The position numbers and the translations under genes are program-made. This document shows positions 1-34,276 of a stretch of 34,276 nt of DNA, piece after piece (the stretch's first letter is position 1; each line of letters opens with the position of its first letter). Where the stretch lies: positions 1-34,276 of IMG/VR virus record IMGVR_UViG_3300037440_000173; one strand, given 5' to 3'. The stretch comes from a virus. Its lineage: Duplodnaviria > Caudoviricetes. Under the pieces are notes generated by a model. That model worked only from the letters and a program-made list of their open reading frames with translations. It made no database searches and was not told where the DNA came from.

Positions 1-128
1 TTGCTATGGACCGCCACCCGGGCCTCTAAGGGGGGTGCCGCAGAAGGGAAAGCGGCGGGCCCGGGCGGCGGCGTTTGTCGGGGCGGGTGCCGGGAGCTAG
101 GCGAGTCGCCGGCGTCCCACCCCGCCGT

Positions 129-266
129 CTAGGGCGAGGACGTGTATCGCCGTATGCCTATCCAGGTCAGGTGGTGAGAATGCGGCGATGGATCGCTGCA
201 ACCGTCACAACGGCGGAACGAAAGCCGCTGCTTCACCTCGTGGATTAGCCGCCTGATCATTCGCAT
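129..266 (-). CDS. small hypothetical protein, possible Zn-binding (CDGC...HSHH)
   Basis: 3' part of ORF 129..635. ATG at 266 overlaps the upstream TGA (TGATG) and follows an AAGGAG RBS. Confidence 0.55.
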   Translation of the reverse strand: MRMIRRLIHEVKQRLSFRRCDGCSDPSPHSHHLTWIGIRRYTSSP

Positions 267-400
267 CACTTCTCCTTGTGTGAGTCCTCGCGTGGTGTGT
301 CGCCGAACGGGTGCCCGTCGCGGTACGCCAGCGCCACCGCCAGTGCGACAGCGAGCAGGAGCCCGGCGACCACGCCGAGGCCGAACGACACGGCGTTCAC
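266..400 (-). CDS. 44-aa membrane peptide (MNAVSFGLGVVAGLLLAVALAVALAYRDG...)
   Basis: Read by hand, not in the ORF track. GTGA overlap with the stop of 397..660 and TGATG overlap downstream; one hydrophobic helix. Confidence 0.6.
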   Translation of the reverse strand: MNAVSFGLGVVAGLLLAVALAVALAYRDGHPFGDTPREDSHKEK

Positions 401-660
401 GGCGCGGCCTCGTACTTGCGGGCGAAGTAGTCGGGCTCAACGGGCCAGTGGTCGGTAAGGTCGCCGGGGTTGCGGACGATCCAATGCCCGATCGGAACTG
501 GTACCCAGCCCTGGGCTCCGTTCGCACCAGCGCGCAACTCCAGCCCCCATTCGGGTGCTCGCGATCGGATCGGGGCGTCAAACTTGAGGACTGCGCCCAA
601 GTTGTCGCCGGTCCACTGCACGGCTTCGATCTCACTGGGCTTGCTGCGATATCTGTTCAC
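397..660 (-). CDS. phage hypothetical protein (KPSEIEAVQWTG...GHWIVR type)
   Basis: The motif pattern is common in phage early genes; start and stop are coupled to both neighbours. Confidence 0.75.
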   Translation of the reverse strand: MNRYRSKPSEIEAVQWTGDNLGAVLKFDAPIRSRAPEWGLELRAGANGAQGWVPVPIGHWIVRNPGDLTDHWPVEPDYFARKYEAAP

Positions 661-911
661 ACCGTCACCCCTTCCCGCTCGGCGAGCCGTGCCCGCAGCG
701 TCGCGATCTCGAACTCGTACGCCTGGCGCTGCCGGTCAGCCGCCGCCCGCACCGCCGCCAGCTCGCGGTAAAGGTCGGTGCCGGTGATGTAGGCGTCGAC
801 GAGCCTGCCGAGTGCGGCGGCGTGCTCTTCGCGGGTGGCGGTCCAGCCGTGGTCAGTTTGGATGCGCTGGGCGTAGTCGGCGAGCTGGGCTTGCAACTCT
901 TGGCGCGGCAT
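657..911 (-). CDS. hypothetical coiled-coil protein
   Basis: Start reassigned to ATG 911 (MPRQELQ), which overlaps the stop of 911..1324. Confidence 0.65.
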   Translation of the reverse strand: MPRQELQAQLADYAQRIQTDHGWTATREEHAAALGRLVDAYITGTDLYRELAAVRAAADRQRQAYEFEIATLRARLAEREGVTV

Positions 912-1324
912 CAGGCCACCGCCAACTCGGCTGCAGATTGCACCAGCTCGCGGTAGTAGCCGATCAGCTCCCGCCACACGGCAGGCTCGCCGCGCTTGAT
1001 GAACTCGGGCAGGAGCCGATCAGCCCACAGTCCCGAGCCGTCGTAGTAGCAGTCCTGACCGCCGAGGTATGAGCACGACCCATGCAGCCATTCGCCCTCA
1101 TAGGTCGGCGTGAGCCAGTGGTGGCCGACGTCGGACCCGGTCGGGTAGATATCTGCTATGCGCGGCGACATCTTCTCGCCGGGCACCCATCCGGCGCTGA
1201 ACGCGAACTGCACGGCACCATCCGGGCCGGACAGCACGAAGCGGATGCTCATGCCGTGGACGCCCTTGCCTTCGTCGCGCTTGTTATAGCCGGGCTCGAA
1301 GTAGACGGTGCGGCGATAGGTCAT
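911..1324 (-). CDS. phage hypothetical protein (CSYLGGQDCYYDGSGL motif)
   Basis: Clean ORF with a GAAGGGGG RBS and protein-like composition. Confidence 0.75.
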   Translation of the reverse strand: MTYRRTVYFEPGYNKRDEGKGVHGMSIRFVLSGPDGAVQFAFSAGWVPGEKMSPRIADIYPTGSDVGHHWLTPTYEGEWLHGSCSYLGGQDCYYDGSGLWADRLLPEFIKRGEPAVWRELIGYYRELVQSAAELAVA

Positions 1325-1343
1325 CGGTTCCCCCCTTCTTGTG

Positions 1344-1436
1344 TCAGGTCGGCCAGGTCCAGCCGGTGATCCAGGCGAGCAGTTGCGCGGCGAGCACGGC
1401 GGCCACGGCCAGCGGCGCGAACGGGCGGCGGGTCAC
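1344..1436 (-). CDS. 30-aa membrane peptide
   Basis: GTG at 1436 overlaps the upstream stop; hydrophobic stretch FAPLAVAAVLAAQLLAWITGW. Confidence 0.5.
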   Translation of the reverse strand: MTRRPFAPLAVAAVLAAQLLAWITGWTWPT

Positions 1437-1651
1437 GACTCGTCCTTGTACTGGAAGATGTCCTCGCCGTACGGCACGAACTTCACGGTCATCTGAAAGC
1501 CGATCGCGTACCGCAACGCCTCGATCTCGGTGGCGAACACCCGAACGGAAGACCCGTCGTGGTAGAGCGCGACCCACGACCCGGTCCACTTCTCGGGCTC
1601 AAGGTCGACGCCCAGGCGCCTCAGCGCGTAGCGCACGTCCTGATCGTTCAT
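1433..1651 (-). CDS. hypothetical protein (MNDQDVRYAL...)
   Basis: ATG at 1651 with GAAGGGGAAG RBS and ATGA overlap. Confidence 0.7.
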   Translation of the reverse strand: MNDQDVRYALRRLGVDLEPEKWTGSWVALYHDGSSVRVFATEIEALRYAIGFQMTVKFVPYGEDIFQYKDES

Positions 1652-1761
1652 ATCTGCTTCCCCTTCGGTTTCGACGGCGGCGGGATCGGCTTGGACGGCG
1701 GCGGTTTCGGGTGCGGACGGCCGTCGATCGGCGGCTTGGGCTTGGAGCCGTTTCCACTCAT
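1648..1761 (-). CDS. 37-aa Pro/Lys-rich peptide (MSGNGSKPKPPIDGRPHPKPPPSKPIPPPSKPKGKQI)
   Basis: Fills the gap exactly, with ATGA overlaps at both ends. Confidence 0.5.
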   Translation of the reverse strand: MSGNGSKPKPPIDGRPHPKPPPSKPIPPPSKPKGKQI

Positions 1762-2960
1762 GGCTGCTCCACCTCGGCATCGGTCGTTTGGGTATCGGCC
1801 GCACCCTGGCCGAGGTGGATGTCTCTGGCGGCCCGCCATAACTGCTTCAGCAGTTCCTTGCTGACGATGCGCAGCGCGTCGGCGTGGCGGTGCGCATCGG
1901 ACCATGGCGAACCGGGCTGTGCGGGTTTGCCGGACGGTCCACAGCGGACGCATTCGGTGGCGTGGGCGCGGCCTTCGGTGGCGGCTTTCCGCTTGTCGTA
2001 GGTTTCGCGGTTGCCTGCTTTGAGCATGGAGCCGGCGATGTTCCAGGCCCGCATTTTGGCGGTGCTGGACCAGTTGGCTCGTTGGCCTTTCTTGCGGCGG
2101 GCAGCGACGTTCGCGCGCTGAGCATCGGTAGTTCTCTGGTCGCTGCTCGCCGCCGCCCCATCGGCGACCGCAGTGTGGGAATCGGAGGCCGTATGGCCGA
2201 CGGGGAGTGTGTGCAACCCGCAGTAAGCCCACAGCTCGGACACGGTGCGCGGGCGGTCGTGCAGATAGTTCCAGTACGGGTCGCCGATCGCGGCGAGCAG
2301 CCGGGCGGCCTGCTTCTCCCCGACACCCTTCTGCGCTTTGACCCACGGGCCGAGCGGGTGCCGCCGCATGGCGCGTTGCAGGTTCAACGTCGCCTCGTGC
2401 TCGAGGCGGGCGAGCCCGTCGACGATGTTGGCGAGCCGGGCCACGTCGGGGTGGTCCTCGGTGAGTCCGAATCCGCGGACTTCGCCGTCCTCGTCGGGTT
2501 CGTCGCGGGTGAGTTGGCGTAGTCGGTTCTCGTTGGCGATGCGGGTGCGTTCGAGGTCGTCTACGACGTCGGCGGCGAGGGCGAGGGTGGGATCAGCCAG
2601 CGCAACGTCAATGGGCGTCGGCAACGTCATGGCTGACTGACCCTGCTCGCCCGCCGAACCCGGCGAATGGGCATTGGGCTGCGAAGCATGTATGGCCGGG
2701 TCGGCGGTGTCCGTGCCCCCAACGGCGATTCGTGATTGGTCGTCGACAGGGCGATGGCCGTTAGGGGAGTCTGGCGGCAGCGGCGAATCATCCTTGGGTT
2801 CCGGTTCAACGATGGCCGCTGCCGTGTCTTGTGCCCGAACCGGCGGGTGTTCCATGGATGCGGCAGAACCTTTGGCCGGCTCGGGAGCCTGCTCCGGGCC
2901 GACGTCGACTCCTTGGTCATCGGCATGACGATGGCCGGCCCGGAAATCTGTGGTGGTCAT
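1758..2960 (-). CDS. IS110/IS116 C-terminal (Nop-like) domain protein without RuvC; candidate nuclease-less Tas protein. Conserved part starts at ATG 2630.
   Basis: Coiled coil DDLERTRIANENRLRQL, HhH-like KGVGEKQAARLLAAIGDP, SELWAYCGL, RRKKGQRANWS and terminal HADALRIVSKELLKQLW. No DEDD RuvC domain. Associated with dual-spacer repeats. Confidence 0.8.
   Translation of the reverse strand: MTTTDFRAGHRHADDQGVDVGPEQAPEPAKGSAASMEHPPVRAQDTAAAIVEPEPKDDSPLPPDSPNGHRPVDDQSRIAVGGTDTADPAIHASQPNAHSPGSAGEQGQSAMTLPTPIDVALADPTLALAADVVDDLERTRIANENRLRQLTRDEPDEDGEVRGFGLTEDHPDVARLANIVDGLARLEHEATLNLQRAMRRHPLGPWVKAQKGVGEKQAARLLAAIGDPYWNYLHDRPRTVSELWAYCGLHTLPVGHTASDSHTAVADGAAASSDQRTTDAQRANVAARRKKGQRANWSSTAKMRAWNIAGSMLKAGNRETYDKRKAATEGRAHATECVRCGPSGKPAQPGSPWSDAHRHADALRIVSKELLKQLWRAARDIHLGQGAADTQTTDAEVEQP
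1768..1819 (-). ncRNA. TIGR-like unit at the 3' end of the Tas-like gene
   Basis: tccacctcgg CCA gggtgcggc CG atac CCA aacgaccga TG ccgaggtgga, with a perfect 10-bp stem. Confidence 0.8.
2094..2205 (-). ncRNA. two intragenic TIGR-like units
   Basis: 2156-2205: ccccgtcgg CCA tacggcctc CG attc CCA cactgcggt CG ccgatgggg. 2094-2153: ...gcagcga CCA gagaactac CG atgc TCA gcgcgcgaa CG tcgctgc... Confidence 0.8.
2651..2944 (-). ncRNA. tandem array of five stem-loop dual-spacer units (TIGR-like guide array)
   Basis: Units at 2893-2944, 2834-2885, 2775-2824, 2716-2767 and 2651-2707. Each has a 9-13 bp stem closing CCA-N9-CG-N4-CCA-N9-CG (one unit has CC for the first CG). Period is 58-62 bp. Confidence 0.85.
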
Positions 2961-3406
2961 GCGAGGTCACCCACCGTCTGCTTGCGGGACTTCTTCAGCA
3001 GCGCGGCGAGCGAGTCCCACTCCTCGGCCTTAGCCAGCAACCGCGCCGCCTGCTCCCGGTCCATCGACGCCTGGAACAAGCAGTCGTCCACCGTGAAATC
3101 ACGTAGCAGCTTCTGCCCGTCCGCGGTGCCGTACCGCTGGTTCAACTGGCGGCGCCACCACTCGCGGATGCCGTCCCGCTTCTGCGACTTGTTCCCCGGC
3201 TTCCCACCGCCCCCGCCGTCGCTGATGGATGGGCGCATGGTTGCGAAGCGGACCCGGACGAACTCGGTCAACGCTTCGATGAACGCGCCCTCGGTGTGCT
3301 CGTCGGGGATGCGGGCGCGGACCTCCTTGGCCACCTGTTGGTGGTCGGTGAGGTTGGTCGTGTGGTGCACCTCGCGGACGAGGGCGGAAAGATCGAACTG
3401 TGTCAT
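2957..3406 (-). CDS. hypothetical helical protein directly upstream of the Tas-like gene
   Basis: GAGGAG RBS; the stop overlaps ATG 2960. Confidence 0.8.
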   Translation of the reverse strand: MTQFDLSALVREVHHTTNLTDHQQVAKEVRARIPDEHTEGAFIEALTEFVRVRFATMRPSISDGGGGGKPGNKSQKRDGIREWWRRQLNQRYGTADGQKLLRDFTVDDCLFQASMDREQAARLLAKAEEWDSLAALLKKSRKQTVGDLA

Positions 3407-3426
3407 GGTGATCTACTCCTAAGTGG

Positions 3427-3687
3427 TTAGGGCCGAGCCGACGACGGATGCATGGATAGCGGTGGCACGGTGGTCGGCTCGGTGGCCGGCGGGGAAGTAG
3501 TTCCGGTGATGCGGCGAGCGAACGGCAGCAGCATCACGATGTAGAGCACGTCAGGGTCTTCGTCATCCAGTTCGCCGGCCTCGTATGCGCAGAGGAATTC
3601 GGCCAGCGACATGCCGAGTAGCTCGGAGACTCTGCGCTCGACGAGCGCCTGCCCCTCCTCCGGGCTGAGTTCCACAACGCCGCTCAT
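3427..3687 (-). CDS. hypothetical protein (LGMSLAEFL..YEAGEL)
   Basis: ATG at 3687 overlaps the HTH gene stop, with a GGAGG RBS. The C-terminal tail is encoded by a repeat unit. Confidence 0.65.
   Translation of the reverse strand: MSGVVELSPEEGQALVERRVSELLGMSLAEFLCAYEAGELDDEDPDVLYIVMLLPFARRITGTTSPPATEPTTVPPLSMHPSSARP
3433..3482 (-). ncRNA. isolated TIGR-like unit
   Basis: ccgagccga CCA ccgtgccac CG ctat CCA tgcatccgt CG tcggctcgg, with a perfect 9-bp stem. Confidence 0.8.
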
Positions 3688-3887
3688 GCCGACTTCGCCT
3701 CCTGCCGCTGGCGCCGGAGTTGCCACAGCTCGATCTCTGTCGGGTCGTAGACGTAGGCGCCGGTCTCGCCTGGGAGCTTCATCGCGGGCAGCTCGCCCGC
3801 TTCGGCCATGCGCTGAACGGTGCGAATGCTCTTGCCGAGCATCGTGGCCACCTGTGGCGAGGTAAGCAGTTGGCGTCGTTCGGTCAT
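3684..3887 (-). CDS. HTH DNA-binding protein (excisionase/Cro-like, HTH_17 type)
   Basis: LLTSPQVATMLGKSIRTVQRMAEAGELPAMK; first gene divergent from the repressor. Confidence 0.85.
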   Translation of the reverse strand: MTERRQLLTSPQVATMLGKSIRTVQRMAEAGELPAMKLPGETGAYVYDPTEIELWQLRRQRQEAKSA

Positions 3888-3894
3888 GTCAGCT

Positions 3895-3924
3895 ATCTTG
3901 CTACGTATGTCGCAGCCGCGTCAA
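3895..3924 (-). promoter_or_regulatory. leftward early promoter, probably giving a leaderless transcript
   Basis: TTGACG-N18-CAAGAT, 7 nt before ATG 3887; no SD. Confidence 0.6.
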
Positions 3925-3960
3925 GTGCTCAAGACCACAAACTTTCGTGTCCTGTGGGTA

Positions 3961-3990
3961 TTGACGCAACTGCGCCATGCAACGTACGGT
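3961..3990 (+). promoter_or_regulatory. repressor promoter, probably giving a leaderless transcript
   Basis: TTGACG-N18-TACGGT, 6 nt before ATG 3997. Confidence 0.65.
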
Positions 3991-3996
3991 GAACAC

Positions 3997-4389
3997 ATGA
4001 CGGAGCTACTAACGCATCAGCAGGGCGTGATTCCGCCATGGACGCAGGGGTGGCGCCTACAGCGCTCCCTCGCGCACGCGGGCATGACGACTGAGGACAT
4101 GGCCGACGAACTCGGCGTGGCTCGGTCGACCGTCAGCCGCTGGTGCAACGACAAAGGGCGGCCAACTAAGGGCTACCTCAAGCTGTGGGCACTGCGAACG
4201 GGCGTCTCGATGGACTGGCTGACCGAATCGAAGCTGGATATACCCGCTCGAAACAACCTATCTGCTGGTATACCCGTTCAACCCGCGACTCCCGGTCACG
4301 CCATCATCGACAACGACATCACCCGCCGGATGCGTAAGCGCATCCCGCTGAACCCCGCGCTCGCGCTCGTCCTGAGGATGGCGTCATGA
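3997..4389 (+). CDS. immunity repressor (XRE HTH)
   Basis: IPPWTQGWRLQRS...DMADELGVARSTVSRWCND...LKLWALRTGVSMDWL, typical of actinophage repressors. Start reassigned to 3997. Confidence 0.85.
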   Translation: MTELLTHQQGVIPPWTQGWRLQRSLAHAGMTTEDMADELGVARSTVSRWCNDKGRPTKGYLKLWALRTGVSMDWLTESKLDIPARNNLSAGIPVQPATPGHAIIDNDITRRMRKRIPLNPALALVLRMAS

Positions 4390-4628
4390 TTCGCGCTCTC
4401 TGGGATCTCGTTCGCAACCCGCCACTGGAGTTCGTCGACTTCGTTGACGATGAAGAGACGGTCGTAGACCGCTTCACCGTCACGCGACGCGAGCGGCTAG
4501 AGATCATGAAGCCGCATTGGTGGTACACCACTCTGGCACGAGAGCTGCCCTGTGGCTGCACCCGCCGCTGGTGGGGCAGGTTCACGCTCTACAACGCCGC
4601 ATGCCAGAAGCACATGGAGATGCCATGA
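4386..4628 (+). CDS. hypothetical protein
   Basis: ATGA overlaps at both ends; CGC and C..H residues. Confidence 0.6.
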   Translation: MIRALWDLVRNPPLEFVDFVDDEETVVDRFTVTRRERLEIMKPHWWYTTLARELPCGCTRRWWGRFTLYNAACQKHMEMP

Positions 4629-4864
4629 CCGAGGACAAGTCCATGACGCCGTCGGAGCACTGGAAAGTGCTTGAGAATCCGCGTCAGCTCATCATCCCCG
4701 ACGGGCCGCGCCTCATCAGCTATGAATTCCCGTTGCGCCCCAACTTAACAGTGAACCTGTGGTTTCCCGATGACATGACCGAGGCGGACGCGGAGCGCGT
4801 TGCTGCATTCGTGCGCGCTCTGGCTATTCGGCCCACCCCGGCATCCCCCGAACGGACCATTTAG
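4625..4864 (+). CDS. hypothetical protein (YEFPLRP...DMTEADAERVAAFVRAL)
   Basis: ATG at 4625 overlaps the previous stop. Confidence 0.65.
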   Translation: MTEDKSMTPSEHWKVLENPRQLIIPDGPRLISYEFPLRPNLTVNLWFPDDMTEADAERVAAFVRALAIRPTPASPERTI

Positions 4865-4867
4865 ATC

Positions 4868-5821
4868 ATGACCGGCGATCTTGCTCTTCCAACAATCCCA
4901 AGTCAGGAGTATGGTCACGCGAATCTTGGGGGGGCCGAGACGAACGGCCAGGGGGAAGCGGTGTTCGGGGGGCACGACCACACCGAGACATGGGCGGCAG
5001 CCATCGACGGCTGGACCACCTCACTACGAGTCAGCAAGTCAGCCACCACGATCCGCCAGCGCCGCTGGCAGCTACGTAAGCTTGCCGAGACCTACCCGCG
5101 GCGGAACCCGTTCAAGCTGAACCTGGACCAGCTGGAGGAGTGGCTGGGCGGGCAGGACTGGAACGCCGAATCCCGCAAGTCCGCCCGCGGTGCGGTCAGG
5201 TCGTTCTACGGCTGGGCGGTCAAGACCGGCCGGGCCAAGCGGAACCCGGCGGAGAAGCTGGATCCGATCACGGTGCCGCGGCGGCTGCCCCGCCCCGCCT
5301 CTGATGCGGTGCTGCTGGCCGCGCTCGACGGCGCCGATGATCGGCTGACGTTGATGCTGCTGCTGGCGGCGCAGGGCGGGCTGCGGGTGCACGAGATCGC
5401 CGGGCTGCGCTGGGACAGCATCGACGGCGACTGGCTCATCATCCCCGGCAAGCGGGGCACCGAACGGCGTGTCGGTATCGCGGCTCGGCTGGGTGCCGCG
5501 CTGACCGCGGAGCAGGCCCGCCGTGCCTCTGGCCACCTGGGTTCGGGGTTCCGGTACGGGCTGGGCGACCCCGACGTGTTCGTGTTCCCCGGCAAGCGCG
5601 GCGGCATGACCCCCACGTGGGTGTCGTCGCTGATCTCGGCCGCGCTCGGCGACGGCACGACGCCGCACCAGTTGCGGCACCGCGCCGCCACTCACGCGCT
5701 GGACGAGACCGGCGACCTGGCCGCGGTGCAGGACTTCCTCGGCCACGCCAAACCTGAGACCACCCGCATCTATGCACGGAGCAGCGACCGCGCCCTGCGG
5801 CGCGTCGCCGACTCGCTATAG
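4868..5821 (+). CDS. int: tyrosine integrase, short type with no obvious arm-binding domain
   Basis: Catalytic set R (GLRVHE), K (GKRG), HxxR (HQLRH), H (LGH) and Y (TRIY); SAM-like core-binding region. Start uncertain. Confidence 0.93.
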   Translation: MTGDLALPTIPSQEYGHANLGGAETNGQGEAVFGGHDHTETWAAAIDGWTTSLRVSKSATTIRQRRWQLRKLAETYPRRNPFKLNLDQLEEWLGGQDWNAESRKSARGAVRSFYGWAVKTGRAKRNPAEKLDPITVPRRLPRPASDAVLLAALDGADDRLTLMLLLAAQGGLRVHEIAGLRWDSIDGDWLIIPGKRGTERRVGIAARLGAALTAEQARRASGHLGSGFRYGLGDPDVFVFPGKRGGMTPTWVSSLISAALGDGTTPHQLRHRAATHALDETGDLAAVQDFLGHAKPETTRIYARSSDRALRRVADSL

Positions 5822-5824
5822 ACC

Positions 5825-5894
5825 CCTGCCGGCGGGAAGGTGTTCCCCGGCCCGCCGGCAGGCCAAACCCAGGGGAACGCAGAAGGGGAACACC
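5825..5894 (+). promoter_or_regulatory. 12-bp hairpin whose loop is complementary to the downstream RBS
   Basis: Stem cctgccggcggg/cccgccggcagg; loop GGTGTTCCCC is the reverse complement of GGGGAACACC at 5885-5894. Confidence 0.55.
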
Positions 5895-6464
5895 ATGAGC
5901 ACCATCGATCTACCGACATCCGAACCCGAGCACTCGCAGCGCAAGCCGCGCCGCTGGCCGTGGATCGTCGGCATCGTCGCCGCGCTCGTCGTCGGCGCCA
6001 CCATCGGAGCGGCCGGGCAGACCGAGCCGGAGGTCACCCAGGCCAGGATCGAGACCGTCGAGGTCGACAACCCGGACCTGCAGCGACAGATCGCCATGTT
6101 GGAGTCCCAGCTCGCCACGGCGGAGTCGAAGGTGGCCGAGCGGGATGAACTCGAGACCCGTGCGGCCGAGCTCGACGCGCTGGCCACAGAGTTGGAGGCT
6201 CGCGAAGAGGCGGTGGGAGCGGCCGAGGAGACCAAGGCCGCGAACACGATCCCCGGGCCTGGTATCTATGTCGTGGGCGAGGACATCAAGCCGGGCGAGT
6301 ACCGCACGACCGGCGACGACTGCTACTGGGCGCGCTTGTCGGGGCTTTCTGGCGAGTTGGATGACATCATCGTCAACGGGTTCGCTGACGGCCCGGCCGT
6401 GTTGACGATCGCCAAGTCTGATGTGGCGTTCGAGAACAGTTGCGGTGAGTGGGTGCGTCAGTGA
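5895..6464 (+). CDS. membrane-anchored coiled-coil protein with a C-terminal extracellular domain
   Basis: TM WPWIVGIVAALVVGATIGAAG, coiled coil, then IPGPGIYVVGEDIKPGEYRT..CYWARL...CGEW. Start reassigned to 5895. Confidence 0.8.
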   Translation: MSTIDLPTSEPEHSQRKPRRWPWIVGIVAALVVGATIGAAGQTEPEVTQARIETVEVDNPDLQRQIAMLESQLATAESKVAERDELETRAAELDALATELEAREEAVGAAEETKAANTIPGPGIYVVGEDIKPGEYRTTGDDCYWARLSGLSGELDDIIVNGFADGPAVLTIAKSDVAFENSCGEWVRQ

Positions 6465-6577
6465 CCGCCCCCACTCGCGGCCGGTACGCCGCGCCGTCCC
6501 GCCCGTTGCGTAAGTGGCTGCCGTATGCGGTGGCCGCGCTGGTGCTGTTCGCCGTGCTGGCATGGGCGGTGACGTGA
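6461..6577 (+). CDS. 38-aa membrane peptide
   Basis: Read by hand. GTGA and TGATG overlaps; WLPYAVAALVLFAVLAWAV. Confidence 0.55.
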   Translation: MTAPTRGRYAAPSRPLRKWLPYAVAALVLFAVLAWAVT

Positions 6578-6891
6578 TGACCTGGTGGATGTGGCTGCTG
6601 GCCTACGGCGCTGGCGCGATCGCGGCACTGCTCATCACGTCGTGGATCGCATGGACTGACGGTGAGGACCCGCTCGACGTGGGTTACGTCTACGGGGTGA
6701 CGGCGGCATGGCCGCTGGTCCTGGCCGGCATCATCGTCATCGCGCCGTTCGTCGGGCTGTTCGTCGGGGCGCGATGGATCACCAAGCCTCGCGCCGTGCG
6801 GCGCAAAGAGCGCGAGAAGAAAGCCGCCGAAGCTGAGACCAAGCGCAAGATTGAATTGGAGCGCCTGGAGCGAGAGGCCGGCCTGAAATGA
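6577..6891 (+). CDS. two-TM membrane protein with a charged tail
   Basis: ATG at 6577; two hydrophobic segments. Confidence 0.7.
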   Translation: MTWWMWLLAYGAGAIAALLITSWIAWTDGEDPLDVGYVYGVTAAWPLVLAGIIVIAPFVGLFVGARWITKPRAVRRKEREKKAAEAETKRKIELERLEREAGLK

Positions 6892-7019
6892 CCGACGACC
6901 GTGACCTGGTGACCCGGCTGCGGGAGTACCGGATGGATGTGGACTCCCCGGATGTGGTGGCCGAGGCGGCCGACGAGATCGAGCGGCTACGGGCGGCGCT
7001 CGATAGCAAGCAGACATAG
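6888..7019 (+). CDS. 43-aa phage hypothetical protein (DLVTRLRE...EAADEIERLR)
   Basis: Read by hand. ATGA overlap; the motif is common in small phage proteins. Confidence 0.65.
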   Translation: MTDDRDLVTRLREYRMDVDSPDVVAEAADEIERLRAALDSKQT

Positions 7020-7025
7020 CAATGC

Positions 7026-7054
7026 GCCCCCACCCCGGATGAGGGGGTGGGGGC
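7026..7054 (+). terminator. GC hairpin, possible terminator
   Basis: gcccccacccc / ggggtgggggc directly after a stop codon; no U-tract. Confidence 0.45.
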
Positions 7055-7079
7055 TGTACGGCCACACAACCTAGGAGGC

Positions 7080-7373
7080 ATGGCCGCGATGATGAGCGTA
7101 GAGGAATGCGGTGTGAGTTGGTGTCAGGTGAGCCAGCCGCACGACCGGCACGAGCAGGTGTTGGTGACGATCCACTGTCACCTGCTGGGCAGCAGCCAGC
7201 AGGGTCGGACGGTGCAGTTCGGTGTCACCGGGTTCGATGAGCTGACAGCGATGCCGGCGTTGACGGTGATCCGCCCGAACGGGTTGGCGCAGGAGTCGGT
7301 GGAGTTGTTCTGGGAGGATGCGTTGCGAATTGGGCCGCAGTTGGAGTCGGCGTGGGGTAGGTTCCGGCCATGA
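7080..7373 (+). CDS. hypothetical protein (C..WC...H..H)
   Basis: AGGAGG RBS before ATG 7080. Confidence 0.7.
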   Translation: MAAMMSVEECGVSWCQVSQPHDRHEQVLVTIHCHLLGSSQQGRTVQFGVTGFDELTAMPALTVIRPNGLAQESVELFWEDALRIGPQLESAWGRFRP

Positions 7374-8335
7374 CTGACCTGCCGGACCTGGTGGCGTGGC
7401 TGCGAGCGCAGATCGACGAGGACGAGCGGGTGGCGCGGAACGTCGACCCGCAAGGCTGGACGGAAGCGATCGAGGCCGGTCATTGGAACGAGCTCGACCC
7501 GACCGAGTACGCCCACATCGCCCGCCATGACCCGGCGCGGGTGCTGGCCGAGGTGGCGGCGAAGCGGGCGCTCATGCAGTTGGCGCAGGGCATGCTCGAA
7601 GAGGCTGACGTACAGGACCGGCACGCAGAGCTGAGCATCTACGAGGAGAGTGGCGAGTGCCAGCGCACCGATGCCACATATCTGCTGCGCCTGCTCGCCC
7701 AGCCGTACGCCGGGCGTGAAGGCTGGCGGGAGGAGTGGGCGACCGGCGGCGCCGCTTGGGGGGTGGCGTCGCCGGGCATGCGAAAGCGGCCCCGCTCCAT
7801 GAGAGGAGCGGGGCCGCTTTGTCGGCTACTTGCACTCGGGGCGGTCGCTGGTCTGCCCGGGCGGGTGGCACTGCGCACCCTGGTCCTGCGGTGCGTTGTT
7901 GCCCTGCCCGTTGCCCGCGCCGGGCCCGAACGACGGGTCGGCGGCGGCTACGGTGGCGCCGGAGCCGAGCACGATGAGGCTGAGCGCGGCGGCGGCGAAG
8001 AGGCGCTTCATGGTTTCACCTCCCCTCTTGCCGAGATGGGAAGGGGCGTCCCCCCGGCCGCGTGGGGGCCGGGGGGACTCGCCGCTGTGGGGGAACAGCG
8101 ACGCCTATGCGGGCACTGCGCCCATCTCACGGTTCACGTTCAACCGGAACACGAACGTGCGGTCCTTGTCGTCGCTGGTGCGGCGCGCCCGCAGTTGCGC
8201 GGTGTAGGTGAGCCCGCCGTCGAGGTCGTCCAGTTCGCCTTCGGCCCAGTCGATGGTGACGTTGGGGGAGGTGGCGGCGCCGGTGATGCCGGTGGTCTTC
8301 TCGATTGCCGCAGTGTCGCCGCGCCCGATGCGTAG
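7370..8335 (+). CDS. DUF6221-like protein; recognisable part ends near 7740 but the ORF has no stop until 8335
   Basis: LVAWLRAQIDEDE...HIARHDPARVLAEVAAKR...LRLLAQPYA..GWREEW. Confidence 0.7.
   Translation: MTDLPDLVAWLRAQIDEDERVARNVDPQGWTEAIEAGHWNELDPTEYAHIARHDPARVLAEVAAKRALMQLAQGMLEEADVQDRHAELSIYEESGECQRTDATYLLRLLAQPYAGREGWREEWATGGAAWGVASPGMRKRPRSMRGAGPLCRLLALGAVAGLPGRVALRTLVLRCVVALPVARAGPERRVGGGYGGAGAEHDEAERGGGEEALHGFTSPLAEMGRGVPPAAWGPGGLAAVGEQRRLCGHCAHLTVHVQPEHERAVLVVAGAARPQLRGVGEPAVEVVQFAFGPVDGDVGGGGGAGDAGGLLDCRSVAAPDA
7783..7820. terminator. bidirectional intrinsic terminator
   Basis: aaagcggccccgctcc-N6-ggagcggggccgcttt, lying between convergent operons. Confidence 0.8.
7826..8011 (-). 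CDS. small secreted peptide
   Basis: GGAGGT RBS; Sec signal MKRLFAAAALSLIVLGSGATVAAA; mature part is Gly/Asn/Gln-rich with 2 Cys. Confidence 0.7.
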   Translation of the reverse strand: MKRLFAAAALSLIVLGSGATVAAADPSFGPGAGNGQGNNAPQDQGAQCHPPGQTSDRPECK

Positions 8336-8446
8336 CCGCCAGGTGTAGCCGGTGGAGAAGTCGATCAGTATGCCGTTGGCGTACCAGTCGATCCCGATAG
8401 AGGGCAGCTCGTCGCCGATGGTGTAAGTGGGCGTGTCGTTGCTCAC
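8105..8446 (-). CDS. small beta-rich virion-like protein (BppU N-terminal-like)
   Basis: GTG at 8446 overlaps the upstream TAG; YTIGDELPSI...IDFSTG...VTIDWAEGELD..YTAQL. Confidence 0.6.
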   Translation of the reverse strand: MSNDTPTYTIGDELPSIGIDWYANGILIDFSTGYTWRLRIGRGDTAAIEKTTGITGAATSPNVTIDWAEGELDDLDGGLTYTAQLRARRTSDDKDRTFVFRLNVNREMGAVPA

Positions 8447-11400
8447 TACGTCTCCCGGTGGATCAGCGTCGCGGACTTGCGGTGGGTCAGTGTGGACTGC
8501 TGGCGGTAGACCAGCCGGAACGGGTACGGGTCGGCGGTGTCGCCACCGACGAGGACCGGCACGCCCGGCGTGACCTGTACGGTGACGGGCTGCGGTGTGA
8601 TCCCGGCCACGCCAGCCGCGACAGTGAGAGTGCCGGCAGTGACCGTAACAGTTGGGGCGTCGAACTCGACAGCGAGACCGACGGCCAGGACGCCGGGTGT
8701 CGCCGTGACGGTCACGGGCTCGGGCGTGATGTCCACGGCCCCGGTACTCATCGTCAGCGTGCCCGGGGTGGCGGTGACGGTCACGGCGTCGGGGAATACG
8801 ACGATGCCCTGGCCGACGGCGAGCGTCCCCGGTGTGACGTCGACGGTGGGGGCGGTGAGCGTCACCGACTGGTCGAGCGTGAGCGTCCCGGGTGTGGCCG
8901 TGATCGTGACGGGCTCGGGTGTGATTTCGACCGCGCCCTGGCCGATAGTCAGGCTGCCAGCGGTGGCGGTCACCGTGACCGGGTCGGGGGTGATGTCGAC
9001 CACACCGGTCGTGATCGTCAGGGCGCCCGGCGTGATGCTGACAGTGGGCGCGTCGAGCTCGACCGCCATGTCCAGGCTCAGGGTGCCGGCGGTCACTGTG
9101 ACGGTGACCGCGGCGGGGGTTATCTCCTGCGCGCCGGCGCCGGCATTGGCGACGGTCAGCGTGCCCGGCGTGACGTCGATGGTGGTGGCTTCGGGGGTGA
9201 TGTCTACCGCGCCCGTGGTGACAGTGACGGTGCCTGGTGTGACGCCGACCGTGGGCGCGTCCGGGGAGATGCTCTGCGCCACGCTGAGCGTGCCCGGCGT
9301 GGCCTGCACTGTGACAGCGCCCGGGGTGATGTTCGCGGCTCCTGGGGCAACAGTGAGCGTCCCAGGGGTGGCGTTGACGGTGACCGGGTCCGGCGTGATG
9401 GACAGGCCGGGCTCGCCGACCGTGAACTCGTAGGTGATGACCTCGGTCTCGTCGACCCCGTTGCTGTCGAGCTGCCAGCCGCGCATGGTGACCACCAGGT
9501 GGCTGCCCTGGTCGTCGACCTCGATGGTGGCGTACTGCTGATGTACTGGCCCAACAGGGTCCGGGACGAACCCCTCCGAGTAGGTGCCGGTCTTGAAACT
9601 GGTAGTGGAGTCGATCGGTGCCGCACACAGCAGCGGCGGGCCGGGGTCGGTCGTGCCGGTGTCGTACTGGGTGTTGGTGCCGTCGTCGATGGCCAGCATG
9701 TGCGCGTCGGCGTGCAGGATGACGACCCGGCCCTTGGCGAAGTCCTCGATCTTCTCGGCGATGGTGGCCCGGTTACCGGTGAACGCGCCCCAGTGGTCGG
9801 CCAGCGGGGCCGACCCGGCGATCCACGGCACCCCCACATACAGGAAGATCAGTTCCTCGGTGGCGTTCTCCAACAGATCCAGCAGCGCGGCGAGCTGTGC
9901 GGAGCCGAGGATGTCGTTGGTGGCCCTGGAGCTGCGGTGATCCAGGATGATCCACCGGGTACGCCCCCAGGCGAACGTGTAGCCGACAGGATCGGTGATG
10001 GCGGTGTCGACCAGCCACGCATCGGTGGGCACGGCGGTACGGAACAGCTCGACCGCAGCATCCCGGCCGGTGGCAGAGCCGTCCGAGACGCCGGTGTAGT
10101 CGTGGTCGTCCCATATCTGCATCACCGGCACCTGCTCGGACAGGCCAGCCAGTCGGGGGTTGTTGAACGTGTCCCGCAGCGCCAGCAGGTGCGCCGGAAT
10201 GTTGGCAAGGTTGTAGTCGCGGTAATTCCGGTCCCCGGCGAACAGGAAGAACGCCGGGTCGCGGTCGGCGATCCGGTCGTAGGCCGGCGAGTTCGACGTC
10301 TTGATCGACAGCGGGTAGCCGGTGGTGGTGGTGATGTTCCCGGCGTCGCCGGACATGGCCACGGTGAACGAGGCCTGCCCGGACGGCGCGGTGCGCAGCT
10401 CGCGCACCCCGCCGACGGTGACGTCGTCGACCTGCAGGCCGTAGAAGTAGTCGGTGCCGGCCGTCAGCCCGGTGGCTTCGAACGAGGTGAGCTCGAGCGA
10501 GTCCGGGGCCTGATAGGACGAGGTGAACACGGGCGTGGTGAGCCCTGCGTTGTCGGCCACCACGATCCGCACCAGGTCGGCGTTGCGCATCTGGCAGGAG
10601 ACCCGCGCCGTGGTGGTGCCGGCCATCACCTGGGTGGCCCACAGCACCATCGGGATCGGGTCTTCGGGGGTTCCTTCCACCGGGTTGCCCGAGCCATCAA
10701 GCAGGCCGGCCTGCCAGGCGATGCAGCGCACCCCGGAGCCGGACGCGACGGTGTTGGCGAACAGGCCAGCCTTCGAGCCGGTGGTGACCGTGGAGTTGGT
10801 GGCCGAGATGACCTCGGTGCCGTTGACTCGCACGCTGATTGTGGTGCCGAAGCAGCGCAGCTCGAACTCGTCGCCGGCGGCGTAGGTGTGGGACGCGGAG
10901 CTGCCGATCTGGGAGCCGAACGCGCCGTCGACGACCGGGAACAGCCGCACCTGGTTGTCCGCACGGCGCACCTGTAGGTAGTAGCAGGTCAGCGAGTCGG
11001 CCTCGCCGACCCTGCCGAACACGCCGAACCCGGTGCCCGCCGGCGAGCCGACCAGTTCGCCGAAGGTGGCCCGCACGTACATGTTGGCTGAGCCGAGGTC
11101 CGTTTCGCAGCGGGCGCTGCTGATGCTGCTGGAGGTGGCCGAGACCGAGTCGGTGGGGATGCCCGCGGCGGTGGTGAACCCGGCGCCGGCGTACGCTTCA
11201 CCGTCGCGGATGCGCCAACCCGCCTTTGACAGATCCACGGTCTGATTGGCGCCCTGCCGCCAGTGCCGCTTACCGTCCAGGGCGGTCGGGTTTCCCATCG
11301 TCGAGTCGGGGTACCCGGACCAGTCCTCGTAGACGTCGGCGGCTGCGGCTTCGGTGGCGACCGTGAGCGTGCCAGCGGTGGCGGTCACGGTCACCGGGTC

Positions 11401-11934
11401 GGGCGTGATGTCCTGTGCGGCAGTGCTGGTGAAGGGGGTGGCGACCGTGTCGTCGGAGGTGTCGACGCCGAACACGCACGATTGGTTCATCGAGCCGGAC
11501 GTGTTCGTGGCGAACACGCGGATGCGCAGCCGGTCACCCGATCCCCAGGTGCCCAGCCCCGGGTCGGTCCAGGTGTAGGTGCGGGTCGCCGCGCCTGCGG
11601 TCTGTGAACCTTCCGATGCCTGGACCTCGGTGCCGCCGGTGTCGCCGCCGGTGGCGCGGCGCAGGAACACCTGCACGCCGATGTTGGCGTTCTGGGTGCT
11701 GAACCGGATCACGACGGTGAACGTTCCGGTGCTGGTGCCGTCGGTGCCGGGGTCGCCGGACGGGGTGAAGAAGTTCTGGTTGCAGTTGACCCCGGCGTTC
11801 ATGTTGCCGGTGGACAAGCCCGCCGACACGCTGCCGGCAGTCTGCGATGCCACCAGGCTGCGGCTGGTGCCGCCCGAGCCGGACGGGCCGGTCAGATCCG
11901 AGGCGTCGGAACGCTGAAAGTAGGTGATCGCCAC
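8446..11934 (-). CDS. large putative virion/tail protein: N-terminal domain, lectin-like beta-sandwich, PhoD-like metallophosphoesterase, 13 Thr/Val-rich repeats
   Basis: GTG at 11934 next to the upstream stop. PhoD-type motifs LFAGDRNYRD, IWDDHDY, ILDHRSSR, DHWGAF and LHADAH, preceded by an FN3-like GLTAGTDYFY segment. Confidence 0.8.
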   Translation of the reverse strand: MAITYFQRSDASDLTGPSGSGGTSRSLVASQTAGSVSAGLSTGNMNAGVNCNQNFFTPSGDPGTDGTSTGTFTVVIRFSTQNANIGVQVFLRRATGGDTGGTEVQASEGSQTAGAATRTYTWTDPGLGTWGSGDRLRIRVFATNTSGSMNQSCVFGVDTSDDTVATPFTSTAAQDITPDPVTVTATAGTLTVATEAAAADVYEDWSGYPDSTMGNPTALDGKRHWRQGANQTVDLSKAGWRIRDGEAYAGAGFTTAAGIPTDSVSATSSSISSARCETDLGSANMYVRATFGELVGSPAGTGFGVFGRVGEADSLTCYYLQVRRADNQVRLFPVVDGAFGSQIGSSASHTYAAGDEFELRCFGTTISVRVNGTEVISATNSTVTTGSKAGLFANTVASGSGVRCIAWQAGLLDGSGNPVEGTPEDPIPMVLWATQVMAGTTTARVSCQMRNADLVRIVVADNAGLTTPVFTSSYQAPDSLELTSFEATGLTAGTDYFYGLQVDDVTVGGVRELRTAPSGQASFTVAMSGDAGNITTTTGYPLSIKTSNSPAYDRIADRDPAFFLFAGDRNYRDYNLANIPAHLLALRDTFNNPRLAGLSEQVPVMQIWDDHDYTGVSDGSATGRDAAVELFRTAVPTDAWLVDTAITDPVGYTFAWGRTRWIILDHRSSRATNDILGSAQLAALLDLLENATEELIFLYVGVPWIAGSAPLADHWGAFTGNRATIAEKIEDFAKGRVVILHADAHMLAIDDGTNTQYDTGTTDPGPPLLCAAPIDSTTSFKTGTYSEGFVPDPVGPVHQQYATIEVDDQGSHLVVTMRGWQLDSNGVDETEVITYEFTVGEPGLSITPDPVTVNATPGTLTVAPGAANITPGAVTVQATPGTLSVAQSISPDAPTVGVTPGTVTVTTGAVDITPEATTIDVTPGTLTVANAGAGAQEITPAAVTVTVTAGTLSLDMAVELDAPTVSITPGALTITTGVVDITPDPVTVTATAGSLTIGQGAVEITPEPVTITATPGTLTLDQSVTLTAPTVDVTPGTLAVGQGIVVFPDAVTVTATPGTLTMSTGAVDITPEPVTVTATPGVLAVGLAVEFDAPTVTVTAGTLTVAAGVAGITPQPVTVQVTPGVPVLVGGDTADPYPFRLVYRQQSTLTHRKSATLIHRET
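8555..9405 (-). repeat. 13 tandem ~20-26 aa coding repeats (ITPxPVTVTATPGTLTV)
   Basis: Counted in the translation; a 14th copy lies at about 11352-11412. Confidence 0.85.
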
Positions 11935-11935
11935 G

Positions 11936-12256
11936 TCAGTCACCGCCCTCCGGAAGCCACCAGCCAAGCTTGACCTGAGCATGGTCAAGATCCGGCATAT
12001 GGTGCGGGCGACGGAACTCGTGTCCCGGAACCGTGACCTCGATAATCTCCGGGTGGCCGACAACGCCCCCGCCGGCAACCCAGGCATCACCCTCCCGGTA
12101 CATCCAGTACACGCTCTGTCCCTGGATGCGGGACGTGTTGCCGGCGGCGTCGGTCACGTCCACATAGTCGACGCCGTCGCACCGCAGTGATGCCCACGCC
12201 TCGGGCTGCGCCGCGATCAGCGACCCGTTGACGTACCGGACTTCGACCCGAATCAC
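11936..12256 (-). CDS. hypothetical protein
   Basis: Clean ORF within the operon. Confidence 0.65.
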   Translation of the reverse strand: MIRVEVRYVNGSLIAAQPEAWASLRCDGVDYVDVTDAAGNTSRIQGQSVYWMYREGDAWVAGGGVVGHPEIIEVTVPGHEFRRPHHMPDLDHAQVKLGWWLPEGGD

Positions 12257-12270
12257 ATTCAGGTCGCCGC

Positions 12271-12690
12271 TCAGGCCAGCGTGACGAGCGTGTTCGATCC
12301 CCAGGTCGCTGTGATGTCGCCGCCGTTCGGGATGACCGGCAGTCCGGTGGACGCCGAGTCCCAGGTGATGATGAGCGGCGACGTGGCCGGGGTGCCGGAG
12401 TTCTTGAACACCGTCAGGTAGTCCGCAGCGTCACCGGTCACCGAGGAGAAGGTGACGGCGCCGGTCAGCGATACGACGCCGCCGGAGATGCCGGACACAC
12501 TGACGTCGTCGGTGGCGACCACGTCGGCCGCGTCCACCTCGTCGTAGTCGACGTTGGCGGCGGTGATGGTCCCCGAGTCGGTCTCATCCAGCAGGGACGC
12601 GTCAATGTTATCGGTGTCGAAGTCGACCACCGAGTGGGTCGGGCTGCCGAGCATCCCGTTCAGCCAGTCGGTATGAACGATGGTGGCGAT
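12271..12690 (-). CDS. small virion/tail-associated protein; start either ATC 12690 or ATG 12654
   Basis: VDFDTDNIDASLLD...VTFSSVTG...GLPVIPNGGDITATW pattern, seen next to phage tail-fibre genes. Confidence 0.7.
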   Translation of the reverse strand: MATIVHTDWLNGMLGSPTHSVVDFDTDNIDASLLDETDSGTITAANVDYDEVDAADVVATDDVSVSGISGGVVSLTGAVTFSSVTGDAADYLTVFKNSGTPATSPLIITWDSASTGLPVIPNGGDITATWGSNTLVTLA

Positions 12691-12708
12691 GGCTACTGCC
12701 CTCCAGGG

Positions 12709-13014
12709 TTACGGCAGCACAAGCTGCTGCGTGGGTGGTTTGGCAACGACGTTGACCTTCTCGAACCCGCCGCGGTCGGGCATGGCGAGCAGCCGTTCCC
12801 AGATTTCGGTCGACACGATGATGGTGCCCTCGGCGTCGAGCTGGAAGTGGTAGGTCTTGTACTCGTGGGGGTGGCCGCAGTGCCGGCAGGCGGGTCGCTG
12901 AGGGTGCGGCGCGAGAGGCCGGGACACGTCGCGCAGGATCACCAGCCGGTTCACGAAGTCCCCGTACGTCTGGCGGCGGTCCAGCGCGGGCTGGATGCGG
13001 ATCCCGTCAGCCAC
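12709..13014 (-). CDS. hypothetical protein with CxxC..H
   Basis: Overlaps the holin stop; ACRHCGHPHEYKTYH. Confidence 0.7.
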   Translation of the reverse strand: MADGIRIQPALDRRQTYGDFVNRLVILRDVSRPLAPHPQRPACRHCGHPHEYKTYHFQLDAEGTIIVSTEIWERLLAMPDRGGFEKVNVVAKPPTQQLVLP

Positions 13015-13249
13015 TGAGCGTCTCGGAGTTGGTCAGCGACGGCCCGTTGCCGGTGCCCGCCGATGCGAGAGAGGTCAGCACCGATACGGCGATGCCGCCG
13101 AGGAACATGCCGCCGACCTCGATCGGTTCGATCGTCCAAGCGTTCATGATGCCGTCGCCGATGCCCCAGCTGACGAGCACGAACTGCGCGCCGGTCTTGA
13201 CCGCCCGTTCGGCGGTGGCTTTCCAGAACGCCAAGGTTGCGATAGTCAT
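13007..13249 (-). CDS. holin (r1t-like)
   Basis: FWKATAERAVKTGAQ...SVLTSLASA; two TMs; downstream of the endolysin. Confidence 0.85.
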   Translation of the reverse strand: MTIATLAFWKATAERAVKTGAQFVLVSWGIGDGIMNAWTIEPIEVGGMFLGGIAVSVLTSLASAGTGNGPSLTNSETLSG

Positions 13250-13393
13250 CTAACGCCTCCAGAACACGAGCGGAACGCCGAACATCAGGTGCGCGGCGAT
13301 GAACGCGAGCCCCAGCACCACCAGGTCGATGGAGCCGATCGTCACGTCGAACAGGGCGAGCACGAAACACAGCAGGGCAAGTAGCGCTAACAT
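13250..13393 (-). CDS. 47-aa two-TM membrane protein (lysis accessory?)
   Basis: ATG at 13393 overlaps the upstream stop; almost entirely hydrophobic. Confidence 0.65.
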
Positions 13394-14058
13394 CACGGCT
13401 CCTCGGGTGCGGGACAGATCAGGTACGTGCCGGCGGTCAGGCCGATGAGCGTGGCCTGCGGGTCGGTGACGGTCCACTCGATGGGCTCAGCGTCGTCGGG
13501 GCAGGCCGGGCCGGGTGCTCCGTCAGCGCCTGCCGGCCCGGCGGGCCCAGCGGGTCCAGAAGGGCCGACGATGGACTCCCCCGGCTCACCCTGCGGCCCG
13601 GGCGCGCCAGGCTCTCCAGCAGGCCCCTGCGGCCCGGTGACGCTCTCCCCGGCCGGGCCTTGCGGGCCGGTGATGCTGGCGCCCGGCGGCCCGGGCGGGC
13701 CCTGGATTCCCATCGAGCCGGGGAAGCCTCGCGGGCCTTGCGGGCCGGGGACAGTGGAGTCCCTGCCGGGTGGCCCTGCCGGACCTGGTGGTCCGGGGAT
13801 CACTTCGGCCGGTCGAGACTCCACTTCCTGCGCCTGGCGGCACAGATCGCCGAGTTCGATAGCGGTCAGGCCGCGGCGATCACATGCGGCGCGGACCTGA
13901 GCGGCGATCGACGCGGCGTTGTCCTGCGCCAACTCTGCCGAGCGTTGCGAGGTGGACCGGTCGAACAGGATCCACCCGACCAGCAGCAACAGCAGGATGA
14001 GCAGGAGGATCGTGAGCCGGTGGCTGCGGCTGGTGGGCAGCGGGTTACGTCTGATCAT
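13393..14058 (-). CDS. membrane-anchored collagen-like (Gly-X-Y) protein
   Basis: N-terminal TM, long interrupted GPxGPx runs, Cys pairs flanking the collagen region. Confidence 0.85.
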
Positions 14059-14440
14059 TGGTACCGCCCTCTACAGCGTCCCCACCGCCATTGATCATGC
14101 GCCGGTAGCGGGCGGCGGCGTCTTCGGCGGCCCACCTGGCTTGACGTTCGGCCTCCACGTCCTCGCGCAGGTCGATCACCTCGGCCCGCAGGACACCTAT
14201 CTGCGAGCGGAGATCCTGAATCTGCGCGTCATGGCGAACCGTGATGTCGCGGATCTCGCTGGAATGCTGCTCGCGTTCTTCCTTCAGTTCTGCGGTGTGC
14301 TGCTCGCGGAGACCGCGCAGCACCTGCTGATAGTCGCCGCGGTCGCCGGAGGCTTGGCGCATGAGATGGACGACCAGGAAGACCAGCAGCCCGAAGAATC
14401 CCGCGCCGGGGATGAGGGTGGACCACTCTGGAATCTCCAC
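14045..14440 (-). CDS. TM plus coiled-coil protein in the lysis cassette
   Basis: [16 protein letters not shown] followed by a heptad-rich region. Confidence 0.75.
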
Positions 14441-14458
14441 GCATTTGCTCCCCCCCGC

Positions 14459-14674
14459 TCAGAGTCGCTCGTCGGTGTGCACGGTCTGCTCGGCCGCCGA
14501 CCCAGCAGGCGGCCGGGCACCCCCCGGACACGGCTCGCCGCCCACGCGGTGCCGCTTCACGTAGCCGGTGGCGAACGCCAGCATCAGCTCCTGCCCGCAC
14601 GCCGTGCATACCCCCCGCTCAGGTGCCGCGCCGCGGATGGTGCGAAGCGCCCTACGCCGCACGACGGCCATCAC
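14459..14674 (-). CDS. small putative Zn-ribbon protein
   Basis: CTACG...RH....PC; overlaps the endolysin stop. Confidence 0.5.
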   Translation of the reverse strand: MMAVVRRRALRTIRGAAPERGVCTACGQELMLAFATGYVKRHRVGGEPCPGGARPPAGSAAEQTVHTDERL

Positions 14675-15708
14675 GCAGGGGCGTCGGATACCAGCGCCAC
14701 ACCGATCCGTGACACCACCCGCTCGGCGATCGCATCCTCATCCACGCCGTCCACATCTTGGAGTTCGGCGCGGATGTCCTCACGCACCTCGGGCAGCAGC
14801 AGAGCCGCCACATCCCGGGCCAGTGCCGCGCCGTCCACGGGTTGCCCGCCTTGCGCGGCGCGGATGGCTGCCAGCTCGGGCAGCACTTTGTACTTGATCG
14901 CGTTCACCGCGTTGCCGGAGTTCACCGAGCCGCGCCGTATCGCCGTGTCACGCGACTGGAACTTCCCGTCGATGTACGGGGTGGCGTCGCCACCCTCGGC
15001 CAGCACGTCACGGACGACCTGCTTGAGCTCACCGAGTGTTGCCATGTCGAACCAGTCCTTCGGTAGTGGTGACGCGTCGGCGTAACGCTTCTCTTCGGCG
15101 GCGCCCTCGCTCTTGTTGTAACGCAGCCGGTCGATCTTCCGCAGCGGCGCCCACGTCGAATGCTCCGCATGCGCGGAGAAAGAGATGTTGAAGTGATCGT
15201 GGATCGCCGCGCCGGCCCGGCCCATGAACTCCCGCATCGTCATCCGACGACCATTGCGCGGGTTCTTGAGCAGCCGGTCCCAGTCGGCTTCGACAACGCC
15301 GCCCTCGTACTCGGTGCCCCAGGCGTAGCGGCGGGCCGAGTCCTTCGGGATGGTGTACGTGCCGCCGCCCACACGGGGCACCGTCATCGGGCCGCCCGCG
15401 CCGGGATGGTTCGCGTAGGAGAAGCACAGGATGCGGTAACACAAGTCCCAGCCGCCGTATCCGTTGGCCAACGGCCCCGGCACCGACGTGCGGCCTTGCT
15501 TAACCAGCCACAGCAGCGGCGTCAGGTTCGAGGAGTTGTAGTTGGACACGATGTGATGGGACATGTCGATGACGACGAACAGCCCGTCCCACGAGTCGTA
15601 CGGGTTTGGCCGGCCGGTCTGCAACTCGATCGACACCTCGGGCACGCCGTAGTCCAGCATGACCGCCTTCAGTGCCTTGGCCTTGGTGAGCGCGCTGGAC
15701 TGGCTCAC
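14671..15708 (-). CDS. endolysin, N-acetylmuramoyl-L-alanine amidase-like
   Basis: SHHIVS, PGPLAN, ANHPGAG, GTEYE and HAEHS..RKID Zn-amidase motifs. Confidence 0.85.
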   Translation of the reverse strand: MSQSSALTKAKALKAVMLDYGVPEVSIELQTGRPNPYDSWDGLFVVIDMSHHIVSNYNSSNLTPLLWLVKQGRTSVPGPLANGYGGWDLCYRILCFSYANHPGAGGPMTVPRVGGGTYTIPKDSARRYAWGTEYEGGVVEADWDRLLKNPRNGRRMTMREFMGRAGAAIHDHFNISFSAHAEHSTWAPLRKIDRLRYNKSEGAAEEKRYADASPLPKDWFDMATLGELKQVVRDVLAEGGDATPYIDGKFQSRDTAIRRGSVNSGNAVNAIKYKVLPELAAIRAAQGGQPVDGAALARDVAALLLPEVREDIRAELQDVDGVDEDAIAERVVSRIGVALVSDAPA

Positions 15709-15872
15709 AGCCCGGTGTCCTCGTCGTCGGAGGTGTCGATGACCTCGCCGAGTCGCTTACCGGCCTCGATCTCGGCCTCAGTGGGCTGGGCGAGCACGTC
15801 GTCTTCGGAGTCCACCCACTCACCGGAGCGAGGCGGCTCGTCAGGTTCCAGTACGATGTTCTCTTCAGGCAT
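15705..15872 (-). CDS. 55-aa acidic protein upstream of the endolysin
   Basis: Read by hand: MPEENIVLEPDEPP...DDEDTGL. AAGGGGG RBS; GTGA overlap with the lysin start. Confidence 0.65.
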   Translation of the reverse strand: MPEENIVLEPDEPPRSGEWVDSEDDVLAQPTEAEIEAGKRLGEVIDTSDDEDTGL

Positions 15873-15916
15873 GGCTTCCCCCTTGACGTGATGCAGGTAG
15901 CAGGTATGGTGCGGAC

Positions 15917-16012
15917 ATGCCGACAGGCCCCAGCACCGAGAACACGGACCTGGACGAGCTGCCCAATCTCGAGGAGCTAGACGCCACCCACGACAACGAG
16001 GACGACTCCTAG
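15917..16012 (+). CDS. 31-aa acidic peptide, opposite to the late operon, probably leaderless
   Basis: TTGACG-N16-TATGGT at 15883-15910, ATG 6 nt later; MPTGPSTENTDLDELPNLEELDATHDNEDDS. Confidence 0.5.
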   Translation: MPTGPSTENTDLDELPNLEELDATHDNEDDS

Positions 16013-17652
16013 CGGCGACGGCGCAGCTTCATCGACTTCTGCAAAGTGGCCAGCTCACGCTCCACCGTGATCGGGTGCGAGTCCAGCTCCAACGTCGCCG
16101 ACGCCGACGCGGTGTCATAGTCCACTCCGACGATCTTGAACACGGTGACGCCGTCCCGCGTCGTGACGTTCAGACTGTTCGGGTTCGGCTGCACACCCCG
16201 GACCCGAATCAGGTGACCGGGCCGGATCTCCCACGGCATGATCCGCATACCGCGGTCGTGGTCGTAGATGGGGCGGGCCACCGTCAGCGTGCCGGCGTTC
16301 GGCGGGGTCAAATGCTCAGCCAGGAACTGGTCCCCCACCTGGTTGGCGTTCAACTGGTTACCCGTCGCATCGCCAAGGTCGACCCGGGCTTGCCGGACTA
16401 TCCCCGCGGCGGCCAACTGCGGGACCGTCTGCGTGCGAGTCGTCACCCGAGGGCGGCCCCGCTGGTCGACCCACCGGACCGACACGCGGTCATACAGGCC
16501 GTCCGCCGAGCCGGGCGAATCGAACCCGTCCACGACATCAGCCTCATACCGCACCGTGCTCGGCCATTGCCGCCACTCGAACCGGTACAGGCCGCTGCTG
16601 CCGGTCTCCCACGCCGCCCAGTAGTAGGCGGGCTCCAGGGCGATCAGGTCGTCCAGGATCTCCGCCGGGGTGGCGCCATCCGGGTAGGCCAACTGGTAGA
16701 TCGCCAGGGTGGTCGTGTCGATGCTGGACCGGTCCGGGTCGTACTTGTTCAACACCCGGCCAATCAGGTCGGCGACCACCTCGTGCGCCAGCACGTGGTT
16801 CACCACATAGCTGCCCGAGGTGGTGATGTCGGTGCCGTTGATGTCCTTGAGCACCGAGCGGACCGAGATGTCGTAGAACTCGCCCCACACGCTCGCGGTG
16901 GCGGGTGCGCTCGCCCCGGTGCGCACGATCCGCACCCACACCACGTCGTTACCGTTCGGGATGTTGTTGCCGCCGTTGATGACCCCCAGCAGCGTGGCCT
17001 CCGTCGTGCTGAACGTCGGGGTGACAGCGTTGGTGCGCGAACCCGCTCCGACTGCGGTGGTCAGCCGGTTCTCCAGGTTCGTGGTGGTGGTGCCGTTCAC
17101 CACGTTCACCCGAACCCGGGCCAGTTTCATCCCGACGTCGCGGATGCCGCGGTAGCGGGCTTCACCCATCCAGCCGGTGAACGTGGTCGTGCCCTCCGGG
17201 GCGACGATCAGCACGGCCGGGTTGTTGTCCTCGTCGGCGTCGCGTTCCCGGATCGACACTTCCGCGCCGCGATCCGAGTACGATGCTCGGTCCCACTTGT
17301 CGGTGGATGTGTCCACGTAGATCAGCGGCACGGTGCGGTCCCGGGTGTGCGCCGACGGACCCACCGCCGCCAGATCCCACACCTGGCCGTCCGGACCCAC
17401 ACCCCGGCCCGGGTCCTCCAGCCGGCCGCACCACACGCACTCACGGTTACGCATGTCGTACACGTCGACGTCGGTGTAGTAGGCGAGTTCGTCCGGCGAC
17501 AAGGCCAGCGGCCGGTCAAGGGAGAACTGCGCGGAGGCGAACCCGCCCGGGACCACGGAACGGAAGGACAGCGAGCGCAGGTCACGTTCGATGTGCTTGG
17601 TGGCCCGGCTGTTCGACAACTGCACCGACAGCGGGATGGGCAAGGTCATCAC
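16009..17652 (-). CDS. minor tail protein (baseplate hub-like)
   Basis: Second gene after the tape measure; GTG at 17652 overlaps the upstream stop. Confidence 0.75.
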   Translation of the reverse strand: MMTLPIPLSVQLSNSRATKHIERDLRSLSFRSVVPGGFASAQFSLDRPLALSPDELAYYTDVDVYDMRNRECVWCGRLEDPGRGVGPDGQVWDLAAVGPSAHTRDRTVPLIYVDTSTDKWDRASYSDRGAEVSIRERDADEDNNPAVLIVAPEGTTTFTGWMGEARYRGIRDVGMKLARVRVNVVNGTTTTNLENRLTTAVGAGSRTNAVTPTFSTTEATLLGVINGGNNIPNGNDVVWVRIVRTGASAPATASVWGEFYDISVRSVLKDINGTDITTSGSYVVNHVLAHEVVADLIGRVLNKYDPDRSSIDTTTLAIYQLAYPDGATPAEILDDLIALEPAYYWAAWETGSSGLYRFEWRQWPSTVRYEADVVDGFDSPGSADGLYDRVSVRWVDQRGRPRVTTRTQTVPQLAAAGIVRQARVDLGDATGNQLNANQVGDQFLAEHLTPPNAGTLTVARPIYDHDRGMRIMPWEIRPGHLIRVRGVQPNPNSLNVTTRDGVTVFKIVGVDYDTASASATLELDSHPITVERELATLQKSMKLRRRR

Positions 17653-19040
17653 GTGCTCGCGGGACGAACGGTCAGGTAGCGCGGCATGTAGGACACCGAC
17701 ACCGCGTACGTCGTCAGCGTCCACGACTGGTCGGCGCTCATCACGCGAAGCATGTAGATCCGGTTCGTCTGATTCGGCGACAGCATCGGGAACCCACCCA
17801 CGATCGGTGGCGCCTTCGCGCTCAACACCTGGTTCGACCCGTCCCTGGCGTGAGCGGAATTGTCGCGGGCATCCAGGACGTAATCGGCGGCGGCCCGCGT
17901 CCAGTTGACGATGGCGAGCCGGTCGTCCGCAGGCACCAGAAGCATCACATCGAAATCGATCGTGCCCGAACCCGAGGTCCGCTCAGCCCGCAACTGGATG
18001 TCGAACGCGTTCGATACCGCCAACTCGACACCGCCGGCATCCGACACCGGGTCGAAACCGGTAGGAATCGTTATCAGGCCGAGATCCGCCGTGACGATCA
18101 GCCCCGTGCCGGCAGTCGAATATACGTCGTTCTCGATCAGCAGAGTGTCCGAAATGGACGCATCTCCCCACCGCAACTGCAGATTGATCGCATCGCCCGC
18201 TGTGTTCTTCCGATAACGCAGCAGCACCCGATATGTGCCGCGCAGATCGACGCCCGACGAGCCGACGGTCGTCACAGACAGCCGCGTTTGCATCGTCGCC
18301 GTGGCGAACGTGCACCGCGAGTAGTTGTTGCCCGCGCCGGAGAAGTTCGCGTCATTGGCCTGCGTCGTGGTGTCCGTGCCCTGCGTCATCGCCTCGGCCT
18401 GCAACGGGAACGGCGCGTTCGCCGGGGTGCCGCGGCGACGGGAGGCGATCATGGTGTGGCGCCCCAGGTTCACCGCGCTGGACGGCCACAGGATGATCGC
18501 CGGGGACTCCACATCACCTTTCACCCCAGTCACATCCACGAAACAGCCGTTGGACACCGCCGCCGGGTCCGTGGACACCGTCACACCCGACACCGGGGTC
18601 TCCAACAGGCCGTAGGCGAACGGCTCGGCGCGCAAGGCCACCAGGACCCGCTTGCGCTTACCGTCGCGGCCGACGTGCCGCACCTGCGACGCCGCCGTGC
18701 GGAACGTGCGGAAGAACACCGGGTTCGTGGTGTGCTCATGCCAGCGCAAAATGTTGCCACCCGGACGATCCAACTCGCGGTGCAGCTTCTGTAACTCCGT
18801 CGCTGCTTCGTCGGCCGACTCGTCGGTCAACAACAATCCGAGCGTTATGCGGCGGAAGTCATAGGCCGACGACCCCACCACGCCACCATCGGCGAGCAGC
18901 GTCTGCGCCACCGCGTCGCGCAGCGGTGGCGGGGAGAAGTCCGTCTCGTCGGCACTGAGTTGCCACGGGTCGGCGGACAGGTTCAGTCGTACAGTGGGCG
19001 ACGACGTGATCGAGGCGACGAAGTCCAGCGAACAGGTCAT
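17649..19040 (-). CDS. minor tail protein (distal tail-like)
   Basis: First gene after the tape measure; RRITLGLLL...AEPFAYG. Confidence 0.75.
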   Translation of the reverse strand: MTCSLDFVASITSSPTVRLNLSADPWQLSADETDFSPPPLRDAVAQTLLADGGVVGSSAYDFRRITLGLLLTDESADEAATELQKLHRELDRPGGNILRWHEHTTNPVFFRTFRTAASQVRHVGRDGKRKRVLVALRAEPFAYGLLETPVSGVTVSTDPAAVSNGCFVDVTGVKGDVESPAIILWPSSAVNLGRHTMIASRRRGTPANAPFPLQAEAMTQGTDTTTQANDANFSGAGNNYSRCTFATATMQTRLSVTTVGSSGVDLRGTYRVLLRYRKNTAGDAINLQLRWGDASISDTLLIENDVYSTAGTGLIVTADLGLITIPTGFDPVSDAGGVELAVSNAFDIQLRAERTSGSGTIDFDVMLLVPADDRLAIVNWTRAAADYVLDARDNSAHARDGSNQVLSAKAPPIVGGFPMLSPNQTNRIYMLRVMSADQSWTLTTYAVSVSYMPRYLTVRPAST

Positions 19041-21865
19041 CCGGCCCTCGCATACAGATCGGAGTCCCGGGCGATCAGCCGGCCGCGGCCCCGGTCGTCG
19101 ATGACGAGCGTGGCGCCATTGATCTGGTCACCAACCTCGCGGCCGATGAGCCGAGAGAGTTGGCCGTAATCAATCTGCTCTTGGCGTGATGTGGGCCGCT
19201 GAGTGGGCATTACCGGCCACCGGGTCAATAGATGCGACAGTTGAGTGAACATCGCGTTCTGCGAGCGGGACAGCACCCGCTCGCCGGTTTGCAGGATGGC
19301 CGGCACCTCGTCGCCGCGCAGCGAAAGGTTCGCCCCGCTGTGGAAGCGGGGGATGATGCCGCCGTGGGTCACCAGACCGCCGCTGTGGCCGAACTCCAGG
19401 TTCCCGTACGTCTTGACGTTCACATGCACCGTCGATGTGCGATCCCGCGCCAAATTGTTCAGCACGTCCTCGGTGCGCCCGACGCCCCACGCCTGTACCG
19501 ACATGCGGGCACGGCGCTCAGCCGCGATCCGGTCCAGCTCGGCCTTCGCAGCTCGCTCGGCGGCCCTGTCCCGCTCCAGCTTCAACGCCGCGGCGTAGTC
19601 GCCCTCATAGTCCTCGGCGGCCTCGCGGGCGTCGTCGGTCGATGCGCGGATCGCCTCAGCCTGGCCCTCGGTCAGCACGCCCTGCTGCACCCAGCGATCC
19701 AGGGTGGCGTCGAAGTCGGCCCACGACAGATCCCCGTCGCTGACCGCCTGCTCCATATCGGCGATCGCCTCGGCCAGATCGACCGCGGCTGCGCGGGCCT
19801 CCTCGGAGCTCGACCCGTTCTCCTTCACCGCTTCGTTGTAAGCGTCCTGCGCCGAAGTTACGTTGCCCAGCGCGTTAATGACCGCGAATACCGGGTCGGT
19901 GGCGGCCCGCAACTCGTCCAGGTACTCCTTGAGTGCGGTCGCGGCCGCCTCGGCCTGCTCAGCCTGCGCGGACAGCGCGGTGCCGAGCTCGTCGCTGGTG
20001 CCGGCCGCCAACTCCTGGTCAACGGCCGCCTGCGCCAGTGCGTCCTGATACCCGGGCAGAACCGCCAGCAACTGTCCGATCTCGTCGCGCTCGAGGCCGA
20101 AACCGTCGGCCAGACTGCGCACGATCTCGTCGGCGCGTTCGGCGTTACCACCCGATACGAGCCCGGCCAGTGCCGTGTCGATGGCCTCGAATTGGCTGGC
20201 CAGCTCCCCGGTGTTGTTGACCATGTCGTCTAAGTCGGTGCCGGCGAAAGAGTCCTTGTACTCCACCCACGCCGACTTGGCCTCCTGCAGCCGTTCCCGC
20301 TGGTGGCGGATCTCTTCGACGCTGGCCTGCAGCTTGACGATCAGGTCACTCTCAACACCGTCGGCGAGGGCGAGCAGCGCCTTCGTGGTCTCCCCGATCC
20401 CGGCTGGCGCCTCACGCGCCGCCTGCTGGATGGCCTGGATGGCCGTGGCCACCGCGAGCAGTCCGGCTACGATGCCGCCGGCTTTGGCCAGCCCGGTCAG
20501 CGCGGTGTGCACCTTGGGCGCGGTCACCGACAGCAACTGCATCTCAGCTCGTGCTGCGGCCAGCCGTGGCGCCAGCAGCAGCAACCCGCCGCCGAGCAAA
20601 GCCACCGACCCGACGAGCCCGGCAAGAATCACGGCCAGCGTCTTGGCCGGCCCAGGCAGATCGCCGAACCAGCGGGCAATGTCCGCTGCGCCTTCGGCGA
20701 GCCCGGTGATAGCCGGTAACAACACGCCGCCGACATCAATGGCCAGGTCGACCAGCGTGTTACGAGCTATGGCGATCTTCGCCTCGGCGGTGTCGTACCG
20801 CTTCGCGGCCTCCTCCACGAGTGCCGTGTTCTCCGACCACGCCCGCGCACCGTCGGACAGAGACTGGCCCAGCAGGTCCCCGGCGCCGGCTAGGCGCAGC
20901 AGCGCGTCCCGGGTGCGGATGCTGCCCAGCCCGAGGTCGTCGAGGACGGCGAATACGTCGCCACCCGCCACGTTGATCCGCCCGAGCCCGGCAACGAACG
21001 ACTGGATGGCCCGCGCCGGGTCACGCTCAAACGCCTGCGTGAACGCCTGCGCGGACATGCCCGCCACCTCGGCGAATCCAGCTACCGCGTCGCCGCCTTC
21101 AGCCGCCGCGCTAGCCATCTGGATCATGGCGGTGGAAATGGCGGTGCCGCCGGCCTGAGCTTCGATACCAACCGATGCGAGCGCGTTGGCCAGCGCGAGC
21201 ACGTCGGCCTCAGACATTCCTACGATGGCACCAGCACCGGCGATCCGCTGCGCCATCTGGATGATGTCCCGCTCGGTCGACGCGCCGTTGTTGCCGAGCT
21301 CGACCAGCGCCGCCCCGAGCCGACCCACATCCTGTGGGGCGGTCTGCATCACGTTCATCAACTGCGCGATCGAGGTGGCGGCCTCGTCGGCGGTCAGGTT
21401 CGTCGTCTCACCCAGATTGACCATGGTCTCGGTGAATCTGACAATGTCCGGGGTGGCGATACCCAACTGGCCCGCAGCTTCTGCCACCGCGGCGATCTCG
21501 CCATGCGTAGCCGGCAGAGTGGTCGCCAAGTCACGCAGCCCGGCCTCAACGGCCGCCAGTTCCTCCGGCGTGCCCTCGACGGTCTTGCGGACACCGGCCC
21601 ACGCGGACTCCCAGTCGATGGCGGCCTTGGCGGCCAGCCCGAGCCCGGCGACTACTGCAGCGCCGAACACGACCATGCCGCGGCCGACATTTTGCAAGGC
21701 AGCGGCGGTGCGCTGATTCAGTTCGGCGGCGAACCGGTCAGCCTCCCGGTTGCCCCGGGCAATCTCGCGGCTCAGCCGCTCCATCGAGTTCTGCGCCCGC
21801 CGCACCTCACGCTCGAGCTTCGCGGCGTCAGCGTCAATCGTCACCCGAAGGTCAGTTCCCGCCAC
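19037..21865 (-). CDS. tape measure protein
   Basis: 942 aa, Ala-rich and helical; AIDWESAWAGVRKTV and AEAAGQLG; follows the tail chaperones. Confidence 0.93.
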   Translation of the reverse strand: MAGTDLRVTIDADAAKLEREVRRAQNSMERLSREIARGNREADRFAAELNQRTAAALQNVGRGMVVFGAAVVAGLGLAAKAAIDWESAWAGVRKTVEGTPEELAAVEAGLRDLATTLPATHGEIAAVAEAAGQLGIATPDIVRFTETMVNLGETTNLTADEAATSIAQLMNVMQTAPQDVGRLGAALVELGNNGASTERDIIQMAQRIAGAGAIVGMSEADVLALANALASVGIEAQAGGTAISTAMIQMASAAAEGGDAVAGFAEVAGMSAQAFTQAFERDPARAIQSFVAGLGRINVAGGDVFAVLDDLGLGSIRTRDALLRLAGAGDLLGQSLSDGARAWSENTALVEEAAKRYDTAEAKIAIARNTLVDLAIDVGGVLLPAITGLAEGAADIARWFGDLPGPAKTLAVILAGLVGSVALLGGGLLLLAPRLAAARAEMQLLSVTAPKVHTALTGLAKAGGIVAGLLAVATAIQAIQQAAREAPAGIGETTKALLALADGVESDLIVKLQASVEEIRHQRERLQEAKSAWVEYKDSFAGTDLDDMVNNTGELASQFEAIDTALAGLVSGGNAERADEIVRSLADGFGLERDEIGQLLAVLPGYQDALAQAAVDQELAAGTSDELGTALSAQAEQAEAAATALKEYLDELRAATDPVFAVINALGNVTSAQDAYNEAVKENGSSSEEARAAAVDLAEAIADMEQAVSDGDLSWADFDATLDRWVQQGVLTEGQAEAIRASTDDAREAAEDYEGDYAAALKLERDRAAERAAKAELDRIAAERRARMSVQAWGVGRTEDVLNNLARDRTSTVHVNVKTYGNLEFGHSGGLVTHGGIIPRFHSGANLSLRGDEVPAILQTGERVLSRSQNAMFTQLSHLLTRWPVMPTQRPTSRQEQIDYGQLSRLIGREVGDQINGATLVIDDRGRGRLIARDSDLYARAG

Positions 21866-22184
21866 CCTGACCTCCTGTCGGTACGAGCCGGATCTGAATG
21901 CCCGGCTGATCCTTGGCGACCTGCTCCAACGCCTTCGACTCCAACCCGATCGCGTTACAACCGGGGCAAGTGCGGGCCTTCGCCTCGTAGGCGTTCAGGT
22001 CCTGTTCCCACTCCCACTCGGCCGTGCCGCAGCGGGAGCAGCGCAACGACTCCTCGTACTGCCACGACAACGCCGCCGCCTGGTCATCCACCGGCCACTG
22101 CAGGAACTTCGACAACGGGATGCCACGCGGCCCGCAGTACGCCATCCGGGCGCGCATCAGCGGGTCGTGGCGAACCCTTTTCCC
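21852..22184 (-). CDS. tail assembly chaperone, -1 frameshift extension
   Basis: Open -1 frame after GGGAAAA: KRVRHDPLMRARMAYCGPRGIP...CSRCG...CPGC. Confidence 0.8.
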   Translation of the reverse strand, partial: GKRVRHDPLMRARMAYCGPRGIPLSKFLQWPVDDQAAALSWQYEESLRCSRCGTAEWEWEQDLNAYEAKARTCPGCNAIGLESKALEQVAKDQPGIQIRLVPTGGQGGGN

Positions 22185-22711
22185 ACGCCCGGCGCCGGTT
22201 CCTGATCCGTCGCCGACACGATCGCCCGATACAGCGCCAGCTTCTCCCCGGCAGTCCACCGGTCAGATGCAAGTTCGGCGACCCACTCTTCTTCGGTCAG
22301 GTCGGAGTCGAGCGCGCACACTGCCAGCGCGGCGGGGGTGAACCCGGCGCGGTTGATCTGCGATCGTTCCTCTTTCGGCACCTCGTCGGCCTCGTCCTTG
22401 GCCTTCTGCTCGTCGGTGACCGGGTGCGCCGAGATCAGCGCGTCCCGCTCATCCTCGGTCAGCCCCCGGAACCGGATGGTGAGCGAGTTCTCCGGCTTGG
22501 CGTACTCCCGCTCAGCCTTGGTCAGCCGCTGCTGCGCCCGTTTGATGACATCAGCGTTCGGCGTCTTGCTGTTGATGAGCCGCGCGTACTCCAGCCCAGT
22601 GTGGGCGGCCTCCAACTCGGCTTTAGCGCGCTCACCCGCCTCGCCCAGCGGGAACGTCAGGGAGGTCGAGTGAGCGCGCTTATGGGCGAGCTGCTCGCGG
22701 AGACTGGTCAC
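22157..22711 (-). CDS. tail assembly chaperone
   Basis: Position before the tape measure; slippery G GGA AAA near the 3' end. Confidence 0.85.
   Translation of the reverse strand: MTSLREQLAHKRAHSTSLTFPLGEAGERAKAELEAAHTGLEYARLINSKTPNADVIKRAQQRLTKAEREYAKPENSLTIRFRGLTEDERDALISAHPVTDEQKAKDEADEVPKEERSQINRAGFTPAALAVCALDSDLTEEEWVAELASDRWTAGEKLALYRAIVSATDQEPAPGVGKGFATTR
22178..22184 (-). other. programmed -1 ribosomal frameshift site GGGAAAA
   Basis: X XXY YYZ heptamer in the correct phase (GTG GGA AAA GGG). Confidence 0.85.
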
Positions 22712-22986
22712 TTCACGTCCCCGTTCGCCGATGGAGCCCCGTCGACGTCGGAGATATCATCGACACGGATCCACACGGTATGCGTTGCGGGGTACTTCAC
22801 CCCTGCCGAGTCAGTCACTACGTACCGCCGGCCCTCTGCGTTAAGAGCGAATACCGCGGCGTGTAAACCTTCCCGCGCCCACGTCATGGAAATGACCTCG
22901 GCCGGGTCGATGCCTAAGCCCCGAATCATGTCTAGGTACGTTTCACGGGGGATGGATTCGGGGATCTGCAGCGCAACTGGTCGCAC
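22708..22986 (-). CDS. hypothetical protein between major tail and chaperone
   Basis: AGGAGG RBS before GTG 22986; the stop overlaps the chaperone start. Confidence 0.7.
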   Translation of the reverse strand: MRPVALQIPESIPRETYLDMIRGLGIDPAEVISMTWAREGLHAAVFALNAEGRRYVVTDSAGVKYPATHTVWIRVDDISDVDGAPSANGDVK

Positions 22987-22989
22987 GGG

Positions 22990-23061
22990 ATTCCTCCTGC
23001 GGATATACGGATGGTTGAACCTCCGGCCGGCCAACCATCCGCAAGGAATGCCGGCCGGAGG
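22990..23061 (-). promoter_or_regulatory. hairpin after the major tail gene with a loop complementary to the downstream leader/RBS
   Basis: Stem cctccggccggc/gccggccggagg; loop ATTCCTTGCGGATGGTTG can pair with CAACCATCCG or with ATCCGCAGGAGGAAT. Confidence 0.55.
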
Positions 23062-23075
23062 GGTCAAGAGGCGGA

Positions 23076-23609
23076 TCAGGTCGTCGCCGCGGGCAACGTC
23101 ACCTTGCGGCGGGCCAGGATGCCGAACGACACCACACCCATCGCGTGACCGGCCATCGCCGGCGATGGCGTCACGAACGACACTTCCGCCTTCCACGCCC
23201 ACGCTGTCTTGCCCGCGGCGGTGCCGGTGTCGAACCGGCCGTACGGCGAGTGGTACACGTAGCCGCGGTCACCCTCGTCGAAGAACGCGAGAGCGTCCCC
23301 GGCATCGGTGGCCAGGTAGAACGAGATGGACGAGTCGTCCAGCGACACACCGTCGGCGACCTTGCCGTCCACGTCCGAGCACAGGTCCTGCGCCTCGGCG
23401 TACCGGGGCGAACCGGTGAACCCGGTGAACGCCTGCACGGCGCACGTCAGGTCCCGGCTGTTCGTGGTGCTGTTGATCTCGACCTCAGTGGGGACGAAGT
23501 TGGTGGTGTCGGTCAGTCCGCCGTCGGCGATCCACAGCCAGCCGGTGTTCTTCTTGACACCGAACCGGTCAGCGTCAATCCCGCCCAGGGCTGTCGGGGA
23601 GTAAGGCAT
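23076..23609 (-). CDS. major tail protein
   Basis: PTEVEIN...DLTCAV..FTG....DLCS pattern; AAGGAG RBS before ATG 23609; synteny. Confidence 0.8.
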   Translation of the reverse strand: MPYSPTALGGIDADRFGVKKNTGWLWIADGGLTDTTNFVPTEVEINSTTNSRDLTCAVQAFTGFTGSPRYAEAQDLCSDVDGKVADGVSLDDSSISFYLATDAGDALAFFDEGDRGYVYHSPYGRFDTGTAAGKTAWAWKAEVSFVTPSPAMAGHAMGVVSFGILARRKVTLPAATT

Positions 23610-23856
23610 CCGTGTCTCCTTGTTCACTGCCCGGCGAGTCTGCCGAGCTGGTTGCGGACAGGGGCGCGGATGGTTCTTTGTCCGACTGGGCGGACGTCTT
23701 CTTCTTGCGGCGGCGGGCAGGCTTGTCCTCGACCCGTCGCCATCCGCCGGCCATGGCCGACGTGAGCTGCGAGCGAGTCACCCTCTTACGGCCGAACCGC
23801 GGGTGCTCCACCAGAACTCGGCCATTTGAGGGCAATCTGCGGGGCTCGCTGGGCAT
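23575..23856 (-). CDS. small basic hypothetical protein
   Basis: AGGAGG RBS before ATG 23856. Confidence 0.6.
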   Translation of the reverse strand: MPSEPRRLPSNGRVLVEHPRFGRKRVTRSQLTSAMAGGWRRVEDKPARRRKKKTSAQSDKEPSAPLSATSSADSPGSEQGDTDALLPDSPGRD

Positions 23857-23936
23857 CGCACCTCCTCGATGGGCCTTTCGGCCCTTGTCAGTTGGGCGAA
23901 TCCGGCGCATAGTGGAGGCAGAGATAAGGGGGACGG

Positions 23937-24023
23937 ATGTTCATCGAGATCCTGATCGGCTTGGTAGCGATCATCTGCCTTGACGCGGCCCGTCAGTGGC
24001 TGCGCGAAGCACCCATCGTCTAG
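23937..24023 (+). CDS. 28-aa hydrophobic peptide with its own promoter, opposite to the late operon
   Basis: TTGTCA-N17-CATAGT (23885-23913), AAGGGGG RBS, MFIEILIGLVAIICLDAARQWLREAPIV. Confidence 0.55.
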   Translation: MFIEILIGLVAIICLDAARQWLREAPIV

Positions 24024-24436
24024 AGCCGGTTGAACGCCTGCTCAATCGCCGTACCGACCGCGTTCACGACCTGCCGCTCGTTGGCGCGCACCGCCCGGAT
24101 GAAGAACGGCCGCGTCGGCTGATTCACCCACGCCGGGCCGCCGAACACCGGGTGTCGGTTGAACGCGCCCCGGTTCCCGAACTCCAACGGCCGAGCATGC
24201 GGTGCCTTGCCCGCATCGACCAGCACCTGCACACCCGCGCTACGCGCACCGAAGCCGACCTTCGTACGGGTCGCGGCGGGGATCCGTGTCGACCACGACG
24301 CATTCGACCGGATGTCTCGCACCAACACGTCCGCCGACTTCTTGATCTCTCGGCGTAGCGGCGGGCGTAGTTCGCGGGGGAAGTGCCGCAACTGGTCGGC
24401 GAACGCCTTGATCTCGGTGCCGTCGATGATGATCAC
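24020..24436 (-). CDS. HK97 gp10-like tail completion/neck protein
   Basis: APHARPLEFG...QPTRPFFIRAV; GTG at 24436 overlaps the upstream stop. Confidence 0.8.
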   Translation of the reverse strand: MIIIDGTEIKAFADQLRHFPRELRPPLRREIKKSADVLVRDIRSNASWSTRIPAATRTKVGFGARSAGVQVLVDAGKAPHARPLEFGNRGAFNRHPVFGGPAWVNQPTRPFFIRAVRANERQVVNAVGTAIEQAFNRL

Positions 24437-24897
24437 GGCGCGTGCACCTCCACCGTGATCGCGAAGTCGACCTGCAGTGTGGCGCGGGCCGCCGAATCGG
24501 CTGTCGACTGCTGAATCTCCGGGTACCACTGCGCCGTCGGAGCCAGCCACGCATCGAGCGCAAACCCGCCCAGTTTCAAATCCGCGGCCAACGCGACCCG
24601 CAGACTGTCCAGTAATGTGTTGAGCTCGGCGCGCTTGGAGACGAACTCCATGTTGCCGTCCCACTTGGCCGCCGTACACTGCACGGTGATCGTCTCGATC
24701 GTGGCGTCCAGCCCACCCTCGTCCTCGTCGACCGTCGCAGTGTAGGCCGGCGTCCCGATCTGCGGGTTGAACCCGATGAACAGCATCAGCCCGTCAAGCG
24801 AGGTCTTGCCGTTCCAGCCGTCCAGCACCTGCACACCCGGTAGCGCGTCCTGGGCGAGCTCGACGAGCGCCAGCAGCGTCCGGTCGATTGCGGTCAT
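24433..24897 (-). CDS. putative tail terminator
   Basis: ATG at 24897 with ATGA overlap; synteny; LAADLKLGG. Confidence 0.65.
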   Translation of the reverse strand: MTAIDRTLLALVELAQDALPGVQVLDGWNGKTSLDGLMLFIGFNPQIGTPAYTATVDEDEGGLDATIETITVQCTAAKWDGNMEFVSKRAELNTLLDSLRVALAADLKLGGFALDAWLAPTAQWYPEIQQSTADSAARATLQVDFAITVEVHAP

Positions 24898-25475
24898 GCC
24901 GCACCGATCGGGCAGTGCGGCGTCAACAGGTGCGCGGCACGGTTCGGGATCAGATACCCGGCCGCCGGGCGCCACGAATCCTCAGCGTCCTGGCTACCGA
25001 TGAACCGGTTCGTCGTCGGACCCTGCTGCGTCTGCCAAATGTGGCCGGCGATGATGAGCACACCCAGTTTCAGTGACTCCTCGACGTCATCAACCGTGCC
25101 GCGTCCAGCAGTGAACACCACTGTGTAGTCACCGGGCGACAGATAGCCGTTGAGCAGTTGCACTACGCCGCGACGAGTGTTCACATCCAGCTCGTCTGTC
25201 ACGTACTGCTGCTCGGTGCGGATGTTCGTGGCCGAGGTGACCGACACAATCGGGGCACGGGGAAGATACAGTCGACCCTCACGCGCCCTCACGCGCTCCG
25301 TGAAGGCCCGGGTAACGATGGGGCCTACCGCAAGCCGACCCCGCGGCGCCCAGCCCTCTGCGGCCTCTGTGGCGGCCTCCAAGACCGCCGTCAGCTCGTT
25401 CTGCTCCTGCGCGCTGGCGCCCTTGTCCAGATAGGCCAGCAGATCGTCCACCGTCGCCGGGGTCGGTGTAGCCAT
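24894..25475 (-). CDS. head-to-tail adaptor
   Basis: TVDDLLAYL...VVFTAG...LKLGVLIIAGHIWQTQ. Confidence 0.8.
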   Translation of the reverse strand: MATPTPATVDDLLAYLDKGASAQEQNELTAVLEAATEAAEGWAPRGRLAVGPIVTRAFTERVRAREGRLYLPRAPIVSVTSATNIRTEQQYVTDELDVNTRRGVVQLLNGYLSPGDYTVVFTAGRGTVDDVEESLKLGVLIIAGHIWQTQQGPTTNRFIGSQDAEDSWRPAAGYLIPNRAAHLLTPHCPIGAA

Positions 25476-26131
25476 CAGCGCACCTCCCCAGCAGGCTTAC
25501 GGAACGTGACCATCTTCGATTCACCCAACCCGGCCACCAACGGCACCGGATCGGACCTGCCCAGCCAATCGCGCATGGCGTCGATCACCAGCGGGAAGTC
25601 GCCGTCTTGAGACACCACGCAACCACCGGGGGTGACCAGCGGCCACAGACTGTCGAGGCAGGTGCGGGTCGACGCGGCCAGGTCACAGTCCAGATACGCA
25701 GCGGCCACCGGCTCAGCGAACCCCGGCATGGTGTCGGCGAACCAGCCGGGCACGTATCGCACCACTTGCGGCACGCCGTAGCGCTCCACCGTAGCTTGCA
25801 CCTGTTCGAGCGAGCCGGCGAACGCCCCACCGCGGAACAGGTTGCGGATGTCCTTGCCTGCGGTCGTCTTCACGTGCTGCTCGTCGTTCGGCGGCAGGCC
25901 CTCGAACGAATCGAACACCACCAGCTCACGCCCCAGCGCCGCGGCTAGGTGGGACAGCTTCGCGGTGGACGATCCTTGGTAGGCACCGCACTCGACGAGC
26001 ACGCCGTCCACCGAGGCGTCAAGCACCGCGTCGACGAACGTGTTGATGTGCCACCACCGATGTGGACCGGGCGCGTCGACCGACCTGATACGCCGTTCCA
26101 GGTCGTGCCGGTCAACCAGCAGGCCGGTCAC
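25475..26131 (-). CDS. TylF/MycF/NovP-family O-methyltransferase
   Basis: VECGAYQGSS, FDSFEGLP, GWFADTMP, YLDCDL and LVTPGG. Start reassigned to GTG 26131. Confidence 0.88.
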   Translation of the reverse strand: MTGLLVDRHDLERRIRSVDAPGPHRWWHINTFVDAVLDASVDGVLVECGAYQGSSTAKLSHLAAALGRELVVFDSFEGLPPNDEQHVKTTAGKDIRNLFRGGAFAGSLEQVQATVERYGVPQVVRYVPGWFADTMPGFAEPVAAAYLDCDLAASTRTCLDSLWPLVTPGGCVVSQDGDFPLVIDAMRDWLGRSDPVPLVAGLGESKMVTFRKPAGEVR

Positions 26132-27962
26132 GCTCGGAGGTCCGCTCCAGGCACGGCGGATCCGCGTCCCACCGCCACGACTTCTTCGGCGTCTTCCAAT
26201 CCGGGCCGTAGTGCGCCACCAGGTAGTCCTCAGCCGGGCATGGGATCCGCACCTGGCGGCCGTGGAACTCGGCGATGGTGAACTTGTCGAACACATGAGC
26301 CGGGAACACGTACCGGTACTTGTCCCCACCCAGCAGGAAGAACACCCGCTCGCCGTCGCGTTCGTGGGCGTGCAGATCCACCGACACCCGGTCACGCATC
26401 AGCTTGAAATCGTTCGCCGGCAGCCGCCACCAGCGCGCCTCGATGAACGCCCGCCCGACGCTCTCCAGGTCCTCGGCCCAGAATCCCAGGTCAACGTCCG
26501 GGTCGGTCGACAAGAAACCGCCCTCGCGGACGTGACCCAGCACCGCACCGTCGGAGATCCACCACGTCACCCCGGCCGCGTCCAGCACATCGGCCGCGGC
26601 TTGGAACGCGTCGACCTGTGGGCTCACCGCAGCCATCCGCTCCGCAAACAGCGCCTCGTCGGCGTCGCTGCGCTCCAACTCGGCACCGCGCACCCCCTCC
26701 ACGCGTGCACCCAGCGCCATCGCCCACACGTCCCGCTGCTTCGCCGCAGTGACGATCTCCTCAAACACGAACCCCAGCGACGAGTAGCCCTCATGGCATA
26801 CCACGCCCGGCTCGCCCCACGACGCGCCACGCTCGAGCACATAGGAGCGGCGGATCAGCAAGTTGTCCGAATAGTGACCTGCGGTTGACCTGTCCGTGAC
26901 CAGATCGTTCGTTCCGACCACGGCATACCGGTCCTCGGCGATGCCCTGCACGTGGTCCAGCCAGCCGGGGTGGAAACTCGCGTGCTCGCGGGCTACGAAC
27001 ACCCACGGCTCCGACGTGGCCGCGAACCCGGCGTTGATGCGCTGCGCGTCCGAGGCGAACCCGTCGCCGATGATCAGGTCGGCGCCGGCCTCTTTCCACG
27101 CCCGCTCGGCCTCGTCCTCGTCGGGGCCAACCACCGCGTACACCGTCGCCAGCGACGTCGTCGCCCGCACCGAAGACACCAACTCGGCGGCACGGTCGAA
27201 CACGCCGCCGGGAACCAGTACCGCCGTTCGCTCGGTCGCCGGTGGCGCCACCGCGAACGACCAGTAGTCCTGCTCCTGTAACCACAGGCGCTTCAGGTGG
27301 CTGGTCTTCACGCCGGTGTGCACGAACAGCGGAATGTTCACCGCCTGCGCCCGCAGGCAGAACGACAGGTCCTCGCCGAACAGCTTGCCCGTCTTCGGGT
27401 TCGGGATCCGCTCGTACCAGATCGGGCCGAACTCGTCCGCGATCCGCTGAAACACCGACCTGTGGATCAGGATGCACGCCGCGCCCGTGCCGGCGCACTG
27501 CACCACCGTGTTGATCGGGTAGCGGGTGCGGGACACGAAGCCGACGTGCTGCTCGGTCTGGATGAAGTCGAACACCGTCACCCGCGGCTCGCAGTGGAAC
27601 CCGCCCAGGCCGTCCGGCGCGGTTTCCTTCTGTGCGAAACACAACCCGCCGACGATCGGCCGGGTGACCGGGTCAGCCACCTCGACCAGCCGGTCGATGG
27701 TGTCCGGGGCGAACCCCATGTCGGTGTCGATCCAGAACAGCCACTCCGAGTCGGTGCACTCCTCGAGGAACCGCGCCGCGGCCTCGTTGCGGGCCGCCAC
27801 CAGGCCGCCTGAACCGTACTTGACGGCCAGCCGGCCGCCTCGCATGATCCGGCCCTCGTGGCCGAAGTCCCAGCCGATCAGCTCGACCAGGCTGGCGTGC
27901 CACGAATGGGCAACCTCGTCGGGGTGAACGTAGGCGAGGGTGACCGCGTCCTCACTCGTCAC
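26112..27962 (-). CDS. three-domain protein: GT-A glycosyltransferase, degenerate GT-A, LicD-like nucleotidyltransferase
   Basis: ARN...WLFWIDTDMGF...GEDLSFC; second FHPGWL/VVGTND domain lacking DxD; DGAVLGHVREGGFLSTDPDVDLG...YLVAHYGPDWKTP. Start reassigned to GTG 27962. Confidence 0.85.
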   Translation of the reverse strand: MTSEDAVTLAYVHPDEVAHSWHASLVELIGWDFGHEGRIMRGGRLAVKYGSGGLVAARNEAAARFLEECTDSEWLFWIDTDMGFAPDTIDRLVEVADPVTRPIVGGLCFAQKETAPDGLGGFHCEPRVTVFDFIQTEQHVGFVSRTRYPINTVVQCAGTGAACILIHRSVFQRIADEFGPIWYERIPNPKTGKLFGEDLSFCLRAQAVNIPLFVHTGVKTSHLKRLWLQEQDYWSFAVAPPATERTAVLVPGGVFDRAAELVSSVRATTSLATVYAVVGPDEDEAERAWKEAGADLIIGDGFASDAQRINAGFAATSEPWVFVAREHASFHPGWLDHVQGIAEDRYAVVGTNDLVTDRSTAGHYSDNLLIRRSYVLERGASWGEPGVVCHEGYSSLGFVFEEIVTAAKQRDVWAMALGARVEGVRGAELERSDADEALFAERMAAVSPQVDAFQAAADVLDAAGVTWWISDGAVLGHVREGGFLSTDPDVDLGFWAEDLESVGRAFIEARWWRLPANDFKLMRDRVSVDLHAHERDGERVFFLLGGDKYRYVFPAHVFDKFTIAEFHGRQVRIPCPAEDYLVAHYGPDWKTPKKSWRWDADPPCLERTSERDRPAG

Positions 27963-28260
27963 CGGCGTCGCCTTCCGGCGCAACCTCCTGCTGCTGTTCA
28001 GACTCAGGTGGCGACTCGGCGCGCTTGCGGGGTCGCCTGGTGGCGCGACGCTCACCGGGGGCGCGGGTCGCCTGCTCCACCGGCGCCTCACGCTCGGCGA
28101 TCTGCTGCCGCGACAACGTCGTGCGCACAATCCTCGGCGTATCAGTGAACAGGTCCGGCCGCCGCTTCACCAGCGGGTCGTCGGCGTACCACGCCTCACC
28201 CTCCCGCAATTGCACGGACGAGCTGACCCACACAGTCGCCTTCGCGTACACGAGGTTCAT
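27952..28260 (-). CDS. small post-capsid hypothetical protein
   Basis: AGGAG RBS; WYADDPLVKRRPDLF...VEQATRAPGERR. Confidence 0.75.
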   Translation of the reverse strand: MNLVYAKATVWVSSSVQLREGEAWYADDPLVKRRPDLFTDTPRIVRTTLSRQQIAEREAPVEQATRAPGERRATRRPRKRAESPPESEQQQEVAPEGDAGDE

Positions 28261-28294
28261 CTCAACTCCTAGGTATGGCGGCTCGCGGATGGTT

Positions 28295-28335
28295 TCCCCT
28301 GGCCGCCCGGCCGCCACGACAGGACGGCCAGGGGA
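28295..28335 (-). terminator. hairpin after the major capsid gene
   Basis: tcccctggccg / cggccagggga inverted repeat. Confidence 0.55.
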
Positions 28336-28344
28336 TCGGTAGTG

Positions 28345-29835
28345 CTACTGGTTCTGGAGCAGGCGGAACGCGCTGGCGTTCACGACGTTGCCGCCGATCC
28401 GGGCCCAGGCGAACCAGCCGCGCTGCCCGGTCGGGCGGTTGTTGGTCGTGCCGAAGATGTGCGGCACCAGCTCCACCGACATGCCGCCACGGCGGGCGAT
28501 CACGTAGTTGGAGAAGTCGCCGACCACGAGCCGGTTCTCCTTGGTCGTGGCCCCGGTGAAGTCCGGGAAGTACGGCGACTCGTACACGGCCTTGCCGAAC
28601 AGCGTGTCCGCCCACTCGGCCGGCAGATTCTCGGTGTAGGCGTGGTACACGTTCGCCGTGCCGAACTGCCGGATCCGGTTGTTCACGTCGACGCTCATCA
28701 TCCACGACGCGCGGCGGCGGTACTTCTGCGGAAGTTCCTTCCACACCTTGTACACGTCGGCGTCCTGGAACACCCCGTCGGAGGTCCCTACCACCTCGAC
28801 GTTGGTGTTCGCGTCCAGGGCGGTCAGGATGCCCGTCGGCTCGTTCGACGCCGAACCGCCGCCGACGGAGAACTTCTGCACCAGAAGCTCGTCGTAGCCC
28901 TCGGACAGCAGACGCGACATCTCGTCGGCGAACATCGGGTAATCCATTCCGACCTCGAGGCTGTACGGGATGAACCCGCGCGCCGTCTCGATCGGCACGG
29001 TCGGCTGAGCCAGGGTCGGAGAGTTGTCCGTGACCTCTGCGGCCTCGGCCTGGAACGCCCACGACACGCCGGCCGCGCTGACGCCCTTCCACTCCGAGGT
29101 GTTCACCGTCACCTGGCGGCAGATCGTCAGGAACGGGTTCCCCGACTCCTGGTCCGTCAGGATGATCGACGGGTCGATGAACACCGGCACGCCGTAGCCG
29201 CCCTCGCCGTTGGTCAGCGACATGGCCCGGTACTCGTCGTACGCGTCCATGGCCCGCTGCTCGTCCTCGTTGAGCCGCGGGTGAGGCTGGGTGGACATCT
29301 TCATCCACGCCGAACGATAGGCGTCGTTCTCGGTGACGATGATCCGGCGGGACAGGCCGGGGTCGCGGCGGATCTGCCGCTCCACGTGGTCCATCGCCGA
29401 CGCCGACAGGGACGCCTTGACGTCGCGGCTGTCGAGAATCTTCAGGGCGCGGTCGCGGGCCTCTGGGTTGGTGAGCCGGCGAACCTCGGTGGACTCGTCC
29501 ATGCCGTACCGGATGTTCGTCAGCGCCTGCTTCACAGCCTGCGGCTTACGGCGGAACACCTCCTGGATGTTCCGGTGCTCATCGAGCCGGTCCATGGCCG
29601 CGTCGCGGAGCTTCAGGCCGTAGTCGAACGCCTTCTGCTCGTCCTCGGTCTTGTCCCGCAGCTCGCCCTCGTCGGTCTGGTGGATCGAGCGCAGATGCGC
29701 GTCGAGCACCTTAACGAACGCGTCGAGCTCGTCGGGGGTCTTGCCGCGGAGCTCATCGAACCCGGTGTCTCCGAGCGCGGACAGATCCTTGCCGCGGAGC
29801 TCGTCGGGAATGGTGACAGTGGGTGTATCGGTCAT
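28345..29835 (-). CDS. major capsid protein (HK97 fold, with N-terminal delta-like region)
   Basis: EGGYGVPVFIDPSII, GDFSNYVIARRGG and GQRGWFAWARIGG. Confidence 0.93.
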   Translation of the reverse strand: MTDTPTVTIPDELRGKDLSALGDTGFDELRGKTPDELDAFVKVLDAHLRSIHQTDEGELRDKTEDEQKAFDYGLKLRDAAMDRLDEHRNIQEVFRRKPQAVKQALTNIRYGMDESTEVRRLTNPEARDRALKILDSRDVKASLSASAMDHVERQIRRDPGLSRRIIVTENDAYRSAWMKMSTQPHPRLNEDEQRAMDAYDEYRAMSLTNGEGGYGVPVFIDPSIILTDQESGNPFLTICRQVTVNTSEWKGVSAAGVSWAFQAEAAEVTDNSPTLAQPTVPIETARGFIPYSLEVGMDYPMFADEMSRLLSEGYDELLVQKFSVGGGSASNEPTGILTALDANTNVEVVGTSDGVFQDADVYKVWKELPQKYRRRASWMMSVDVNNRIRQFGTANVYHAYTENLPAEWADTLFGKAVYESPYFPDFTGATTKENRLVVGDFSNYVIARRGGMSVELVPHIFGTTNNRPTGQRGWFAWARIGGNVVNASAFRLLQNQ

Positions 29836-30605
29836 CTCAGAATCCTTCTGAGTCGTAGCTCCCCGTCGTCGAGAAGCTGTTTGGATGTGGGGATGTTCGA
29901 CGCTTCGCCTTCCCTCGGCTCCGCGTCAGGGTCACCGCCACCCGCGCTCCGCGCGCCGGGCCGCCCGGTGAGGTCTGGGATCTTCACGCCCGCGGCGCGC
30001 ACCGCAGCCTCGAAGGCGCCGGTGTCCCGCTGCCGCAGGCGCTCGTAGTAGCTGTCTGTCATGCACCGCAGGCCCGCCGTGGCATCCGGGTTCGCCGGGA
30101 ACGTCACCGGGCCGAACTCCATCAGCCGAACCTTCGTGATCGTCCGCTCCGGCAGGCCGCGCGGGTTGTGATCCGCCGTGCCGGGTTCGTCGTCCCACTC
30201 CTCGCCGGTCACCCGGAACCGGAACGACGAGCCGTACACCCCGGCGTCCAGGCCGGGCAGCAGGTCGCGGTTGTAGCTGGTGTCGAACAGCGGCACCACA
30301 CCCACCGGCGAGTCCGGCTCCTCGCGCAGGTCGCTGATCTGCCCGAGCACCTTGTCGCCGATCTGCGGGTCGAAGCCGTGATTGAACAGCGTCTTGATCG
30401 AGTCGCGGTCCTCACGGATCGTCTCGGCGAACGCGCCCCGCTGGGTGCGCTCCAAAAACTCGCCCTCCCAGAACGAGTCGATCTCGTACCAGGTGTCGAA
30501 CGTGGAGAACCGCACCTCCATCGTCGGCATGCCGCCGTCGGCGTCAGCGCGAAGCTCCATCCGTGGCGGCGCGGCCCGCACCAGGTCAATCTGAGGTGCC
30601 TTCAC
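29832..30605 (-). CDS. HK97-family prohead protease
   Basis: FLER..RGAF, LFNHG, GSSFRF and EFGPVTFPA. Probable start GTG 30605. Confidence 0.92.
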   Translation of the reverse strand: MKAPQIDLVRAAPPRMELRADADGGMPTMEVRFSTFDTWYEIDSFWEGEFLERTQRGAFAETIREDRDSIKTLFNHGFDPQIGDKVLGQISDLREEPDSPVGVVPLFDTSYNRDLLPGLDAGVYGSSFRFRVTGEEWDDEPGTADHNPRGLPERTITKVRLMEFGPVTFPANPDATAGLRCMTDSYYERLRQRDTGAFEAAVRAAGVKIPDLTGRPGARSAGGGDPDAEPREGEASNIPTSKQLLDDGELRLRRILR

Positions 30606-31995
30606 TGCCCTCTCCGTTCTGCCCACTGCCCAACGTGGATCCGGGCGGCTGCAACTGCACCGACACCAAGCCGGTGTGCTCGAGCAGCTTCACGTCCTGC
30701 GCGTTCGTCGCCGCCACAGCAGACTCCGGGGTGAACCCCTCCCGCACGTACTGCGTGATGGTCTGCGACTTGATCTGCTCGATCTCCGCGGCGTCCTTGC
30801 CATCCTCACGCAGCAGCGGAATGTCGACCGTGTCGAACCACAGCTCGGCGTCATCCGGCACATCCACGATCTGCGCCAGCGTGCCCGCCACGTCCTGCAA
30901 CGTCGGGTACAGCCACGTGTCGGCGAACATGCGGCGAGCCATACCGAAGTTCCCGGCGTTCAACGCCGAGCCGGCCAGCCCCTCCGAGATCCCCAGCAGC
31001 GCCGCCGGCACCCGACCCACCAGCGAGATCCGCGTCTCACCCGCGCCCTGGGTCTGCTTGAAGTCGATCTGCTTCAGGTCCGCGCCCACCACCGTCGCGT
31101 CCGCGCCGGCCACCAGATACAGCGTCCGGTAGGCGTTCGACAAGCCGGTGTGCCGCTCCTCCAGCATGTCCACCATGTCGTTGAACTGCTCTTGGGTCAC
31201 CGCCGGCAGGCCCTTGACCACCATGTTCGGGGTGGCGCCGTTGCGGAAGAAGTTCAGCTTGTGCTCGGTCGCAGCGGAGTCGCCCTGGATCTCCCGCAGC
31301 GTCGCGGTCACCCACGACTGGCCCATCTCCGGGATCTCCGGGTCCGGGATCGGCGACCAGTGCGCCACATCCGACGGCAGCAACGTCACCGGCTCAGAGT
31401 TGTTACCGGCCCGCAGCCCGCCGTTCTGGTACACGTAGCCCAGCAGCTCGGCGTCCAGCGCGCCCGCCGGGTCGTCCGGCTCCAGCTCCGACCCGAACAG
31501 CACACCCGTCCAGTCCGGGCGGATCACCCGCAGCCGGTTCGGCTGGCGCACCGTGAACGCGTTGCCCGCCAGCCCGGCGTGCCATTCCATGCGAGACAGC
31601 AACTCGCCCGTCGACGCGCCCGGCCACGGACGTTCCAACAGCCGCAGCCGCGACGAACCGAATACCCGGCGCGGGGTGCGATGCCACGGCGGGTTCCTGT
31701 ACACGAACCGGGCCTGCGACATCACCATCGCCCGCACCATCTGCGCGGCGAACGCCGGCGGCGAAGACCGCAGCGCAGCCGAATACCCGGGCAGGGTCGA
31801 CGGGATCTGCTGCACCCGCTGCCGGTCGTACGTCTGGTTCAGCCCGTACGTGTACTGGTTGCCGCCGTAGCCGAACTGGCCGACTGATGGGATCAGATAG
31901 TCGCTGATCCACTGGTCGACCGAGAACCGGCGCTCGGCGCCACCGACCGCGGCCTCGCGTTCGGCGGCGATGCGCTCGATAAGTCCTGCCGCCAC
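30586..31995 (-). CDS. portal protein
   Basis: LAGNAF, FFRNGATP and VPAALLG; synteny. Confidence 0.92.
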   Translation of the reverse strand: MAAGLIERIAAEREAAVGGAERRFSVDQWISDYLIPSVGQFGYGGNQYTYGLNQTYDRQRVQQIPSTLPGYSAALRSSPPAFAAQMVRAMVMSQARFVYRNPPWHRTPRRVFGSSRLRLLERPWPGASTGELLSRMEWHAGLAGNAFTVRQPNRLRVIRPDWTGVLFGSELEPDDPAGALDAELLGYVYQNGGLRAGNNSEPVTLLPSDVAHWSPIPDPEIPEMGQSWVTATLREIQGDSAATEHKLNFFRNGATPNMVVKGLPAVTQEQFNDMVDMLEERHTGLSNAYRTLYLVAGADATVVGADLKQIDFKQTQGAGETRISLVGRVPAALLGISEGLAGSALNAGNFGMARRMFADTWLYPTLQDVAGTLAQIVDVPDDAELWFDTVDIPLLREDGKDAAEIEQIKSQTITQYVREGFTPESAVAATNAQDVKLLEHTGLVSVQLQPPGSTLGSGQNGEGSEGTSD

Positions 31996-31997
31996 AT

Positions 31998-32228
31998 TCA
32001 GCCGCCCTTACGCACCATGGAAGACGAGGCGCGGCCCTCTTTCCAACCGACCTTCACCGCCACCGCCGACCACGCCACCGCGAACCACACGGCCGTGAAC
32101 AGCTTTGCCGCCACCCAACCGACCGCGTACAGCAGCGCCGCAAGCAGCGTCACCACAGTGCGGCCCACCTGAATGTCGCGGGCCTCGACGGTGATCCGAT
32201 CGACGGGGACTCGGTCAAGAACTGCCAT
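31998..32228 (-). CDS. small membrane protein between terminase and portal
   Basis: AGGAG RBS before ATG 32228; long hydrophobic segment. Confidence 0.7.
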   Translation of the reverse strand: MAVLDRVPVDRITVEARDIQVGRTVVTLLAALLYAVGWVAAKLFTAVWFAVAWSAVAVKVGWKEGRASSSMVRKGG

Positions 32229-32236
32229 TGCGTCTC

Positions 32237-33844
32237 CTATCGCCAAGCCCCGAAGAACGGCTGCTCCTGCCCGACCAGGCCGTGTTCGATCGCGTGAGCC
32301 CGCGCCTCGTGCGCCAGCACGGCGGCCACAGCGGCGTCGATGAGCAGCCCATCGCCGCGCTTGGCCATCTTCAGGTAGTGGGTGGTCAACGTCTCGTCCT
32401 CGCCGGGCCGGGGCTTCTTCTTCGAGCCCTTCACAAGCACTGCGTTCTTCGCATGCCGGGTCAGCGCGTCATGCGGCGCGTACGTGATCTCACCGGCGCC
32501 GAACGAGGTGGTGAACCGCTCAATCGCCCGGTCCATCCGCTGCTCGACATTCGTCGGGAACTCCACCACCCGCTGCTCACCGAACGCGGCCACCCAGTTG
32601 TCTAAATAGTCCTGCCACCGGTACGGGTCGGCGAACATGCACGCCACGTTGTATAGCTCGAAGGTGTCCCGCAGCACCCGGTCGACCTCGGCGGTCGGAA
32701 CCTTCCAGTCCGGGCCTTCGGACTCGCCGCGCTCCCAGACCCGCACCACGAACAGCCGGCCGTCCGAGATCCGCGAGGCGATCAACGCGGTGGCGTCCCG
32801 GTACTTCGACCCGTCGAAACCGAGGGCGACCGGCACACCCTTGCTCAGCGCCTCGTCGTCCTTGGCCTGCAAGTCCCAGCGCAGCGGGTCCACGAACACC
32901 GACTGGCCGACAACGATCTCGTTGAGGAAGAACCGGCGCCGGTCCGCCTCCAGATGCCGAGCCGATCGACACTCGCCCATGATCCGGCCCTTAATGTTCA
33001 CCCAGCCGCCGCGCTCGCGCGCCGAGTCGCCGTACTGCCGCAACAACTCGCGGTACAGCGCCTCGTCGTCCGACAACTCCTCGACCCGGACCGATTCGAC
33101 CGTGTCCACGAACACGTCCCGGTCCGACGATTCTGCCGTGACCTGCGCCTCCGAACCCTCCGTCGGATCGTAGGCGTTCGTCAACTCCAGCCAGCGCCCG
33201 TCCATGCCGGCCACATTTCGCTTCACCGCGCCGCACACCCGGCGGTAGCCGCCCTGCAAGGTGAACAGATGCGACTCGGTGATCGTCACGAACGTCATCG
33301 GCGCACCGAGGCGGGCCTTCGCCGACGTCGTCGCCGGCTCAAGCTTCCCACCCGACGCCAGATCCACCTTCGTCTGGCCGACCTCGCGCACCTCGGGCAG
33401 ATCCAGGATCGGGCCAAGCCGGGCCATCGCCAACAACGGACGCCACGTGTTGTCCGTCTGATCCTCCGACGTACCCAGGCACACGATCAGCGGCGTCGGA
33501 TACGGCGCCCCCACCGGATCGCCGGCCGCGTTCCAGCCGTCGAACCGGGTCGGGCCCAACGCCTCAGCCCAGCAGATCGCCGCCCCGAACGGGTCCTTCC
33601 CCCACTTCTGCGACCGCCGCAACTGACCACCCGTATGCGACAACCCGACCGGCCCCGGCCACGGCTCAGCCTCCGTGTCAAGCCGGTAGAACTGCAGCAG
33701 AAACCGCCACATCTCGTCCGTCAGTACGTACGGCTTGCCCTGCCGGTAGCCATCCGGGATGACGCAATGATGCTCGACCCACTCGCCGACGTCGTAACCC
33801 AGCGTCGGGTACTCGCCCTCGTGCTCAGGGCCGCGCCACGGCAC
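32237..33844 (-). CDS. terL: terminase large subunit
   Basis: Walker A-like RRSQKWGKD, Walker B-like VTITESH, nuclease motifs LGFDGS..RD and IDAAVAAVLA. Confidence 0.92.
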   Translation of the reverse strand: MPWRGPEHEGEYPTLGYDVGEWVEHHCVIPDGYRQGKPYVLTDEMWRFLLQFYRLDTEAEPWPGPVGLSHTGGQLRRSQKWGKDPFGAAICWAEALGPTRFDGWNAAGDPVGAPYPTPLIVCLGTSEDQTDNTWRPLLAMARLGPILDLPEVREVGQTKVDLASGGKLEPATTSAKARLGAPMTFVTITESHLFTLQGGYRRVCGAVKRNVAGMDGRWLELTNAYDPTEGSEAQVTAESSDRDVFVDTVESVRVEELSDDEALYRELLRQYGDSARERGGWVNIKGRIMGECRSARHLEADRRRFFLNEIVVGQSVFVDPLRWDLQAKDDEALSKGVPVALGFDGSKYRDATALIASRISDGRLFVVRVWERGESEGPDWKVPTAEVDRVLRDTFELYNVACMFADPYRWQDYLDNWVAAFGEQRVVEFPTNVEQRMDRAIERFTTSFGAGEITYAPHDALTRHAKNAVLVKGSKKKPRPGEDETLTTHYLKMAKRGDGLLIDAAVAAVLAHEARAHAIEHGLVGQEQPFFGAWR

Positions 33845-34240
33845 TCAGACCGCCTTGATCCGACGGCGGACATCCGACGCCTCGCGGTGCTCTTTCACCT
33901 CGTCGGCGACGATCTCCCACAACAGAGTGCGCATCGCCTTCGGTGTCAAACCCAGCCGGTCCTCGAGATGCCGCGCCTCGGCCAGCGCGTCCTTGTCCAG
34001 CACCTCAGCGGCCAGGGCCACGCGGGCATACCGCGCCACCACCCGAGTCCAGCCCAACCGCTGCCACGCAACCGCCTGTGGAGTAGCCCACAACTGCCGC
34101 CACATGCGCTGGATCTGCGCGCTTGGCTTACCGTCCAACGGCCACGGCGGCGGCGCACCCTTGCGACCCTCGGCCGGCAATTGCAGCGGACCGACCCGCG
34201 AGTTGCGGCGGACCGGGTTGATCTTCGGCGCGGGGGGCAT
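33845..34240 (-). CDS. terS: terminase small subunit
   Basis: WRQLWATPQAVAW...EARHLEDRLGLTPKAM; directly upstream of terL. Confidence 0.85.
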   Translation of the reverse strand: MPPAPKINPVRRNSRVGPLQLPAEGRKGAPPPWPLDGKPSAQIQRMWRQLWATPQAVAWQRLGWTRVVARYARVALAAEVLDKDALAEARHLEDRLGLTPKAMRTLLWEIVADEVKEHREASDVRRRIKAV

Positions 34241-34276
34241 GATCGACCCTCCGTTTCGTACAGATTGCGAGTCAGG

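Follow-up and report, generated by a model that had tools for sequence, protein, structure and literature searches.

The locus considered here raises the question of how a single stretch of DNA can be both a protein-coding sequence and an array of RNA guides. The window, by which we mean the whole stretch of 34,276 nt that was analysed (positions 1 to 34,276 of IMG/VR virus record IMGVR_UViG_3300037440_000173), has on its minus strand an open reading frame with hairpin units embedded in frame. A first-pass annotation proposed that guides had colonised a dispensable loop of the encoded protein, that the mRNA is therefore both message and guide precursor, and that processing of the guides would destroy the message and give built-in negative autoregulation. 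Three questions follow from that proposal: (i) whether the units are guides, or instead protein sequence that happens to look like hairpins; (ii) whether message and precursor are the same transcript, and if so whether the protein limits its own synthesis; and (iii) which DNA the guides recognise.

The phage and the surroundings of tasA

The 34-kb contig that makes up the window comes from a temperate tailed phage (67% GC; estimated completeness about 66%) and carries genes for terminase, portal, capsid and tape measure, as well as integrase, cI-like and cro/xis-like genes. The ORF of interest, tasA, lies in an operon downstream of the cro-like gene and near cI and the integrase gene. Directly upstream is a companion gene of 149 aa (2957-3406, minus strand; PHROG 4604), which has no assigned function and is translationally coupled to tasA: the tasA start codon overlaps the companion stop codon by 4 bp (ATGA, 2957-2960). 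In 87 of the 91 loci having enough flank, tasA is directly preceded by a homologue of the companion gene; an Atlas search with the companion gene gave no usable match. At its other end, the tasA stop codon overlaps the next ATG (1758-1761), which starts a 37-aa Pro/Lys-rich ORF (1648-1761, minus strand); a peptide resembling this ORF occurs as a C-terminal fusion in the tasA homologue P0005. About 23 of the 25 GTDB matches of tasA, judged by title, are in actinobacterial genomes. Because tasA relatives are found mostly in actinobacterial genomes and actinophages, the host of the phage is probably an actinobacterium.

Identity of the TasA protein

As judged from its sequence, the ORF at 1758-2960 (minus strand) is a nuclease-free TIGR-Tas protein, TasA, for which RNA-guided DNA binding is predicted. 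The protein is 400 aa long and consists, in order, of an N-terminal extension of guide units (approximately aa 1-120), a coiled coil and Nop domain, a wedge-loop insert and a C-terminal tail. The NCBIfam model TIGR_Tas (NF052498) matches it with 233 bits, the cut-off being 100, and the match covers residues 126-379 only; a sequence search of the PDB returned two matches only, to TasR (9MTY, E 1e-7) and TasH. When an AlphaFold model of TasA (mean pLDDT 87) was submitted to Foldseek, the top 10 of 170 matches were TasR or TasH (TM 0.56-0.61); IS621 ranked lower in that list, with TM values of 0.43-0.47 for IS110/IS621. The W203/K211 unwinding pair of SpTasH aligns with W306/K314 of TasA, such that the aromatic-basic pair on helix 4 is present. 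No HNH or RuvC domain was found in TasA, a Pfam search being without a match and the N-terminal 110 aa being the guide array itself. A C-terminal Tyr/His processing loop is also absent; the tail of 25 aa past the last conserved Trp contains no Tyr and is mostly guide unit.

Some further features of the protein may be mentioned. In an alignment of 51 relatives, His223, Cys227, Cys230 and His247 never vary (core residues 223-247; window 1930-2000, minus strand), and this His/CxxC/His insertion in the TasA clade of the window is likely to bind metal. An alternative tasA start at 2630 is less likely, as that position is inside guide unit U6 and the Met is missing in P0002-P0008.

The first-pass annotation had invoked IS110 recombinases, placing their catalytic serine in the loop that follows the AYxGL motif. 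In IS621, S241 is indeed found in a loop, one that links helices 3 and 4 (Hiraizumi et al. 2024, PMC11208158). An IS110 recombinase identity for TasA itself was rejected because there is no match to an IS110 model, no RuvC/DEDD domain and no Ser among the invariant loop columns. The TasA insert aligns between residues 211 and 219 of TaTasR, within the limits that Xu et al. give for the wedge (G210-K230; bioRxiv 10.64898/2026.09.09.750476); according to Faure et al. (2025, PMC12045711), the wedge of TasR separates the DNA strands. In the TasA model, the loop is of low confidence (pLDDT 52-67, core residues 141-180) with flanking strands at 141-144 and 173-176.

Guide units in the window

Ten stem-loop TIGR units are located at 1768-3482 on the minus strand, nine of them inside the tasA ORF: the N-terminal extension has six, the wedge loop two and the C-terminal tail one. 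In the two loop units and the unit of the tail, a first stem arm leads into CCA (box C), followed by 9 nt, CG (box D), 4 nt, CCA or TCA, 9 nt, CG or TG and the second stem arm. The units have the two spacers of 8-10 nt, the succession of box C (CCA) to box D (UG or a variant) and the 9-nt loop that are the marks of TIGR units, with box D being mostly CG. Palindromic stems of 8-12 bp are present on every unit in place of edge repeats, as in the stem-loop TasA subtype. A search of the window for the pattern of boxes and stem gave nine matches between 1778 and 3473, every one of them on the minus strand. When a stem of at least 8 pairs was required, the strict core likewise occurred nine times on the minus strand and never on the plus strand, and none of 100 resamples of the window under a first-order Markov model contained it. 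Successive units are spaced 57-63 nt apart.

U0 (3433-3482) alone lies beyond the tasA ORF, upstream of the companion gene. U1 (2892-2945) is the first past the tasA start codon and is followed by U2 (2834-2885), a variant with one extra base before spacer A and a 3-nt loop linker, which was recognised by eye and is missed by the strict pattern (folding z -3.3). U3 (2775-2824), U4 (2716-2767) and U5 (2650-2707) continue the extension in frame, and U6 (2590-2643; spacer A 2621-2629, spacer B 2603-2611) is the last of it. The wedge loop contains U7 (2156-2205; spacer A 2185-2193, spacer B 2167-2175) and U8 (2094-2156), in which the second box C is TCA, and U9 (1768-1819) encodes the C-terminal tail. 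The earlier annotation had reported the two loop units (2094-2205), lying in frame between LWAYCGL and RRKKGQRANW, and the unit of the C-terminal tail. All three agree base for base with the minus strand, the translation given for the loop is correct, and the third unit does encode the tail; the coordinates were exact, but seven units had been left out, namely the six in-frame units at 2590-2945 and the one outside the ORF at 3433-3482.

By folding energy, the z-scores are -2.4 for U8 (2092-2156) and -4.2 for U9 (1766-1822). For the U7 region (2153-2208) the energy alone gives no significance (z-score -1.36, with 15 of 200 shuffles equally stable), and the U7 call rests on the motif. A CUU motif at the stem's base, which Xu et al. 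describe as frequent though not universal, occurs in none of the nine window units scored, which have variants such as CUC, AUU or CAU in its place; among the relatives it is present in 150 of 651 units. A repeat finder applied to positions 1-6000 did not isolate the units because their stems and spacers differ from unit to unit.

Variation of the wedge loop and turnover of spacers

If the loop units are guides, homologous loops might be expected to differ by whole units. We measured the loop as the distance from LWxYCG to NW in 120 listed of 2,551 homologues. All 120 fall into length classes of 13 aa (6 homologues), 17-23 (4), 33-39 (5), 47-53 (88), 70-73 (8), 87-96 (8) and 112 (1), with a step of about 19 aa, corresponding to 0-5 units per loop. 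The loop therefore varies by whole in-frame units of about 57-60 nt, as the first-pass annotation had anticipated, and not around a fixed length. At the DNA level, parsing succeeded for 128 of 170 loci; none of the 38 loops of at most 22 aa contains a unit, and longer loops contain up to four, with some units escaping the strict pattern. The distance from one loop unit to the next is a multiple of 3 in 59 of 62 cases. Relatives with zero units have PGQRR-like turns at this position. One zero-unit relative is a contig (run X4) joined across 2078-2217 with 36 other bases, and in P0041 the insert is missing as a clean 34-aa gap relative to the window TasA. The proposal that the loop is dispensable thus stands for the insert, which natural relatives do without, but not for the wedge itself, since 13 residues with conserved flanks are always kept.

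The spacers turn over within otherwise stable proteins. P0002 and P0003 are identical at 102 of 106 flanking residues (96%), yet share only 3 of 12 and 1 of 12 spacer residues, and three Gordonia phages have like stems with unrelated spacers. Such in-place swaps between 96%-identical proteins bear on how TIGR arrays gain new spacers. At another locus (L096:9795-9930), three adjacent units have half-guides in common, one of them consisting of its left neighbour's spacer B and its right neighbour's spacer A, the pattern that slippage duplication would give.

Translation through the guide arrays

Across 113 non-redundant loci (128 minus 15 duplicates), 483 of 651 units are inside the tas ORF, and every unit is outside it in 6 loci. 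Units within the ORF are not placed at random with respect to reading phase. Of 134 loop units, 130 share one phase. For N-terminal units the three phases are used 149, 8 and 158 times, versus 62, 50 and 56 times for units outside ORFs. The rare phase thus accounts for 8 of 315 N-terminal units, compared with 28% expected from stop codons alone, and a unit in that phase is found in 6 of 84 loci versus 52.6 expected, a comparison in which the loci are related and so not independent. Read in the avoided phase, the units would give 27% Arg and 19% Pro, from codons that are rare in these genes (CCA 9%, CGA 8%). In the N-terminal arrays of L101, L102, L104 and L116, the phases alternate regularly (2-0-2) at spacings of 58, 59 or 60 nt, and the Arg/Pro phase is always skipped.

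Among 72 loci with at least three units, the frame that stays open longest upstream is that of tas in 56 (median 132 codons, versus 20 and 40 for the other frames). In 49 of 53 loci with at least three N-terminal units, the start codon is in a 4-bp overlap with the stop codon of the upstream ORF, as it is in the window locus. Because of these start overlaps and the avoidance of the Arg/Pro phase, the comparison of sequences indicates that translation through the guide arrays is under selection and that the dual coding is real. The phages Bethlehem (L177) and Buttons (L181) have intergenic units upstream of a gene with its own ribosome-binding site.

Predicted targets of the guides

The predicted target of a guide is 18 bp long and consists of spacer A followed by the reverse complement of spacer B, as we interpret the C-5 rule and the 8-nt 3′ overhang described by Faure et al. 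(2025, PMC12045711). U7, U8 and U9 have no exact target in IMG/VR (0 each). Pooling 634 guides against 2.04 Mb of related loci gave one exact and four one-mismatch matches, versus 0 exact and 2-9 one-mismatch matches in controls, which is no excess. The one exact match, of a guide in L106 (1001-1032) to L118:995-1012 in the gene just downstream of tas, is within chance for 634 guides. Spacers A and B are near-identical in 9 of the 634 guides, giving palindromic targets, where the rough expectation is about 2.

The predicted target of U6, which is near-palindromic, has 12 exact matches in IMG/VR. Six are in the anticodon arm of tRNA-Gly(GCC) within phage tRNA clusters (L326, L327, L328, L329, L331 and L334), and the other six are outside tRNA genes; the guide was singled out post hoc for its near-palindromic target, and the match count has no palindrome-matched control. 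The tRNA-Gly of mycobacteriophage ET08 differs from the U6 target at 2 of 18 positions. As a host tRNA, the target has no exact match in 401 Actinomycetota genomes; in 251 Actinomycetes there were 0 exact and 9 one-mismatch matches (control 5), none of them annotated as tRNA-Gly. When the guides were compared with 173 tRNAs, they matched no better than in the reversed geometry. Targets shaped like an anticodon arm are predicted for 8 of 798 guides (6 independent), versus 0.72 in shuffles and 3 in the reversed geometry. A second guide with such a target has two IMG/VR matches, neither of which is in a tRNA. Among the tRNA-bearing phages, searches for host markers found no WhiB or Lsr2 (5 records searched for each), and the polymerase region was without a DNA match.

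We regard the match between U6 and tRNA-Gly as a lead: according to Xu et al. most TIGR targets are unknown, and this match offers a candidate for a natural one, which would point to competition between phages. There is about an even chance that interference with competing phages is what the guides are for, a role that one guide supports. A role mainly in silencing genes of the host or promoters of the phage itself, or in aiding the integrase, is the less probable reading but a possible one. Such functions are among the possibilities named by Xu et al. and by Faure et al. (PMC12045711), and the position of tasA downstream of a cro-like gene and near cI and the integrase gene would suit them. 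Against this, the nine guides have no self-target with up to two mismatches in the window in either geometry, the contig being about 66% complete, and six guides of a Microbacterium prophage have no target with up to one mismatch in 2.8 of the 3.9 Mb of the host genome.

Message and guide precursor

Under the explanation that we strongly favour, a temperate phage carries here a stem-loop TIGR-TasA module whose array lies in frame within tasA, and a single early-operon transcript likely serves as both message and guide precursor. In this scheme, host RNases would trim the hairpins that TasA binds and protects, and the resulting hairpins of roughly 50 nt would be loaded into a TasA dimer. By analogy with relatives studied by others, the complex of TasA and guide would then bind its 18-bp DNA target and block transcription without cutting. 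A transcript cut into guides would be lost as a TasA message. The guides occupy what appear to be three sites in the protein that tolerate disorder, the N-terminal tail, the tip of the wedge hairpin and the C-terminal tail, presumably because ribosome coupling then remains unbroken through the compact operon. Coupling of this kind could account for selection on translation in the absence of feedback. Counting against this explanation as a whole are the blank target searches for U7, U8, U9 and the pooled guides, and the lack of the CUU processing motif of Xu et al. before the window units scored.

The alternatives differ in what they make of the hairpins within the coding sequence. That the insert is a protein-first loop or a decayed guide remnant, with only an incidental resemblance to hairpins, has very little left in its favour: U7 alone folds no better than shuffles, but the idea is already refuted by the intact C and D boxes, 9-nt spacers and stems, by the unit-wise loop lengths, by spacer codons with an entropy of about 3.6 bits next to constrained box positions, and by the zero-unit relatives. 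The same evidence upholds the earlier reading of the loop units as guides. It is also improbable that promoters inside tasA drive the guides, such that message and guides would be separate RNAs that do not compete. Xu et al. explicitly leave this possibility open, as they do not distinguish precursor processing from internal promoters; in the window, however, the units are 57-63 nt apart over three sites, which leaves little conserved room for promoters, and a search of 1400-4400 for promoter and terminator consensus sequences found none, with 0 sigma-70-like promoters versus 0.4 expected (a weak test for actinobacteria).

More serious, though still doubtful, is the possibility that TasA binds the hairpins of its own mRNA and causes cleavage or stalled ribosomes, and that negative autoregulation is the reason why the guides have stayed in the coding sequence. 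Consistent with it are the inclusion in the ORF of nine of the ten window units and of 483 of 651 units in the 113 loci, the need for TasR in guide accumulation (Faure et al. 2025, PMC12045711), the precedent of TnpB, which cuts its own mRNA into a guide (Nety et al. 2023, PMC10278001), and a link between maturation and translation suggested by Xu et al. On the other hand, Xu et al. describe stem-loop Tas proteins as being without the Tyr/His processing dyad, with the processing seen in E. coli probably due to a host RNase, and the C-terminal tail in the window has no Tyr. Moreover, in some loci every unit is outside the ORF (6 of 113; Bethlehem and Buttons have intergenic units), and TIGR-TasA therefore works without the in-frame layout. 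True negative feedback, which would need a TasA-dependent cut or a ribosome block, is not required by the data, and the built-in autoregulation of the first-pass annotation is so far not supported. Joining the two ideas, TasA would throttle its own translation through the hairpins of its message, and the guides released would be directed against rival phages, with the tRNA-Gly(GCC) gene of large tRNA-carrying phages as the target of one guide. We consider this combination unlikely; if true, it would amount to a silencer acting between phages that limits itself and has a named natural target, which has not yet been reported for TIGR systems.

Relation to known systems

The in-frame intragenic layout of guides has already been reported for TasA in the preprint of Xu et al. 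(2026), who describe stem-loop arrays 5′ of, 3′ of or inside tas, in disordered regions and with the frame intact, and also repression of transcription by TasA. In B. longum, they found wedge-loop guides (two, according to the legend) by small-RNA sequencing in RNPs. BlTasA resembles the TasA of the window in being a nuclease-less Nop protein with stem-loop guides upstream and within the coding sequence, two tigRNA regions overlapping the wedge loop. The window locus differs in having nine of ten units in the ORF, 4-bp coupling at both ends, a box D that is mostly CG and no CUU before the stems scored. In the main text of Xu et al. we found neither the phase avoidance, the coupling frequency nor the unit-wise loop steps, and the string "autoregul" is absent from it; a literature search on TIGR autoregulation or tRNA-gene targets found no paper, and the supplements of Xu et al. 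may hold more. What the present locus adds is quantitative support for selected dual coding, in the form of unit-wise loop growth, phase avoidance and 4-bp coupling.

Other systems share parts of this organisation. PlTasA (Faure et al. 2025, PMC12045711; Guan et al., bioRxiv 10.64898/2026.08.11.744272) is alike in its stem-loop units, two 9-nt spacers, box C/D motifs, lack of a nuclease and aromatic-basic unwinding pair; however, its 13 units are described as three subarrays split by intergenic DNA, and the invariant His/CxxC/His insertion sets the window's clade apart. In TnpB systems the message also doubles as precursor of the omegaRNA guide (Nety et al. 2023, PMC10278001), but TnpB cuts its own mRNA and yields one guide, whereas the window TasA has many guides and no known self-processing site. 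The IS110/IS621 bridge recombinases (Hiraizumi et al. 2024, PMC11208158) have a related coiled-coil and Tnp/Nop fold and a split RNA guide; unlike them, the window TasA lacks a RuvC/DEDD domain and a conserved loop serine.

Finally, we note that the same TasA clade is present in 90 of 50,697 GenBank phage records, 83 of which are Mycobacterium phages grown on M. smegmatis, and processing, feedback and targets are therefore testable in a laboratory host. In about 80 other mycobacteriophage records, as in Bethlehem and Buttons, TasA is labelled as a hypothetical protein or transposase.
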